This document shows positions 1 through 64,000 of a stretch of DNA of 64,000 nt, piece by piece. Below the pieces are notes generated by a model. That model was not told the DNA's origin and did not search any database. It saw nothing but the letters and a program-made list of their open reading frames with translations. The position numbers and the translations under genes were made by a program. Source of the DNA: Dehalococcoidia bacterium (GTDB taxonomy: Bacteria > Chloroflexota > Dehalococcoidia > UBA2979). The stretch is from contig CAXXDN010000002.1 of the NCBI GenBank assembly GCA_963667465.2, forward strand, positions 992,001-1,056,000, given 5' to 3'. Numbering within the stretch: the stretch's first letter is position 1; the number at the start of each line of letters is the position of its first letter.

Positions 1-393
1 CAGCTCCATGACGTCGGCCTGCGCGAAGCCCAGGCGCTCGAAGAACTCGGGGCGGTAGGTCAGCGCGAAGACGCGCTCGAGGCCGAGCCGTCCGGCCTCG
101 TCGATGCAGGCCTGCACCAGCAGCTGGCCGTAGCCCTGTCCCTGGCGCTCCTCGGAGACGGCGAGCGACTTCACCTCGGCAATGTCGGCCCAGACGATGT
201 GCAGCGCGCCGCAGGCCACGACCTCCTCGCCCTCGCGGACGACGAAGAAGTCACGCAGGTTCTCGTAGGTCTCGCCCTTGGTGCGCGGCAGCATGTCGCC
301 GCGGGCGGCCCAGAAGTTGACGAGCGCGTGGATCCCGTCCACGTCATGGATCGTCGCGCGCTCGACCGTCGTGGGGAGAGCCGGGGCCGTCAT
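1..393 (-). CDS. GNAT N-acetyltransferase, short ArgA-like (amino-acid N-acetyltransferase); 3' end outside window
   Basis: Manual translation from ATG 393: MTAPALPTTVERATIHDVDGIHALVNFWAARGDMLPRTKGETYENLRDFFVV...GALHIVWADIAEVKSLAV...QGQGYG, typical of short ArgA GNATs; not in the ORF track because it is truncated. Confidence 0.85.
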   Translation of the reverse strand, partial: MTAPALPTTVERATIHDVDGIHALVNFWAARGDMLPRTKGETYENLRDFFVVREGEEVVACGALHIVWADIAEVKSLAVSEERQGQGYGQLLVQACIDEAGRLGLERVFALTYRPEFFERLGFAQADVMEL

Positions 394-463
394 GCTTCTA
401 GGATAGTCCCGCGCGACGCAATCGGGCGACGGGGGCCACGAGGGCGGCAAGTTGCGCGTTCAT

Positions 464-478
464 CGTCAGTCTCGCTCC
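464..478. repeat. 15-bp direct repeat, left copy (CGTCAGTCTCGCTCC)
   Basis: Identical to 1511-1525; flanking bases differ on both sides. Confidence 0.95.
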
Positions 479-490
479 GAATGGGTGCCG

Positions 491-742
491 CTACGTTCGG
501 TACGCATCGCGTCGATGGCGTATCCGGAGGACAACGACCTGTCGGGTCTCATCATCGACTCGGTACAGGACGCGGTACGAGCCGACCCGAAGTCGCCATG
601 TAGTTTCAGATAATTTCCTGACACCCCGAGGTCGCGGATCGGATGCAAGTCTACTGGCTCGTTCCCTGATCCGCGCAACCTGCCCAGCAGGGATGGATCG
701 CAGTTCTCGCAATGCCGGCCGTGAGATAAGGAGTTCGTAGAC
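491..742 (-). CDS. RelE/StbE (RelE/ParE superfamily) toxin; apparent non-canonical GTC start
   Basis: C-terminal part of ORF 491..1042: YELLISRPALRELRSIP...DPRPRGVRKL...WRLRVGSYRVLYRVDDETRQVVVLRIRHRRDAY; GGAGG at 753-749, 6 nt before GTC 742. Confidence 0.85.
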   Translation of the reverse strand, partial: VYELLISRPALRELRSIPAGQVARIRERASRLASDPRPRGVRKLSETTWRLRVGSYRVLYRVDDETRQVVVLRIRHRRDAYRT

Positions 743-780
743 GGGAAGCCTCCACGGCCGTGCAACACCGAAACTGGTTG

Positions 781-1032
781 CTATGGCACCTCGGCTTCGT
801 CCAGGTCCTCCCAGCGGATTGCGCCGTGCCTCGCGATGTCGTCCTCCGCTTCTCTGGCAGCGGCAAGATCGTCGAGATCCTCCGTGAACTCTGGGACCTG
901 GAGAGTGACGGCCAAGCTCCCACTTCCGACCGTTCGCGCGACAATCCGCGTCCCATTCCCGGGGATCTGAATCGGCGCCCCACCGAAGTGCTGCACCCTG
1001 ATCTGCACTTGTCGGATCGTCAACCCGCTCAT
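781..1032 (-). CDS. Putative type II antitoxin
   Basis: 83 aa, directly upstream of RelE; acidic C-terminus EDLDDLAAAREAEDD...IRWEDL resembles RelE-neutralising tails; ATGA overlap with upstream gene. Confidence 0.65.
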   Translation of the reverse strand: MSGLTIRQVQIRVQHFGGAPIQIPGNGTRIVARTVGSGSLAVTLQVPEFTEDLDDLAAAREAEDDIARHGAIRWEDLDEAEVP

Positions 1033-1442
1033 TCGCCCTCATCCCCCTGCACCAATACTACATCGGCGGGCACTCGCGCCTTTGGTTCGCCATTGACCAG
1101 CACATCGAACGCATGCGGCCCGGACCGTTCGAATGTCAGGCCGACGATCGTCTGCGGCATCACGAGTTCCACCGGCTTCCCCGAGTCCTTCGGTTCCGGA
1201 ACCTCGATCTCGGCCTCAAGCGTTAGCAGTCGCTGCCCGTCCGGGTCCGAAAGGAAGATCTGTAGGCGCTTCGTCTGCCCTGCCTCCACAGCATCGGCCA
1301 CGAACTTGAGCACCAGCGTGAGCTGTGGATGAGTCGCGGGGAGCTCCCGTGCTGTAATCCGATTGAACACTCCGAGAACGTTGAGCTTGCCCTCCTCGGA
1401 GATGTTCGCCGCATCCGCGATCAGGGCCAGCGGGACGTCCAT
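1029..1442 (-). CDS. Conserved hypothetical beta-rich protein (DUF6941-like)
   Basis: 137 aa; ALIADAA...GKLNVLGVFNRI start and F..SGPH.F.V.VNGE end; GGAGG RBS upstream. Confidence 0.7.
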   Translation of the reverse strand: MDVPLALIADAANISEEGKLNVLGVFNRITARELPATHPQLTLVLKFVADAVEAGQTKRLQIFLSDPDGQRLLTLEAEIEVPEPKDSGKPVELVMPQTIVGLTFERSGPHAFDVLVNGEPKARVPADVVLVQGDEGE

Positions 1443-1510
1443 CCGTACCCTCCGTGCTGTCCGCCTTTGGAGTGTTCAGTCCCATCCCGCCCAGCGTCAA
1501 TAGCGGCTGG

Positions 1511-1525
1511 CGTCAGTCTCGCTCC
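1511..1525. repeat. 15-bp direct repeat, right copy; contains last codons and stop of nadK
   Basis: Minus strand reads G GAG CGA GAC TGA CG; identical to 464-478. Confidence 0.95.
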
Positions 1526-2409
1526 AGCTCGCCGAGCTGGTGGTCCAGACGCAGCCAGCCGAGGCGCTGTGCGAGGTTGGCGTAGAACTGGTTCTCGCCG
1601 CCGAGGCGCACGAACCGCGCACGCCGCGGCGAGCGCGTGATGCGCACCATGCTCCCCGATCCAACCTCGATCTCGTGATGGCCGTCGACGGTCATCACCG
1701 CCTCGTGGCCGCGTGCGACCTCCAGCGTGACCTCGGCGCCGTCACGCAGCACGAGCGCGTTGCCGTAGGAGAGGTGCGGCGCCACCGCCGCGACGATCAG
1801 CTCGCTCGAGGTCGGGTAGAGGATCGGCCCGTGGATCGCGAGCGCGTACCCCGTCGAGCCGGTCGCCGTCGCGACGATCACGGCGTCGGTGCGGTACTCG
1901 GCAAGCACAACGCCGTCGACATGGACGCCGACCGAGACCGTTCGTCCGAGGCGGTGGCGCCCGATCACCACGTCGTTGAGCGCGTGCAATGGCTCGCCGT
2001 CGCCAAGCGCGGCCTGCGCCATCGTGCGTTCCTCGATGCGGCCTCCGCCGCCGAGGATCAGCCGCAGCGCCGACTCCGCCTCGCCCTCGGTCGACTCGGC
2101 GAGGAAGCCGAGGCGGCCCATGCGCACCCCGAAGATCGGGACGCCGAGGGCCGACGCGATGCCCGAGGCCTGGAGCACGGTGCCGTCGCCGCCGACGCAG
2201 ACCAGCAGGTCGGAGCCCGGCAGCTGCGCCTCGACAGGCCCTTCGCCACCGGCCGGACCGTCGCGCTCCAGCGGAGCGCACCAGCTGTCGAGGCCGGTCT
2301 CGACGATCTGCGCGTGCAGGCGCTCGGCGAGCGCCCGGGCGCCGTGCACGTCGGGGTGATAGCAGACCCCGCAGCGCGTGACCCCACCGAGCGCGTCCCC
2401 GGTGCTCAC
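1513..2409 (-). CDS. nadK: NAD(+) kinase
   Basis: GGDGT, GRLGFLA, ALND and TATGSTGY motifs. Confidence 0.95.
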   Translation of the reverse strand: MSTGDALGGVTRCGVCYHPDVHGARALAERLHAQIVETGLDSWCAPLERDGPAGGEGPVEAQLPGSDLLVCVGGDGTVLQASGIASALGVPIFGVRMGRLGFLAESTEGEAESALRLILGGGGRIEERTMAQAALGDGEPLHALNDVVIGRHRLGRTVSVGVHVDGVVLAEYRTDAVIVATATGSTGYALAIHGPILYPTSSELIVAAVAPHLSYGNALVLRDGAEVTLEVARGHEAVMTVDGHHEIEVGSGSMVRITRSPRRARFVRLGGENQFYANLAQRLGWLRLDHQLGELERD

Positions 2410-3185
2410 GAGGCGCCTCGCGACGTCGCGGCCGCGGGCAGGCGCAGCCAGAGGAAGAACTCACGGTTGCCCGCCGGACCGGCCAGCGGCGAGCGGTAGA
2501 CGCCGCGTACGCGCACCCCGCGATCGAGGGCCCACGCCGCGACCTTGCCGACCACCTCGGCATGCACCAGCGGGTCGCGCACCACGCCCCCGCGCTGCAC
2601 CTGCTCGCGCCGCGCCTCGAACTGTGGCTTGACCAGCGCAAGCACATCGCCGCCCGGTCGCAAGGAGCGGAGCACCGCGGGCAGCACGGCGGTCAGTGAG
2701 ATGAACGAGACGTCGACGACGGCCAGGTCGGCGGGCGGGTCGAGCGGCTCGAGGTTGCGCGCGTTCGTGCGCTCGCGGACCTCGACGCGTGGATCGTCGC
2801 GAAGCTGCTGCGCGAGTTGCCCGTACCCGCTGTCGACGGCGACGACCTCGCGCGCGCCGCGTTGCAACAGGCAGTCGCTGAAGCCTCCGGTCGAGGCGCC
2901 GATGTCGAGGCAGCGCAGCCCGCGCACCGCGAGTCCAGTGCGGTCGACCGCGGAGGCGAGCTTGTCGCCGCCGCGGCTGACGTAGCGCGGCCGCTCACGC
3001 AGCTCGAGCGCAGCACCCGGGGCGACGGCCTCCGCCGGCCGGGTCGCCACCGTGCCCTCGACGCGCACCTCGCGCGCCAGCACGAGCGCGCGCGCGCGCT
3101 CCGCGTCGGGCGCCAGCCCGCGCTCGACGAGCAGCTCGTCGAGGCGCAGTCGCGCGCGCGATCGGCGTCTGGCGGCGGTTGTCAT
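2406..3185 (-). CDS. tlyA: TlyA-family rRNA 2'-O-methyltransferase
   Basis: S4-like RLDELLVERGL, YVSRGGDKL, DIGASTGGF, DVSFISL, LVKPQFE, GNREF; start placed at ATG 3185. Confidence 0.95.
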   Translation of the reverse strand: MTTAARRRSRARLRLDELLVERGLAPDAERARALVLAREVRVEGTVATRPAEAVAPGAALELRERPRYVSRGGDKLASAVDRTGLAVRGLRCLDIGASTGGFSDCLLQRGAREVVAVDSGYGQLAQQLRDDPRVEVRERTNARNLEPLDPPADLAVVDVSFISLTAVLPAVLRSLRPGGDVLALVKPQFEARREQVQRGGVVRDPLVHAEVVGKVAAWALDRGVRVRGVYRSPLAGPAGNREFFLWLRLPAAATSRGAS

Positions 3186-3453
3186 AGAGATCGAGGATAC
3201 CCCGCAGCAGCCGCGCACGCTGCCAGGGACGGGAACCGCGGGCTCCCTGCGAGCGTATGGTCAGGTGCGGCTCCATGAGGGCGGTCCCTGTCGTAACCGC
3301 CTCTGGGGAGCTACATGCGACCTCGGCGCTTCCGCGCCGGCCTCCTCGCCACCTCCGCGCTGCTCCAGCTTGTCGCAGGGCTCGCGCACGCGCAGGCGAG
3401 CGCCTCGGACGACTCGGACGAGGCGTGCCGGGCAACCCTGCAGTAGCGAGGCG

Positions 3454-4752
<1,299 letters not shown>

Positions 4753-4807
4753 CGCTCTGGCTCCCGTTCTCCCCGCCTCGCTGGTCGCGCCGTCCGGCTG
4801 TTCGAGG

Positions 4808-5497
4808 TTACTCGTCCCCGCCCGGGCTTGCGAGAATCTCGTCGATCATCCCGTACTCGAGCGCCTGCTCCGCGTTGAGGTAGTAGTCGCGGTCCGTGTC
4901 CGCACGGATGCGGTCGATCGACTGGCCGGTCCGCTCGGCGAGGATGTTGCGGATGATCTCGTTGTTACGCAGGATCTCGCGCGCGGCGATCTCGATGTCC
5001 GCCGCCTGACCGCGTGCGCCGCCCATCGCCTGGTGCATGTGCACGGTGGCGTTCGGCAGCGCGTAGCGCTTGCCGTCCGCGCCGGCCGCCAGCAGCACCG
5101 TGGCCATCGAGGCGGTCGCGCCAACGGCGATCGTGGAGACATCCGAGCGGATCAGGTTCATCGTGTCGTAGATCGCGAGGCCGGCGGTGATCACGCCACC
5201 CGGCGAGTGGACGTACATGTTGATGTCGCGGTCGGGGTCTTCGCGCTCCAGGTAGAGCAACTGGGCGACGATCATGTTGGCGACGTGGTCGTCGATCGGC
5301 GTGCCCAGGAAGATGATGCGCTCCTTCAGGAGCAGCGAGTAAATGTCGTACGCGCGCTCGCCCCGGGCGGTCGTCTCGACCACCATCGGCACGACGTTGC
5401 TCGGAGGAATCGCGCCCGGCCGCATTGTCATATCACCCGTCTTCCCCGCCGCCGCCGGCTCCCCGGCGTGCACGTTGCTCTCGTTCCATTGGACCAC
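4808..5497 (-). CDS. clpP: Clp protease proteolytic subunit ClpP (true start may be 5431/5425)
   Basis: VPMVVE...[32 protein letters not shown] motifs. Confidence 0.97.
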
Positions 5498-5518
5498 GGG
5501 CGGGCTCCGAGCGCCGCC

Positions 5519-7015
5519 CTAGGACTCGCTGCTCTCGTCACCGTCGTCACCGTCGCCGTCGTCGCCGCCGGCCCCGGAGTCGGCCTCGGCGGCGGACTCC
5601 CCGGAAGCCTCGGCCTCGTCCGCCGACTCGTCGCCTTCGTCGTCCGCGGCGGCACGCGAGCCGCGGCGACGACGGCCACGACGGCGCGGCGAGCGCGGTT
5701 CGAGCTCCTCGTCCTCTTGCGAGGCGATCTCGATCAGCCGCTCGAGTGCGCGCTCCGAGATCAGCCGCTCGCGCAGCGAGGCGCGCATCTGCTCCGTGTC
5801 GAACATCCCGCGCACCCGTGCGCGCTGCTCGAGGTCGGTCGTCCCCGCCGAGGCCTGCTCGATGATCTCATCGACCCGCTCGCCGATCTCCTCGTCAGTG
5901 GCCGCGATCTCCTCGCGGACGGCGAACTCGGAGAGCACGAGGCCGCGACGCACGACCAGGTCCGCCTGCTCGCGCAGCGAGTCCCGCACCTCTTCCTCGG
6001 TGCGGCCGATCGCCTGCAACCAGCGCTCGAAGTCCTCGCGCTCGTGCGCGGCGTGCTGCGACTGCTCGTCGACGAGGCGGTCGATCTCGCGCTCGACAAG
6101 CACCTCCGGATAGTCCAGCTCGGCGGTCGCGAGGAGCAGGTCCACCACCTCCTCGCGGTAGTTCATCTGGTGGACCGCCTCGATCTGTTCGCGTACGCCC
6201 TCGCTGACACGCTCCTGGAGCGCTTCGAGGTTCTCGATGCCCTCCTCGTCGAGCGAGCGCGCGAACTCGTCGTCGAGCTCCGGCAGCACCTCCTGCTTGA
6301 CCTCGAGGAGCTGCACGCTGTAGCTGGCTGTCTTCCCCGCGAGCTCCTCGGCCTGGTAGTCCTCGGGCAGGTCGAACGCGAACTCGTGCGGGCCGCCACG
6401 CTCGAGGCCGACCAGCTGATCGAGGAAGCCGGGCAGCGAGACAATGCCACCCTCGGTGACGGCGAACTCCGCGCCCTCCTCGACGTGCGGCTCCGCCTGG
6501 CCCTCCACGGAGACCGTCATGTCGATGCGCACGGTGTCGTTCCACTCGACCGCCCGGTCGACCGGCTCGAGGGTGGCGTAGCGCCGCCGCAACTCCGTCA
6601 GCGCCTCGTCGATCTCCGTGTCGCCGGCGGACAGCTCCTCTTGAGGTACGCGCAGTGCCTGGTAGGCGCCGATCTCAATCGTCGGGCGGACCGGCACGGT
6701 CGCCTGGACGACCAGCGGCTCGGTCGACTTGAGCTCGATCTCGGGCTGAGCGATGGCCTCGATCTCCTCGGCCTCGAGGGCCTCGTTGTAGACGCCCGGG
6801 AGCAGATCCTCGATCGCCTCCTGGAGCAGCATCGGCTGCCCTACGGTGCGTTCGACGATCTCGCGAGGGGCCTTGCCGGGGCGGAAGCCGGGGATGCGGA
6901 CCTGCTGCGAGACCTTGTTGATCACCTTCTTCATCGACGCCTCGAGGCGCTCCGGTTCGACCTCGATCTCAAGCGAGACGAGGGAGCGCGGGAGGCGTTC
7001 AGCGGTTACGCCCAA
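5519..7015 (-). CDS. tig: Trigger factor
   Basis: IPGFRPGKAP ribosome-binding signature; tig-clpP-clpX order. Confidence 0.96.
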   Translation of the reverse strand: MGVTAERLPRSLVSLEIEVEPERLEASMKKVINKVSQQVRIPGFRPGKAPREIVERTVGQPMLLQEAIEDLLPGVYNEALEAEEIEAIAQPEIELKSTEPLVVQATVPVRPTIEIGAYQALRVPQEELSAGDTEIDEALTELRRRYATLEPVDRAVEWNDTVRIDMTVSVEGQAEPHVEEGAEFAVTEGGIVSLPGFLDQLVGLERGGPHEFAFDLPEDYQAEELAGKTASYSVQLLEVKQEVLPELDDEFARSLDEEGIENLEALQERVSEGVREQIEAVHQMNYREEVVDLLLATAELDYPEVLVEREIDRLVDEQSQHAAHEREDFERWLQAIGRTEEEVRDSLREQADLVVRRGLVLSEFAVREEIAATDEEIGERVDEIIEQASAGTTDLEQRARVRGMFDTEQMRASLRERLISERALERLIEIASQEDEELEPRSPRRRGRRRRGSRAAADDEGDESADEAEASGESAAEADSGAGGDDGDGDDGDESSES

Positions 7016-7189
7016 GGCTGGCCCCTTCTCCGTGGCGGGACTGCGCGTGGCAGGCCATGTCGCAACGGGACTTCCTCGCAGCGGCGGGGTCCGTGGACCA
7101 CCGGTAACGCGCGGGAGCGTAGTGGACTGAGTATATCAACGGCTCCCGCTTCGGTCCCGCGAGTCGCCCATCGTGCCTCCGCGGGGCTG

Positions 7190-8155
7190 CTAGCGCGCGC
7201 GTACCGCGTCGTTCAGCGCGTCGCCGAAGAGCGCGAAGGCGAAGAGCAGCGAGACGACGAAGAACGAGGGGACGAGCAGCAGGTGCGGGCTGGCCTGGAA
7301 CGTGCGGACGCTCCCTGCCTCGAAGATCATCGCGCCGAACGACGGCGCTGGCGGCTGGATGCCGACGCCGAACCAGGTCAGGAACAGCTCCGAGCCCGCC
7401 ACGGCCCCAAGCGCCGTCGAGGCGCCGAGGATGAGCAGGAAGGAGACGTTGGGCAGCAGGTGCCGCCAGATCACGTGGCTCGTGGTCGCGCCCATCGCCT
7501 GCGCGGCGATCACGAAGTCCCGCTCGCGGATCTGCAGCGTCTGCGCGCGAATGATGCGCATGCTGCCCACCCAGAAAAAGAGCGAGAGCGCGCCGAAGAC
7601 CGTCAGGTACGAGGGCACGCCGTTCGCGACAAGCCCGGCGAGCGGTGAGTGTTCCTCGACCCATCCGGTCCACTCGATCACGCGTGGCGCGAGCGAGGCG
7701 TTGATCAGGATCAGCATCGGCAGCCCCGGCAGGGCGATGAAGATGTCGCCCACGCGGCCGATCACGCCATCGATCCAGCCGCCGCGGTAGCCGGAGAGCA
7801 GGCCGAGCGTCGGGCCGATCACGAGCCCACCGGTGACGATCACGGTGACGGTGATGATCACGGTCGTGCGCGCCGAGTACATCACGCGGCTCAGCATGTC
7901 GCGGCCGAGCCGGTCCGTGCCGAGGAAGTGGTCGGCGCTCGGGCCCTCGAGGCCGCGCGTGAGGTCTTGCTCCCGGTAGGAGTAGGGAGCCGTCCACTGC
8001 GCAGTGATGCCCATCAGGTAGATCACGAGCACCACGGTGAGCCCGAACATCGCGATCCGCTTGCGGCTCAGCCGTCGCCAGAGCTGCCGCCAGGGGCCCG
8101 CGGGCCGCGCTCGCGGCGCCTCCTCCGGCTCCAGCTCAATCACGGCGCTGCTCAC
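7190..8155 (-). CDS. Peptide/nickel ABC transporter permease (OppC/DppC-like)
   Basis: HFLGTDRLGRD, EAA-like FVIAAQAMGA, HLLPN, GDALNDA. Confidence 0.93.
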   Translation of the reverse strand: MSSAVIELEPEEAPRARPAGPWRQLWRRLSRKRIAMFGLTVVLVIYLMGITAQWTAPYSYREQDLTRGLEGPSADHFLGTDRLGRDMLSRVMYSARTTVIITVTVIVTGGLVIGPTLGLLSGYRGGWIDGVIGRVGDIFIALPGLPMLILINASLAPRVIEWTGWVEEHSPLAGLVANGVPSYLTVFGALSLFFWVGSMRIIRAQTLQIRERDFVIAAQAMGATTSHVIWRHLLPNVSFLLILGASTALGAVAGSELFLTWFGVGIQPPAPSFGAMIFEAGSVRTFQASPHLLLVPSFFVVSLLFAFALFGDALNDAVRAR

Positions 8156-9183
8156 GCGTTCACCGCCTCGCCCAACCGCACGCGGGGGTCGATGAAGGTG
8201 TAGCTGATCTCGATGATCAGGTTGGCGATCAGGAACGCGGTCGCGATGATCACCGTGATCGCGAGGATCACGTCGTAGTCACGGCTCTGCACCGCCTCGA
8301 TCGAGAAGCGACCGATCCCCGGGATGCCAAGCAGCGTCTCGGTGAAGAACGCCCCCTCGAGGATCCCGACCAGCGCGAAGCCGATCACCGTGACGACCGG
8401 GAGCAGCGAGTTGGGCAGAACGTGCCGCAACGCAACTGCCGCCTCCGTGATCCCCTTCGCGCGCGCGGTGCGCACGTAGTCCTCGGTGAGCACCTCGAGG
8501 GCAGTGATCCGCACGAGGCGCGCGACGCCGGCGATGCCGCCGATCGAGAGCACGAAGACGGGCATGTAGAGGTGCGGATCGGGGATCGGCACGGCGATCA
8601 CGCCGCCGATCCACCAGACGTCGAAGATGCCCGCGAAGCCGTCGCCCCCCCAGCCGCCGGCCGGCAGGATGTCGAGCTGCAGGGCGAACAGCCACAGCAG
8701 CGGCGGGATGATCACCAGCACCGGCAGTGCCGTCAGGAAGAGCAGGCTGGTGATCACGAAGGGATCGATCCAGGTGCCGCTGAAACGCGCCGCGAGCAGC
8801 CCGAGCGGGATGCCCGTCCCGAACACCACGACCAGCGCGAGAAGGCCGAGCTGCGCCGAGATCAGCATGCGCTTGCGGATCAGCTCGTTGACCGTGAAGC
8901 CGCGCTGGATGAACGACTCGCCGAAGTCGCCGCGGATCGAGCCGCCGCCGCTACCACCCGGGTAGAGGTCGCCGAACAGCCAGCGGCCGTACTGCTCGAA
9001 GATCGAGCCATCGAGGCCGCGCTCGGCACGGATGCGCTCGAGCACCTCGGGGTCGCGGTACTGCCCGGCGGCCACGCTCACCGGATCGCCCGGACCGAAG
9101 CGGGCGATCGAGAAGGTCGCGAACGAGACCACGAACAGCACGACCGGCAGCCAGAGCAGGCGGCGGATGATGTACGCAGCCAT
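8152..9183 (-). CDS. Peptide/nickel ABC transporter permease (OppB/DppB-like)
   Basis: YIIRRLL, PGDP, EDYVRTARAKG, IDPRVR. Confidence 0.93.
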   Translation of the reverse strand: MAAYIIRRLLWLPVVLFVVSFATFSIARFGPGDPVSVAAGQYRDPEVLERIRAERGLDGSIFEQYGRWLFGDLYPGGSGGGSIRGDFGESFIQRGFTVNELIRKRMLISAQLGLLALVVVFGTGIPLGLLAARFSGTWIDPFVITSLLFLTALPVLVIIPPLLWLFALQLDILPAGGWGGDGFAGIFDVWWIGGVIAVPIPDPHLYMPVFVLSIGGIAGVARLVRITALEVLTEDYVRTARAKGITEAAVALRHVLPNSLLPVVTVIGFALVGILEGAFFTETLLGIPGIGRFSIEAVQSRDYDVILAITVIIATAFLIANLIIEISYTFIDPRVRLGEAVNA

Positions 9184-9204
9184 CGCCGGCCGCCTCCGTT
9201 CCGG

Positions 9205-10929
9205 CTAGCGGTTCACGATGATGTGGCGCAGCCGCGGGATCACCATCGGCGGCTCGAACCAGCCCTCGACGGCTGCGTTCACCACGACGTGCACGCGGGA
9301 GAAGTAGAGCGGCAGCCAGGCCGCGTCCTCCACGATCACGCGTTCCGCCTCCTGGTAGAGCGCGAGCCGCGCCGCGGTGTCCTGCTCCGTGCGGGCGCGA
9401 TCGAGGATCGCGTCGACCTCGGCGTTGGAGTAGCCGACGTCGTTCAACTCGGACTCGGAGTGGAACTTCAGATCGAGGATGTCCTCGGGGTCCGGGTAGT
9501 CCATGATCCAGCCGGCGTTGAACATCTGCAGCCGGCCGGAGTCCTGGTCCTCCAGGAACGTCGCGAAGTCGGTCTGCTGGATGCGCACCTCGATGCCGAG
9601 TTCCTCGCGCCACTGCTCGATGAAGGCCTGCGTGTCGATCCGCGCCTCGGCGCCGCCGCCGACCTCGGTGATGACGATCGGCGGGAGCTCCTCGGCGGAC
9701 CCGTACTTCGACTCCGCCAGCAGCCGGCGCGCCTCGTCCGGGTCGAACTGGAAGGTCTTGTCCTGCGGGGTGTAGCCCGGCAGCTGCGGCATGAGGATGC
9801 CGGTGGCCGGCGCGATCATGTTCTTGAACGTCACCTCGGCGATCAGCTTGCGGTCGATCGAGAGCCCGAGGGCGCGGCGCACGTTCACGTCGTCGAACGG
9901 CGGCACCTGCGTGTTGAACGCCAGGTACGAGATCGTGAACTGGCTGAACTCCTGGTAGAGCGGCCCGATGTCGCTGTCCGGATCGCGCGCCCGATCGATG
10001 TCGTTCACGGAGATAAAGGCAATGTCCAGTTCGCCGTTCTCGAAGCGCGTCAGCGTCGATCCGCCGGCCAGCTCGTAGAGCACCTCGCGCACCGACGGCT
10101 CGCCGAAGTGGAAGCGCGGGTTGGCGCGCAGCACGATCCGCTCGCCGATGCGCCACTCCTGCAGCCGGTACGGGCCGGTGCCGATCGGGCGGCGCGTCCA
10201 GCCGCGCGGGTTGCTCTCGATCTGCTGCTGATCGACGACGAAGGCCGTCGGATACGTGAGCTTCGCGAGGAAGTAGGGCTTCGGCTCGTCGATCGTGAAG
10301 CGAACGGTCCGATCGTCGATCACCTCGATGCCTTCGATCGTCTCCGCAAGCCCGTAGAAGTGCTCGCGCACGCCGATGATGTCGCCGAGGTAGGCGAGCG
10401 CAGTGGGCGAGGCAAGCTCCGGCGAGGCGGCGCGCTGGATCGACCAGCGCACGTCCTCTGCATTCACGCGGCGGCCGTTGTGGAAGAGGATGTCGTCGCG
10501 CAGCGTGAACGTGTATTGCAGCCCGTCCGGGCTGATCTCGACCGACTCGGCGAGGTCGAGCTCGATGCTCAGATCGGGCGAGAGCGTAACGAGGCCGTTG
10601 AACACCTCGACGATGTACTCGGCCGAGCCGGAGTCGCCGGCGATGTGCGGGTCGAGGGTGACCGGGTCGCTGCCCGGGAGGCGCAGCCGGCCCGCTGCGC
10701 TCGCGGCGCCTCCGCCGCTGTCACCGCCATCGCCGCTGTCCCCGGCGGCTCCGTCGTCGCTACCCGCACCTCCGGTATCGGTGGTGATCCCGGCAGCGGC
10801 GGTGGGCTCGGCGGCGCCGTCGTCGTCACCTCCGCCAAGCAAGAGCGCGGCGGAGAGTCCGCCGATGATCAACACGAGGGCCGCGAGGACCCCGAGCATG
10901 ATGACGATGATGCGGTTCTGTCCGCCCAC
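9205..10929 (-). CDS. Family 5 ABC substrate-binding protein (OppA-like), N-terminal membrane anchor
   Basis: TLDPH, DLAES...YTFTLR, IGTGPY, W..DYPDP. Confidence 0.93.
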   Translation of the reverse strand: MGGQNRIIVIMLGVLAALVLIIGGLSAALLLGGGDDDGAAEPTAAAGITTDTGGAGSDDGAAGDSGDGGDSGGGAASAAGRLRLPGSDPVTLDPHIAGDSGSAEYIVEVFNGLVTLSPDLSIELDLAESVEISPDGLQYTFTLRDDILFHNGRRVNAEDVRWSIQRAASPELASPTALAYLGDIIGVREHFYGLAETIEGIEVIDDRTVRFTIDEPKPYFLAKLTYPTAFVVDQQQIESNPRGWTRRPIGTGPYRLQEWRIGERIVLRANPRFHFGEPSVREVLYELAGGSTLTRFENGELDIAFISVNDIDRARDPDSDIGPLYQEFSQFTISYLAFNTQVPPFDDVNVRRALGLSIDRKLIAEVTFKNMIAPATGILMPQLPGYTPQDKTFQFDPDEARRLLAESKYGSAEELPPIVITEVGGGAEARIDTQAFIEQWREELGIEVRIQQTDFATFLEDQDSGRLQMFNAGWIMDYPDPEDILDLKFHSESELNDVGYSNAEVDAILDRARTEQDTAARLALYQEAERVIVEDAAWLPLYFSRVHVVVNAAVEGWFEPPMVIPRLRHIIVNR

Positions 10930-10988
10930 GGAGCCCTCCGCCCGCTTGCGACCCGCTCATCGTCGTCGCGATAGCGAGTCTCAGGGGA

Positions 10989-12821
10989 TCATACGTCAGT
11001 GGCGCCGCCCAACGCTTGCGCCTCCGGTGTCAGGGCGACGTGCACATCGGTGAGTTGCTGCGCCTCGACCGTGCTCGGCGCACCGGTCAGCGGATCCGAG
11101 GCCGTCTTCGTCTTCGGGAAGGCGATCACCTCGCGAATGTCCCGCTCGCCCGCGAGCAACGCCGCCGTGCGGTCGATGCCGAGCGCGATGCCCCCGTGGG
11201 GCGGCGCGCCGAAGGTGAACGCCTGAAGCATGTGGCCGAAGCGCTCCTCCGCCTCCGCCTCGTCCAGGTCGAGGGCGCGCAGCACGCGCATGAGCCGCTC
11301 GCGGCGGTGGATCCGGATCGACCCCGATCCGATCTCCTGGCCGTTGCACACCAGGTCGTAGGCGCGTGAGCGGACGCCGCCGGGATCCGTCTCCAGCAGC
11401 TCGTCGTCCTCCTCGTAGGGTGAGGTGAAGAGATGATGGACGGCGCTCCAGCGCGTATCCGCGGCGTCGCGCTCGAACATCGGGAAGTCCGTGATCAGCG
11501 CGAAGGCGAGGACGTTCGGGTCGGCGAGCTCGCGCTGCTCGGCGACGTGGCGCAGCAGCCCGTCCAGCACCCGCGAGGTCACCGCGTCGCGGTCGGCGAC
11601 GATCAGCAGCATGTCGCCGCGGCGCGCGCCACAGGTCGCGCCGAGCGCGGCCAGCGTCTCGCCGTCGATGAAGCGCTTCGCCGGCGAGCGTGTCTGCTCG
11701 TGCAGCTCCTCAGGCGACACGCTGTCGAGGTCGCCCTCGCCGTCGAAGGCGATCCAGATCAGGCCTCCGGCGCCCAGCTCCTGGGCGAGCTCGACCAGCG
11801 CGTCCGCCCCCCGGCGCGGCGTATCGGCGCCGCCGGGGACGGCGAAGCCGCGCACGCGCCCACCGCCGGCGATCGTGTTGCGGAAGACGCCGAACTCCGA
11901 GTCCGCGACGAGCGCGCTGAGGTCGCGGAGTTCGATGCCGATGCGGAGGTCCGGCTTGTCGGAACCGTAGCGCTCCATCGCCTCGGTCCAGGTCATGCGG
12001 GGGAACGGCGTCGGCGTCCGGAAGTGACTGCCCTCGGTGAGCGCCAGCTCGCTGTAGAGGCCCTCGATCAGGTCGAGCACGTCGTCCTGCTCGACGAACG
12101 CCAGCTCGAGGTCGAGCTGGGTGAACTCGGGCTGGCGGTCGGCGCGCAGATCCTCGTCGCGGTAGCAGCGTGCGATCTGGAAGTAGCGCTCCTGTCCGGC
12201 CACCACCAGCAGCTGCTTCCACTGCTGCGGAGACTGTGGCAGCGCGTAGAAGCGGCCGGGGTGGACGCGGCTGGGCACCAGGTAGTCGCGCGCGCCCTCG
12301 GGAGTCGCGAGGCCCAGCACCGGCGTCTCGATCTCGACGAAATCGCGGTCGCCGAGGTAGTTGCGGATGAAGCGCACCACGCGATGGCGCAGCACGATGT
12401 TGGCGGCCATGCGCTCGCGGCGCAGGTCCAGGTAGCGGTAGCGCAGGCGCGTCGCCTCGTCGACCGGCGTGTCCTGGTTGATCGGGAAGGGCGGCGTCTC
12501 CGCCTCGTTGAGCACCCGCGCCTCGCGCACCGCGACCTCGACGCCACCGGTCGCCAGCTCCGGGTTCACCGTCTCCGCCGTGCGCTCGACGACCCGGCCG
12601 GCGATCTGCACGACGTACTCGCTGCGTAGCGCGGAGGCGACCGCGAAGGCATCGGGCGCGTCCTCGGGGTGGAAGACGGCCTGCACGATGCCGCTGAAGT
12701 CGCGCAGGTCGATGAAGACGAGCCCGCCGTGGTCGCGCCGGCGGTGGACCCAGCCCGCGAGGACCACGTCCTGGCCGGCGTGCCCCGGGCGGAGTAGCCC
12801 TGCTTCGAAGTCGCGCAGCAT
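10989..12821 (-). CDS. aspS: Aspartate--tRNA ligase
   Basis: GWVHRRRDHGG, LRYRYLDLR, ALPQSPQ, RQPEFTQ, PPHGGIALG; start at ATG 12821. Confidence 0.97.
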   Translation of the reverse strand: MLRDFEAGLLRPGHAGQDVVLAGWVHRRRDHGGLVFIDLRDFSGIVQAVFHPEDAPDAFAVASALRSEYVVQIAGRVVERTAETVNPELATGGVEVAVREARVLNEAETPPFPINQDTPVDEATRLRYRYLDLRRERMAANIVLRHRVVRFIRNYLGDRDFVEIETPVLGLATPEGARDYLVPSRVHPGRFYALPQSPQQWKQLLVVAGQERYFQIARCYRDEDLRADRQPEFTQLDLELAFVEQDDVLDLIEGLYSELALTEGSHFRTPTPFPRMTWTEAMERYGSDKPDLRIGIELRDLSALVADSEFGVFRNTIAGGGRVRGFAVPGGADTPRRGADALVELAQELGAGGLIWIAFDGEGDLDSVSPEELHEQTRSPAKRFIDGETLAALGATCGARRGDMLLIVADRDAVTSRVLDGLLRHVAEQRELADPNVLAFALITDFPMFERDAADTRWSAVHHLFTSPYEEDDELLETDPGGVRSRAYDLVCNGQEIGSGSIRIHRRERLMRVLRALDLDEAEAEERFGHMLQAFTFGAPPHGGIALGIDRTAALLAGERDIREVIAFPKTKTASDPLTGAPSTVEAQQLTDVHVALTPEAQALGGATDV

Positions 12822-12954
12822 CGTTTGTCGAGTCTCGCACGGGGGCCGGGGGCGGGCCAGCGTGCGAGCCGCCTCGTTGCCCGCGTTCCCCACACCTCGC
12901 CGCGCCTGTACGCTGACCGCGAGGCGCCGGGGGCGCCGGAGACCGGGTCGAGGC

Positions 12955-14160
12955 ATGACGCAGGCGCTCTCGCTCTATCTGCACATCCCGTTCTGCACCG
13001 CGAAGTGCGGCTACTGCGACTTCAACTCCTACGAGGGCCTCGACCACCTCGTGCCGGACTACACGCCCGCGCTGGTGCGCGAACTCGGCCTTTGGGCGCC
13101 CGCCGCCCGCGAGTTCGAGGTGCGCACGATCTTCTTCGGCGGCGGCACGCCCAGCCTCAGTTCGCTCGACGACATGCGCACGCTCGCGGACGCGATCCGC
13201 GAGCGCTACGCCATCGCCCCGGATGCGGAGTGGACGATCGAGGCGAACCCGACCGACCTGAGCCGCGAGCACCTCGAGGGCTTGCGCGAGATGGGCTTCA
13301 ACCGGCTCTCGATCGGCATCCAGTCGCTGCACGCTGACGAGCTCGAGTTGCTCGATCGCGAGCACTCGGGCGAGCGTGCCCTCGACGCGCTGCGCGACGC
13401 CCGCGCGGCGGGCTTCGAGAACGTCAACGCGGACCTGATCTTCGGGCTGATCAAGCAGCCACTGAGCCGCTGGCAGGAGACGCTCGAGGGCATCCTCGCC
13501 GTTCGGCCTGAGCACATCTCCTGCTACGCCCTCACCATCGAGCCAGGGACGGCCCTCTACTACCGTGTACAGAAGGGCCAGCTGCCGGAGCCCGACCCGG
13601 ACGTGGTCGCAGACCAGTACGAATGGACGCGCGACCGCCTCGCCGGCGAGGGCTACCGGCAGTACGAGATCTCGAATTGGGCGCGACCCGGCCTGGCCTG
13701 CCGTCACAACCTCGTCTACTGGCGCGCGCAGCCCTACCTCGGCATCGGCGCGGGCGCGCACTCCTTCTTCGCCGGGCAGCGCCTCGCCAACGTCGACTCG
13801 CCCGCCCGCTACGTCGAGCTCGTCAACGCCTCGCACGAGGAGCGCGAGCGGGACGGGCGCGGCGCGCTGCAGCAGATCGCCGGCGGCGAGACGCCGGACG
13901 CGGCAACGCTGTGGGCGGACGCGCTGATCCTCGGGCTGCGGTTACTCGAGGGCGTCGACGCCGCCGAGTTCGCCTCGCGCTTCGGCGTCTCGCTACGCGA
14001 GGCGTTCGGCCCGGCGATTGAGCGGCACACCTCGATCGGACTGCTCGAATGGTCGGGCGACCGGCTGCGCCTCAGCGAGCGCGGCCTGCTGCTGGCGAAC
14101 GAGGTCTTCGTCGACCTGCTGCCGGAGTCGGAGGCCGCAGCCGCCGTCGCGCCCGGCTAA
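12955..14160 (+). CDS. hemW: Radical SAM heme chaperone HemW
   Basis: LYLHIPFCTAKCGYCDFN, GGGTPS, YEISN, HNLVYW. Confidence 0.93.
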   Translation: MTQALSLYLHIPFCTAKCGYCDFNSYEGLDHLVPDYTPALVRELGLWAPAAREFEVRTIFFGGGTPSLSSLDDMRTLADAIRERYAIAPDAEWTIEANPTDLSREHLEGLREMGFNRLSIGIQSLHADELELLDREHSGERALDALRDARAAGFENVNADLIFGLIKQPLSRWQETLEGILAVRPEHISCYALTIEPGTALYYRVQKGQLPEPDPDVVADQYEWTRDRLAGEGYRQYEISNWARPGLACRHNLVYWRAQPYLGIGAGAHSFFAGQRLANVDSPARYVELVNASHEERERDGRGALQQIAGGETPDAATLWADALILGLRLLEGVDAAEFASRFGVSLREAFGPAIERHTSIGLLEWSGDRLRLSERGLLLANEVFVDLLPESEAAAAVAPG

Positions 14161-14175
14161 CGGCGGCCACCGCGC

Positions 14176-14457
14176 ATGGCGATCGATGTCTACCGCTGCT
14201 CGCACTGCGGCCGCGAGGTGCTGGTACGCCCACCGGGCCCGATCAGCCGCGCGGAGGCCGCGCGCCGCGTGGACGAGGAGTTGCGCGCCGCGGCCAGCGG
14301 CCCGCGCGGCCGCCTCAGCCCGCACTTCCGCCTGCGCGACGACATCTGGGTCGGTGTCTCGCAGCTGCGCGGCGAGGTGCCGCGCCGCGAGCTGCCCGCG
14401 TGCTGCCCCGCCTGCTCCCGCGACGGAACACTCGAGGAATCCCGAACGATCGAGTAG
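14176..14457 (+). CDS. Small hypothetical protein with terminal CxxC pairs (split zinc ribbon)
   Basis: CSHC near N-terminus, CPAC near C-terminus; fills the gap between hemW and HDAC gene. Confidence 0.7.
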   Translation: MAIDVYRCSHCGREVLVRPPGPISRAEAARRVDEELRAAASGPRGRLSPHFRLRDDIWVGVSQLRGEVPRRELPACCPACSRDGTLEESRTIE

Positions 14458-14467
14458 TCGCGACGCC

Positions 14468-15508
14468 TCAGTTGAGGCCGGCGGCCGAGCGTGCGGCTGC
14501 AATCACCGCATCGATCTCGCTCAAAAGCTCCGGCCGGCCCGCTCCCTGCTCAGGGTCCGGCGTCGGCTCGTCGCCGAGCAGCAGCTCGCAGAGCGCCTGC
14601 GCGCAGCAGGCCAGCGCGTGCTCGTCGTAGCCGCCCTCGAGGATGGCGACGAGGCGGCCCTCGCAGAGCCGCTCGGCCGCCTCGAGGATCAGCTTTGCGA
14701 CCGCTGTGTAGCCCTCGGTCGAGACGGCAAGCGCGCCGAGCGGGTCGCGCGCGTGCGAGTCCCAGCCGCAGGACACGAGCACGAGTTGCGGCTGGAAGGC
14801 CTCGAGGGCAGGCACTGCTACCCGCTGGTACGCGGCGCGGAACGCTCGATCGCCCGCGCCGTGCGGCAGCGGGATGTTGATCTTCGTGCCGGCGGCATCG
14901 CCAAGCCCGTGCTCGGCGACCGCGCCCGTGCCGGGGTAGTAGGGGTAGGCGTGCGTGCTCACGTAGAGCACGCGCGGGTCGGCATCGAAGATCGCCTGCG
15001 TCCCGTTGCCGTGGTGGAGGTCCCAGTCGACGACCGCGACCCGCTCGAGGCCCCTCGCGAGGGCGTCCGCGGCGGCGATGGCGACCTGGTTGTAGAGGCA
15101 GAACCCCATCGAACGATCGCGCGTCGCGTGGTGCCCGGGCGGCCGTGCCGCGACGAAGGCGCTCCGCGCCGAACCAGCGACGACAGCCCCGGTCGCCGCG
15201 AGGGCAGCCCCGGCGGCTCGCCGCGCCGCCGCCGGCGAGTACTCCCCGACGAACGTGTCGGCGTCGATCCAGCCGCCGCCGGCGGCGTGCTGCGCCTCGA
15301 CGGTGTCGAGCACTCGGCGGTCGTGGACCGCGAGCAGCTCCTCGTCAGTCGCGTCGCGCCCCGGCAGGCGCTTCATACGCGCGAGCAGGCCCGTCGTCTC
15401 GAGGCGCTCGAGGATCGCGGCGAGCCGCGCCGGGCGCTCGGGGTGCGGGGCGCCGCCGGGGGGCTGGTGGGAGAGATAGAGCGCGTCGGTGCTGAAGGCG
15501 ACGGTCAC
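14468..15508 (-). CDS. Histone deacetylase-family protein
   Basis: HPERPAR, RPPGHHA, GFC, DWDLHHGNGTQ, DSHARDPL, LEGGY. Confidence 0.95.
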   Translation of the reverse strand: MTVAFSTDALYLSHQPPGGAPHPERPARLAAILERLETTGLLARMKRLPGRDATDEELLAVHDRRVLDTVEAQHAAGGGWIDADTFVGEYSPAAARRAAGAALAATGAVVAGSARSAFVAARPPGHHATRDRSMGFCLYNQVAIAAADALARGLERVAVVDWDLHHGNGTQAIFDADPRVLYVSTHAYPYYPGTGAVAEHGLGDAAGTKINIPLPHGAGDRAFRAAYQRVAVPALEAFQPQLVLVSCGWDSHARDPLGALAVSTEGYTAVAKLILEAAERLCEGRLVAILEGGYDEHALACCAQALCELLLGDEPTPDPEQGAGRPELLSEIDAVIAAARSAAGLN

Positions 15509-16278
15509 CGCGGATCGTCGTCGAACTCCTCGGTGTCGTCGGGCTCGTCCGGTTCGTCCGGCTCGTCCGGTTCGTCCGGTTCGTCCGGTTCGTCCGCCTC
15601 ATCCGGGTCGCCCAGGTCGCCCAGGTCGCGCGGCTCGTCCGCCTCGTCCGGGTCGCCCAGGTCGTCGAGCTCGTCCGGTTCGTCCATGTCGCCCGCGTCG
15701 TCGGGCTCATCGGGCTCGTCCAGCTCGTCCGCGTCCTCGGTGAGTGGGAGACGAATGGCCGCGGTCGGGAACTCGGGATTGTTCGGGTTCTCGACCTGGT
15801 AGACGTCTACGATCCCGCTGTCGACCATCAGGTCCATCAGGGAGCGCAGCTCCCCCTGCCTGATCTCACCGACGACCTGTGGTAGCAGCTGGTCCCGGTA
15901 GTACTTCAGTCCGACGAACGGGAGACTCGACTCCAGCGACTCGATCTGGTCAGCGATGTCCTCCTGGTGGCGAACAAGTAACCCGCGGAGGTCCGCACGC
16001 GGCTCCACGCGCCGGGGCGGCTCCTCGCTCGCCCACCCGCGTCGAGGCGGCTCGTCGCCTGTCCAGCCGCGCCGGGGTGGCCCGTCCTCCACGAACGCGC
16101 GCCGGGGTGGCTCGTCTCTCTCCAGTTCGCGGCGCGACGGCAGGTCATCGTCGGGCTCGCCTTCGAGCCTCGCCAGCGCCTCGATCGCGTCTTCGAGCTG
16201 CGCGATGCGGGCGTCCAGCCGGTCGCGTTCCTCGAACGCTTCCACCAGCTCCTGACGGAGAGAGTCGATCGAAACCAT
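15505..16278 (-). CDS. Hypothetical acidic protein (coiled coil, EPPRR repeats, globular domain, DEP tail)
   Basis: 257-aa ORF with GGAG RBS; GTGA overlap with HDAC start. Confidence 0.8.
   Translation of the reverse strand: MVSIDSLRQELVEAFEERDRLDARIAQLEDAIEALARLEGEPDDDLPSRRELERDEPPRRAFVEDGPPRRGWTGDEPPRRGWASEEPPRRVEPRADLRGLLVRHQEDIADQIESLESSLPFVGLKYYRDQLLPQVVGEIRQGELRSLMDLMVDSGIVDVYQVENPNNPEFPTAAIRLPLTEDADELDEPDEPDDAGDMDEPDELDDLGDPDEADEPRDLGDLGDPDEADEPDEPDEPDEPDEPDEPDDTEEFDDDPR
15530..15735. repeat. Imperfect 9-bp tandem repeat (TCGTCCGGT) encoding DEP
   Basis: Direct reading of 15536-15600 and degenerate copies to about 15735. Confidence 0.9.
16009..16116. repeat. 30-bp period repeat x~4 encoding (D/E)(E/G)PPRR decapeptides
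   Basis: GCGCCGGGG(C/T)GGC-like units at 16009, 16039, 16069, 16099. Confidence 0.85.
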
Positions 16279-16319
16279 AGAGTCAACTCCAATGTTTATG
16301 TCGATTCTCTACTCTACTC

Positions 16320-16348
16320 AGGCTGGCCGTTCGCCACACGGATGTCAA
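16320..16348 (-). promoter_or_regulatory. Sigma70-type promoter for acidic protein-HDAC operon
   Basis: TTGACA-N17-CAGCCT on minus strand. Confidence 0.55.
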
Positions 16349-16392
16349 GGACCAAGGGCGATTCTGCGCCCGCGTCCCGGTAGACTCCGGCC

Positions 16393-18237
16393 ATGTACGT
16401 CATCGGTACCGCCGGGCATGTCGACCACGGAAAGTCCGCCCTCGTGGAGGCCCTGACGGGCATCCACCCGGACCGCTTGCGCGAGGAGCGTGAGCGCGGC
16501 CTCACCATCGAGCTCGGCTTCGCCTGGCTGACGCTCCCCTCCGGGCGCGAGGTCTCGATCGTCGACGTGCCGGGGCACGTCCGCTTCGTCCGTCACATGC
16601 TCGCCGGCGTCGGCGCAATCGACCTCGCCCTGCTGGTCGTCGCCGCCGACGAGGGCGTGATGCCGCAGACGCGGGAGCACCTCGAGATTCTCGACCTGCT
16701 GGAGCTGCGGCGCGGCGTCATCGCGCTCACCAAGCTCGATCTTGTCGAGGAGGAGGAGTGGGCGGAGCTGGTCGAGGAGGAGCTGCGCGAGCTGCTCGCC
16801 GGCACGTCGCTCGCGGGATCGCCGATCGTGCGCACGTCCGCTGCCAGCGGCGCCGGCCTCGAGGAGCTGCGAGCCGCCCTGGACGAGGCGCTGGCGGCCA
16901 GCCCCGAGCCGCGCGACGTAGGCAGGCCGCGCTTCGGCATCGACCGTGTGTTCACGATGCCCGGCTTCGGCACGGTCGTGACCGGCACGCTGCTCGACGG
17001 GCGGCTGCGCACGGGCGAGCCCGTCGAGGCAGTGCCCGGTGGCCCGGAGGCGCGGATCCGGGGCTTGCAGACGCACCAGGAGACGATCGAGGAAGCGCTG
17101 CCCGGCACCCGCGTCGCGATCAACCTCGCCGGCGTCGGCACCGACCAGTTGAGCCGCGGGCAGGTGCTCGCGCGTCCCGGCGAGCTGCGCCCCGCGACGA
17201 CGATCGAGGTGCGCGTGCGCGCCCTCGCGCGGCGCGCGCTGAGGCACAACCTGCGCGTGACCGTGCACCTCGGCGCCGCCGAGACGCAGGGCCGGCTGCG
17301 CGTCCTCGGAGCCGACGAGGTACCACCCGGCGCCGAGGGCTGGTGCCAGATCCAGCTCGCACCCGCCCTCGCTGCCTCGCCGGGCGACCGCTTCGTGCTG
17401 CGCGTCTCCGACCAGACGGTCGGCGGTGGCCGCGTGCTCGAGGTCAACAGCGGCCGCCGCCGCCGCACCGACCCGGCGGTCGTGGAGCGGCTGCGGCGCC
17501 TCGCCGAGGGCTCGCCCGAGGGCGAGACGCTGGCCGCGCTCGAAGGCGTCGAGCCGGCGACGCTCGCGCGGCTCGCCGCAATCGGCGACCTGGACAACGA
17601 GGCCCTCGCGGGCGCAATCGAGGCACTGATCGCCGGCGGCGACGCGGTCGCGCTCGAGCACCCGGACGGGACGCCGCGCTACGTCAGCGCGGCCGGCCTC
17701 GAGCGCCTGCGCACGCGCATCGCACGCGCGCTCGATGACTACGAGCGCGCGCATCCGCTGCGGCTCGCCATGCCCGCCGGCGAGCTGCGCGCGCGCGTCC
17801 GCCTGGAGCCCGACGCGCTGGCGGCGCTGCTCGGTGCGCTCGCCCCGCAGATCGAGACGCGTGGCGCGGGGGTCGCGCGGGCAGACTGGTCGCCGCAACC
17901 GACGGCGGCGCAGCGGCGTACTGCGGACGAGGCAATCGCCACCCTCGGCGCTGCGGGCCTCAGCCCGCCCCGCAGCGACCTCGATCCCGAGCTGCTCGGC
18001 TACCTCGGCGCCACGGGGCACGTGGTCGACTGCGGCGACGGCGTCGTCTTCGCGGCGGGGCGCTTCGCCGAGGCGCGCGAGGCGATCGTCGCGCTCATCA
18101 CCAGCGAAGGCAGCGTGACGCTCGCCGGCGCACGGGACGCTCTCGGCACCAACCGGCGCACCGCGCAGGCGCTGCTCGAACGCCTCGATCGCGAGGGCGT
18201 GACGACGCGCCGGGGTGACGAGCGTGTGCTTCGGTAG
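16393..18237 (+). CDS. selB: Selenocysteine-specific elongation factor SelB
   Basis: GTAGHVDHGKS, ERERGLTIELGF, DVPGH, C-terminal winged-helix ...LDREGVT.RRGDER. Confidence 0.96.
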   Translation: MYVIGTAGHVDHGKSALVEALTGIHPDRLREERERGLTIELGFAWLTLPSGREVSIVDVPGHVRFVRHMLAGVGAIDLALLVVAADEGVMPQTREHLEILDLLELRRGVIALTKLDLVEEEEWAELVEEELRELLAGTSLAGSPIVRTSAASGAGLEELRAALDEALAASPEPRDVGRPRFGIDRVFTMPGFGTVVTGTLLDGRLRTGEPVEAVPGGPEARIRGLQTHQETIEEALPGTRVAINLAGVGTDQLSRGQVLARPGELRPATTIEVRVRALARRALRHNLRVTVHLGAAETQGRLRVLGADEVPPGAEGWCQIQLAPALAASPGDRFVLRVSDQTVGGGRVLEVNSGRRRRTDPAVVERLRRLAEGSPEGETLAALEGVEPATLARLAAIGDLDNEALAGAIEALIAGGDAVALEHPDGTPRYVSAAGLERLRTRIARALDDYERAHPLRLAMPAGELRARVRLEPDALAALLGALAPQIETRGAGVARADWSPQPTAAQRRTADEAIATLGAAGLSPPRSDLDPELLGYLGATGHVVDCGDGVVFAAGRFAEAREAIVALITSEGSVTLAGARDALGTNRRTAQALLERLDREGVTTRRGDERVLR

Positions 18238-18255
18238 TCGCGCTGCCGAAGGCAG

Positions 18256-19680
18256 CTACGAGGTGGTTGTGGCGTCCTGGCGCCTGAGCCGGGCGAGCAG
18301 CCTCGGCAGATCGCGCTCCTCCCAGGCGACCAGCACCTGCGCGGCGATTGCGATACTCGAGTAGGCGCCGGCGATCACGCCGACGAGCAGCACCAGCAAG
18401 AACGCCTCGATCGTCGATCCGCCCAGCCAGTACAGCGCGAGGATCGTGAACAGCAGCGTGATCGAGGTGTTCAGCGAGCGCCCGAGGGTCTGCACCAGGG
18501 CCGCGTTGACGTTTTCGGCGAGCGGCGCCGTCGGCGCGCGCTGCACGTTCTCGCGCACGCGGTCGAAGATCACGATCGTGTCGTGCACCGAGAAGCCGAT
18601 GATCGTCAGCAGCCCGGTCACGAACATCAGGTTGATCTCGATCCCGAAGATCTTGCCGAACAGCGAGAAGGCGCCGACCACGAGCGCGACGTCGTGCAGC
18701 AGCGCGATGATCGCGGCCATCGCGTAGCGGAACGGGTGCGGCATGCTGGAGAACGCGAACACGATGTAGCCCATGATGAACAGCGAGGCGATCACCACCG
18801 CCACCGCCGCGTTGCGCACCGCCTGCTTGGAGACCACCGCCGAGACCGAGGCGAACTCCAGCACCTCGAAGGGCCCGAAGCGCTTCCCCAGCTCGTCCTC
18901 GATCACGCCCCGCTCGCCGAGCTCCTCCGGGCTGAGCCCGGGCTCGCTCGCGGCGGCCGCATCGACGGGGCGTGTGTCTGCGGGGGCGACGAAGCCCGTG
19001 AGGACGGCGCCCTCGTCGTCATCCACCTGGACGCGGTAGGCGAGCACCTCCGCCTCCGGCTCTTCGCCGTCCTCGCCTTCCCCGTCGTCGGTCGATGTGT
19101 CGCCGCTCCCGGCGTCGCTGTCGTCGCCGCTCCCGGCGTCGCCTTCCTCGCTCGCCGCGTCATCGCCCTCGGCGGCGCCGTCCTCGGCCGGCTGTTCGCA
19201 GCCGCGGACCTCCTCGAGGATGCGCGCCTCCGCGCCCGCGGGAGCGCTCGCAATCTCGTCGCCGAATTCGCAGGCCTCGCCGAACTGGAAGACGCGCAGC
19301 GCGATTTCCCCCGCGGAGCCGTCGCCGCCGAGCAGGACCGAGCCGAGACCAGTGTCCTCGGGTGCGATCGCGCCGGCGTCCGGGGCGACCTCGATCAGCG
19401 CGGTGTCGGGCACGTCCAGCTTGCTCGTGCGGATCAGGTACTCGTTCGGGCCGGTGGACTGGATGCGCGCCTCGGGGTGGCCGAGTTCGGCGTAGGCGGC
19501 GCGCAGTGCGGCCTGGTCCACGCTGCGCTCGAAGCGCAGCAGCGTCGTCGTGCCCGAGGTGAACTCGATACCCGGCCGCAGCGTCGGCGGGATCGCCAGC
19601 AACACCAGCGCGATCGCCACCAACACCCCGCTCAACACGAAGAAGCGCCGGCGCGTCGAGACGAGGTCGAACGTCCTCAC
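18256..19680 (-). CDS. secF: Protein translocase subunit SecF with large periplasmic insertion
   Basis: GIEFTSGT, ALLHD, GFSVHDTIVIFDRVRE, RSLNTS, GAYSS. Confidence 0.95.
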   Translation of the reverse strand: MRTFDLVSTRRRFFVLSGVLVAIALVLLAIPPTLRPGIEFTSGTTTLLRFERSVDQAALRAAYAELGHPEARIQSTGPNEYLIRTSKLDVPDTALIEVAPDAGAIAPEDTGLGSVLLGGDGSAGEIALRVFQFGEACEFGDEIASAPAGAEARILEEVRGCEQPAEDGAAEGDDAASEEGDAGSGDDSDAGSGDTSTDDGEGEDGEEPEAEVLAYRVQVDDDEGAVLTGFVAPADTRPVDAAAASEPGLSPEELGERGVIEDELGKRFGPFEVLEFASVSAVVSKQAVRNAAVAVVIASLFIMGYIVFAFSSMPHPFRYAMAAIIALLHDVALVVGAFSLFGKIFGIEINLMFVTGLLTIIGFSVHDTIVIFDRVRENVQRAPTAPLAENVNAALVQTLGRSLNTSITLLFTILALYWLGGSTIEAFLLVLLVGVIAGAYSSIAIAAQVLVAWEERDLPRLLARLRRQDATTTS

Positions 19681-21104
19681 GCCTCACCGCCCATCGAGGC
19701 GGCCTCGGCGGAGCCGGGTTCGGTCTGGATGCCGGGCCCGAGCAGGTCCGGGTTGCGCGCGATACGGGTGCCGACGAGCGCCTTGAGCAGGCTGCGAGTG
19801 ACGGTGATGGCCGAGAACATCGAGACCAGCACGCCGATCGCCAGCGTGACGGCGAAGCCCTGCACCAATGGCGCATCGAAGGCCCCGAAGCCGGGCAGCT
19901 CGATGCCGCCGCCGAGCGCGAAGAGGATGCCGCAGGTAATTAGCGTCGTGACGTTGGAGTCGCGGATCGAGGACCAGGCGCGCGCGAAACCGGCGTCGAG
20001 GGCGGTGTGGAAGGCGCGGCCGGAGCGCAGCTCCTCCTTCATGCGCTCGAAGATCAGGATGTTCGCGTCGACCGCCATACCAACGGAGAGGACGAACGCG
20101 GCGATGCCGGACAGCGTCAGCGTGACCGGGATCAGCTTGAAGATCGCCAGCGTCACCACCGTGTAGACGACCAGCGCGATCGAGGCGAGGATGCCCGGCA
20201 CCCGGTAGTAGAGCACCATGAACAGCATCACGATCAGCAGGCCGATCTCGCCGGCCAGCACGGAACGGCGCACCGAGTCCTCGCCGAGCGTCGCGTCCAC
20301 CTCCTGCTCCTGCAGGACGGTGAGCTGCACGGGCAGCGCACCGGAGTTGAGCTGGATCACAAGTTCGGTGGCGCGCTCGAAGGTGAGGCCGCTGATCGTG
20401 CCGTTGTCGATGATGACACCCTGCACCGTGGGCGCCGACAGCAGCTCGTTGTCGAGGAAGATCGCGAGCGGCTGACCGAGCAGGCGGCGCGTAATCTGCT
20501 CGGAGAGGGTCGCGCCCTCGCCAGTCCACTCGAACTGCACGAGCGGGTTGCCGAGCGGGTCCGAGCCCACGAAGGCATTCGCCCTCAGGAAGCGCCCGGT
20601 CAGCGCCACCGACTCGCCATCGAGGACCGCGAGCGACTGCACCCACTGCCCGTCGGGGCCGCAGGGCGCGCCTCCGCCGAGCCCCGTGGGCGCCTCGCAG
20701 AACTGCAGCAGCGCGGTGCGGCCGAGCAGCTGGCGCGCCTCGTCCGGCGCCAGGCCGGGGATCTGGATCGTGATGCTGTCGACTCCCTGGCGGGTGACCT
20801 CCGCCTCCGAGAGCCCCGCGGCGTTGACCCGCCGCTGGAGGACGCCCACGGAGCCCTCGAGGGCGTCGTCGAGGTCGCCCTCGGCGCCCTCGGGGAGGCT
20901 GCCCTGCAGCAGCAGCCGGGTGCCGCCCTGGAGATCGAGGCCGAGCCGCATCGTATCGCGCTCGAAGCCGCCGATGCTCACGCCCCGCCCCTCGGGCCAG
21001 GGAACCGATTCAGGCAGCCACTTGCCCGGCTCGGACGGCCAGATCGTGTAGATCGAGGCGATCGTCAGCAGCGCCACGCCAAGCAGTGGCAGCCAGCGCC
21101 TCAT
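19677..21104 (-). CDS. secD: Protein translocase subunit SecD
   Basis: LGLDLQGG, LNSGALP, GMAVDANILIFERMKEE, DSNVTT. Confidence 0.97.
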   Translation of the reverse strand: MRRWLPLLGVALLTIASIYTIWPSEPGKWLPESVPWPEGRGVSIGGFERDTMRLGLDLQGGTRLLLQGSLPEGAEGDLDDALEGSVGVLQRRVNAAGLSEAEVTRQGVDSITIQIPGLAPDEARQLLGRTALLQFCEAPTGLGGGAPCGPDGQWVQSLAVLDGESVALTGRFLRANAFVGSDPLGNPLVQFEWTGEGATLSEQITRRLLGQPLAIFLDNELLSAPTVQGVIIDNGTISGLTFERATELVIQLNSGALPVQLTVLQEQEVDATLGEDSVRRSVLAGEIGLLIVMLFMVLYYRVPGILASIALVVYTVVTLAIFKLIPVTLTLSGIAAFVLSVGMAVDANILIFERMKEELRSGRAFHTALDAGFARAWSSIRDSNVTTLITCGILFALGGGIELPGFGAFDAPLVQGFAVTLAIGVLVSMFSAITVTRSLLKALVGTRIARNPDLLGPGIQTEPGSAEAASMGGEA

Positions 21105-21428
21105 CTAGCGAGCGTCCGTCTCATCGGCGGCGTCGAGGGCGGTCTCCGGCTCGGCGTCCGCAGCCGAGGCGGTCACGATCTGGACCGCGTCGGCGGTAGC
21201 GCGCAGCTCAACGCCGGGGGCGACCTCGAGCAGGATCTCGAGCGGGCCGTCCTCGCGCGTGCGGATCGCGCGCACAGTGGAGTAGAAGCCGCCCGTGGTG
21301 AGCACCTCGTCGCCGACGGCCAGTTTGCTGAGGTCGCGGCGGCGGCGGCGCTGCTGGCTGAGCACCGGGCGCAGCAGGATCAGGTAGAAGGCGACGACGA
21401 CGAAGAGCAGCGGCCAGATGAGTTCCAC
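21105..21428 (-). CDS. yajC: Preprotein translocase subunit YajC
   Basis: N-terminal TM, GDEVLTTGG; adjacent to secD. Confidence 0.92.
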   Translation of the reverse strand: MELIWPLLFVVVAFYLILLRPVLSQQRRRRRDLSKLAVGDEVLTTGGFYSTVRAIRTREDGPLEILLEVAPGVELRATADAVQIVTASAADAEPETALDAADETDAR

Positions 21429-21437
21429 GCCGCCTCC

Positions 21438-21968
21438 TTAGCCCGCGTCCGCGGCCAGCTCACGGTCCGCGCCCTCGGCGCGAACCCAGCTGTCGCCCTC
21501 GAGTTTCATCAGGTCGTCCATGCTATCGAGGCGGTCCACGTAGAGGATGCCGTTGATGTGGTCCACCTCGTGCTCCAGCGCCTGCGCAAGCAGGTTGTCC
21601 TCGGCGCGGATTCGCACCTCGCGGCCGGCGAGGTCCATCGCCTTCACGACCACGCGCTGCGAGCGGGTCAAGTCGCCGCGGTAGCCGGGCACGGAGAGGC
21701 AGCCCTCGCCCTCCATGCGGCGCTCGCCGGAGCGCTTCACGACCACCGGGTTGAGCAGCGCGAACGGCTCCTCGTCCGGCATGCCGATCACCACGACCCG
21801 CAGGCCGACACCGATCTGCGGCGCCGCGAGGCCGACGCCCTGTGCCGCGACCATCGATTCGATCATGTCGTCGACGAGCCGCCGAATCGACTCGTCGGGG
21901 CGGCGCACCTTCTTCGCCTGACGGCGCAGGACGGGGTCGCCGAGGTAGCGGATCGGTCGGACGGTCAG
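21438..21968 (-). CDS. def: Peptide deformylase (probable CTG start)
   Basis: GVGLAAPQIG, EGCLS, HEVDH; family N-terminus TVRPIRYLGDPVLR begins at CTG 21968, 6 nt after GGGAG. Confidence 0.95.
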   Translation of the reverse strand: MTVRPIRYLGDPVLRRQAKKVRRPDESIRRLVDDMIESMVAAQGVGLAAPQIGVGLRVVVIGMPDEEPFALLNPVVVKRSGERRMEGEGCLSVPGYRGDLTRSQRVVVKAMDLAGREVRIRAEDNLLAQALEHEVDHINGILYVDRLDSMDDLMKLEGDSWVRAEGADRELAADAG

Positions 21969-22091
21969 AGTCTGCTCCCGCTGCGGCGTCGCTGGCTGGG
22001 CGCGCGGCGTCGCGCGCTGGGCGCATCGAGTGTAGCCCACCATGTGCGCAGCGTCCGCGCCACTACGAGGTCGGACGGAGGATGGCTCGCG

Positions 22092-24779
22092 CTACCCAAG
22101 GGTGAGCGGATCAATGTCGACGACCCAGCCCGCGGGGAACTCGATGTCGCGGAGCAGCTCGGCCGGGTCGGGCGCGCGCACGAGCAAGGCCCAGCGATGG
22201 CGCCCACGGACGCGTGCGAGCGGCGGCGGGGCGGGGCCCAACACCTCGATGTTCGGCAGCCCCGCGGCGACGCGCTCCAGCTCCGCGCTCATGCGCCGCG
22301 CCTCCTCGGCGGCGTAGTCGCCCCGCGTGTGCGAGAAGACGAGCCGCGCGAGGCGCTGGAACGGCGGGTAGCCGTATTCCGCTCGCCAGGCCAGCTCGTC
22401 CTCGAAGAACCCGTCCACGTCGTGGCGCTCGAGGGCCTCGATCGCGGGGTCCTCGGGGGAGAGCGTCTGTACGATCACCCGGCCCTGGCGGTCGGCGCGC
22501 CCGGCGCGGCCCGCGACCTGCTCCAGCAGCTGGAAGGTGCGCTCGCGTGCCCGGAAGTCGCCGTCGTTCAGCCCGTAGTCCGCGAGCACCACGCCGACGA
22601 GCGTGACGAGCGGCAGATCGAGGCCCTTCGCGATCATCTGCGTGCCGACCAGGACGTCGATCTCGTGGCGCTGCATGCGACCGAAGATCTCCTCGTGCTG
22701 CTCGCGACGTCGCGCGGTGTCGCGATCCCAGCGCTCGACGCGCGCGGTCGGGTAGAGGTTGCGCACCTCGCGCTGCACGGCCTGCGTGCCCGCGCGGGCC
22801 CGGCGCAGCGGCCCCTCGCACTCGAGGCAGCGGGGCGGCACGCGGCGCGTCCGATTGCACTGGTGGCAGACCAGCCTGCCGGGCGGGTCGTGCAGCGTCA
22901 GCGAGACGTCGCAGCTGGAGCAGGCGGGCGAGTGCCCGCGCGGGCAGAGCAGGAAGCCGGCGAGACCGCGACGGTTGAGGAAGAGCAGCGCCTGCTCCTC
23001 GCGGTCCAGCGTCTCACCGATGGCCTGCGCGAGCTCACCGGAGAAGAGGTCGCGCTGCCCCCGCGCGTCGATGATCTCGACCGCGGGCAGGCCCTCGTCC
23101 GGCCAGACCTGCGTGGTCCCGTCGGGCTGGCGCACGGCGCGCATCCGCCGAGGCAGATCGAGGCGCAGGAGCCGGCCCTCGGCGGCGGCGTGCCAGCGTT
23201 CGGCGTCCGGGGTGGCGGTGCCGAAGACCAGCGCCGCGCCGCTCAGCTCCGCGATCCGCTCGGCGACCGTGCGCGCGTCGTAGCGCGGCGCCGGCTCCGC
23301 CTGCTTGTAGGTCCACTCGTGCGCCTCGTCGATCACGATCAGACCGAGGTCCGGTTGCGGCGCGAAGATCGCCGAACGGGAGCCGATTACCACGTCGTAA
23401 TCGCCTCCGGCGATGGCGTGCCACTCGTCGTAGCGCTCGCCCTCGCTGAGGCCGGAGTGCAGCACGCCCACGCGGCCGGGGAAGCGTTCGGCGAAGCGCG
23501 CAACGGTGGGCACGGTCAGCGCGATCTCGGGCACGAGCACGATCCCGCGCTTGCCCTGGTCGACTGCGTGCTGCAGCGCCGCCAGGTAGACCTCGGTCTT
23601 CCCGCTCCCGGAGACGCCCGCGAGGAGCAACGCCTCGCCAGCGGCGCGATCGATCGCCTCGATGATCACGCGCGCCGCCCCGCGCTGCTCGCCGACCAGC
23701 TCCGGCGGCGGGCGGATCGCGACCTCGAGGCTGCGCAGCGGATCGCGGCGGTCGAGCACTTCCTCGACGGTGAGCAGGCCCTCGTCCCGCAGCATCGCCA
23801 GCGCCTCACGCGCGGCCGCGCCGAACTCGCGCGCGAGCTCGCCAAGGGGCAGCGACAGATCCGGCACGGCGGCGAAACGCTCGAGCATGCGCGCCGCCGC
23901 GTCCTGCGCGCGCGTGCGCGTCCACTCGCGGATCCGGTCGGCCGCCTGCTCCGGCGACAGCGCGAGTGTCACGAGGCCGCGCCCGTCGATCTCGACGTCA
24001 CCGTCCTCGATCAGCGTCTCCACGGCCGGCCGGCCGCGCGCGATCTTCGCCAGTTCGTCGATCGCGACCGGCCCGCCGGCGTCGAGCACGGCCTGTAGCG
24101 CGCGGGCGCGGCGTGAGGCGCGACGGCCTTCGATGCCCTGCGCGAAGCGCAGCGCCTCCTCCGGCGCCGCGGCGAGACGCACGACCTCGACGACGCGCGG
24201 GCGGCCGCTGGGGCGGCTCAGCTCGTAGCGCCGCTCGGCGAGCCGACGGCGGACGAGCGCCGCAAGGGCAGCCTCGAAGGCTCGCGCCGCGACACGGCCG
24301 GGGAGCGCCGCGCGCAGCCGGCCGGCCTCGCGCGGGGTGTCGCCGAGCAGGTCGTAGATCTGTTGCTGACGCTCGGAGAGCGCCTCCGGCGGCTCGGCGC
24401 TCCCCCGGACAAGGAGCCTCCGCGGCCGCTCGCCCGCGCCTGGGGGCAGCATCAGCGCGTGCGCCTCCCACTGCGGCGCCAGGTACTCGTGCGCGATCCA
24501 GCGGGCCAGCGCGAGCTGGAGGTCGTTGAGCCGTGGGGCGCCCGCGACGGGTGGATCGAGATCGCGAATGTCGCCGTGGTAGCCGCTGAAGCCGGTGGGC
24601 GACTCGACGACGATGCCCTGCAGGGTGCGCTGCCCCCATGGGACGTGCACCACCTCCCCGGCCGCGACTTCGCGCCCCGGCGGGACGCGGTAGGAGAAGG
24701 TCATGTGCGTGGGGCGCCCCGCGTTGACGGCGACCTGCACGTAGCGGGCGCGCGCCGGCGACGGCGCTTGAGATGCCAT
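22092..24779 (-). CDS. priA: Primosomal protein N' (replication restart helicase)
   Basis: GVSGSGKTEVY, LVPEIALT, DEAH, Cys-rich region, GTQMIAKGLD, QVAGRAGR. Confidence 0.97.
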   Translation of the reverse strand: MASQAPSPARARYVQVAVNAGRPTHMTFSYRVPPGREVAAGEVVHVPWGQRTLQGIVVESPTGFSGYHGDIRDLDPPVAGAPRLNDLQLALARWIAHEYLAPQWEAHALMLPPGAGERPRRLLVRGSAEPPEALSERQQQIYDLLGDTPREAGRLRAALPGRVAARAFEAALAALVRRRLAERRYELSRPSGRPRVVEVVRLAAAPEEALRFAQGIEGRRASRRARALQAVLDAGGPVAIDELAKIARGRPAVETLIEDGDVEIDGRGLVTLALSPEQAADRIREWTRTRAQDAAARMLERFAAVPDLSLPLGELAREFGAAAREALAMLRDEGLLTVEEVLDRRDPLRSLEVAIRPPPELVGEQRGAARVIIEAIDRAAGEALLLAGVSGSGKTEVYLAALQHAVDQGKRGIVLVPEIALTVPTVARFAERFPGRVGVLHSGLSEGERYDEWHAIAGGDYDVVIGSRSAIFAPQPDLGLIVIDEAHEWTYKQAEPAPRYDARTVAERIAELSGAALVFGTATPDAERWHAAAEGRLLRLDLPRRMRAVRQPDGTTQVWPDEGLPAVEIIDARGQRDLFSGELAQAIGETLDREEQALLFLNRRGLAGFLLCPRGHSPACSSCDVSLTLHDPPGRLVCHQCNRTRRVPPRCLECEGPLRRARAGTQAVQREVRNLYPTARVERWDRDTARRREQHEEIFGRMQRHEIDVLVGTQMIAKGLDLPLVTLVGVVLADYGLNDGDFRARERTFQLLEQVAGRAGRADRQGRVIVQTLSPEDPAIEALERHDVDGFFEDELAWRAEYGYPPFQRLARLVFSHTRGDYAAEEARRMSAELERVAAGLPNIEVLGPAPPPLARVRGRHRWALLVRAPDPAELLRDIEFPAGWVVDIDPLTLG

Positions 24780-24822
24780 GCCTCGATGATACGTGCGCGG
24801 ACGGCTCGGTCAGGCGCGGGTT

Positions 24823-25167
24823 CTAGGCGCGGCGCGCCTCGCGGACGCGGGCGGCGCGGCCGGTGCGGCCACGCAGGTAGTAGAGCCGCGAGCGGCGGAC
24901 GCGCCCGCGGCGCGTCACCTTCACGCTCTCGATGCGCTTGCCGTTGAAGGGGAAGGTGCGCTCGACGCCCACGCCCGAGGCCATCCGCCGCACGGTGAAG
25001 CTGCCGTTCGGACCCTTGCGCACGCGCAGCACGACTCCCTCGAAGGCCTGGATGCGCTCGCGCTCGCCTTCGACAACGCGCACGCTGACGCTGACGGTAT
25101 CGCCCGCCTTGAAGTCGGGGATGGCCTCGTTGCGCGGCGAGGCGAGTTCGCGCAGGTCAATCGACAT
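24823..25167 (-). CDS. rplS: 50S ribosomal protein L19
   Basis: [30 protein letters not shown]. Confidence 0.98.
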
Positions 25168-25260
25168 TTCGGTTCCCGGAAGATACGGCCGGGCTCCCGC
25201 GGAGCCCTCCGCACCAAGTCTATGGCGCGTTTGGCGGTAGCGTCGAGCGAGCTCGCGGCC

Positions 25261-25446
25261 TCAGTCCAGCAGCAGCGCGTACCCGCCGGGCGCGAGCGCG
25301 GCGAGGATCACCGCAGGCACGGCGTTGCGCACGCGGCGCTCACGATCGGCGAGCCCGATCAGCCCCACGATCGTCAGCCCCACGATCGCGTTCGCGGCCA
25401 TGCAGACACCCCCGACCAGCAGTGCGTAACCCGGCACGTCCATCAT
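25261..25446 (-). CDS. Small hypothetical membrane protein
   Basis: Two hydrophobic segments; fills trmD-rplS gap; start uncertain (25446 vs 25494). Confidence 0.4.
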   Translation of the reverse strand: MMDVPGYALLVGGVCMAANAIVGLTIVGLIGLADRERRVRNAVPAVILAALAPGGYALLLD

Positions 25447-25502
25447 CTGCGCGATATGGCAACCCCTCGGGCCGAACGCGTGCAGCCCGACCACGACCGC
25501 GG

Positions 25503-26246
25503 CTACTCGGCGGGTTCCAGGCGGGCGCGCTCCTCGGGCGTCAGGTCAGCCTCGGCCAGCAGGTCCGGGCGGCGCTCCAGTGTGCGTTGCACGCGCTGCT
25601 CGCGCCGCCAGCGCTCGATCTCGGCGTGGTGGCCGGAGAGCAGCACCTCCGGCACGATCCAGTCGCGGAACCCGGATGGGCGCGTGTACTGCGGGTACTC
25701 CAGCAGGCCGCCCTCGAAACTCTCCTCCGCCAGCGACCCCTCGCCACCCAGCACGCCGGGGATGCGCCGCACCAGCGCGTCGAGCAGCAGCAGCGCCGGC
25801 AGCTCCCCGCCCGACAGCACCACGTCGGCGACCGACACCTCGATGTCCACGAGCTGCTCGCGCACACGCTCGTCGACGCCCTCGTAGCGGCCGCAGATCA
25901 GCAGCAGGCGCGGCAGCGCCGCGAGCTCGGCGACCAGGTCGCGATCGAGGCGGCGGCCCTGCGGCGTCAGCAGGACGACGCTCGCGGGCGGCTCGGCGAG
26001 CGGCTGGATCGCCTCGACAGCCTCGAAGATCGGCTCCGGCTTCAGCACCATCCCCGGACCGCCACCGAAGGGGTAGTCGTCGACGGTGCGATGGCGGTCG
26101 TAGGTCCAGTCCCGCAGATCGTGCAGCGCGATCTCGACACGGCCCGCGTCGAGTGCGCGGCGCAGGATCGTCTCGTCCAGCGGGCCACGGAAGATGCCCG
26201 GGAAGATCGTCAGTACGTCGTAGCGTCTGGCCGCGGCGGCGCTCAT
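25503..26246 (-). CDS. trmD: tRNA (guanine37-N1)-methyltransferase
   Basis: [36 protein letters not shown]. Confidence 0.98.
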
Positions 26247-26265
26247 CGCGTTCCGTCCGCCCCGA

Positions 26266-26790
26266 TCAGCCGGCGTGCGTGCCGGCGGGCGGGCGCTCCT
26301 CGGGCGCCTCGCGCAGCTGGGCGATGGCGTGCGCCAGTACGGGCAGCACCACCGCCAGGTTCTCCGTCGCCCCGCGTTCGCTGCCCGGCAGGTTGAGGAT
26401 CAGCGTGCGCCCCCGCACCCCGGCGACCGCGCGCGACAGCATCGCCGTCGGCACCACGGCAATCGAGGCGGCGCGCATCGCCTCCGCGATCCCGTCCACC
26501 CGGTAGTCGAGCACGGCCTCGGTCGCCTGCGGCGTGCGATCGCGCGGGGTCAGACCGGTGCCGCCCGCAGTCACAAGCAGCGCGGCGTCGTCCTCGTCGG
26601 CGCGCTCGCGCAGCCATGTCGAGATGCGGTCCGCGTCATCGGGCAGCACGACGGGAGTAGCAACCGCGAAGCCCGCCTCGCGCAGCAGCGCGGCGACGGC
26701 CGGGCCGGCGCGGTCCTCGAGCTCCCCGCGCGAGGCGCGGTCGCTCACGGTCAGGACAGCGGCGACGCCGAGCGCTGCGGGGTTAGACAT
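26266..26790 (-). CDS. MogA/MoaB molybdopterin adenylyltransferase
   Basis: [30 protein letters not shown]; start at ATG 26790. Confidence 0.93.
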
Positions 26791-26847
26791 GCGGGCTTCC
26801 CTGCGGACTCCACCGTGGATCGTAGCAGGGGCGGGCGCATCGGGGCG

Positions 26848-26934
26848 GTGGGGGTGGTTGTCGGGCAGTGGTGCGTGTGGTAGCCTCGCGGGGTCAAGTG
26901 GGGTGAAATGGGAGAGATTCCCAGATTGGCCCAC
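26848..26934. promoter_or_regulatory. MraZ-binding boxes / dcw promoter
   Basis: GTGGG 26898 and ATGGG 26908 (10-bp phase), inverted TCCCA 26919 and CCCAC 26930, more GTGG upstream; directly before mraZ. Confidence 0.7.
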
Positions 26935-26962
26935 GGATGAGGAACCAGCGTCGGAGGCTGCC

Positions 26963-27382
26963 GTGCACTTCTACGGCACGTACGAGCACTCGCTGGACGA
27001 CCGTGGACGGGTCGCGATTCCGGCCGTCTACCGCCGCGAACTCCAGGACGGTGGCGTGCTGCGCCCCGCCGACGACGGCTGCCTCGAGCTCTACACGCAC
27101 GAGAGCTTCACTGCGAAGACCGAAGAGGTGCTGGGCGACTCCGACACGCGCACGCGCATCGGCCGCCAGCGGCGGCGCGCCTTCCTCTCACGCGCCTTCG
27201 GGTTCACCCAACTGGACCGGCAGGGGCGCATCGTGATCCCGCAGGAAATGCGCGAGCACGCCGAGCTGGCCGGCCGCGTCGCCCTTGTCGGGCTCGGCGA
27301 CTACGTCGAGGTCTGGGACCTCGACCGCTGGCAAGGCGCCGACGAGGCCGCCGCCGAGGCGGTGTTGGAGGACGACGCATGA
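26963..27382 (+). CDS. mraZ: Division/cell-wall cluster repressor MraZ
   Basis: FYGTYEHSLDDRGRVAIP and LDRQGRIVIP repeats; GGAGG then GTG. Confidence 0.95.
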   Translation: MHFYGTYEHSLDDRGRVAIPAVYRRELQDGGVLRPADDGCLELYTHESFTAKTEEVLGDSDTRTRIGRQRRRAFLSRAFGFTQLDRQGRIVIPQEMREHAELAGRVALVGLGDYVEVWDLDRWQGADEAAAEAVLEDDA

Positions 27383-28338
27383 GCGCCTCCAGCCTTGCGC
27401 AACACGAGCCCGTCATGGTGGCCGAGTCCCTCGAGGGCCTCGCCGTGCGCCCGGGCGGGCGCTACATCGACGCGACCGCGGGCCTCGGTGGCCACGCGGA
27501 GGCGGTGCTCGAGGCAGCGCAGCCCGGCGGCTCCCTGCTGGGCATCGACGTGGACCCGCAGGCGCTGGCGGCTGCCGGCGAGCGGTTGGCGCGCTTCGGC
27601 AGCGCCGTGCTGCTGGTGCGCGGCCACTACCGCGACCTGGCAGCGATCGCCGTCGAGCACGGGTTCGAGCGCGTCGAGGGCGTTCTGTTCGATCTCGGCG
27701 TCTCTTCGTTGCAGCTCGCTGCGCCGGGGCGGGGCTTCTCGTTCCAGCGCGACGAGCCGCTGGACATGCGTATGGATCCGGGCGCCGAACTGACGGCGGC
27801 CGTGATCGTGAACGAGTACGGAGAAGGCGAGCTGGCGGAGTTGCTGCGTCGCTTCGGCGAGGAGCCGCGCAGCCGGGCGATCGCGAGAGCGATCGTCGCC
27901 GCACGCCCGCTGCACACCACTGGCGAGCTGGCCGGCGCCGTCGCGCGGGTCGCAGGACGGGGCAGGGAACGTCGAACAATCAACCCCGCCACTCTGACGT
28001 TCCAGGCACTGAGGATCGCGGTGAACCAGGAGCTCGAGTTCCTGGCTGACGCGCTGACTGCTGCCTGCGACCTGCTCGACGGCGCCGGCGCTCGCCTGGT
28101 GGTGATCTCCTTTCACTCGCTCGAGGACCGCATCGTCAAGGACTTCCTCCGCCGGGAGTCGCAAGACTGCCTCTGTCCGCCGCGCAGCCCCGGCTGCGTC
28201 TGCGGCCACACGGCGACCCTGCGACTGGTCAACCGGCGTGTCCGCAGGCCCTCCGTCGCCGAGGTGGCCCGCAATCCCCGCGCCCGTTCGGCGCGGCTGC
28301 GTGTCGCCGAGGCGCTGGGCGAACAGGCGGCGGCCTGA
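27379..28338 (+). CDS. rsmH: 16S rRNA m4C1402 methyltransferase
   Basis: HEPVM, DATAGLGGH, DLGVSS.QL, PLDMRMD, FQALRIAVN, FHSLEDR. Confidence 0.98.
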   Translation: MSASSLAQHEPVMVAESLEGLAVRPGGRYIDATAGLGGHAEAVLEAAQPGGSLLGIDVDPQALAAAGERLARFGSAVLLVRGHYRDLAAIAVEHGFERVEGVLFDLGVSSLQLAAPGRGFSFQRDEPLDMRMDPGAELTAAVIVNEYGEGELAELLRRFGEEPRSRAIARAIVAARPLHTTGELAGAVARVAGRGRERRTINPATLTFQALRIAVNQELEFLADALTAACDLLDGAGARLVVISFHSLEDRIVKDFLRRESQDCLCPPRSPGCVCGHTATLRLVNRRVRRPSVAEVARNPRARSARLRVAEALGEQAAA

Positions 28339-28922
28339 TGGCCGCGCTGGTCAGCGTCCCGAGGCGCGGCGGTTCCCCCCCTCCCCCCGCGCCTCGGGAC
28401 GTCCCCCGCCGCCGTGGAGCCAGCACCGGCCGCAAGGCGGCCAAGCCCGCTCGGCCTCCGCGCACGAGCAACTCACGCCAGGCGGATCGGGAGCAACTCC
28501 CCAGGCCGCGCAGCAGCGCCATCGGGCGTCTGCTGCGCGGTGTCTCCCTCCTGCTCGCCGTCGCGCTGCTGCTCGGACTCGCCGCCGGCGTCGGCTCGTT
28601 GCAGGTGCTGCAGAGCACCCGCACCGCCGAGGCCGGCTACGAGCTGCGCTCGTTGCAGGCTGAGCGCGCCGAACTCGGCGCGCGGCTGCGCTTGCTCGAG
28701 GCCGAGATCGCGCACCTTGCGAATCTCTACGCCGTCTACACCGACGCGACCACGCGGCTTGGCATGGTTCCCGCCGACCGCACGCTGAACGTTGCCGTGG
28801 GCGTGCCCGCGCCCGCGGTCATTCCGATGCCAGAACGCTACGTCCAGGAGATCGCGCCGCTCCCCACCGAGACCGAGCCGTGGTGGGAGCAGCTGCTAGG
28901 AACCGTGACCGGCCTCAACTGA
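28338..28922 (+). CDS. Putative cell division protein FtsL
   Basis: Single TM plus coiled coil ending in LGM; located between rsmH and PBP. Confidence 0.7.
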   Translation: MAALVSVPRRGGSPPPPAPRDVPRRRGASTGRKAAKPARPPRTSNSRQADREQLPRPRSSAIGRLLRGVSLLLAVALLLGLAAGVGSLQVLQSTRTAEAGYELRSLQAERAELGARLRLLEAEIAHLANLYAVYTDATTRLGMVPADRTLNVAVGVPAPAVIPMPERYVQEIAPLPTETEPWWEQLLGTVTGLN

Positions 28923-29008
28923 ACGGAGCGCGCCGGCCGGCCGCGAACCCGGAGTGCGACGCGGGCGCCGGCCCACGAATCGCGCTCATCGAGGGGAGGG
29001 GATAGGCC

Positions 29009-30757
29009 GTGGCGGAACCGCACGCCGAGCGGACACGTCCCGACTACATGACCTGGCGGCACTGGTTGCTGACGTCTCTCGTCGCGATCGCACTCGTCGC
29101 GCTGATCGGACGCCTCGCCTGGATCCAGATCGCGAACCACGAGCGCTACGCCGAACTGGCGGCGGCCTCGCGTGCCGACACGGAGCTGCTGCCCGCCCCG
29201 CGCGGCGCGATCCTCGACGCCTCCGGGCACCCCCTTGCCATCTCCGTCGACACCTGGGACCTCTACATCGATTCGTTCCTCTGGCAGGATCGCGAGCGCG
29301 CCGGCGACGCGGCGGTCGCGCTCGGCGCGGCCATGGGTATGGACCCGGAAACGCTGTTCGAGCTCGGCATCTCGCGGGAGATCGGCGACGTGATCGTGCA
29401 GCGCTTCATCGACTACGAGCGCGGGCTCGAGTTGCGCAATCGCGGCATCTGGGGCGTGCGCCTGCTGCCCAGCTCGCGCCGCGTCTACGCCGAGCGGGAG
29501 CTCGCCGGACCGCTGATCGGCTACGTGGGCCTCGACGGCTCGGGGTTGTGGGGCATCGAGCGCGACTTCGACCCGGTCCTGCGCGGGAATCCCGGCCTGC
29601 TGCTCTCTGAGCGCGACGCGCTCGGCCGCCCGATTGCCTTCGCGGCCTCCGGCGGGCGCGAGCCGACCGTCGGCGGCGAGGTGCAACTCACGATCGATCG
29701 CTTCATCCAGGCGATCGCCGAACAGCGCCTCGCCGAGGCAGTCCAGGCGAACAAGGCAAGCGGAGGCACGGTGATCGTGATGGAGCCGCGCAGCGGCGCG
29801 ATCCTCGCGATGGCGTCCCTGCCGACGATCGCCCTCTCGGACGTCGACCTCGACGACGAGCAGGTGCTCGATCTTGCGCGCAACCGCGCCGTTTCCGACA
29901 TCTACGAGCCCGGGTCGGTCTTCAAGACGCTGACCACCGCGACGGCGCTCGACCTCGGGCTGATCACGCCGCAGACGACGTACGTCGACGAGGGCTGGGT
30001 GCACATCGGGGGGCACACGATCAGCAACTGGGACTTCACCGCCTACGGCGAAGTCACGATGACCGAGTTCCTGCAGCGCTCGCTCAACACCGGCTCGATC
30101 TGGATCGCCGAGCAGATCGGCCCGCAGCACTTCTACGAGTACCTCCAGCGCTTCGGCGTCGGGCAGCCGACGCACATCGAACTCTCGGGCGAGGCGCCGG
30201 GCAGGCTGCGGCGCGTGGACGATCCGGGGTGGTACCCGGTGGACCTCGCGACGCATTCCTACGGGCAGAGCCTCGCGGCGACGCCGTTGCAGGTGATCAG
30301 CGCCGTCAACACCTTCGCCACGGGCGGGCTGTTGATGCGCCCGCAGATCGTGCACAGTGTGGTCAGCAGCGACGGCGTGCGCGTCCACGAGCCCGTCGTC
30401 GTCCGCCGCACCGTCTCCCCGGAGACCGCCAGCACGATGGCGCGAATGATGCTCGCGGTGGTCGAGGAAGTCCCGTATCACCTGGCCCGCGTCGACGGTT
30501 ACCGCGTCGCCGGCAAGACCGGCACGACGATCGTCACGATCGGTGGCAGCTACGACCCAAACACGACCATCACCTCCTTCGTCGGCTTCCTGCCCTACGA
30601 GGATCCGCGCGTCACCATCCTCGTGAAGATCGACAAGCCGCGAGGCGACTCCAACCTCGCGGGCATCGTCGCCGCGCCGGTCTTCTCGACCATCGCCGCC
30701 GACATCATGGAGTACCTCCGGGTGCCGTCGGCCGAGCGGCAGGTGAACGCACCGTGA
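29009..30757 (+). CDS. ftsI: Class B penicillin-binding protein (FtsI-like)
   Basis: RGAILD, YEPGSVFK (SxxK), SLN (SxN), KTG. Confidence 0.93.
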   Translation: MAEPHAERTRPDYMTWRHWLLTSLVAIALVALIGRLAWIQIANHERYAELAAASRADTELLPAPRGAILDASGHPLAISVDTWDLYIDSFLWQDRERAGDAAVALGAAMGMDPETLFELGISREIGDVIVQRFIDYERGLELRNRGIWGVRLLPSSRRVYAERELAGPLIGYVGLDGSGLWGIERDFDPVLRGNPGLLLSERDALGRPIAFAASGGREPTVGGEVQLTIDRFIQAIAEQRLAEAVQANKASGGTVIVMEPRSGAILAMASLPTIALSDVDLDDEQVLDLARNRAVSDIYEPGSVFKTLTTATALDLGLITPQTTYVDEGWVHIGGHTISNWDFTAYGEVTMTEFLQRSLNTGSIWIAEQIGPQHFYEYLQRFGVGQPTHIELSGEAPGRLRRVDDPGWYPVDLATHSYGQSLAATPLQVISAVNTFATGGLLMRPQIVHSVVSSDGVRVHEPVVVRRTVSPETASTMARMMLAVVEEVPYHLARVDGYRVAGKTGTTIVTIGGSYDPNTTITSFVGFLPYEDPRVTILVKIDKPRGDSNLAGIVAAPVFSTIAADIMEYLRVPSAERQVNAP

Positions 30758-32193
30758 GCAGTGCGAGCGAGCACGACCCCGTCCTCGATGCGGACTTCGT
30801 CGCCGAAGCGCTGGGCGAGACGCTGCGCGAGCGGCATGGCTCCCGCGCGCGCTTCGGGCGCGCCGTGATCGACTCGCGCCGCGTCGAGGCCGGCGATCTC
30901 TTCGTCGCCCTGCGCGGCGAGAACGCGGACGGCCACGACTTCGCCGCCGACGCCCTGGCGCGTGGCGCGGCGGGCTTGCTGCTGGAGCGCCCGCCCGCGG
31001 GCGACCTGCCCGGCGAGGCGGCCGTCTTCAGCGTCGCCGACGCCCTCGCCGGACTGCAGCGCCTCGCGGCGGCCTGGCGCGAGGCGCTCGATGGCCTCGA
31101 GGTGATCGGCGTCACCGGCAACGTCGGCAAGACGACGACGAAGCTGATGGCCTCGGCCGTACTCGAGCGCCGCTACCGCGTGCGCACGTCCGCGCTCAAC
31201 TACAACAACGAAATCGGCGTGCCGCTCTGTCTGCTGGAGCTCGGCCCCGGCATCGAGCGGACCGTGATCGAGCACGGGATGTACACCACGGGCGAGATCG
31301 CCCAGCTCTGCGAGTGGACGCGCCCGCGCGTCGGCGTAGTGCTCAATGTCGGCCCGGTGCACCTCGAGCGCGCGGGGTCGCTGGAGGCGATCGCGCGCGC
31401 CAAGCGCGAACTCGTTGAGGCGCTGCCCGCCGGCGGCCACGCCTTGCTCAACGCCGACGACCCGGTTGTCGACGAGATGGCCGGCCACAGCGCGGCGCAG
31501 GTGCTGCGCTTCGGAACCTCCGAGGGCGCCGACATCCGCGGCAGCGAGGTGGCCTCGCACGGCGCCGGCGGCTTCAGCTTCACCCTCGAGGCGGACGGCG
31601 AGCGACAGCGCGTGCATGTGCCGCTGCCGGGCGCACATCTGCTGCCCAACGTGCTCGCCGCGGCTGCTACGAGCCTCGTCGAAGGTGTCCCCTTCCCGGA
31701 GGTCGCCGCCGCCCTTGAGGCGCTCGACGTGCCGCTGCGGCTGACCGTGCGCTGCCTGCCGGGCGGCGTGACACTGCTGGACGACACCTACAACGCAAGT
31801 CCGGCGGCGACACGGGCCGCCCTCGATCTGCTGCGCGAGCTGTCCGGCCGCCGGATCGCATTGCTCGGCGACATGCTGGAGCTGGGCAATCTGGCGGAGC
31901 CGTCGCACGAGCAAGTCGGGCGACACGCGGCGAGCTGTGCCGACGTGCTGTTCACGGTTGGCGGCCTCGCGGCCACGATCGCGCGAGGCGCGCGCGAAGC
32001 CGGGCTCGGCGACGTACGCGCGCTCGGCTCCAGGACCGAGGCCGCGCAGGCGCTGCGCGCCCTGCTGCAGCCCGGCGATGCGCTGCTCGTCAAGGGATCG
32101 CGCGCGCTCGCCCTGGAAACGGTCGTCGAGGAACTGGAGGCGTTGCTGGCCGGGGGGCCTGACAGCGCGCCCACGGGGGGAGACGGATCGTGA
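30754..32193 (+). CDS. murF: UDP-MurNAc-tripeptide--D-Ala-D-Ala ligase
   Basis: DSRR, DGHDF, GNVGKTTTK, NNEIGVP, DDTYNASP, GDMLELG, KGSR. Confidence 0.96.
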   Translation: MSSASEHDPVLDADFVAEALGETLRERHGSRARFGRAVIDSRRVEAGDLFVALRGENADGHDFAADALARGAAGLLLERPPAGDLPGEAAVFSVADALAGLQRLAAAWREALDGLEVIGVTGNVGKTTTKLMASAVLERRYRVRTSALNYNNEIGVPLCLLELGPGIERTVIEHGMYTTGEIAQLCEWTRPRVGVVLNVGPVHLERAGSLEAIARAKRELVEALPAGGHALLNADDPVVDEMAGHSAAQVLRFGTSEGADIRGSEVASHGAGGFSFTLEADGERQRVHVPLPGAHLLPNVLAAAATSLVEGVPFPEVAAALEALDVPLRLTVRCLPGGVTLLDDTYNASPAATRAALDLLRELSGRRIALLGDMLELGNLAEPSHEQVGRHAASCADVLFTVGGLAATIARGAREAGLGDVRALGSRTEAAQALRALLQPGDALLVKGSRALALETVVEELEALLAGGPDSAPTGGDGS

Positions 32194-33155
32194 CGCATGC
32201 GCTGCTCTCGGGTGCGGCGGCCTTCGCCGTCGCCCTGCTCGCCGGCCGGCCCTTCGTGCACTGGATTCGCGGGCAGCGGCTGGGCAAGGCGATCTCCGAG
32301 GACGGGCCTTCCTCGCACAACATCAAGGCCGGCACGCCGACGATGGGCGGGCTGCTGATCTTCGGCGCCGTCGCGGTCGTGACGATCCCGACGAACCTCC
32401 TCGAGCGGCTCAGCATCCTGCTCCCGCTCGGTGTCGTGCTCTCCGGGATGATCGTCGGAGCCATCGACGACCTCGGGACCCTCACGGAGCGGTTCAGGCA
32501 GCGCGTCGCGCTGAGCTGGCGGCTGAAGTTTCTCTACCAGCTCGCGCTCTCGGCGATCGTCGCGGGGGTGCTCTACTTCGCCCTCGAGGTGCAGAGCATC
32601 AACATCCCCTGGGTTGGCCAGTTCGAGATCGGCCTGTTCTACATCCCGATCGCGATCGGCACCGTGATCGCCACGACCACGGCGGTCTCGATCACCGACG
32701 GACTGGACGGCCTGCTGGGTGGCACCGCCGCGATCGCGTTCGGCGCCTACGGCGTGATCGCGTTCATCCAGGGACAGCTCTTTCTCGCCAACTTCTCGTT
32801 CACGGTGGCGGGTGCATTGCTCGGATTCCTCTGGTTCAACGCGCATCCCGCGGCGCTGTTCATGGGCGACACGGGTGCGCTGCCCCTCGGCGCCGCGCTG
32901 GCCACGGTGGCGCTGATGACCGGGCACTGGCTGCTGCTGCCCATCATCGGAATCGTCTACGTGATCGAGGCCGGATCGACGCTGATGCAGATCGCCTATT
33001 TCAAGACCACCGGCGGCCGGCGGTTCTTCTGCATGACGCCGTTCCACCACCATCTGGAGCTGATCGGCTGGAGCGAACCGCAGGTGGTGATGCGTCTCTG
33101 GCTGTTCGGAATGACGGGCGCGATGGTCGGAATCGCGCTTGCACTTGCAGTTTGA
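32190..33155 (+). CDS. mraY: Phospho-N-acetylmuramoyl-pentapeptide transferase
   Basis: KAGTPTMGG, TDGLDGL, FMGDTG, PFHHHLE. Confidence 0.97.
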   Translation: MTHALLSGAAAFAVALLAGRPFVHWIRGQRLGKAISEDGPSSHNIKAGTPTMGGLLIFGAVAVVTIPTNLLERLSILLPLGVVLSGMIVGAIDDLGTLTERFRQRVALSWRLKFLYQLALSAIVAGVLYFALEVQSINIPWVGQFEIGLFYIPIAIGTVIATTTAVSITDGLDGLLGGTAAIAFGAYGVIAFIQGQLFLANFSFTVAGALLGFLWFNAHPAALFMGDTGALPLGAALATVALMTGHWLLLPIIGIVYVIEAGSTLMQIAYFKTTGGRRFFCMTPFHHHLELIGWSEPQVVMRLWLFGMTGAMVGIALALAV

Positions 33156-33164
33156 TGTATCTTC

Positions 33165-34574
33165 GTGGATAAACAAAAAGGCGAAGGCGCTATCGCACGT
33201 GCTCAGAATTTGGGGGGAGCCCGCGTGACAGTCGTAGGGCTCGGCATCGAGGGTATCGATCTCACCCGCTTTCTCGCGGCCGAAGGCGCGCGCGTCACCG
33301 TCTCCGACAACCGCACCCGCGAGGAGCTGAGCGAGCCCCTCGCCGCCATCGCGGATACCCCTGCGACGCTCTCGTTGGGAGCGAATCGCGAGCAGGATCT
33401 GACTGACGCCGACTGCGTTTTCGTCTCCCAGGGCGTGCCGCCCGAGCTGCCCGCGCTGCGCGCGGCGCGGCGTGCGGGCGTACCGATCTCCTCGATGACG
33501 CGCCTCTTCCTGGAACGCTGCCCCGTACCCGTGGCCGGCATCACCGGCTCCTCCGGCAAGACCACAACAACCGCGCTCGTCGGCGAGATGCTCGCCGAGG
33601 CCGGCGAGGACCACGTCGTCGGCGGGAACATCGGCGTCGGGTTGCTGGCGCTGCTCGAACGCATCGGCCCGGAGACGCGCGTGGTCCTCGAGCTCTCCCA
33701 CACACAGCTCGAGTCGATCGACCGGAGCCCGCAGCTGGCCTGCGTCACCAACGTCACGCCCAATCACCTCGATCGCTACTCCTGGTCCTCATACCTCGCG
33801 CTCAAGCGGCGCATCTTCGAGCACCAGAGCGGCGAGGACCTCGCGATCTTCCACATCGACGACGAGGTCGCCGCCGCCTTCGCCGAGGAGGCCCCGGCGC
33901 GCGTTCGCTACACCTCCCTGCTACGCCCGCTGCCCGGAGACGGCGTCACCGTCTCCGGCGGCCTGATCGTGCGCCGCGAGGGCGCACGTGAGACGGAGCT
34001 GATGCGCCGCGACGAGATCCCGCTGCGCGGTGACCACAACACCGCGAACGTGGTCTGCGCGCTCGCCGTCGCCTCGGAGCTTGGCGTCGCCGACGAGCCC
34101 GCCGCCGAGGCGGTGCGCCGCTTCCACGGCGTGCCGCATCGCCTCGAGCCGGTCGCGACCGTGCGCGGCGTGCAGTACGTCAACGACTCGATCGCCACGA
34201 CACCGGAGCGAACGCTCGCCGGGATGCGCACCTGCGAGGAGCCGCTCGTGCTGCTCCTCGGCGGACGCGACAAGCACCTGCCGCTCGGCGAGCTGGCGCG
34301 CGAGGCCGTCGCGCGCTGCCGCGCCGTCGTCGCCTTCGGCGAGGCGGGGCCGGTCTTCGCCGGGGCCGTCGCCGGCGCCCGCGACGGGGAGCGGCCCGTC
34401 GTCGAGCAGGCAGGAAGCATCGAGGAGGCCGTGGCCGCGGCCGCGCGGTTGGCGCGCGCCGGCGACGTCGTGCTCTGCGCCCCGGCGGGCACCTCGTTCG
34501 ACGCGTACCGCAACTTCGAGCAGCGCGGCGCGGCCTTCCGCGACGCCGTCGCAGCACTCGGGGAGAGCCACTGA
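33165..34574 (+). CDS. murD: UDP-MurNAc-L-Ala--D-Glu ligase
   Basis: GSSGKTTT, GGNIG, HLDRY, HRLE, NDSIAT, SFDAY.NFEQRG. Confidence 0.97.
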   Translation: MDKQKGEGAIARAQNLGGARVTVVGLGIEGIDLTRFLAAEGARVTVSDNRTREELSEPLAAIADTPATLSLGANREQDLTDADCVFVSQGVPPELPALRAARRAGVPISSMTRLFLERCPVPVAGITGSSGKTTTTALVGEMLAEAGEDHVVGGNIGVGLLALLERIGPETRVVLELSHTQLESIDRSPQLACVTNVTPNHLDRYSWSSYLALKRRIFEHQSGEDLAIFHIDDEVAAAFAEEAPARVRYTSLLRPLPGDGVTVSGGLIVRREGARETELMRRDEIPLRGDHNTANVVCALAVASELGVADEPAAEAVRRFHGVPHRLEPVATVRGVQYVNDSIATTPERTLAGMRTCEEPLVLLLGGRDKHLPLGELAREAVARCRAVVAFGEAGPVFAGAVAGARDGERPVVEQAGSIEEAVAAAARLARAGDVVLCAPAGTSFDAYRNFEQRGAAFRDAVAALGESH

Positions 34575-35782
34575 TGGCGCGCAAGGAATCCGCCGAGGCG
34601 CGGCCGCTGCGGCGTCACGAGCCGGACTGGGTGCTGCTCAGCGTGGCGCTCATGCTCGTCGTGCTCGGGCTGATCGCCGTCTTCTCCTCCTCGTACGCAA
34701 TCGGGGTCGTGAACCACGGCGACGCCAACTTCTTCATCGGGCGTCAGGTGGTCTGGGCCGGAATCGGCCTCATCAGCCTGCTCGCGGCGATGTCGATCAA
34801 CTACCGCTTCCTGATGCGCCTCAGTCCCCTGCTGATGCTGGCTGCCATCGCCGGACTGGTTGCCGTGTTCGTCCCCGCGCTTTCCGTCACCGCCGAAGGG
34901 TCCGCACGCTGGATCAGCATCGGCCCGGTGACGGCACAGCCGAGCGAGTTCGCGAAGCTGGCCGTGATCATCTACCTCGCGGCCTGGCTGGCCGCCAAGG
35001 GCCCGTCGGTGCGCAACTTCGCGCTGGGGGTCGCTCCCTACGTCGGGATGGTGGGACTGGTCACTGCGCTGGTACTGCTGGAGCCGGACCTGGGCACGGC
35101 GACGATGATCGCACTGATCACGGGCACGCTGCTCTTCGTCTCCGGCGCGCGGCTGCTCCACATCGCCGCGCTCGCATTGAGCGCTACCGTGTTCACCGCC
35201 TCGCTCGTGGTCGTCGGCGGCTACGGGGCGGCGCGCATCCTCTCCTTCACATCGGCCGAGTCCGACCCGCAGGGCGCCGGCTTCCAGACGCTGCAGATGC
35301 TGCAGGCGCTCGGCTCCGGCGGCCTGACCGGCCTCGGGCTGGGCGTGTCGCGGCAAAAGTTCTTCTATCTGCCCGCCTCGCACACGGACGGAGTGCTCGC
35401 GATCATCGGCGAGGAGCTCGGCTACATCGGCGTGGTCGTCGTACTGGCGCTGTTCGCGCTGCTGCTCTGGCGCGGGCTGCGCGTCATGCAGCGCGCCGCC
35501 GACCCGTTCGGCTCGCTGCTGGCCGCGGGCGTGCTCGCCTGGATCGCCTTCCAGATGCTGATCAACGTCGGCGGCGTCACGCGCTCGATCCCGCTCACCG
35601 GCATCCCGCTGCCGCTGGTCTCCTACGGCGGCTCCTCGCTGCTGATGACGATGATCGCGATCGGCCTGCTGCTCTCCGTCTCGCGCTACGCCGTCATCGC
35701 GGACCCCGCGCTCGAGCCGCCCACCCGTGGCGTCCTGCGCACTCCCTCGCTGCGCGGCGCCCTGCAGAGGGGCTCGCGATGA
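34574..35782 (+). CDS. ftsW: SEDS peptidoglycan polymerase FtsW
   Basis: ARWI, QPSEFAK, EPDLGT, GEELG, SYGGSS. Confidence 0.96.
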   Translation: MARKESAEARPLRRHEPDWVLLSVALMLVVLGLIAVFSSSYAIGVVNHGDANFFIGRQVVWAGIGLISLLAAMSINYRFLMRLSPLLMLAAIAGLVAVFVPALSVTAEGSARWISIGPVTAQPSEFAKLAVIIYLAAWLAAKGPSVRNFALGVAPYVGMVGLVTALVLLEPDLGTATMIALITGTLLFVSGARLLHIAALALSATVFTASLVVVGGYGAARILSFTSAESDPQGAGFQTLQMLQALGSGGLTGLGLGVSRQKFFYLPASHTDGVLAIIGEELGYIGVVVVLALFALLLWRGLRVMQRAADPFGSLLAAGVLAWIAFQMLINVGGVTRSIPLTGIPLPLVSYGGSSLLMTMIAIGLLLSVSRYAVIADPALEPPTRGVLRTPSLRGALQRGSR

Positions 35783-36855
35783 AGTACGGACTCGCGGGCG
35801 GCGGAACCGGCGGGCACACCTACCCCGCCGTCGCGGTGGCCGAGCGGCTGCGCGATCGCGCGGACGTGGAGCTCGTCTACTACGGCACGCCCAACGGTCC
35901 CGAACGCGCCGTCGCCGAGGCCGAGGGCTTCGCCTACCGGCCCGTGCCCGCCTCGCCGCTCCGCTCACGCTCGCCCGCTCGCGTGGCCCGCGGAGTGATC
36001 AACCTCCTCCGCGGCTCGCGCGAGGCCCGGCGCTGGCTCGCCCGCGACGCGCCCGGCGCCGTCTTCGCCACCGGTGGCTACGCCGCTGCCCCGATCGGCC
36101 GCGCCGCGCGCCGCGAGGGAATCCCGCTCCTGCTCTTCCTGCCCGACGTCCGGCCCGGCTGGGCGATCCGCTCGATGCGCGGCCAGGCGCAGGCCGTGGC
36201 CTGCTCCGTGCCCGATTCGCTCGGCTACCTGCCAGCCGACCGCTCGGTCGTGACCGGCTACCCGACGCGCCGACAGTTCCGCACCGCCTCGCGCGAGGCC
36301 GGAACACGCCACTTCGGCCTCGATCCCGCGCGCCTGACGCTGCTGGTGACCGGCGGTTCACTGGGCGCGCACCACATCAACCTCGTGATCGCCCGCAGCC
36401 TGCAACTCCTGCTTGAGCAGGCGCAGATCATCCACATCGCGGGACGCTCCGAGGAGGCCTGGCTGGCTCGCGAGCGCGAGCGCCTGCCGACCTGGCTGCA
36501 GGAGCGCTATGCGCTGCACGCCTACACGGAGGAGATGGCGCTGGCGATGGCCGCCGCCGACCTCGCCGTCACGCGCGCCGGCGCCTCGACGCTGGGAGAG
36601 CTGCCGGCGGCGGGCCTTCCGGCGATCGTCATCCCCGGCGAGTTCTCCGACCAGCACGACAACGCGAGCTACCTCGAGCGGCACGGCGCCGCCCTCACGC
36701 TCTCCGGCGACGACGTCGAGGACCTCCCGAACGAGATTCTGCGACTGATCGAGAACGACGCGGCCCGCGAGCGGATGGCGCTCGCGATGCGCGAGCTGGA
36801 CCGGCCCGACGCGGCCGAGCAGCTGGCGAGGATGCTCGAAGGGCTGGCCGCGTGA
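35779..36855 (+). CDS. murG: Lipid II GlcNAc transferase MurG
   Basis: GGGTGGH, TGGY, GGSLGA, RAGASTLGE, DQHDNA. Confidence 0.96.
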   Translation: MKYGLAGGGTGGHTYPAVAVAERLRDRADVELVYYGTPNGPERAVAEAEGFAYRPVPASPLRSRSPARVARGVINLLRGSREARRWLARDAPGAVFATGGYAAAPIGRAARREGIPLLLFLPDVRPGWAIRSMRGQAQAVACSVPDSLGYLPADRSVVTGYPTRRQFRTASREAGTRHFGLDPARLTLLVTGGSLGAHHINLVIARSLQLLLEQAQIIHIAGRSEEAWLARERERLPTWLQERYALHAYTEEMALAMAAADLAVTRAGASTLGELPAAGLPAIVIPGEFSDQHDNASYLERHGAALTLSGDDVEDLPNEILRLIENDAARERMALAMRELDRPDAAEQLARMLEGLAA

Positions 36856-38267
36856 TGGCGAGCCTGCTGGACGCCCGTCCGCGCAGCGGCGCGATCCCGA
36901 GGCGCGTCCACCTCATCGGGGCGGGCGGCGTGCACCTCTCCGCGATCGGGCAGATCCTGCTCGCCCGCGGGCACATCGTCACCGGCTCCGACCTCGCGCG
37001 GTCGGAGTACAGCGAGCGGCTGCAGGGCGCCGGCGCGACCGTCTACCACGGCCATGCGCCCTCCAACCTCGGCCGCGCCGAGATCGTCGTCGCCACCGCC
37101 GCCGCCTCCAGCGACAACCCGGAGTTGGAGGCCGCGCGCGAACGAGGCGTCCAGGTGCTCTCGCGCGCGGAGATGGTGCAGTGGCTGCTCGCCGGCCGGC
37201 GTGTGCTCGCCGTCGCCGGGAGCCACGGCAAGACCACGGGCACCGCCCTGCTGGCACAGCTGGCGGTCAACGGCGGACTCGACCCGCTCGTGCTGCTCGG
37301 CGGCGACTCGCCCGGCCTCGGCGGCAACGCCCGCGACGGCGCGGGCGAGCACGCCATCGTCGAGGCCGACGAGTACGCCGAGGCCTTCCTTGAGTACGAG
37401 CCGGAGATCGCGATCATCAACAACGTAGAGGCGGACCACCTCGACTACTACGGCAGCGAGGCGCGGCTGCGAGCGGCCTTCGCGGCCTTCGCGGAGCGCG
37501 TGCTGCCGGACGGCCTGCTGCTCGTCGGCGCGGACTCCGAGGCGGCCGACGAGATCGGCCGCGCCCGTCGCGCCGCCGCCGCGCGCGTCGAGCGCTTCGG
37601 CTTCGCCCAGGATTCCGAATGGCGCGCCGGGCAGTTGCGCGTCAACGACCGCGGCGGACTCGACGCGACCGTATCGCTCGAGGGCGTCCAGCTCGGGCGC
37701 CTCTCGCTGCGCGTGCCGGGCCGGCACAACGTGCTCAACGCGCTCGCCGCGCTCGCCGCCGCGATGCGCGCCGGTGTCGACTTCAAGCGCGCGGCGCAGG
37801 CGGCCTCGGAGTTCAGCGGCACGCGGCGGCGCTTCGAGCTGCACGGCGAGAGCGGCGGCGTGACGCTCGTCGACGACTACGCACACCACCCGAGCGAGGT
37901 CCGCGCGACGCTGGCCGCCGCACGCCTGCGCTACCCGGGACGCCGCCTCGTCGGCTGCTTCCAGCCACACACCTACTCGCGCTCCGCCTACCTGCTGGAG
38001 GGCTTCCGCGACTGCTTCGAGGGCCTCGACGCGCTCTTCATCGCGCCCACCTACGCGGCGCGCGAAGAGCCCGACCGGGGGCTCGACGGGGCCGGCCTCG
38101 CGGCGCAGATCACGAGACCGCATGCCCATTATGTCGCAACTCTCGAAGACGGCGCCTCGCAGATTGCGGACGCGCTCGGGCCGGGCGACGTCTTCATGAC
38201 CATCGGCGCGGGCGACATCGACTCGCTGCTGCCGCTGCTGCGCGCGCGGCTGGAGGCGCAACCGTGA
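36855..38267 (+). CDS. murC: UDP-MurNAc--L-Ala ligase
   Basis: GSHGKTT, EADE, DHLD, RRFE, DDYAHHP, FQPHTYSR. Confidence 0.97.
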   Translation: MASLLDARPRSGAIPRRVHLIGAGGVHLSAIGQILLARGHIVTGSDLARSEYSERLQGAGATVYHGHAPSNLGRAEIVVATAAASSDNPELEAARERGVQVLSRAEMVQWLLAGRRVLAVAGSHGKTTGTALLAQLAVNGGLDPLVLLGGDSPGLGGNARDGAGEHAIVEADEYAEAFLEYEPEIAIINNVEADHLDYYGSEARLRAAFAAFAERVLPDGLLLVGADSEAADEIGRARRAAAARVERFGFAQDSEWRAGQLRVNDRGGLDATVSLEGVQLGRLSLRVPGRHNVLNALAALAAAMRAGVDFKRAAQAASEFSGTRRRFELHGESGGVTLVDDYAHHPSEVRATLAAARLRYPGRRLVGCFQPHTYSRSAYLLEGFRDCFEGLDALFIAPTYAAREEPDRGLDGAGLAAQITRPHAHYVATLEDGASQIADALGPGDVFMTIGAGDIDSLLPLLRARLEAQP

Positions 38268-39349
38268 GCGCGCGGCAGCGCCTGGGCGTGCTCTTCGGCG
38301 GGCAGTCGCCGGAGCACGAGATCTCCGTGATCTCGGCGCGCTCGATCATGCGCGAGGCAGACCGCGAGCGCTTCGCGATCGTCCCGCTCGGCATCACCCG
38401 CGGCGGCGAGTGGCTGACCGAGCAGGAGACGCGCGTGCGCCTCGCGCGCTGCGAGGCGGACGGCACGAACTGGCTCGGCGAGGAGCCCGGGCCCGGTCTG
38501 CTCGCGAGCGCCGAGGCGGTGGCCGACCTCGCGAGCGTCGACATCGTGTTCCCGATCGTGCACGGCCGCAACGGCGAGGACGGCACACTGCAGGGGCTGC
38601 TTGAGCTGAGCGACACGCCCTACGTCGGCGCCGGCGTGGCGGGCAGCGCAGTGGGCATGGACAAGTCGCTGATGCGCGCGCAGTTCGCCGCCCACGGCGT
38701 ACCGCAGCCGGGCTACGTGCAGCTGCGCGACCTGGAGCTCACCGAACTCTGCAGCGAGCCCGCGCCGCGCGAGGCGCTCGCCGAGCTCGAGCGGGACATC
38801 GGCTATCCCTGCTTCGTGAAGCCGGCGAACGGCGGCTCCTCGATCGGCGTGAGCCGCGCCCAATCCCGCGAGGACCTGGGCGAGGCGTTGCGCGAGGCTG
38901 CGCGCTACGACCGCAAGGTGCTGGTCGAGGAGGGCATCGCCGGGCGCGAGATCGAGTGCGCCGTGCTCGGCAACGCCGAGCCGCAGGCGTCGCCCCTGGG
39001 CGAGATCCGCCCCCGCGGGGAGTTCTACGACTTCGAAGCGAAGTACCGCGATGCGGGAGCAGAGCTGCTCGTGCCCGCACCGCTCGGCGAAGACCTCGCC
39101 GAGCGTATCCGGCAGACCGCGCTCGATGCGTACCGCGCGCTCGACCTCGCGGGCTTCTCGCGCGTCGACTTCCTCGTGCGCGAGCCGGACGGCATCCACG
39201 TGCTGGAGGTCAACACGTTGCCCGGCTTCACGCCGATCTCGATGTTCCCGCGGCTCTGGCAGGAGGCCGGCCTCTCCTACGGCGACTTGATCACGCGACT
39301 CGTCGACCTTGGCATCGAACGTCACGAGGAGGCGCGCGCCTATGCCTAG
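38264..39349 (+). CDS. ddl: D-alanine--D-alanine ligase
   Basis: FGGQSPEHEIS, HGRNGEDG, KPANGGSSIG, YDFEAKY, EVNTLPGFT. Confidence 0.97.
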   Translation: MSARQRLGVLFGGQSPEHEISVISARSIMREADRERFAIVPLGITRGGEWLTEQETRVRLARCEADGTNWLGEEPGPGLLASAEAVADLASVDIVFPIVHGRNGEDGTLQGLLELSDTPYVGAGVAGSAVGMDKSLMRAQFAAHGVPQPGYVQLRDLELTELCSEPAPREALAELERDIGYPCFVKPANGGSSIGVSRAQSREDLGEALREAARYDRKVLVEEGIAGREIECAVLGNAEPQASPLGEIRPRGEFYDFEAKYRDAGAELLVPAPLGEDLAERIRQTALDAYRALDLAGFSRVDFLVREPDGIHVLEVNTLPGFTPISMFPRLWQEAGLSYGDLITRLVDLGIERHEEARAYA

Positions 39350-40193
39350 CCTCCGCCTGCCGCAGTTGCGCTGGCAGCGCCGGCGAGGCCGCCGCTCACG
39401 CGCCGCCGCGCGGCCGGGCCGCTATGAGCTCGGGCGCGCCGCGCCGCCTCGCCCGAAGCGACGGCTGCTGCCACGCCTGCCCTGGCGGCGGCTCGCGCTC
39501 ACGGCGCTCGCCATCGCGGTCCTCGGCGGCCTCGGCTACGGCGGGTTCTGGCTCGTCGACGGGCCCGCGCTGCGCGTGCAGCAGATCACGATCGAGGGCG
39601 CGGAGGTCGCCGACCCGCTTGCGATCGCCCGCAGCGCGGACATCGACAAGCGATCGCTGCTCACGCTCGACACAACCACGATCGCGGACCGCATCACCGG
39701 GGGCGTACCCGCGGTCCAGAGCGCCACGGTGCGCCGTGAATGGCCGCAGGGCGTCAGGATCAGCGTCAGCGAGCACGCCGGCTGGGGTTACTGGCAATCG
39801 GGCGGTCGCCGCGTCGTGATCGACGCTTCCGGCCTCGTGATCCCCGCCGGGCGGCCCCCGCCCGAGGGCGCGGTGACGATCTTCGAGATCGGCGCGACGC
39901 GGCCCCTCGAACCGTGGGGCGTCGCCGAGCCCGACACGCTCACCGCCGTCAAGCAGCTGATCGAGGACGCCCGGTCGCAGCGGCTCGGCGTCGCGATTCA
40001 GCGCTTCGAGCTCCACTCCGACCGGGGGCTCGTCGTACGCATCGCGGACGGCCCGGACGCGATCTTTGGCGACTGGCGCAACTACAGCTTCAAGGTTGCA
40101 GCCTGGGGCGCGTTGCTCAACCGACTCGAGCGCGAGCCGCTCGAGATCAACGAGATCGATTTGCGGTTCGGGGCAAAGTTGGTGGTGCGCTGA
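39342..40193 (+). CDS. ftsQ: Cell division protein FtsQ/DivIB
   Basis: Basic N-terminus, one TM, POTRA-like V.REWP..V.I.VSE, C-terminal IDLRF. Confidence 0.85.
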   Translation: MPSLRLPQLRWQRRRGRRSRAAARPGRYELGRAAPPRPKRRLLPRLPWRRLALTALAIAVLGGLGYGGFWLVDGPALRVQQITIEGAEVADPLAIARSADIDKRSLLTLDTTTIADRITGGVPAVQSATVRREWPQGVRISVSEHAGWGYWQSGGRRVVIDASGLVIPAGRPPPEGAVTIFEIGATRPLEPWGVAEPDTLTAVKQLIEDARSQRLGVAIQRFELHSDRGLVVRIADGPDAIFGDWRNYSFKVAAWGALLNRLEREPLEINEIDLRFGAKLVVR

Positions 40194-41431
40194 TGGCTCA
40201 ACCAACGTTCGCCGCAATCGACATCGGCAGCACGAAGATCTGCACGGTGGTGGCGGAGGTCATCAACGGCAGCGAGATCCGCATCCTCGGCGTGGGCGTC
40301 GGACCGTCGCAGGGGATCACGCGCGGCATGGTGGACAACATCCACGCCGCGATGGAGGCGATCTCGTCCTCCGTGCAGCGCGCCGAGCGCGCGGCCGGGG
40401 TGCGCATCCTCTCCGCCCACGTCGGCTTCACCGGGCCGCACGTCTCCTCGATGGGCTCGCGCGGCATCGTCGCGATCAGCGACCCACGGCAGCCGATCAG
40501 CGAGAGCGACACGGACCGGGCGCTGGAGAGCGCGCGCATCGTCAACATCCCCAACAACCGCGAGGTGGTCCACGTGGTGCCCCGCTACTACGTGGTGGAC
40601 GGGCAGGACCACGTCACGAACGCGCTCGGCATGTTCGGCTCCAGGCTGGACATGGAGACGCACGTCGTGACCGCCGGAAGCTCCGCCGTCCAGAACATCC
40701 TGCGTTGCGTCGAGGGCGCCGGCGTCCACGTCGACTCGCTGATCGTGGGGCCGCTTGCAGCGGCCGAGGCAGCGGCCGAGCGCGAGGAGCTGGAGCACGG
40801 CGCGGTGCTCATCGACATCGGCGGGGGCGCCACGGACATCGCCGTCTTCGTGCGCGGCACACTGGTGCACACGGCCGTCCTGCCGGTCGGCGGCGCGCAG
40901 ATGACGGGCGACCTCGTGGTCGCGCTGCGCGTGCCGCAACCGGCCGCCGAGCAGGCCAAGATCGCGCACGGCCACGCACTCGCCTCGCTCGTCGACGAAT
41001 ACGACCACGTCGAGATCGACGCCTTCGGCGCCGAGGGCCGCAAGGAGATCCCCAAGCGCTTCATCGCCCAGGTCCTGCAAGCGCGCTGCGAGGAGCTGCT
41101 GGAGATGGTGCGTGCCGAGGTGCGGCGCGGCGCGCAGACCGAGCTGCTCGCCGCCGGCGCGGTGCTGACCGGTGGCGGGGCCTCGGTGCGCGGCCTCGAC
41201 CTGCTCGCCGAGGAAGTGCTCGAGCTGCCCGCGCGCATCGGCCGGCCGCGCCACCTGGCCGGGCTCTCCGACCTGCTGAACGACCCCGCCTATTCGACCT
41301 CGGTCGGCCTGCTGCGCTGGGCGCTGCGCGAGCAGGAAATTATGTTGCGCCCCGCTCCGCGCCGCCGCCGCGGCATCGGCGGCCTGTTCCGGAAGGTCGC
41401 GCAGTTGATGCGCGTCGTGCTCCCCCAGTGA
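40193..41431 (+). CDS. ftsA: Cell division protein FtsA
   Basis: AIDIGSTK, IDIGGGAT, LTGGG, STSVGL, C-terminal amphipathic helix. Confidence 0.97.
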   Translation: MAQPTFAAIDIGSTKICTVVAEVINGSEIRILGVGVGPSQGITRGMVDNIHAAMEAISSSVQRAERAAGVRILSAHVGFTGPHVSSMGSRGIVAISDPRQPISESDTDRALESARIVNIPNNREVVHVVPRYYVVDGQDHVTNALGMFGSRLDMETHVVTAGSSAVQNILRCVEGAGVHVDSLIVGPLAAAEAAAEREELEHGAVLIDIGGGATDIAVFVRGTLVHTAVLPVGGAQMTGDLVVALRVPQPAAEQAKIAHGHALASLVDEYDHVEIDAFGAEGRKEIPKRFIAQVLQARCEELLEMVRAEVRRGAQTELLAAGAVLTGGGASVRGLDLLAEEVLELPARIGRPRHLAGLSDLLNDPAYSTSVGLLRWALREQEIMLRPAPRRRRGIGGLFRKVAQLMRVVLPQ

Positions 41432-41461
41432 TGACTCCCCCAGGAAGCCTTGGAGGCAGCG

Positions 41462-43204
41462 ATGACGAACCTCGCACATGAACCAGGCAGCCGGCCCGCC
41501 GAGCCACCCGGCGCCGCCGCGACGGGTTCCGGCGACGCGGCGCCGCTGTTCGACTACCTCGAGGCGGCCCGCGCGGAGGCGCGCTCGCTTGCGGAAGCCA
41601 ACCCCGCCCCGCTCGACCTGAGCGCCGAGCCGCTGTCCGCCGACGCGCACTCCGAGTTCGACGTCGCGGCCCCGGACACGCCTCAGGCCGAAGCCACGGC
41701 GCCGATGGAGGCGCAGGCCACGATGCCTGTCGAGGCGGCGGCCGAACCCGGCGCCGAGGTCCAGGAAGAGCCAGCTCCGGCGCAGGCCGGGGCGGCCCTC
41801 GATCCGGCGGCGGAAGCCAAGGCCGAAGCGCCGCCCGAGCCGCCCGAGGAGGTCGAGGCGCTCGCCGAACCTCCAGCCGAGGCCGCGGCACCGGCAGAAG
41901 CGACCGTCGAGGCAGCGACCGAAGCCCCGGCGGAGGCGGCGGCCCAAGCGCCCGCCGAGCCGGCTGCGGCGGAAGCCGAGGCGCCTCCCGAGGACACAGC
42001 CCGGAGCACCACGCCCCGGAGCAGAGCAACACGAGCACGCAAGGGATCGCGGGCAGCCCGCCAGACACAGCCCCGCAGCAGTTCCACAGGCCCACGGAAG
42101 GAGTCCGCCATGCAGAGGAACTACGACACGCTCCCGCCGATCAAGGTCGTCGGAGTCGGGGGAGGCGGCTCGAACGCCGTCAACCGCATGATTCCGGACC
42201 GCCTGCCTGGCGTGCAGTACGTGGCGCTGAACACGGACATGCAAGCCCTCGAGAACTGCGAGGCCGAACTCAAGGTTCGCCTCGGCGACCGCATCACGAA
42301 GGGTCTCGGCGCGGGCTCCGACCCGCTGCGCGGCCACCGCGCCGCCGAGGAGTCGCGCGAGTCGATCATCGAGGCGCTGCAGGGCGCGGAGATGGTCTTC
42401 GTGACGGCCTGCCTCGGAGGCGGCACAGGTACCGGGGCGGCGCCGATCGTCGCCGAGGCCGCCCGCGAGATCGGAGCGCTCACCATCGGCGTGGTCACCA
42501 AGCCTTTCGCCTTCGAGGGATCGAAGCGACGCCAGCAGGCCGAAGAGGGCGTGCGCGACCTCCAGGACAAGGTCGACACGCTGATCGTGATCCCGAACGA
42601 CCGCCTGCTGCAGGTCTGCGACGAGGCCGTGCCGATGACGGAGGCGTTCCGCAAGGCGGACGACGTGCTGCGCCAGGGCATCGAGGGCATCAGCCAGCTG
42701 ATCACCGTGCCGGGCATTGTGAACCTCGACTTCGCGGACGTGCGCCGCGTCATGTCGGACGCGGGTCCCGCGCTGATGGCGATTGGCTCCGGTCAGGGCG
42801 AGCAGCGAGCCGTCGAGGCCGCCCGCCGCGCGATCGCCAGCCCGCTGCTGGAGGTCGACATCACCGGGGCGACCGGCGTGATCTTCAACGTCACTGGCCC
42901 CTCGAACCTCTCACTGCAGGAGCTCAACACCGCCGCGCGGGCCATCGCCGAGGTCGTCGACCCGGAGGCGGAGATCATCTTCGGCGCTGCGATCGACGAG
43001 GGGCTCGAGGACGAGGTGCGAATCACGGTCGTGGCGACGGGCTTCTCCGGGATGCGCCAGTCTCTCGCCGGGTTCGTCGAGACAGGGATCGAGATCGACG
43101 TGCCGCCGCGCGCGGAGCCGGTCGCCGACACCTCGCAGCTGCCCGACGCGCTGACGGACTCCGACCTGCCGGCGTTTCTGAGGAGGACCTTCCCGAAGCG
43201 TTAG
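41462..43204 (+). CDS. ftsZ: Cell division protein FtsZ; canonical part 42110..43204, preceded in frame by a ~216-codon Ala/Glu/Pro-rich extension
   Basis: [31 protein letters not shown]-terminal DLPAFLRR; RBSs before both ATG 41462 and ATG 42110. Confidence 0.95.
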
Positions 43205-43276
43205 GTCAGGTGCGGCGGCTCGGCGCGATCCGCTGTCGAGCGCACTTGTCCACAGTCCGTAACAAATCGTTGGCAA

Positions 43277-43303
43277 GAGGGGTGGCCCGGCGGGTCGCCC
43301 CTC
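43277..43303 (+). terminator. GC-rich hairpin downstream of ftsZ
   Basis: GAGGGGTGGCCC-GGC-GGGTCGCCCCTC 12-bp stem with G-U pairs; no U tract. Confidence 0.45.
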
Positions 43304-43485
43304 CTGCGACTGCCGGGTGCGCCGGGCGCCCGGCGCCCCGTTCGAGCGATCAACAACGGGCTTGCGGTGGCCAGTGGACACGTTCGCCACAGTCTGTGGA
43401 CTGCCGCCGTTGTCGCCTCGGCGCCCCCGGTGCTGTACTCCCCAGACCCGGAATTCTCCCACTGCTCCCCAAGGAGCCAGCATTG

Positions 43486-44019
43486 ATGACCTGCCCGAGC
43501 TGCGGCCACCGTTCCACGACCGTCGTCGAGTCACAGCAGAACGGTACGGGCGTGAGACGCAGCCGCCGCTGCGAGGACTGCAACGCCCTCTTCAGCACCT
43601 ACGAGCAGCCCGAGGCGACCCGCGTGTTGGTCCGGAAGCGTGACGGGCGCCGCGAGCACTTCCAGCGCGAGAAGCTGCTCACCAGCCTCCGCCTCTCCGC
43701 CCGCAAACGTGATCTCACCGCCGCCGCCATCGAGGCGGTCGTCGAGGACATCGAGCGGCGCATCGCCGCGTCCGACTCGACCGAGGTGCCGAGCCGCGTG
43801 ATCGGCGAGATGGCGATCGCGCACTTGCGCACCCTCGACCCGATCGCCTACATCCGCTTCGCCTCGGCCTATCGCCAGTTCGTTTCCCTGGACGACATGT
43901 TCGACGAGCTGGAGCGGCTGGAGTACAGCGCGATGCCCCCGGCCGCGCAGCCCTCGCTGTTCGACGAGCAGCTGCCGCACGCTCCTCGCCACATCGCCAG
44001 CGCTCCCTCGCTGCGCTGA
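43486..44019 (+). CDS. nrdR: Ribonucleotide reductase repressor NrdR
   Basis: CPSC...RRSRRCEDC...FSTYE, ATP cone KRDGRRE.F.REKL, AYIRFASAY. Confidence 0.96.
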   Translation: MTCPSCGHRSTTVVESQQNGTGVRRSRRCEDCNALFSTYEQPEATRVLVRKRDGRREHFQREKLLTSLRLSARKRDLTAAAIEAVVEDIERRIAASDSTEVPSRVIGEMAIAHLRTLDPIAYIRFASAYRQFVSLDDMFDELERLEYSAMPPAAQPSLFDEQLPHAPRHIASAPSLR

Positions 44020-44138
44020 GACCGCCCTGCCCGCCGCCTTCCCGGAGACGCGCCCTCGCGAGGCGCCCGCACGCCCACGACACCCCCGGGAAGGGGTACG
44101 ATCGATCGAGGCAGCGGGTGAAGCGCTTGCGCGATGAG

Positions 44139-44152
44139 CGCACGTATGTTCT
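44139..44152. promoter_or_regulatory. Candidate LexA (SOS) box upstream of nrdJ
   Basis: Minus strand AGAACATACGTGCG, one mismatch to GAAC-N4-GTTC, inside an AT-rich promoter-like patch. Confidence 0.5.
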
Positions 44153-44194
44153 TATAGGCGCGCACGCTCCCCGTGGCGGAAGGGACAGCGGCTC

Positions 44195-45982
44195 ATGGTC
44201 GCCCCCACTGCGCCCCGCTCCCGGTCGATCGCGCTCTCCTCGAACGCGCGCACCGTGCTGGAGCGCCGCTACCTGCTGCGCGACGCCTCCGGCGCCGTCA
44301 CCGAGACGCCGGAGCAACTCTTCGCTCGCGTCGCGGCGGCGATCGCAGCCGTCGAGCCGACGGCCGAGCTGCGTGAGGCCTGGGCGCCGCGCTTCCTCGA
44401 GGCGATGTCGTCGCTGCGTTTCCTGCCCAACTCGCCGACGCTGATGAACGCCGGCACCGGCCGCGGCACACTCGCTGCCTGCTTCGTACTACCGGTCGAG
44501 GACACGCTCGAATCCATTATGTCGACCGCCAGGGCGACCGCTCTCGTGCAGAAGTACGGAGGCGGCACCGGCTTCGACTTCTCGCGCCTGCGCGGCGAGG
44601 GGGAATCGATCGCCAGTACGCACGGGGCCGCCTGCGGTCCCGTCTCCGTGCTCCGTCACTACGACGACGTCTCCCGGCTCGTCACGCAGGGTGGCAAACG
44701 CGACGGCGCGAACATGGGCATCCTGCGCATCGACCACCCCGACGTGCGCGCCTTCCTCCACGCCAAGGACGACGGCGTCAGCGCGCAGCGCTTCAACATC
44801 TCTCTCGCCGTGACGGATGCCTTCCTTGAAGCCGCCGCCGAGGGCGCTCCCTTCACTCTCGCCGATCCGCGCGACGGCAGCCCGCGCGGCCGCGTGGACG
44901 CGGCGGAGCTGCTGGACGAGGCGGCGCGATCGGCCTGGCTCAACGGCGACCCCGGCATGGTCTTCATCGACACGATCAACCGCGCCAACCCCACGCCGCG
45001 GATCGGCGCGATCGAGGCCACGAACCCCTGCGGCGAGGTGCCGCTGCTGCCCTGGGAGGCCTGCACGCTCGGCTCGATCAACGTCTCCGCCTTCCGGGAC
45101 GAGGCAGCGGACGACCTCGATTGGGCGGCGCTGCGCGAGACCGTGGCGCTGGCCGTGCGCTTCCTCGACAACGTGATCGACGCCAGCCCGTTCCCGCTCG
45201 AGGAGATCCGCGAGGCGGTGCGCGGCAACCGCAAGATCGGGCTCGGCGTGATGGGCTTCGCCGACCTGCTGATCGCCTCGGGCGTGCCGTACGACTCTTC
45301 CGAGGCGCTCGACCTCGCGGAGCGGCTGATGAGCGAGATCGCCACTGCGTCGAACGATGCATCGGCAGTGCTCGGCGCAGAGAAGGGCGCCTTCCCGAAC
45401 TGGGAGCGATCGGTCTACGCGGGCAGGAAGCCCTACCGCAACGCGACGCGCACCTGCGTCGCGCCGACCGGCACGATCGCGATCATCGCGGGCGCGTCCT
45501 CGGGCATCGAGCCGCTCTACTCGCTCGCCCACATGCGGCGGATGGGCGACGGGACGGTGCTGCCCGAGGTCTCGGCCGCCTTCGAGCGGGCCGCCCGCGA
45601 CGGGGGCTTCCACTCGCCCGGGCTCTTCGCGGAGCTCGCGGCGGGGGGCAGCCTCCAGGACCACCTCGAGCTGCCGGAGGAGGCGCGCCGGCGCTTCGCG
45701 ACCGCGCACGAGATCGGCTGGGAGCAGCACGTGCGGATGCAGGCCGCCTTCCAGCGTCACACCGACCTCGCGGTTTCGAAGACGGTCAACCTGCCGCACG
45801 ACGCGACCGTCGAGGACGTGCGCTCGGCGCTGCTGCTGGCGCACGAGCTCGGCTGCAAGGGAATCACCGTCTACCGCGATGGCTCGCGCGCGCAGCAGGT
45901 GCTGGCGCACGCCCCTGCGGACAATCCCGGCGAGGCGGCCAACGGCCAGTGCTGCCCGGAGTGTGGGCTCCCGTCGGTCTGA
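44195..45982 (+). CDS. nrdJ: Class II (adenosylcobalamin-dependent) ribonucleotide reductase
   Basis: PNSPTLMNAG, ACFV, GGGTG, TNPCGE, CTLGSIN, APTGT, KGITVYRDGSR. Confidence 0.95.
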   Translation: MVAPTAPRSRSIALSSNARTVLERRYLLRDASGAVTETPEQLFARVAAAIAAVEPTAELREAWAPRFLEAMSSLRFLPNSPTLMNAGTGRGTLAACFVLPVEDTLESIMSTARATALVQKYGGGTGFDFSRLRGEGESIASTHGAACGPVSVLRHYDDVSRLVTQGGKRDGANMGILRIDHPDVRAFLHAKDDGVSAQRFNISLAVTDAFLEAAAEGAPFTLADPRDGSPRGRVDAAELLDEAARSAWLNGDPGMVFIDTINRANPTPRIGAIEATNPCGEVPLLPWEACTLGSINVSAFRDEAADDLDWAALRETVALAVRFLDNVIDASPFPLEEIREAVRGNRKIGLGVMGFADLLIASGVPYDSSEALDLAERLMSEIATASNDASAVLGAEKGAFPNWERSVYAGRKPYRNATRTCVAPTGTIAIIAGASSGIEPLYSLAHMRRMGDGTVLPEVSAAFERAARDGGFHSPGLFAELAAGGSLQDHLELPEEARRRFATAHEIGWEQHVRMQAAFQRHTDLAVSKTVNLPHDATVEDVRSALLLAHELGCKGITVYRDGSRAQQVLAHAPADNPGEAANGQCCPECGLPSV

Positions 45983-45997
45983 GTGCGACGGGCGGCG

Positions 45998-46444
45998 TTA
46001 CCCGCCCGCCCAGGAAAGCACCTGCTCCGGCGTAATCGAAACCACCACGCGGCCCTCCTCGCGGAGGTTGCGCAGCAAGTCCTCATCGCTCAGTTCCGCA
46101 TCGCCGAAGTCGCGCCGGTACTTCGCGTAGAGCCGCGCGCGCAGCCCAAGCAGCGAGGTGTCGTCGTCGAGGATCTCCGCCTGCCCGGAGACGACGACCG
46201 TGCGGTAGGTACGTGCATCGTCGACGACGAGCGTGACGCTCGAGGCCTCCTGCAGCAGCCGGTACTTCACGCGCCGGCGCGTGATCGAGATCTGGAAGCG
46301 GCCCTCGGAGTAGTCGAACCAGACGGGTGTGGCGTGCGGCGCCGCCTGACCCTCGCCCTCGTCTGCTCCGCGCGGGATGCAGAGGATCGCGTTATGCGGC
46401 TCGGCGAGGAAGTCATCGAACTCGGGGGGTACGCGCTCCGCCAC
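45998..46444 (-). CDS. Pyridoxamine 5'-phosphate oxidase-like (PPOX class, possibly F420-dependent) protein
   Basis: PHATPVWF, RRVKYR.L, VTLVVD, RVVVSITPE..LSW. Confidence 0.8.
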   Translation of the reverse strand: MAERVPPEFDDFLAEPHNAILCIPRGADEGEGQAAPHATPVWFDYSEGRFQISITRRRVKYRLLQEASSVTLVVDDARTYRTVVVSGQAEILDDDTSLLGLRARLYAKYRRDFGDAELSDEDLLRNLREEGRVVVSITPEQVLSWAGG

Positions 46445-46454
46445 GACTCGCTCC

Positions 46455-47675
46455 CTAGCCGCGCGGCAGCCCGAGGCCGCGCGTCGCGATGATGTTGCGC
46501 TGGATCTCGGAAGTGCCGCCGCCGATCGTCGTCGCGATCGCACCGAGGTAGCCGCGCGACCACTTCGCGCGCAGCACGGTGCGCTCGTCGTCACTGTCCC
46601 AGAGCGGCGCATAGAGGCCGAGCGTCTTCAGCGCTGTTCGCGCGATCGCCTGCACGAGTTGGTCCGTGAACAGTTTCTGCATCGAGGCTTCGTAGTTGGG
46701 CACGTCGTCGCGCAGCTGCATCGAGATCACGCGGTACGAGAACAGCCGCGCGACGTTCGATTCGGTCCAGCGGTCGGCGATCTCGCCGCGCAGCGTCGGG
46801 CTGCGCTGCGGGTCGACGCGCGGCGCGGGCTGATCCTTCTCTTCCTCGATCAGCTCGAACAGGTCGCCCAGCGTCTGCAGCATCGTGAGCGCCGAGCCAA
46901 TCGAGGAGCGCTCGAAGTCGAGGTGCGTCGCGCCGACGTACCAGCCGCGGTTGATCTCGCCCACCGCCTGGTCGACGGGGACGCGCACGTCCTCGAAGAA
47001 GACCTCGTTGAACTCGTTGCGGCCGTTGATCTGCTCCAGCGGGCGGATGGTGATGCCCGGCGTGTCCATCTCCAGCAGCAGGTAGGTGATGCCGCGGTGC
47101 TTCGGCGCGTCGGGGTCCGTGCGGAACAGGCCGAACATCCAGTCCGCGTCCCGCGCGTTCGAGGTCCAGATCTTCTGCCCGTTAAGCACGAAGTCATCGC
47201 CGTCACGGTCGGCGCGCGTGCGCAGCGAGGCGAGGTCCGAGCCGGAGCCCGGCTCCGAGTAGCCCTGCGCCCACTTGTCCTTGCCCTCGACGAAGCCGGG
47301 CAGGAAGCGCTGCTTCAGCGCGTCGCTGGCGTGCACCATGATCGTCGAGCCGACGTCGAGGACGCCTGCCCGCGGAGCGCGGTACTCGGCCAGCACCTCG
47401 TTGAGGATGAACTGCTGGTCCACCGGCAGCCCGGCGCCGCCGTACTGCTTCGGCCAGGCGGGGGCCGCCCAGCCGCGCTTGATCAGTGCGTCGCGGAAGT
47501 CATCCACGGCGCGGTCGTGTTCCTTCGGGTCCGGCCAGGTCGGGGCGGAGCCCGGCCCGCCGAGCGCGCTGTACCTGGCGTCGTCACGCAGCTTCGCCGG
47601 CAATGCCTCCTCGACGAAGGCGGCGACCACCTGCCGCCACTCGGCCTGCTCGGGTGTGTCGGAGAAATCGACCAT
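46455..47675 (-). CDS. Acyl-CoA dehydrogenase
   Basis: WPKQYGG, YSEPGSGSDLASL, NGQKIWTS, FNEVFF, GGTSEIQRNIIA. Confidence 0.95.
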   Translation of the reverse strand: MVDFSDTPEQAEWRQVVAAFVEEALPAKLRDDARYSALGGPGSAPTWPDPKEHDRAVDDFRDALIKRGWAAPAWPKQYGGAGLPVDQQFILNEVLAEYRAPRAGVLDVGSTIMVHASDALKQRFLPGFVEGKDKWAQGYSEPGSGSDLASLRTRADRDGDDFVLNGQKIWTSNARDADWMFGLFRTDPDAPKHRGITYLLLEMDTPGITIRPLEQINGRNEFNEVFFEDVRVPVDQAVGEINRGWYVGATHLDFERSSIGSALTMLQTLGDLFELIEEEKDQPAPRVDPQRSPTLRGEIADRWTESNVARLFSYRVISMQLRDDVPNYEASMQKLFTDQLVQAIARTALKTLGLYAPLWDSDDERTVLRAKWSRGYLGAIATTIGGGTSEIQRNIIATRGLGLPRG

Positions 47676-47705
47676 GCCGTCCGTCCCGTCGCTCCATCGC
47701 CGCCC

Positions 47706-48608
47706 TCAGAGGCGCGCAATGATCTCCTGCTGATAGCGATCGATACCCGATCGTAGCTCCTCAATGTCCGAGCTCGCCCCGCTTTCGCGCGAGGAAACGA
47801 TCAGCCGCGAGGCGCCCAGCTCCATGTAGCTGCGCACGAGGCCGAGGTCGAGGCTGCGCGCGGCGTCCCAGCTCCCCGGCCAGACGCTGATCTCGACCTG
47901 CTCCGGGTCGCGCCCGGCCTCGCGGGCCGCGTCACGCAGATCCTCGAGCCGCGCCGCGAGGTCGCCGGGCGAAATCACGAAGGGGAAGAAGCCGTCGCCG
48001 CGTCGCCCGGCGCGGCGGGCGGCGAACTCGCTGCTGCCGCCGATGTGGATTGGGATGCCCCCGGCCCGCGCCGGCTTGGTGTCGTTTTGTACGCGCTCGA
48101 ACTGGATATGGCGCCCATCGTAACTCGCGGGGCCGGGCGCCCAGAGCGCGCGCATCGCCTCGATCGTCTCGTCAAGCCGACGGCCGCGGTCACGGTACGG
48201 CACGCCGATCGCTTCGTACTCCTCCTTCTGCCAGCCGAGGCCGACGCCGAGCAGCAGCCGGCCGCCGGAGAGCGCGTCGAGCGTCGCCGCGCGCTTCGCG
48301 AGGATTGCAGCACTGTGCTGCGAGGCGACGACCACGGCGGTGCCGACGCGCAGCGTGCTGCTGTTGGCAGCCACCCAGGAGAGCCACTCCAGCGGGTCCG
48401 GCATCACCGTGTCCGGGGTGGGCCCCCCGGGGATGCGCCCGTCGTCCGAGTAGGGATAGAGCGGCTCGTAGTCCTCGGCGATGATCACGTGCTCGACGGC
48501 CCACACAGACTCTACGCCCTGCTCCTCGAGCATCGCGGCGAGGCTCGCGACCCACTCGCCCGAGGTGATGTGCGGGCGCTGGAACGGCGGCAGGAAGCCG
48601 AGTTTCAC
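47706..48608 (-). CDS. LLM-class (probably F420-dependent) oxidoreductase
   Basis: W.VEH, DPL..L, ATLDALSGGR, GLGW.KEE, IHIGG. Confidence 0.9.
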   Translation of the reverse strand: MKLGFLPPFQRPHITSGEWVASLAAMLEEQGVESVWAVEHVIIAEDYEPLYPYSDDGRIPGGPTPDTVMPDPLEWLSWVAANSSTLRVGTAVVVASQHSAAILAKRAATLDALSGGRLLLGVGLGWQKEEYEAIGVPYRDRGRRLDETIEAMRALWAPGPASYDGRHIQFERVQNDTKPARAGGIPIHIGGSSEFAARRAGRRGDGFFPFVISPGDLAARLEDLRDAAREAGRDPEQVEISVWPGSWDAARSLDLGLVRSYMELGASRLIVSSRESGASSDIEELRSGIDRYQQEIIARL

Positions 48609-49843
48609 GCGGGCGCAGCTTCGGGCACGTGCGGGGTCTCGAGGAACTTCGTGCTGAGCGGTGCGCCGACCTCGAACGGATCCCTCAGTCCCAGTTCGTC
48701 GCCGATCTCACGCAGGGCAGGCAGTACGTCGGAGCCCATCAACTCGATGCAGCGCTTCGAGTCCTCGTGGCTGACCTTGCCGTCGTTGCCCCAGAGGGCG
48801 AGGATGCCCGGCCGCGTCTCCTCGAGCAGCACGCGCAGCCGCTCGACCACCTGGTCGGGCGTGCCAGCAACGATCTGCAGGTGCTCGAGTTGCTGCTCGA
48901 AAGGCATCGCCTGCGGGGCGTCGGCACGGTTGTTGATGCGCTTCAGGGTCGGCTCGCGGTTGGCGGGGGAGCCGTAGCCCGTGGGCGAGGACCAGACGGG
49001 GTGGCCGAGGCCGGTGAACTCGCCCTGCATCCACATGTACTCGCGGGCGTTGGCGATCGCCTTTTCTTCAGTGTCCTGGACGTGCACGCGCAGCAGGTAG
49101 CCGCGGTGCTCCGGGCCGGACTCGTAGCCGACCTCGTTCGCGGACTTCTCGTAAAGTTCCCAGATCTGCTTGGTCATCTCGATCGTGGTGTTGAGGCAGA
49201 CGTAGGGGTAGCGCTGCTGCGCGCACCAGACGATCGTCTCCGGACTGGCCACGCCGGGCACCCAGATGCGCGGGTGCGGCTTCTGCAGCGGGACCGCCCA
49301 CGGATTGACGACGCGGAACTCGTAGTTGTCGCCCTCCCAGCGCCACGGGCCGGGCTCCGTCCAGGCCTTCACCAACAGGTCGTGCGCCTCGTAGAAGCGC
49401 TCGCGGTTGAAGGCGGGGTTGACGTTGTTGGCGTACTGCTCGGTGCCGGCCCCGCGCACGATCCCGGCCACCAGGCGGCCCTTCGAGATCATATCGACCA
49501 TCGCCAGCGATTCCGCTGCCTGCAGCGGGTTCTCGAGCGTCGGCAGCGGAGTGCCGAGGAGCACGATCTTCACCCGCTCGGTCGCCGCGGCGAGCACGCT
49601 GGCCCAGACGGTGATCTGCGCCTGCATGCAGAACGGCGCGTCGTGGTGCTCGTTGAGCATGATCCCGTCGAAGCCCACCTCCTCGGCGAGCTTGTATTCG
49701 ATCAACCGCTCGTTGTAGAGGCGGCTGCCGGCGACGGCGTCGAAGTGCTTGTTGGAGAAGAGCAGCGCCGTTGTGCCGTCCTCCCCGACGGCGTCTTCCG
49801 GATAGGTCGACATCGGCTGCTCGGTGAAGTACATCAGGTGCAT
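48605..49843 (-). CDS. LLM-class flavin-dependent monooxygenase/oxidoreductase
   Basis: GFDGIMLNEHH, DMISKGRL, PLQKPHP, GTPDQV. Confidence 0.9.
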   Translation of the reverse strand: MHLMYFTEQPMSTYPEDAVGEDGTTALLFSNKHFDAVAGSRLYNERLIEYKLAEEVGFDGIMLNEHHDAPFCMQAQITVWASVLAAATERVKIVLLGTPLPTLENPLQAAESLAMVDMISKGRLVAGIVRGAGTEQYANNVNPAFNRERFYEAHDLLVKAWTEPGPWRWEGDNYEFRVVNPWAVPLQKPHPRIWVPGVASPETIVWCAQQRYPYVCLNTTIEMTKQIWELYEKSANEVGYESGPEHRGYLLRVHVQDTEEKAIANAREYMWMQGEFTGLGHPVWSSPTGYGSPANREPTLKRINNRADAPQAMPFEQQLEHLQIVAGTPDQVVERLRVLLEETRPGILALWGNDGKVSHEDSKRCIELMGSDVLPALREIGDELGLRDPFEVGAPLSTKFLETPHVPEAAPA

Positions 49844-49878
49844 CGGCTACCTCGTTTCGCGTCGTGCCGTTCCGTCCG

Positions 49879-50565
49879 TCACGCCTCTTCCGTCCAGCCG
49901 AGGATCGAGGAAGCGGCGGGGCAGTACACGTGCGCCAGCACCGGACTCACGATCCGCTGCGGGCGCTCCATGTCGAACCAGCCGTCCACCACGCCCCAGT
50001 GGTACGGGCTCACCATGTAGTCGACGGTCAGGCCGTCGACGGTCTGGTACTCCTGCTCCCAGACGTGCGTCCATTGCGTGTGCTGCAGCGCCGGATCGGT
50101 CCGGCTGCACGCCCAGTTGCGGATCGTGGCGATGTAGCGAGGCATGCTCATCAGCTCGCGCTCGAAGCGCGCCAGCGCTTCCGCCTCCGCACCGTCCTCC
50201 ACCCGCAGGAACAGCGTCCGCTTCACGAAGTCGCGGATGCCGGGTTCCGGAAGCTCACCATACTGCGGCGCGAAGCGCACCGCGTCGATCTGCGCAATCA
50301 CTGCCCGCGGCCCCTCGGCCTCGAAGTACGGCGCCAGCGCCGGCGAGGCCGCGACCAGCGCCGTCGCGTCGCCCTCAGGCGCCTCGTCGAAGAGCAGGTC
50401 CCACGTGTAGTCGCCCCCGCCGACGCTGCCCTCGATGTGCCGCCCGAGGTGGCCGCGCCGCGCGCCCAGCAGCTCGTGGGCCCCGGCCAGTGCGGCCTCG
50501 AACGCCTCGAGGGCCGCGCCGTTCGCGCCCTTGCGCAGGTGCAGCATGGCGACCTGGCGGATCAT
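49879..50565 (-). CDS. Dabb (dimeric alpha-beta barrel) two-domain protein
   Basis: MIRQV.ML.., M..MP.YI..I.NW, WTHVWEQEY, YM..PYH; family call by resemblance. Confidence 0.6.
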   Translation of the reverse strand: MIRQVAMLHLRKGANGAALEAFEAALAGAHELLGARRGHLGRHIEGSVGGGDYTWDLLFDEAPEGDATALVAASPALAPYFEAEGPRAVIAQIDAVRFAPQYGELPEPGIRDFVKRTLFLRVEDGAEAEALARFERELMSMPRYIATIRNWACSRTDPALQHTQWTHVWEQEYQTVDGLTVDYMVSPYHWGVVDGWFDMERPQRIVSPVLAHVYCPAASSILGWTEEA

Positions 50566-50903
50566 GGCGCCTCCAGTTCGGCCGCTGCGAGGAAGAGGCG
50601 CTCGCGCGAGACGGCCAGCTCCGCGCTGTCCTCCCACCACGCCGCCGCGCCCTGCTCGCGCGACTGCCGGCGCATCGCCCAGAACTCCGGGAACGACCAC
50701 AGCAGGTAGAGGTCGTTGCTCTCGTCCTGCAGCTCGAGTGGCGGCTCGATCCAGGAGCCGACGAGCGTCATCCCGCGCTCGAGCGCCAACGGCAGGTACT
50801 CCCGGGCGACCCGCTCGCGGTACTCGCCCAGGCAGCCCGGCTGCACGGTCACGCGGTCGAGGATGTAACCGCTGGTGATGCCTCCGCCCGCATCGCTGGT
50901 CAT
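50562..50903 (-). CDS. NIPSNAP-like small alpha-beta barrel protein
   Basis: V.V.PG...EY...YLP...RGM.LVGSW...LW pattern; ATGA overlaps on both sides. Confidence 0.6.
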   Translation of the reverse strand: MTSDAGGGITSGYILDRVTVQPGCLGEYRERVAREYLPLALERGMTLVGSWIEPPLELQDESNDLYLLWSFPEFWAMRRQSREQGAAAWWEDSAELAVSRERLFLAAAELEAP

Positions 50904-52129
50904 ACGGTGATCCCCTGCTCGGTCAGATCGGCGAGCTCCTCGGCGCTGAGGCCGAGCAGGCCGCACAGCACTTCCTCGGTATGCTCGCCGAGCAGCGGCG
51001 AGACGCCGTACTCGACGTCCGGGATCGCGCTGAAGCGGCCGGGCAGGCCGGCGAGGCGGCGCTTCCCTACCTCCGGGTGCACGGTCTCCACGAACGCGCC
51101 GAGCGCGTTGAGTTGCGGATCATCGAGCGTCTCGAACGTGTCGAGGACTGGCGCGGACGGGACGGCGTACGCCTGGAGTTGCTCGGCCGCCTCGTAATGG
51201 CTGCGCCCGCGCGTCCAGGCGGTGAGTCGCTCGTCGATCTCGTCGTGGTGCTCGGTCCGGCCCTCGTGCGTAGCGAAGCGCGGATCGGCCGCCCACCCGG
51301 GGCTGCCGAGCGCCTCGCCGAGGGCGCGCCACTGTTCGTCGCCCTCGACGGAGATGGCGACCCACCGGTCGTCGCCGGTGGAGCGGTAGACGCCTCTCGG
51401 CGCGAAGTGCGGGTGGCGATTACCGCGCCGCGGCGTCTCGCGCCCGTTCATCGTGTAGTCCAGCACCGCCTCCGGGATCGTCGAGGTCACCGTCTCGGCC
51501 ATCGCGATCTCGATCCATTGCCCCTCGCCGGTGCGGTTGCGGTGATGCAGGGCCGCGAGGACTGAGAACGCCATGTGAATGCCGATCATGAAGTCGGGAT
51601 AGTCGCGGCCCAGGCCCGTCGGCATGCCACCCTCGTAGCCGGTGATGTAGGGCAGACCGGCGTAGGCCTGCGTGTTCGGCCCGAAGCCGGTGGCGTCCTT
51701 GTCCGGGCCGTCCTGACCGAGCGGGGAGCCGGAGAGCATGATGATGTCCGGCTTGACCTTCCGTAGTGCCTCGTAGCCCAGCCCCATCCGCTCCATCACG
51801 CCGGCGGCGAAGTTCTCCGTCACGATGTCGCTCTGCCGCACCATGTCCATGACGAGCTCGATGCCGCGCGGCTGCGTCAGATCGATGGTGACGCAGCGCT
51901 TTCCGAAGTTGACGCCGTTGTACATCGAGGCGCGGTTGATGCCGTTGATGCCATCGGCGCCATTGCGCAACCCGCCCATGCGCGTGATGTCCGGGCGCAC
52001 GGTCGACTCCACCCGGATCACGTCCGCGCCGAACGTCGCAAGCCACGAGGTGGCGTGCGGCACTGCCAGCACCCAGCCGATGTCCGTGATGCGGACGCCA
52101 TCAAGCGGCGCGTGCTGCCCGGCGCTCAT
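50900..52129 (-). CDS. Family III (CaiB/BaiF) CoA-transferase subunit
   Basis: PLDGVRI, GADVIRVE, KRCVTIDL, ENF, GLGYE, PLLGEHT. Confidence 0.93.
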   Translation of the reverse strand: MSAGQHAPLDGVRITDIGWVLAVPHATSWLATFGADVIRVESTVRPDITRMGGLRNGADGINGINRASMYNGVNFGKRCVTIDLTQPRGIELVMDMVRQSDIVTENFAAGVMERMGLGYEALRKVKPDIIMLSGSPLGQDGPDKDATGFGPNTQAYAGLPYITGYEGGMPTGLGRDYPDFMIGIHMAFSVLAALHHRNRTGEGQWIEIAMAETVTSTIPEAVLDYTMNGRETPRRGNRHPHFAPRGVYRSTGDDRWVAISVEGDEQWRALGEALGSPGWAADPRFATHEGRTEHHDEIDERLTAWTRGRSHYEAAEQLQAYAVPSAPVLDTFETLDDPQLNALGAFVETVHPEVGKRRLAGLPGRFSAIPDVEYGVSPLLGEHTEEVLCGLLGLSAEELADLTEQGITV

Positions 52130-53289
52130 CGCGGCGCCTCCAGCACCTCGTCGTTGTGCGCGCCCAGCCGCGGGGCGGGTTCGCGCACCGTCGCCGGCGT
52201 CGCCGAGTAGCGCGCAGGCGGCCCGGGCTGCGTGAGCACTCCCACATCGGGATGTTCGACCTCGACGAAGAACTCGCGATGCTGGTACTGGCGCGACTCG
52301 ATCAGTTCCTGCATCGAGTTCACGGGGAAGCAGGGGATGCCGGTGTCCCTCGCCAGTTCGTAGATGTCCATCTTCTGCTGCGTGAGCAGCCACTCCACGG
52401 TCAACTGCTCCAGCACATCGTTGTTCGCGTGGCGGCCCTCCGCGGTGTCGAAGGCCTCGCTCATCGCCCAGGCGGGCTTGCCGGCCAACTCCCTGAACGT
52501 GGCCCACCAGTGGTCCGCGATGAACGGCGAGAAGGAGATGTAGCCGTCCTCGCAGGGCAGCACCCAGGAATAGCCGTGCTTGATACGCGGCGGGGCCAGC
52601 TCAGGCGTGTACGAGGCGGCCGAGTAGTCGTTGCGCAGCATCGCGTTCACTGCCTCGAAGCGCGAGATGTCGACGAGTTGACCCTCGCCGACGGCCTTGC
52701 GGTGGAAGACGGCCAGCATCGTCATCGCCGCCGCCGTCGCGCCGGAGAGGTAGTCGGTCTGGTAGCCGCCGCCGGCGAGTGGCGGCTGCGCCTCGAGGTC
52801 GGTGACCTGTCCGTAGGGCGTTTGGAAGCCGAGCCCGCTCATCATGTAGGCCGTGAAGTCCGTCGCGACCCAGTCCCGACAGGGCCCGACAAGCCCGAAC
52901 GGCGTGATCGCCGTCATGATCAACTGGTCGTTGAGCGGCTGCAGCTCCTCGTAGCTGAGCGCGAACTCCTCGAGTTCCTTCGCCGCCAGATCGATCACGA
53001 GGATGTCGACCTGGCCTATCAGCCGCCGCAGCAGCCCGCGCGACGCCTCGTCGCCAACGTCGAGCGTGACGCTGCGCTTGTTGTGGTTGAGGTAGATGAA
53101 CTGGCCGCTGCGCTCCGGGTGCGCCTCGTCGCCGGGGAAGGGGCCGTGGCGGCGCGAGCGGTCGCCCTCGGGCGGCTCGATCTTGATCACGTCCGCTCCG
53201 AGGTCGGCGAGCAGCTTGCCGCAGAACGGCCCGGCGACGCCCTGCGCCACCTCGAGCACGGAGAGGTCGGACAGCGCGCCGTCGCTCAT
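52126..53289 (-). CDS. Family III (CaiB/BaiF) CoA-transferase subunit
   Basis: LADLGADVIKIEPPEGD, NKRSVTLD, GQLVDIS, APRLGAHN. Confidence 0.93.
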   Translation of the reverse strand: MSDGALSDLSVLEVAQGVAGPFCGKLLADLGADVIKIEPPEGDRSRRHGPFPGDEAHPERSGQFIYLNHNKRSVTLDVGDEASRGLLRRLIGQVDILVIDLAAKELEEFALSYEELQPLNDQLIMTAITPFGLVGPCRDWVATDFTAYMMSGLGFQTPYGQVTDLEAQPPLAGGGYQTDYLSGATAAAMTMLAVFHRKAVGEGQLVDISRFEAVNAMLRNDYSAASYTPELAPPRIKHGYSWVLPCEDGYISFSPFIADHWWATFRELAGKPAWAMSEAFDTAEGRHANNDVLEQLTVEWLLTQQKMDIYELARDTGIPCFPVNSMQELIESRQYQHREFFVEVEHPDVGVLTQPGPPARYSATPATVREPAPRLGAHNDEVLEAPR

Positions 53290-53490
53290 GCTCCCCCCGC
53301 TCCGTCGGTGTCTGACGGACACCGCGCAGCCCCATCACGCGCCCGCAGGGTACTCCGTTGCGGCGAGCCGTGGCGCCCTCGAGCCGCACGATCCCGGGCA
53401 AGCACGTTTCGCTATACTCGCCGCCCAGCGCGAACATCCACCCGCCGGGCCCGGACGGCCCGACAGCAGTGCGACGAAGGGGGCTGACGC

Positions 53491-53988
53491 ATGAGCGACG
53501 AGCCTATGGTCCCGCCCGAGGCGACAGCGATGATCGGCCAGGAGACCCGGCGCGGCACCGGCGTCGTCTACCAGAAGGAGGCCCAGCGCTGGGCCGCCGC
53601 CGTGGGCGACCTGAATCCGCGCTACTTCGACGCGGAGGCGGCCGCGGCGGAGGGCTTCAGCGACACGCCGATCCCGCCGCTGTTCGTCTCGCAGGTGATG
53701 CAGGGCGTCACGATCCGCGACGGCCTGCGCCACGACGGCATCCCCGGGGGCGGCGGCGGCGGCATCCCGCTCAACAACGCCCCACGCCGGATGGCCGGCG
53801 GCGAGGAGTACGAGTTCATCGCGCCGATCTATCCCGGCGACACCCTCACCGCCGTCACGCACGTCGCCAACATCGAGGAGAAGACGGGCCGATCCGGCCG
53901 CTTCGTGCTGATGACGAGTGAGACCACCTACACGAACCAGCACGGCGAGGTCGTCGTGCGCTCGCGCATGTCCACGATCGCGAACTGA
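53491..53988 (+). CDS. MaoC-like dehydratase N-terminal-type (hotdog) subunit
   Basis: A.AVGD.NP.Y.D, EYEF..PI.PGD, EKTGRSG, TYTNQ.GE. Confidence 0.85.
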   Translation: MSDEPMVPPEATAMIGQETRRGTGVVYQKEAQRWAAAVGDLNPRYFDAEAAAAEGFSDTPIPPLFVSQVMQGVTIRDGLRHDGIPGGGGGGIPLNNAPRRMAGGEEYEFIAPIYPGDTLTAVTHVANIEEKTGRSGRFVLMTSETTYTNQHGEVVVRSRMSTIAN

Positions 53989-54001
53989 CGGAGCGAAGAC
54001 G

Positions 54002-54436
54002 ATGGCAGACCAGATCTACTTCGAGGACGTGAACGTCGGCGACGAGCTGCCGGAGGTGGTGGAGACCGTTGACGAGGTGCAGATGTTCTTCTTCAGCGCC
54101 GCCACCAACAACGGCCACCGCATCCACTACGACGCGCCCTACACCACGGAGGTCGAGGACCGCCCGAACATCCTCGTGCATGGCCCGCTGCAGGCAGCGC
54201 TGCTGGCGAAGATGGTGACCGACTGGCACGGGCCGGCCGGCCACCTCAAGCGCTTCCGCATCCAGAACCGCGGCAACGCCTTCCCGCACGAGAACCTGTA
54301 TTACGGCGGCACGATCACCGACAAGCGCGAGGAGGACGGCGAGGCGCTGGTCGACCTCGACGTGTACGAGCGCAACGAGGGCGGCGACGTGCTGGTGCCC
54401 GGCGCCGCCACGGTGAGCCTGCCGCGCCGCTCCTGA
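54002..54436 (+). CDS. MaoC-like dehydratase subunit
   Basis: YFEDVNVGDELP, N.HRIHYD, LVHGPL. Confidence 0.85.
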   Translation: MADQIYFEDVNVGDELPEVVETVDEVQMFFFSAATNNGHRIHYDAPYTTEVEDRPNILVHGPLQAALLAKMVTDWHGPAGHLKRFRIQNRGNAFPHENLYYGGTITDKREEDGEALVDLDVYERNEGGDVLVPGAATVSLPRRS

Positions 54437-54479
54437 GGCGCCCGGAGGCCCGACCGCCGACACCCGAAGGGGGTGAGCC

Positions 54480-55673
54480 ATGGGACTGAGAGGCGACGCA
54501 GCGATCGTCGGCATCGCCGAGTGGAAGCCGGAGCGCCGGCCGACCCGCGAGCCGATGTTCTCGTTCGAGCAGTACGCCGAGCTGGCGAAGGAGGCGCTCG
54601 ACGACGCCGGCATTGGCGTGAAGGAGGTCAACGGCCTCTGCACCACCGGCGTGCGCGAGTCCTCGATGTTCGCGCCGGCCACGCTCTCCGAGTACATGGG
54701 GATGCCGGTCAACCTGGCCGAGCACGTCGACCTCGGTGGTGCCAGCTCGGCGGGGATGATCTGGCGGGCGGCCGCGGCGATCGAGCTGGGGCTCTGTGAC
54801 GTGGTGGTGTGCGCGACGCCCTCGGGGCCGACACCGCAGCCGCCGGGCGGGCCGGTCAATCCCGGCTACCTCGGCGCCTCGAGCGGAGCCTTCGGCTCGC
54901 CGCAGGCGGAGTTCGATATCCCCTACGGCAACCTGGCGCAGAACTGCGGCTACGCGCAGATCGCGCAGCGCTACGCCGCCGAGTTCGGCTACGACGAACG
55001 CGCGCTGGCGAAGATCGCGGTCGACCAGCGCACCAACGCCTGCGCCTACCCGCCCGCCTTCTTCCACGGCCAGCCGATCACGGTCGACGACGTGCTGAAC
55101 AGCCCGATCATCGCGGACCCGCTGCACCTGCTGGAGATCGTGATGCCGTGCAGCGGCGGGGCAGCCGTGATCCTCGCCAGCCGCGAGCGGGCGCTGCGCA
55201 GCAACCACCGGCCCGCCTTCCTCACCGGCTTCGGCGAGCACCTGGCGTTCAAGACGCCGAGCTACGCCGCGGACCTGGTGCGCACGCCGATGAAGCCCGC
55301 CGCCGACAAGGCGTTCGAGATGGCCGCTGTGGCGCGCTCGGAGATCGACGCGGCCCAGCTCTACGACTGCTACACGATCACCGTGCTGCTGGCGTTGGAG
55401 GACATGGGCTTCTGCGAGAAGGGCGAGGGCGCGCGCTTCGTCAACGAGCACGACCTGACCTACGCGGGAGACTTCCCGCTCAACACCAACGGCGGCCAGC
55501 TCTCCTTCGGCCAGCCCGGCATGAGCGGCGGGATGTCGCACGTCACCGAGGGCGCGCGCCAGATCATGGGCCGCGGCGACGCGAACCAGCTCGAGAGCTG
55601 CGACACGGTCCTGGTCCTCAACAACGGCGGGATCATGAGCGAACAGGTCGCGCTGATCCTGAGAGGGGAGTAG
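54480..55673 (+). CDS. Thiolase-family protein (SCP2/Ltp-type), lacking the nucleophilic Cys
   Basis: AIVGI, DLGGASS, LYDCY, NTNGGQLS. Confidence 0.9.
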   Translation: MGLRGDAAIVGIAEWKPERRPTREPMFSFEQYAELAKEALDDAGIGVKEVNGLCTTGVRESSMFAPATLSEYMGMPVNLAEHVDLGGASSAGMIWRAAAAIELGLCDVVVCATPSGPTPQPPGGPVNPGYLGASSGAFGSPQAEFDIPYGNLAQNCGYAQIAQRYAAEFGYDERALAKIAVDQRTNACAYPPAFFHGQPITVDDVLNSPIIADPLHLLEIVMPCSGGAAVILASRERALRSNHRPAFLTGFGEHLAFKTPSYAADLVRTPMKPAADKAFEMAAVARSEIDAAQLYDCYTITVLLALEDMGFCEKGEGARFVNEHDLTYAGDFPLNTNGGQLSFGQPGMSGGMSHVTEGARQIMGRGDANQLESCDTVLVLNNGGIMSEQVALILRGE

Positions 55674-55677
55674 CGCT

Positions 55678-56073
55678 GTGGAGAAGCCAGTCCCGGTCCC
55701 GACCCCGCAGACCCAGCCCTTCTGGGACGCCCTCGCCGAGGGCCGCGTCGAGCTCCAGCACTGCGGGAGCTGCGAGCAGTACATCTACTACCCGCGCACC
55801 CACTGCCCCGGCTGCCTGACCCGCGACCTCGAGTGGCGCGAGCTGTCGGGCAACGGCGTCGTGCATACCTACACGGTCGCGCGGCGTCCCACGGCGCCGC
55901 CGTGGTCGGAGGACGTGCCGCAGCTGATCGCCGTCGTCGAACTGGACGAGGGTCCGCGCCTGACGACGGAGCTCGTCAACGTCGAGCCGGACGCAATCGA
56001 GGTGGGGCTGCGCGTGCAGCCGGTCTTCCGGGCCGTCGGTGAGGCAACGCTGCTGCTCTACGAGCCCGCCTGA
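55678..56073 (+). CDS. DUF35/ChsH2-type Zn-ribbon OB-fold protein
   Basis: PFW, CGSC...YPR..CPGC, SG.G.V.TYT, VELDEGPR. Confidence 0.92.
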   Translation: MEKPVPVPTPQTQPFWDALAEGRVELQHCGSCEQYIYYPRTHCPGCLTRDLEWRELSGNGVVHTYTVARRPTAPPWSEDVPQLIAVVELDEGPRLTTELVNVEPDAIEVGLRVQPVFRAVGEATLLLYEPA

Positions 56074-56088
56074 CGGCGCCGCCCGCCG

Positions 56089-58557
56089 CTACTCCGGCAA
56101 CGGCTTCGGCTCCTCCGAGGCGGCGACGCGCGCGCGCCGCAGCTCCACGATGCCCTCGGCGCTGTAGCCGAGCTCGGCGAGGATCGCGTCGGTGTGCTGG
56201 CCCGCGAGCACACCGGGGCCGTAGCGCCCGGGCGTACGCGAGAACGTGACGGTAGGCCCCCAGCGCTGGTAGCGGCCGAAGCCGGCGTGCTCCACCTCGG
56301 GGGCGAAGCCGTTGGCGCGCATGTGCTCGTCGTCCCGGAGGAACTCACCGGGCGGCACGTCGGCTCGCACGCACGGAGCGCCGGCCGCGATCAGCTCGCG
56401 CTCCCACTCGTCCGCCCCGCACGCGCCGAACGCCTCGCCCAGCGCGGAAGCGAGCGCCTCCGCCTCACGCCCGCGGTCCTCGGGCGTGGCGAAACGCGCA
56501 TCCGCCGCGAGGTCGGGGCCGCCGAGCCGCGACAGCGCCGCGGCGAGCGCAACCCACTCGCGCTCGTGCGAGATCTCGAGGTAGACCCAGCCTTCGGCCG
56601 TCTCGTAGAGGCGGCGCAGCGGGGTCGGGCCGTACAGCTCCGGGTCGGCCTGCGCGCGCGGCGGCTTGCCCTCGTAGGAGAGGAAGTCGTCGCTGTTCGC
56701 GTAGGCGTTGGCCCCGAGCATGCTGAGGTCGATGCGCTGCCCGCGCCCGCTGCGGCGGCGCGCGTAGAGGCCGAGCAGCGCCGACGAGGTGAGCGCAACC
56801 GAGGTGTTGGGGTCCGGGTTCGCCTCATTGGAGACGTAGAGCCAGCGCGAGGCCTCGCGGATCTCATCGAGGTCGTCGCAGTCCGTGGGCGGCATGCCGG
56901 AGCCAGCCTGGTGCAGCGCGCCGCCCATCGCCGCGCCGGGGATCGGGTGGGCGGCGGGGCGGCTCGCGCTCGGGCCGTCCGGCCCGTAGCCGGTGGCGGC
57001 GATGTACACCAGCTCCGGCCGCAGCGCGCTCAATTCGTCGTAGCCGATGCCGAGTCGTTCCGCGACGCCGGGGCGGTAGTTGTGGACCAGCACGTCGGCG
57101 TTGCGCACGAGGCGGTGCGCGATCTCCTGGCCTCCGGCCGTCTTGAGGTCCAGGCAGATACTCTCCTTGCCCGCCGTCGTCTTCGCCGAGCCGATGTACT
57201 GGCCGAAGCCCTGTCCCATGTAGCGGTACGGATCGCCCTCAAGCGGCTCGATCTTGATCACGCGCGCACCGAGGTCGGCGAGCAGCGAGGCGCCCAGCGG
57301 CGCCGCGATCACCGTCGCGAACTCCAGCACCGTGACGCCATCGAGGACGTGCGCGGGCGCGTCCAGCGCGAACGGGGGCGCCTGCGCCCGCCGGGGTGCG
57401 CGCCGCCCGTTGCGCGCCGCGAACAGCTGCGCCTGGTGCGCGCCCGGGTCGGCGGAAGGCGCGCCGGTCCGGCCGGGCGTCTCCCGCAGCTGCGCCAGCG
57501 GTCCCAGTTGCACGAGCCGGCCGAGGCGCGGGTGCTCGCCCTCGCTCACCTCGCCGTTGGCGCGCAGGTCGATGTTGTCGAGCGCCTCCTGCGCGGTTTC
57601 GAACGGTTCGGACGCGACATTGCCGTCGGCGCGGAAGATCTCCATCCACTCGCCGGAGGGCCGCTCGCGGATGCGTTCGAGGATCACGCCGCGCAGTGCC
57701 TCGCGGTCCTCGATGGTCTCCGTGTTCGGCGCGAGCGCGAAGCGCGGATCGCTGTAGATGTGCGAGAGGTCGGCGGCGGCGATCATCGCGTGGAAGAGGT
57801 GTTCCATCAGGTTCGCGAACTGGATCCAGCGCCCGTCCGAGGCCAGCGCCGGCAGGTACTGCAGCGTGATCCGGCCCGCCGCCGCCGACTGCCTGATGTC
57901 GACCTCGAACTCGGACGGGAAGCGCCGGGCGAGCTGCGTGCGCAGCAGGCTGTGCGTGTCGAAGGGGAACAGCCCCTGCAGCAGGCTGGTCTCGACGAGC
58001 TGTCCCCGCCCCGTCCGGTCGCGCACGAGCAGCGCCGCGAGGATGCCCGACAGCGCCGACTGCATCGCGCCGTGCGTCCCGACGGGCACGGCGGCGTAGG
58101 CGGGCCCCGGGCGCTGCGGCAGCCCGGCGAAGAGCTGCATGCGCCCGCTCTTGGCCGCCACCAGCCCCTCCGTCGCCGGGTAGTGCGCGTAGGGGCCGCG
58201 CGGTCCCCAGCCCGTGATCGAGCAGTAGACGAGCCCGGGGTTCAGCGCCTCGAGCGTGTGGTAGTCCGCCCCCAGCCTCGCCGCCTTGCCCGGTGCATAC
58301 GAGGCGACGACGACGTCCGCGTCCGCGACGAGGCCATGGAGGCGGCCTCGATCCTCGGGACGCACGAGGTCAAGCACGACGCTGCGCTTGCCGCGCAGCC
58401 ACATCGGCGCGGCGGCGGCGCCGCGGTGCGGGTCGCCGCCTGGCGGCTCGACCTTGAGGACGTCAGCGCCGAAGTCGGCGAGCACCATCGAGGCCAGCCC
58501 GCCGGCGAGCCCGCTGCTGAGATCGACGACGAGCAGGTCGTCGCAGGGGCCGCTCAC
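56089..58557 (-). CDS. Fused double-domain family III CoA-transferase
   Basis: Two CaiB repeats (LADFGADVLKVEPPGGD; LADLGARVIKIEPLEGD) in 822 aa. Confidence 0.92.
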   Translation of the reverse strand: MSGPCDDLLVVDLSSGLAGGLASMVLADFGADVLKVEPPGGDPHRGAAAAPMWLRGKRSVVLDLVRPEDRGRLHGLVADADVVVASYAPGKAARLGADYHTLEALNPGLVYCSITGWGPRGPYAHYPATEGLVAAKSGRMQLFAGLPQRPGPAYAAVPVGTHGAMQSALSGILAALLVRDRTGRGQLVETSLLQGLFPFDTHSLLRTQLARRFPSEFEVDIRQSAAAGRITLQYLPALASDGRWIQFANLMEHLFHAMIAAADLSHIYSDPRFALAPNTETIEDREALRGVILERIRERPSGEWMEIFRADGNVASEPFETAQEALDNIDLRANGEVSEGEHPRLGRLVQLGPLAQLRETPGRTGAPSADPGAHQAQLFAARNGRRAPRRAQAPPFALDAPAHVLDGVTVLEFATVIAAPLGASLLADLGARVIKIEPLEGDPYRYMGQGFGQYIGSAKTTAGKESICLDLKTAGGQEIAHRLVRNADVLVHNYRPGVAERLGIGYDELSALRPELVYIAATGYGPDGPSASRPAAHPIPGAAMGGALHQAGSGMPPTDCDDLDEIREASRWLYVSNEANPDPNTSVALTSSALLGLYARRRSGRGQRIDLSMLGANAYANSDDFLSYEGKPPRAQADPELYGPTPLRRLYETAEGWVYLEISHEREWVALAAALSRLGGPDLAADARFATPEDRGREAEALASALGEAFGACGADEWERELIAAGAPCVRADVPPGEFLRDDEHMRANGFAPEVEHAGFGRYQRWGPTVTFSRTPGRYGPGVLAGQHTDAILAELGYSAEGIVELRRARVAASEEPKPLPE

Positions 58558-58597
58558 GCGGCCCCCGGCGATGGCGTATCGGGCACGCTCCAGACGC

Positions 58598-60388
58598 CTA
58601 CTTGGCGATCCAGAGGTAGTCCCGTCCGCGCTGGCCGGGCTCGAACGTGCCCTCGAGGCCGTAGACGTCCTCGAAGCCGCGCATCCGCTCGGACCAGTAG
58701 TTGATCTGCAGGTACACGTAGATCTGGACGATCGGCATGTGCTCCTGGATCAGCAGATCCTGGACCTGCTTGATCGTCTCGCCCCGCTCCTCGATGTCGA
58801 ACTGCATCGAAGCCTGGTCGATCAGCGAGTCGATCGTCGGATCGGCGAAGTTGCCGTAGTTGCGCGAGCCCTCCGAGTGGTACTGCGAGTGCAACTCCAG
58901 CACGGCGTCCGGCTGTCCGAGGATGGTGTAGCAGACGGCCTGCCAGCCCTCGCGGGAGTTCTGCCGCTTGCTGAACGCCGCGATGTCCGTCGGGAGGTCC
59001 AGCTCGACGTTCATGTCCGGCCAGACGGTCTTCCAGGCATCGATCGCGCGCGTGCTCGAGTCGTACCAGTTCGTGGTCGGCGCTGGCACGCCGAGCAGCA
59101 GCTTCCACTCGAACTCGCCGTTGGGGAACCCGGCGGCCGACATCAGCTGCATCGCCTCCTGGATGTCGGCTTCCTTCGTATTCGGATTCCAGCCCGGCAT
59201 CTGGGCGATCTCGTCGGACTTGTAGGCCTCGCCGTAGCCCGATGCGAGCGGGCCGGTGAAGCGCCAGGCGTTGCCGTAGTAGCTGTCGCCGGCCTCCTTG
59301 TAGTTCGGCACACGCTGCAGGGCGAGCCGCACGCGGGCGTCGTCGAACGGCTTCTCCCTGGTGTTAAAGCGCCAGTGCGGCCACAGCACGGACTCCGGCA
59401 TCACGAAGCGCTGGCCCTGGCCGCCCAGCTTGTCCAGCGTCTCCTGCTCCACCCGGTTCGGGCCGGAGAAAAAGTCCACCGAGCCCTGCGTGAACGCGGC
59501 CATCAGCGCCGTCTTGTCCGCGAGGAACACGAACTCGACACCATCGAGGAGCGGCAACGGGGACTTCCACCAGTCCGGGTTGCGGCTCATCTTGACTGTC
59601 ACTTCGTTCTCGTACTCGTCGACGATGAACGGGCCAGAGCCAACCGCCGTGACCGGGTCGTTGAAGTCGCCGCCCGAGGCGAGGAACTCCTTGGGCACCA
59701 TCGAGTTGCGGCCGTCCGTGAGGCCCCACAGGAAGCTGCCGCGCGGCCGGTCGAACGTCACGCTCAGCGTGGAGGCGTCGACGGCCGTGACATCCTCCAT
59801 ACCCGCCACGGTGCCGCGGCGCTGGTAGCGGCCGATCTCGGTCTCCTCCGCGTCCGCATAGCGGCCGGCGATGCGCTCGAAGTTGTAGACGATGTCCTCG
59901 GCGTCCACGGCGCGACCGTTGATCGGCGCCTTGTTCTGCCAGACCGCGCCTTCGCGCACGTTCATCGTCATCGAGACGCCGTCCGGCGCGACCTCCCAGT
60001 CCTGGATGAGCTCGCCGACAACCTCGGAGGCGTTGCGGTTGCGCCGCACCGCGTGGTCGCCGATGAACTGCCAGAGGAACCAGCCCGTGGAGGTGGACTG
60101 GTGGGGGTCGACGGCGCCGGCCAGGGACGACGTCCTCGTGTACCTGAAGACGCCGCCGCGCCGTGCATCCGGCGTCGGAGTTGGCTCGGGCGTCGCGGTG
60201 GCAGGAGCGGCGGTGGGGGCCGGGGTCGCCGGCGCCGGGGTGGCCGGCGCCTCCTCGTCGTCGTCGCCGCAGCCGATCAGCGCCGCAGCCGCAAGGCCCG
60301 CGCCACCGAGCGCCGCCCCTCGCAGCAGCGTGCGCCGCGACGTGCGTACATGCAGCATCCGCAGAAAGTCTGAGTCGTTGGTCGCCAT
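58598..60388 (-). CDS. Family 5 ABC substrate-binding lipoprotein with Tat signal
   Basis: SRRTLL twin-arginine, LIGC lipobox, Pro/Ala/Thr linker, GSGPF, PFDD.RVR. Confidence 0.9.
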   Translation of the reverse strand: MATNDSDFLRMLHVRTSRRTLLRGAALGGAGLAAAALIGCGDDDEEAPATPAPATPAPTAAPATATPEPTPTPDARRGGVFRYTRTSSLAGAVDPHQSTSTGWFLWQFIGDHAVRRNRNASEVVGELIQDWEVAPDGVSMTMNVREGAVWQNKAPINGRAVDAEDIVYNFERIAGRYADAEETEIGRYQRRGTVAGMEDVTAVDASTLSVTFDRPRGSFLWGLTDGRNSMVPKEFLASGGDFNDPVTAVGSGPFIVDEYENEVTVKMSRNPDWWKSPLPLLDGVEFVFLADKTALMAAFTQGSVDFFSGPNRVEQETLDKLGGQGQRFVMPESVLWPHWRFNTREKPFDDARVRLALQRVPNYKEAGDSYYGNAWRFTGPLASGYGEAYKSDEIAQMPGWNPNTKEADIQEAMQLMSAAGFPNGEFEWKLLLGVPAPTTNWYDSSTRAIDAWKTVWPDMNVELDLPTDIAAFSKRQNSREGWQAVCYTILGQPDAVLELHSQYHSEGSRNYGNFADPTIDSLIDQASMQFDIEERGETIKQVQDLLIQEHMPIVQIYVYLQINYWSERMRGFEDVYGLEGTFEPGQRGRDYLWIAK

Positions 60389-60572
60389 GAGCACCCTCCG
60401 TACCGGCCGGATGCCCGCCGTGCCCCGCGCGCGGACAAGGGCTGCCAGCCTGACCTGCCCGGTCCTCACACGCCTGCCACACGCCTCGTTGTTCCGCGGC
60501 GCCGGACCAGGCAGCACTACGCCCTCGATAACGAAAGCGTTAGTCCGGCGATGCTAGCAGAGCGGCGGAGGC

Positions 60573-60962
60573 CTATCCACCTGTGAAGGCTCGGCTGTCC
60601 TCGGGAGGCGTCCCCGAATGCACGAGACCGACGAGGTCGCCCTCGAGGTCCCGGAACTGGGCCAGGGTCACCATCCCGGGGACCGTCGTGACGCCCATCA
60701 CGGTCTCGCCGCCGAGCGAATCGATCCGGTCGAGCGCCGCTCGCATGTCGTCGACCGTGGTCGTAGAACGTCACGCAGGGCTGCCCGCCCCCTCCATCGC
60801 CCCGCCGACGCCGACGCCGATGCCCTCGTCCTGCGCCTCGACGAGGCCGTAGGCCAGCGGGTTGTTCGCGTTGACGTCCCAGTCGAAGGCGTCACGGTAG
60901 ACCTGCTGGATCGCCGCGCCGTCCCTGCCGGCGACCTCGAAGTGGACCAGCGGGTTCGGCAT
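60573..60962 (-). pseudogene. VOC/glyoxalase-family gene interrupted by in-frame TGA (60773-60771)
   Basis: MPNPLVHFEV...FDW... TGA ...VDDMRAALDRIDSLGG...AQFRDLEG; conserved VTFY lies in another frame over a short stretch. Confidence 0.75.
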
Positions 60963-61069
60963 TCGCATTCCTCTCGACGTTGTTGCCCGCAGCGGCGGAT
61001 CCGCCGCCGCTCCTATCATCAGACACGCACGCCGCCCGGCTTCCGGCCGGTGACGCTCATGGAGGAGCG

Positions 61070-61804
61070 ATGCTGCAAGCCCGCAGCGACCGCGGACTGC
61101 TGCGCGAGCGCAACGAGGACGCCGCCGCCGCGCTGGCGCTGCCCGACGGCTCGCTGCTGCTGGCCGTCGCCGACGGCCTTGGTGGCCACGCGGGCGGCGC
61201 GGTCGCCTCGCGGACCGCGCTCGATGCGCTGGTCGAGCGGCTGCGCGCACGGCCGCCGTCCGACCCGGCCGCCGGCCTGCGTGCCGCCTTCGAGGAAGCG
61301 AACCATGCGGTGCGGGACCGGCAGCAGGGAGCGCACGCGCGGATGTGCACGACGCTCGTCGCCGCGCTCGTCCGCGGCTCCCGCGCCTGGACGGCGAACG
61401 TCGGCGACAGCCGCGCCTACCTCGTGCCGCTCGCCGGCGGAGCGGCGCTGCGGCTCACCGAGGACCACTCCTGGGTCGAGGAGCAGGTCCGCGCCGGGCT
61501 GCTCGAACCGGACGACCCGCTGACCGCGCTCAACCGCTACGTCATCACGCGAGCGATCGGCCTCCGCGAGGAGGCCGGGACGGACGTGACGGGCCCGATC
61601 GCCCTGCCCGACCGCTGCGTGTTGCTGCTGAGCAGCGATGGCCTGTACGGCGTGCTCGACAACGAGGAGATCGGCCGCGTCGTGGCCGAGTCAGCCGACG
61701 ACTACGCCTCGGAGCTGATCGACGCCGTGCTCGAGCGCGGCGCACCGGACAACGTCGCCGTCGCGCTCTACGTCCACGAGGTCAGCGGCAAGGCCGGCCC
61801 GTAG
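61070..61804 (+). CDS. PP2C-family Ser/Thr protein phosphatase
   Basis: RERNED, VADGLGGH, ANVGDSRAY, TEDHS, SDGL, DN. Confidence 0.95.
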   Translation: MLQARSDRGLLRERNEDAAAALALPDGSLLLAVADGLGGHAGGAVASRTALDALVERLRARPPSDPAAGLRAAFEEANHAVRDRQQGAHARMCTTLVAALVRGSRAWTANVGDSRAYLVPLAGGAALRLTEDHSWVEEQVRAGLLEPDDPLTALNRYVITRAIGLREEAGTDVTGPIALPDRCVLLLSSDGLYGVLDNEEIGRVVAESADDYASELIDAVLERGAPDNVAVALYVHEVSGKAGP

Positions 61805-61818
61805 CCCTCGCGCCGTGC

Positions 61819-62622
61819 TCAGCGAGGGTCGTGGCGGTTGGGGCTGCTGATGTGCACGCCGCCGTCCACGGGGATCGCGACGCCGGTGACGTAGCGCGCC
61901 TCATCCGAGGCGAGGTAGACGGCGCACCAGGCGGTGTCCCAGCCGCTCCCCTCCCTGCCCAGCGGCGACGCACGGCGGCGGCGATCGCGCAGCTCCTCGC
62001 TCATCCCGCGCGACCAGACGGAGGGCGTGTACATCGGCCCGACGATGATGCAGTTGGCGCGAATGCCCTGCTCCGCGTGGTCCATCGCCAACCCGGCCGT
62101 GAGCGTGATCAGCGCGCCCTTCGCCGTCGAGTACGACGTGAGGTGCACCGGCCGGATCGCCGAGAGCGACGAGGTGACGTTGATCGCGCCGCCGCCGCCC
62201 TCGGCCATCACGGGGATCGCCGCCTTGCTGGCCAGCATCGTGCTCGTGAGGTTGGCGCGGATCACCTGCTCCCAGAACTCCTCGTCGATATCGATGATCG
62301 TGCCCGGGCCGCTCATCCCGGCGTTGTTGTGGAGGATGTCGAGCTTGCCCCAGCGCTCCACCGCCTCGCCGACCATGGACTGGCAGTCCTCGCTGCGCGT
62401 CACATCGCCGAGGAACATCGCGGCCTCGCCGCCCTCCGCCTCGATCGCCTCGAGGGTCGGCAGGGTGCGCTCCCGGCTGCGGCCGACGAGCAGCACCTTC
62501 GCACCCTCGCGCGCGAACAGGATCGCCGTCGCGCGCCCGTTGCCGATGCCCTCGGTCACCGATCCCGCACCCGTGACGATCGCGACCTTGCCGGCGAGCC
62601 GGCCTGCCCGTTCCTCGGTCAT
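61819..62622 (-). CDS. Short-chain dehydrogenase/reductase
   Basis: TGAGS...GIGNG, NNAG, YSTAK. Confidence 0.95.
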   Translation of the reverse strand: MTEERAGRLAGKVAIVTGAGSVTEGIGNGRATAILFAREGAKVLLVGRSRERTLPTLEAIEAEGGEAAMFLGDVTRSEDCQSMVGEAVERWGKLDILHNNAGMSGPGTIIDIDEEFWEQVIRANLTSTMLASKAAIPVMAEGGGGAINVTSSLSAIRPVHLTSYSTAKGALITLTAGLAMDHAEQGIRANCIIVGPMYTPSVWSRGMSEELRDRRRRASPLGREGSGWDTAWCAVYLASDEARYVTGVAIPVDGGVHISSPNRHDPR

Positions 62623-62768
62623 TCAGCGCTCCTCTCGCAGCCTCGGCGCGGTCTTGCCTGCCGGGCGTGACTCTCGCGGGGATACTACCGACACGCGCTC
62701 ATTCGCGCGCCGGACGGCGTATGCTGGCGACCGCTGGGCATATAACGGACGCGCTCAGCGGAGGCGCC

Positions 62769-63719
62769 GTGCGCAACTACATCGTCGCCCGCCTGCTCGC
62801 GATCATCCCCACGACGATGGTCCTGATCCTCTTCGTCGTCGTCCTGATCCGCCTGCTGCCCGGCGACGCGATCGACGTACTGCTCGAGGAACAGGTGCGC
62901 CTCGACGACGTCTCGCGCGGGGAGCTGGAGGCGCGGCTCGGCCTCGACAAGTCGCTGCCCGAGGAGTTCGTGCGCTACACGCTGGGCACGCTGCGCGGCG
63001 ATCTGGGCAACTCGATCTTCACGGAGGAGCCGGTCACAGGCCTGATCCGGCAGCGGATCGGCGTGACCCTGACGATGGGCGTGATGGCCCTCGTCATCGG
63101 CGCCACGACCGGCGTGGTGATCGGCATCATCTCGGCGGTCAGGCGCAACAGCCTGCTGGACTACGTTCTGCGCAGCGTCTCGATTGCCGGATTGAGCATT
63201 CCCAACTTCGCGATCGCCACGGCGGTGATCGTCTTCCCGACGATCTGGTGGAAGTGGTCGCCGCCGGTGATCTACACGCCGCCCGGCGACGGGATCTGGC
63301 CCTACACGGCCCAGTTCTTCACGCCGGCCATCATCCTCGGCCTGTCCCTCAGCGCCTCGCTGATGCGCCTGACGCGCACGATGATGCTCGAGGTGCTGCG
63401 GCAGGACTACATCACCACCGCCCGCTCGAAGGGCCTGCACGAGGGGAAGGTGGTGCTGCGGCACGCCCTGCGCAACGCGCTGATCCCCGTCGTCTCGCTG
63501 CTCGGCATCCAGGTGGCGTTCCTGCTCTCCGGCACCGTGATCCTCGAGAGCATCTTCTCGCTGCCCGGGCTGGGGCGGACGCTAATCGGCTCGCTGTCGG
63601 CCCGCGACTACCCGGTCGTGCAGGGGCTGACCGTGGTCTCCGGGCTGCTCGTGATCATGGTGAACCTGATGGTCGACTTCTCATACGGCGTGCTCGACCC
63701 GCGCACGAGGACGGAGTAG
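62769..63719 (+). CDS. Peptide/nickel ABC permease (OppB-like)
   Basis: YIVARLL, PGD, DYITTARSKGL, HALRNA, LDPR; GGAGG then GTG. Confidence 0.93.
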   Translation: MRNYIVARLLAIIPTTMVLILFVVVLIRLLPGDAIDVLLEEQVRLDDVSRGELEARLGLDKSLPEEFVRYTLGTLRGDLGNSIFTEEPVTGLIRQRIGVTLTMGVMALVIGATTGVVIGIISAVRRNSLLDYVLRSVSIAGLSIPNFAIATAVIVFPTIWWKWSPPVIYTPPGDGIWPYTAQFFTPAIILGLSLSASLMRLTRTMMLEVLRQDYITTARSKGLHEGKVVLRHALRNALIPVVSLLGIQVAFLLSGTVILESIFSLPGLGRTLIGSLSARDYPVVQGLTVVSGLLVIMVNLMVDFSYGVLDPRTRTE

Positions 63720-63725
63720 GCGACG

Positions 63726-64000
63726 ATGGCCGTGGCCGACGACGCGATGCTCGTTCCGCAGGAGCGATCCCTCGCAGCGCGCTGGGGCACGACCCTCGTG
63801 CGCTTTTCGAGGCGTCAGCCGATCGGCGCGTTCTCGGCGGCTGTGCTTGTGCTGCTGGTGTTCGTTGCGGTCTTCGCCGATGTGATCGCGCCCTACTCGC
63901 CGACCCGCAACAACGTCGGGGAGAGCCTGATCAACCCCTCGACCGACCACTTCTTCGGCACGGACCAGTTCGGACGCGACCTGTTCAGCCGCGTCATCCA
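63726..64000 (+). CDS. Peptide/nickel ABC permease (OppC-like), truncated by window end
   Basis: Manual translation ends ...APYSP...HFFGTDQFGRDLFSRVI. Confidence 0.88.
   Translation, partial: MAVADDAMLVPQERSLAARWGTTLVRFSRRQPIGAFSAAVLVLLVFVAVFADVIAPYSPTRNNVGESLINPSTDHFFGTDQFGRDLFSRVI

Follow-up and report, generated by a model that had tools for sequence, protein, structure and literature searches.

A toxin-antitoxin-like cassette bounded by a 15-bp duplication of the nadK 3′ end and its precise gain or loss among related Dehalococcoidia

Introduction

Among the integrase-less elements bounded by att sites, the cis-mobilizable elements (CIMEs; ICEberg 2.0) of streptococci are one point of comparison for the locus described here. 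They derive from, and are mobilised by, known ICEs using the same att site. The present cassette resembles CIMEs in its direct repeats of the attL/attR type, by which the 3′ end of a conserved gene is duplicated, in the lack of recombination or transfer genes of its own, and in the empty site found in relatives. It differs from them in that no parent element was detected at nadK in 99 genomes, in its size of just 1 kb, and in its host, which is a Chloroflexota symbiont.

A precedent from the same bacterial class are the ssrA islands of Dehalococcoides, which are bordered by a short (20 bp) direct repeat derived from the 3′ end of an essential gene present in single copy and use a large serine recombinase as integrase (McMurdie et al. 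2011, PMC3146451). That study describes 16 islands with an integration module, aligns 28 direct repeats and includes some repeat-bounded islands without an integration module of their own (PMC3146451). The likeness to the present locus lies in the class and in the short repeat of an essential gene's 3′ end, whereas the target here is the protein-coding nadK instead of ssrA, tandem arrays are absent, the cassette is 10-50 times smaller and no conserved motif accompanies the repeat. No link to a DsiB-type enzyme was found here.

Integron gene cassettes provide a further parallel, as they are small, promoter-poor, devoid of a recombinase gene and moved by an enzyme encoded elsewhere, which is what may apply to the present cassette as well. 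Yet, an attC-like hairpin, an array and an attI/intI context are all missing here, and the cassette carries three genes. Insertion with duplication of the target may also proceed along other lines: a restriction-modification unit was reportedly found by Nobusato et al. in 2000 to have inserted with a long target duplication. In the later survey by Furuta, Abe and Kobayashi (2010, PMC2853133), such insertions share with the present case an addiction-type unit without mobility gene, duplicated target DNA extending across a stop codon, and clean empty sites in relatives. In contrast, the duplication here measures 15-22 bp compared with their criterion of >30 bp, the cargo is toxin-antitoxin-like rather than restriction-modification, and the cassette recurs at one site in non-sister species instead of at different sites.

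The repeat and its host genes

The window, i.e. the whole 64-kb stretch of DNA that was analysed, belongs to a Dehalococcoidia bacterium (genome G000) found in sponge metagenomes. The perfect 15-bp duplication of the nadK 3′ end that had been claimed in a preliminary description is indeed present: CGTCAGTCTCGCTCC occurs as an exact 15-mer at 464-478 and 1511-1525, with a copy-to-copy spacing of 1047 and an identity that ends after 15 bp. The right copy consists of 2 bases past the nadK stop, the stop codon itself, the last three codons (E R D) and one further base, which places the insertion target at the nadK 3′ end. These two sites are the sole matches in the 64-kb window at ≤2 mismatches. 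A search of the whole genome (2,966,484 bp, i.e. 2.97 Mb), as had been suggested, likewise gave just 2 matches at ≤1 mismatch, both bracketing the cassette, and 0 on the reverse strand. Between the copies lies a 1,047-bp same-strand operon encoding a DUF6941 protein, an orphan antitoxin-like protein and a RelE/ParE toxin (Table 1).

Table 1. Features at the nadK-GNAT junction; positions refer to the window.
Feature	Position	Strand	Details
GNAT N-acetyltransferase, 5′ part (argA-like short form)	1..393	-	ATG 393-391; gene runs off the window
21-codon leader ORF	398..463	-	ATG 463-461; stop 400-398
Left 15-bp repeat copy (attL-like)	464..478	.	duplicated nadK stop region; exact in G000, G009 and G012
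Spacer, 12 nt, from repeat to toxin stop codon	479..490	.	unconserved among the three cassettes
RelE/ParE-superfamily toxin gene	491..745	-	stop 493-491; PF05016 1.3e-12; conserved frame starts at ~745-737
83-codon orphan gene in antitoxin position	781..1032	-	start overlaps the DUF6941 stop (ATGA)
DUF6941 gene, first of the operon	1029..1442	-	PF22091 1.1e-28
Operon upstream region, 68 nt	1443..1510	-	GGAGGG ahead of ATG; TTGACG 1500-1495
Right 15-bp repeat copy (attR-like)	1511..1525	.	nadK stop codon and last codons
nadK (NAD kinase), intact	1513..2409	-	PF20143, PF01513; protein 98% identical to that of G001

The cassette stands out by its composition, as had been noted for its three genes: its G+C of 0.58-0.655 is below the 0.69-0.79 of the flanks (200-nt windows), and the same holds for GC3 (0.69 vs 0.92). 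A 15-bp repeat on its own is not beyond chance at this G+C. In the genome, 1661 exact direct repeats of ≥15 bp are spaced 200-2000 bp apart; 24 such repeats per Mb, or ~1.5 per 64 kb, come out of a Markov simulation. The repeat gains its significance because it coincides to the base with the boundary between insertion and empty site in relatives (see below). The idea that such repeats are a general trait of toxin-antitoxin loci in this genome was discarded, given that at neither of its two other ParE loci (C2:838989 and C2:1332970) is the gene pair closely flanked by repeats.

On the other side of the cassette, a short leader ORF precedes the GNAT gene. Its ATG lies 2 nt after the native position of the nadK stop, its stop 4 nt ahead of the GNAT ATG, and its length and frame are alike in 11/11 close species with occupied and empty sites. 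Judged from this conservation, the leader ORF is host DNA outside the cassette. The left repeat copy re-creates the native GGAG...TGAcgATG context ahead of it. The GNAT gene (PF00583, 2.9e-15) adjoins nadK in nearly all genomes of the order. Designated argA earlier, it is a GNAT gene whose score of 149.1 bits for NCBIfam PRK07757 falls just short of the cut-off of 154, with only 131 residues available from a gene cut by the window edge.

The cargo genes

The toxin is recognisable, scoring 48.6 bits against PF05016 (cut-off 23), and the solved structures nearest to it are those of Rv2866 (1.5e-10), an archaeal RelE and RelE. Its reading frame is open and conserved, yet it contains no in-frame ATG, GTG or TTG after the antitoxin stop in G000 and G009; a GTG at 755-753 in G000 is one base out of the toxin frame, and an in-frame GTG is present in the G012 toxin.

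The orphan gene directly upstream encodes a small protein with an acidic tail, for which no family was found in Pfam (E up to 10), NCBIfam or PADLOC, and a PDB profile search was empty, too. Five homologues exist among 5.8 billion proteins, and one real cluster among 1.84 billion representatives. The AlphaFold2 (AF2) model, with a pLDDT of 50, is too poor for structure searching. In the Atlas, the best score (0.78) was obtained for a ribbon-helix-helix antitoxin cluster, which is a lead only, and the C-terminal 41 residues are held in common with P0016 (E 1.7e-5), itself without Pfam family. From its position, the orphan gene can be regarded as a putative antitoxin gene. Of the toxin-antitoxin cassette named in the preliminary description, only the toxin is a recognisable part; the antitoxin is an orphan named by position alone, and the third gene encodes a DUF6941 protein.

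For the latter, the AF2 model (pLDDT 92.5) predicts an all-beta sandwich. The structural matches are weak and confined to generic Ig-like sandwiches (UNC119, PDE6D; TM 0.34-0.57) that give no functional clue. Neither this toxin nor this antitoxin-like gene was found within 1.5 kb at the 30 best DUF6941 loci of the class. Three-gene ParE modules are known in form of PaaR-PaaA-ParE from E. coli O157. The present operon is comparable to this module in combining a RelE/ParE toxin with a small acidic antitoxin-like protein and a third gene; this gene, however, encodes the beta-sandwich DUF6941 protein instead of a transcription regulator.

All three genes appear to be under purifying constraint, with dN/dS of 0.08-0.10 for the toxin, 0.11-0.16 for the orphan and 0.10-0.14 for the DUF6941 gene; the overall range of 0.08-0.16 suggests that the cargo is functional. 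The upstream region of 68 nt is conserved in G009, and G012 has lost part of it. This region contains the TTGACG box that had been pointed out previously, which is at best a weak promoter: a promoter scan of positions 1-2600 returned 0 promoter-like sites.

Occupied and empty sites in relatives

The nadK-GNAT junction was compared across 10 other close species and, in a wider set, across 99 genomes of the order. As the preliminary description had proposed to check, 8/10 of the close species have an empty site with intact nadK, one 15-mer (0-3 mismatches) and a continuous native left flank. The other 2/10 (G009 and G012) carry the cassette at the identical position with both copies exact. The outcome that would have spoken against an insertion, with all relatives having the genes and none the repeat, was hence not observed. 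Cassette remnants were seen at none of the 8 empty sites. In an alignment of the 64-kb window to G001, the cassette is one of just 2 large indels; at the break, the overlap amounts to 14-15 bp. The repeat boundary matches the indel to the base in 10 relatives, and the repeat recurs in 2 other species. These comparisons show that the cassette was inserted into the ancestral nadK-GNAT junction.

The carriers G000, G009 and G012 are non-sisters both on an rpoB tree (18 genomes, 3966 columns), which supports the pairs (G000,G001) at 0.997, (G012,G017) at 0.999 and (G009,G010) at 0.854, and on a tree of the flanks (19 genomes, 1909 columns), with 0.999 for (G000,G001) and 0.98 for (G012,G017). Two of them, G000 and G012, thus have well-supported sisters with empty sites. 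A parsimony count on the rpoB tree requires at least three precise gains or about seven clean losses. Within one subclade of a Dehalococcoidia genus, the distribution therefore implies that the cassette was precisely gained or lost at the repeat at least three times. Import together with its flanks by homologous recombination was considered and excluded. The 200-nt flanks on each side are nearest to those of the empty sister species (98.0/97.5% for G012-G017 and 95.5/96.0% for G000-G001) rather than to those of the other carriers, and therefore lineage-native up to the repeat.

All three cassettes agree in their three genes and in their ends. The one in G012 is decaying: it carries an IS1-type insertion, is frameshifted and lacks 18 bp upstream. 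Beyond these carriers, the cassette was not encountered: the orphan antitoxin-like gene occurs in 3/99 genomes of the order, always at nadK, and a conserved 22-mer gave 0 matches in metagenome contigs and in viral contigs. In genome contigs, it matched G009, G012 and one Acidimicrobiales sequence (L075), which was dismissed as a chance match, as no homologue of any of the six proteins is found there. A profile search with the antitoxin alignment retrieved G009 only, its results being swamped by a low-complexity pattern.

Conservation of the core and age of the cassette

In the carriers, 6/6 core copies are exact, compared with 2/8 at the empty sites (G010 and G017). G017 is the well-supported sister of the carrier G012; G010 groups with the carrier G009 on the rpoB tree only. 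The left copy is invariant at 15/15 columns, as opposed to 33/81 of the other non-coding columns of the cassette and 4/12 columns of the spacer, whose length is 12, 12 and 10 nt in the three cassettes. At the empty sites, the core bases vary freely at synonymous positions and 6/8 differ; CGC is shared by G004, G014 and G011, while the G012/G017 pair has CGA. Constraint on the left copy may, however, have a different cause, since this copy provides GGAG and the native context ahead of the conserved leader ORF. The length of identity between the copies varies among the carriers, with 15 bp in G000, 16 bp in G009 and 22 bp in G012.

Third-position divergence is 0.35-0.36 between cassettes vs 0.18-0.25 between flanks, and dS 0.47-0.85 vs 0.25-0.41, although the dS rates are not comparable because GC3 differs (0.70 vs 0.92). 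A distance ratio of 0.98 (0.83-1.15) stands against one of 0.81 (0.69-0.93), with overlapping intervals. The cassettes themselves are at compositional equilibrium, with GC3 of 0.69-0.72 and 48 AT-to-GC vs 51 GC-to-AT changes. As the divergence of the cassette is at least that of the flanks, the data allow for an old residence with repeated loss.

Assembly and metagenome contigs

Contigs from the likely source runs cover positions 274-1985 with 0 differences, and further contigs, from a run of a different study, extend across both junctions. The repeat is therefore not an assembly join, an outcome that the preliminary description had named as fatal to its reading. In run X3, one contig joins position 463 to 1511 and other contigs cross each junction. 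This empty contig represents a precise deletion that skips 1047 bp with 15 ambiguous bases, just as had been predicted for recombination between the repeats, with removal of 1,047 bp and an intact nadK. Its left flank differs from the window at 8/186 letters, which is why the coexistence of both alleles in X3 was dropped as evidence for excision; the empty allele probably stems from another strain or species. Neither a circle junction nor a within-clone empty site was seen among the contigs examined, which, in contrast to raw reads, drop rare variants.

Search for a recombinase and for mobility signatures

The cassette had been described as integrase-free, and this proved correct: none of its three genes (DUF6941, orphan, RelE/ParE toxin) encodes a recombinase, and the nearest recombinase match is ~120 kb away. 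Large serine and tyrosine recombinases, which could act in trans, are present in every genome examined. G000 has two serine recombinases, 525 and 533 residues long; its large serine recombinases are encoded at C2:1713698 and C2:1798455, its non-Xer tyrosine recombinases at C2:1792205 and C2:1899266. When the presence of two of four non-Xer candidates was followed across 5 genomes, carriers and their empty sisters were alike, and near-matches to the core (≤3 mismatches) by recombinase genes look random. Terminal inverted repeats are absent from the cassette ends, reading of the sequence revealed no dyad symmetry in the core, and the sequences beside the core are unconserved between the cassettes, i.e. 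there are no conserved arms. At the hypothetical circle junction, folding is no stronger than in shuffled sequences (z 0.56 and -0.64), and no attC-type hairpin was found. Cas1 gave 0 matches in the genome, which is 93.6% complete. Both origins suggested in the preliminary description thus failed to gain direct backing. For a mobilisation in trans, neither a circle junction nor conserved arms or dyad symmetry nor a link to any recombinase could be found; for a collapsed island, no larger element was present at nadK in any of the order's 99 genomes. Wider nadK-GNAT gaps in other genera contain unrelated housekeeping-type genes without bounding repeats.

Discussion

We tentatively favour, at slightly less than even credence, an att-type, non-autonomous addiction cassette that is moved by a recombinase supplied in trans. 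The cassette sits exactly at the junction of the nadK stop and the GNAT leader ORF, bounded by the 15-bp core copies. These would act as attL/attR-type recombination sites, and a site-specific recombinase encoded elsewhere would join them, thereby excising or integrating the cassette without damage to nadK or the leader. After insertion, the toxin-antitoxin-type pair could favour retention. The att-type reading is supported by the empty sites, which are the exact product predicted for recombination between the copies, by the same site and core in G009 and G012, the scattered carriers, their native flanks and the conservation of the core. Sound assembly, the occurrence of both alleles in nature, the apparently functional cargo and the Dehalococcoides precedent within the class also speak for it. 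Points against it are the lack of a recombinase in the cassette, of dyad symmetry, of terminal inverted repeats and of a circle junction, as well as the restriction of the cassette to one site and one group of taxa. In addition, a length of identity of 15, 16 and 22 bp is also a hallmark of recombinase-free 'variable target duplication'. A bolder version of the att-type reading, which we consider rather unlikely, is a minimal free-riding element whose sole mobility determinant is the 15-bp core. It would have integrated independently at least three times, only in lineages with the exact core in nadK, using a recombinase of the host or of an island in trans and restoring both nadK and the translationally coupled leader.

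A doubtful but serious competitor is a one-off insertion without recombinase, either with target duplication or via a Campbell-type crossover at a chance 15-bp microhomology, in an ancestor of the subclade; the cassette would then have been inherited vertically and lost cleanly time and again through slippage or short-homology recombination between the copies. This scenario readily accommodates the absence of a mobility gene, inverted repeats and a symmetric site, the inconstant identity length (15, 16, 22 bp) and the confinement of the cassette to this one site. A divergence at least as high as that of the host flanks, together with compositional equilibrium, fits the long residence it entails, and the left copy could be under selection for translation of the leader ORF. 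Furuta et al. report that their repeats often span a start or stop codon and leave the target gene intact, although their criterion of >30 bp was set to exclude att-type repeats (PMC2853133). Difficulties arise from the ~7 independent losses on the rpoB tree, which would all have to be exact, with remnants at 0/8 empty sites. Moreover, survivors should be enriched for mutated repeats that no longer delete, yet 6/6 copies are exact. The left copy is fully invariant (15/15 vs 33/81 neighbouring non-coding columns), while the same bases vary freely in empty sites (6/8 differ), and the distribution of CGC in G004, G014 and G011 vs CGA in G012/G017 is simpler under gain.

The remaining explanations are less probable. 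An integrase-bearing element may have entered the nadK 3′ end and been deleted to its addiction module before the subclade arose, leaving a remnant that is now immobile. When islands decay, toxin-antitoxin modules are commonly what survives longest, a duplication of a gene's 3′ end in the form of 15-bp att-like repeats is typical of integrase-mediated integration, and the G012 cassette shows decay (IS1-type insertion, frameshift, 18-bp upstream deletion). Such a collapse nonetheless appears improbable: no larger element exists at nadK in the genomes compared, where larger gaps hold unrelated genes, and since the three cassettes have the same genes and ends, any collapse would predate them all; the many exact losses and perfectly kept repeats are a problem here, too. 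Target-site duplications of casposons are 14-15 bp long, and the repeat could be conceived as the result of staggered cuts by a site-specific transposase or casposase acting in trans. Casposons generate their duplications via staggered cleavage and insert into protein-coding genes such as ef-2 (PMC6563490). With no terminal inverted repeats, no Cas1 in the 93.6%-complete genome and an inconstant duplication length (15, 16, 22 bp), such a transposition is very improbable. Finally, a chance repeat or an assembly join has a negligible share: ~1.5 15-bp direct repeats at ~1 kb spacing are expected per 64 kb, but the boundary coincides in 10 relatives, the repeat recurs in 2 other species and independent contigs cross both junctions.

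The spread of chromosomal toxin-antitoxin modules is usually put down to hitch-hiking on plasmids, phages or islands; here, nothing but the module was inserted. The insert is delimited with base precision, and sister species differ in having the site empty or occupied. In uncultured Chloroflexota from sponge metagenomes, for which no genetics is available, the nadK cassette hence lends itself as a compact model for two routes of gene movement that are still poorly understood, i.e. cassettes moved by a recombinase in trans and recombinase-free insertion with target duplication. The design of the insertion preserves the target gene as well as the expression signals of the downstream gene. If the cassette is indeed a free-riding element, it would be among the smallest att-bounded elements known and would represent a counterpart of the Dehalococcoides ssrA islands that targets a protein gene.

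Insertion at the 3' end of nadK

Two exact copies of the 15-mer CGTCAGTCTCGCTCC are present in the window, bracketing three genes as the preliminary description had it, and the 2.97-Mb two-contig genome holds no third site, even allowing one mismatch. The right copy includes the nadK stop codon and the last three nadK codons, and the identity of the direct repeat stops at 15 bp on both sides. The minus strand carries every gene of the region. The lower GC attributed to the cassette is evident, with a G+C content of 0.58–0.655 inside versus 0.69–0.79 in the surroundings and a GC3 of 0.69 versus 0.92. By size alone, a 15-bp repeat is unremarkable in this genome, which contains 1661 exact direct repeats of at least 15 bp at 200–2000 bp spacing; a first-order Markov sequence yields 24 per Mb. 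A perfect 8+1+8 palindrome (CCAGCTCGCCGAGCTGG) within the nadK 3' end abuts the right copy; it is imperfect in five related species (G004, G011, G012, G014 and G017) and thus shows no tie to cassette occupancy.

Features of the nadK region (window positions)
Feature	Position	Strand	Remark
GNAT gene (argA-like)	1–393	minus	
Leader ORF	398–463	minus	21 codons; length and frame shared by all 11 close species
Left repeat copy	464–478		
RelE/ParE toxin	ends at 491	minus	
Toxin start region	737–783	minus	GGAGG 6 nt ahead of a GTC codon
Antitoxin-like orphan	781–1032	minus	83 codons
DUF6941	1029–1442	minus	
Inverted repeat	1361–1373 with 1469–1481		13 nt, 92% complementary
Right repeat copy	1511–1525		
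nadK	1513–2409	minus	
Palindrome	1524–1540		
TlyA-type methyltransferase	2406–3218	minus	
Short ORF	3315–3446	plus	43 codons

nadK was found in 41 genomes, that of the window included, and six local proteins were mapped onto the loci. Within the close subclade (nadK identity of 90% or more; 10 species in addition to the window's), eight species lack the cassette and have the GNAT gene about 75 bp after nadK. Their junctions run from the left flank through a single 15-mer (0–3 mismatches) into nadK, which is exactly the product predicted from joining both window copies and the empty site that had been expected in relatives. The other two, G009 and G012, carry the three genes at the identical position with an exact 15-mer on each side; the repeats are spaced 1048 bp apart in G009, and their identity extends over 16 bp there and 22 bp in G012. 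In the eight more distant species of the genus, nadK and GNAT lie 107–118 bp apart (by coordinate subtraction). The nearest species, G001, is collinear with the window over 64 kb at 94.3% identity with only two large indels, one being the cassette, with a 14–15 bp overlap. These comparisons confirm the cassette as a real insertion with exact boundaries. The second indel is a 1.9-kb deletion elsewhere, without repeats of at least 8 bp at its edges. The short plus-strand ORF consists of the signal peptide and final residues of a 673-residue secreted protein, which is intact in G001 and has lost about 1.9 kb in frame in the window's genome.

The possibility that the repeat is an assembly join was ruled out by contigs crossing both junctions. 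In two runs that contain 0.99 of the words and may be the source samples, Logan contigs cover 274–1985 with 0 differences, and a run from a separate study has contigs across the left (1–824) and right (1173–1851) junctions without any difference. Sponge-metagenome run X3 includes a contig (258 nt, depth 7.4) from which precisely 464–1510 is missing, with 15 ambiguous bases, and further contigs cross each junction at depths of 5.3 and 5.8. We read these alleles as probably coexisting lineages rather than excision in progress, because 8 of 186 left-flank letters of the empty contig do not match the window.

Distribution and age of the cassettes

Phylogenies were built from rpoB (18 of 19 genus genomes, 3966 columns; G016 was omitted as its gene is in pieces) and from the TlyA, nadK and GNAT genes (19 genomes, 1909 columns). 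The window's genome groups with the empty G001 (support 0.997 and 0.999, respectively) and G012 with the empty G017 (0.999 and 0.98), while G009 falls elsewhere in the group of the window's genome, where only the rpoB tree puts it beside the empty G010 (0.854). The scatter of the three carriers is thus maximal, and parsimony on the rpoB tree requires three or more gains or about seven losses, every one exact. In the 200 nt flanking the repeat on each side, carriers are closest to their empty sisters (98.0% and 97.5% for G012–G017; 95.5% and 96.0% for the window's genome and G001) and not to fellow carriers (85.5–95%), which rules out arrival of the cassette together with its flanks via homologous recombination.

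All three cassette genes are under purifying selection (dN/dS 0.08–0.16). Third-position differences amount to 0.35–0.36 between cassettes versus 0.18–0.25 in the flanks, and changes are compositionally balanced (48 AT-to-GC versus 51 GC-to-AT); therefore, the cassettes are old relative to one another, without drift toward host GC3. Such divergence fits either prolonged residence of the cassettes or a persistent pool of divergent ones. The strong difference in GC3 makes rates non-comparable, and a distance-ratio test gives overlapping intervals. Divergence and composition do not decide between gain and loss.

Conservation of the repeat and the leader ORF

The 15-mer is exact in all six copies of the three carriers and in two of eight empty sites, those of G017, the sister of carrier G012, and G010, placed next to carrier G009 by the rpoB tree alone. 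The remaining six differ at synonymous or non-coding core positions. In the three-way alignment, the left copy, which is non-coding DNA, is invariant at 15/15 positions, as compared with 33/81 other non-coding cassette columns, and the adjoining 12-nt spacer is scrambled (4/12 columns invariant; lengths of 12, 12 and 10 nt). Hence, the repeat is either constrained or, in each carrier, young.

A possible constraint independent of recombination is the context of the leader ORF, which starts 2 nt past the native nadK stop (TGAcgATG) and stops 4 nt short of the GNAT ATG. The left copy re-forms the native GGAG...TGAcgATG context ahead of it. This constraint cannot explain the full invariance of the left copy, because the same bases vary in empty sites. 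Translational coupling or regulation of the argA-like gene is a possible role of the leader ORF. Two to three arginines occur in its conserved tail, PVARLRRAGLS; in more distant members of the genus, an 11–12 codon ORF overlapping the GNAT start is present instead.

Cargo genes and decay

The toxin matches PF05016, and the solved structures closest to it are M. tuberculosis Rv2866, an archaeal RelE and RelE; it is therefore called RelE-like rather than a gyrase-poisoning ParE. Neither the window's genome nor G009 has an in-frame ATG, GTG or TTG for it after the antitoxin stop. G012, with one base fewer, has an in-frame GTG; in the window's genome this GTG is shifted out of frame by one base. 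The gene may use an unusual start, contain a frameshift or encode an inactivated toxin. The frame is probably translated somehow, since the window's genome and G012 differ within its first 15 codons by 9 synonymous and 0 non-synonymous changes (own count). The middle gene is a true orphan, whose putative antitoxin role rests on position, size, an acidic C-terminal helix and selection. Of 99 genomes of the order, 3 have it, in each case at the nadK site.

DUF6941 is modeled as a confident beta sandwich without informative structural neighbors. The family occurs in 167 of 301 sampled Dehalococcoidia genomes (including one unpublished genome, G330) and in none of 14 control genomes. It is otherwise without link to the cassette toxin or antitoxin-like gene, neither of which accompanies any of its best 30 loci. 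The same genome has a second, solitary copy (C1:45149–45520, locus L036) that shares 34% identity with the one in the cassette and lies downstream of a dihydrolipoyl dehydrogenase gene. The 13-nt inverted repeat pairs the operon 5' leader with DUF6941 codons about 24–28, enclosing RBS and start; it is partially conserved in G009 and might serve in translational control or as an operator.

The G012 cassette is decayed. It is split where the antitoxin-like gene ends, ahead of the toxin, by a 2.4-kb block (locus L033, about 870–3314) with an IS1-type DDE transposase of 316 residues and an ORF of 158 residues that belongs to no family; DUF6941 has a 1-base deletion early in the gene, and 18 bp are missing upstream.

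Possible modes of insertion

The cassette is integrase-free, as had been claimed: neither it nor the window contains a recombinase gene. Four PF00589 and two PF00239 matches exist in the genome, the nearest about 120 kb off, and homologues of one of its serine and one of its tyrosine recombinases occur in carriers and empty sisters alike. Movement by a recombinase acting in trans is the explanation we tentatively favor, although it falls short of probable. In favor of site-specific recombination are the short core, preserved without change, and the recurrence of the cassette at a single site in species that are not sisters, whereas a classical att site is disfavored by the absence of arms, symmetry, parent element and second site. 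No dyad symmetry was seen in the 15-bp core (by inspection), no terminal inverted repeats bound the cassette, no hairpin forms at the hypothetical junction, and sequences adjoining the core are not conserved between cassettes. The same absences, together with the variable identity length of the repeat, suit a single recombinase-free insertion followed by losses, which is possible but rather doubtful. From the preliminary reading as a trans-mobilised unit or collapsed island, the discrete and exact insertion at nadK stands, whereas no larger element was found at nadK among 99 genomes of the order; an immobile island remnant is improbable. A conserved cassette 22-mer has no exact match in metagenome or viral collections.

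In other genera (L107–L114), the nadK–GNAT gaps are enlarged to 349–3359 bp (by subtraction) and hold varied unrelated genes without bounding repeats. By reading ORFs, these include RidA-like, luciferase-type monooxygenase and 807-residue ATPase genes, an isoprenylcysteine-methyltransferase-like membrane protein and 57–58-residue glycine-zipper membrane proteins.

Two known kinds fit: att-bounded elements without their own integrase, and insertions with long target duplication. Among the former, the Dehalococcoides ssrA islands are nearest by host; their description reports an integration module in sixteen and 28 aligned repeats (PMC3146451). For the latter, the published account describes restriction-modification units with no mobility gene and an unknown mechanism, whose repeats frequently include a stop or start codon, the criterion for long target duplication being >30 bp (PMC2853133). 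Placed between these two, the cassette is a clean further case of an already known kind, with exact borders.
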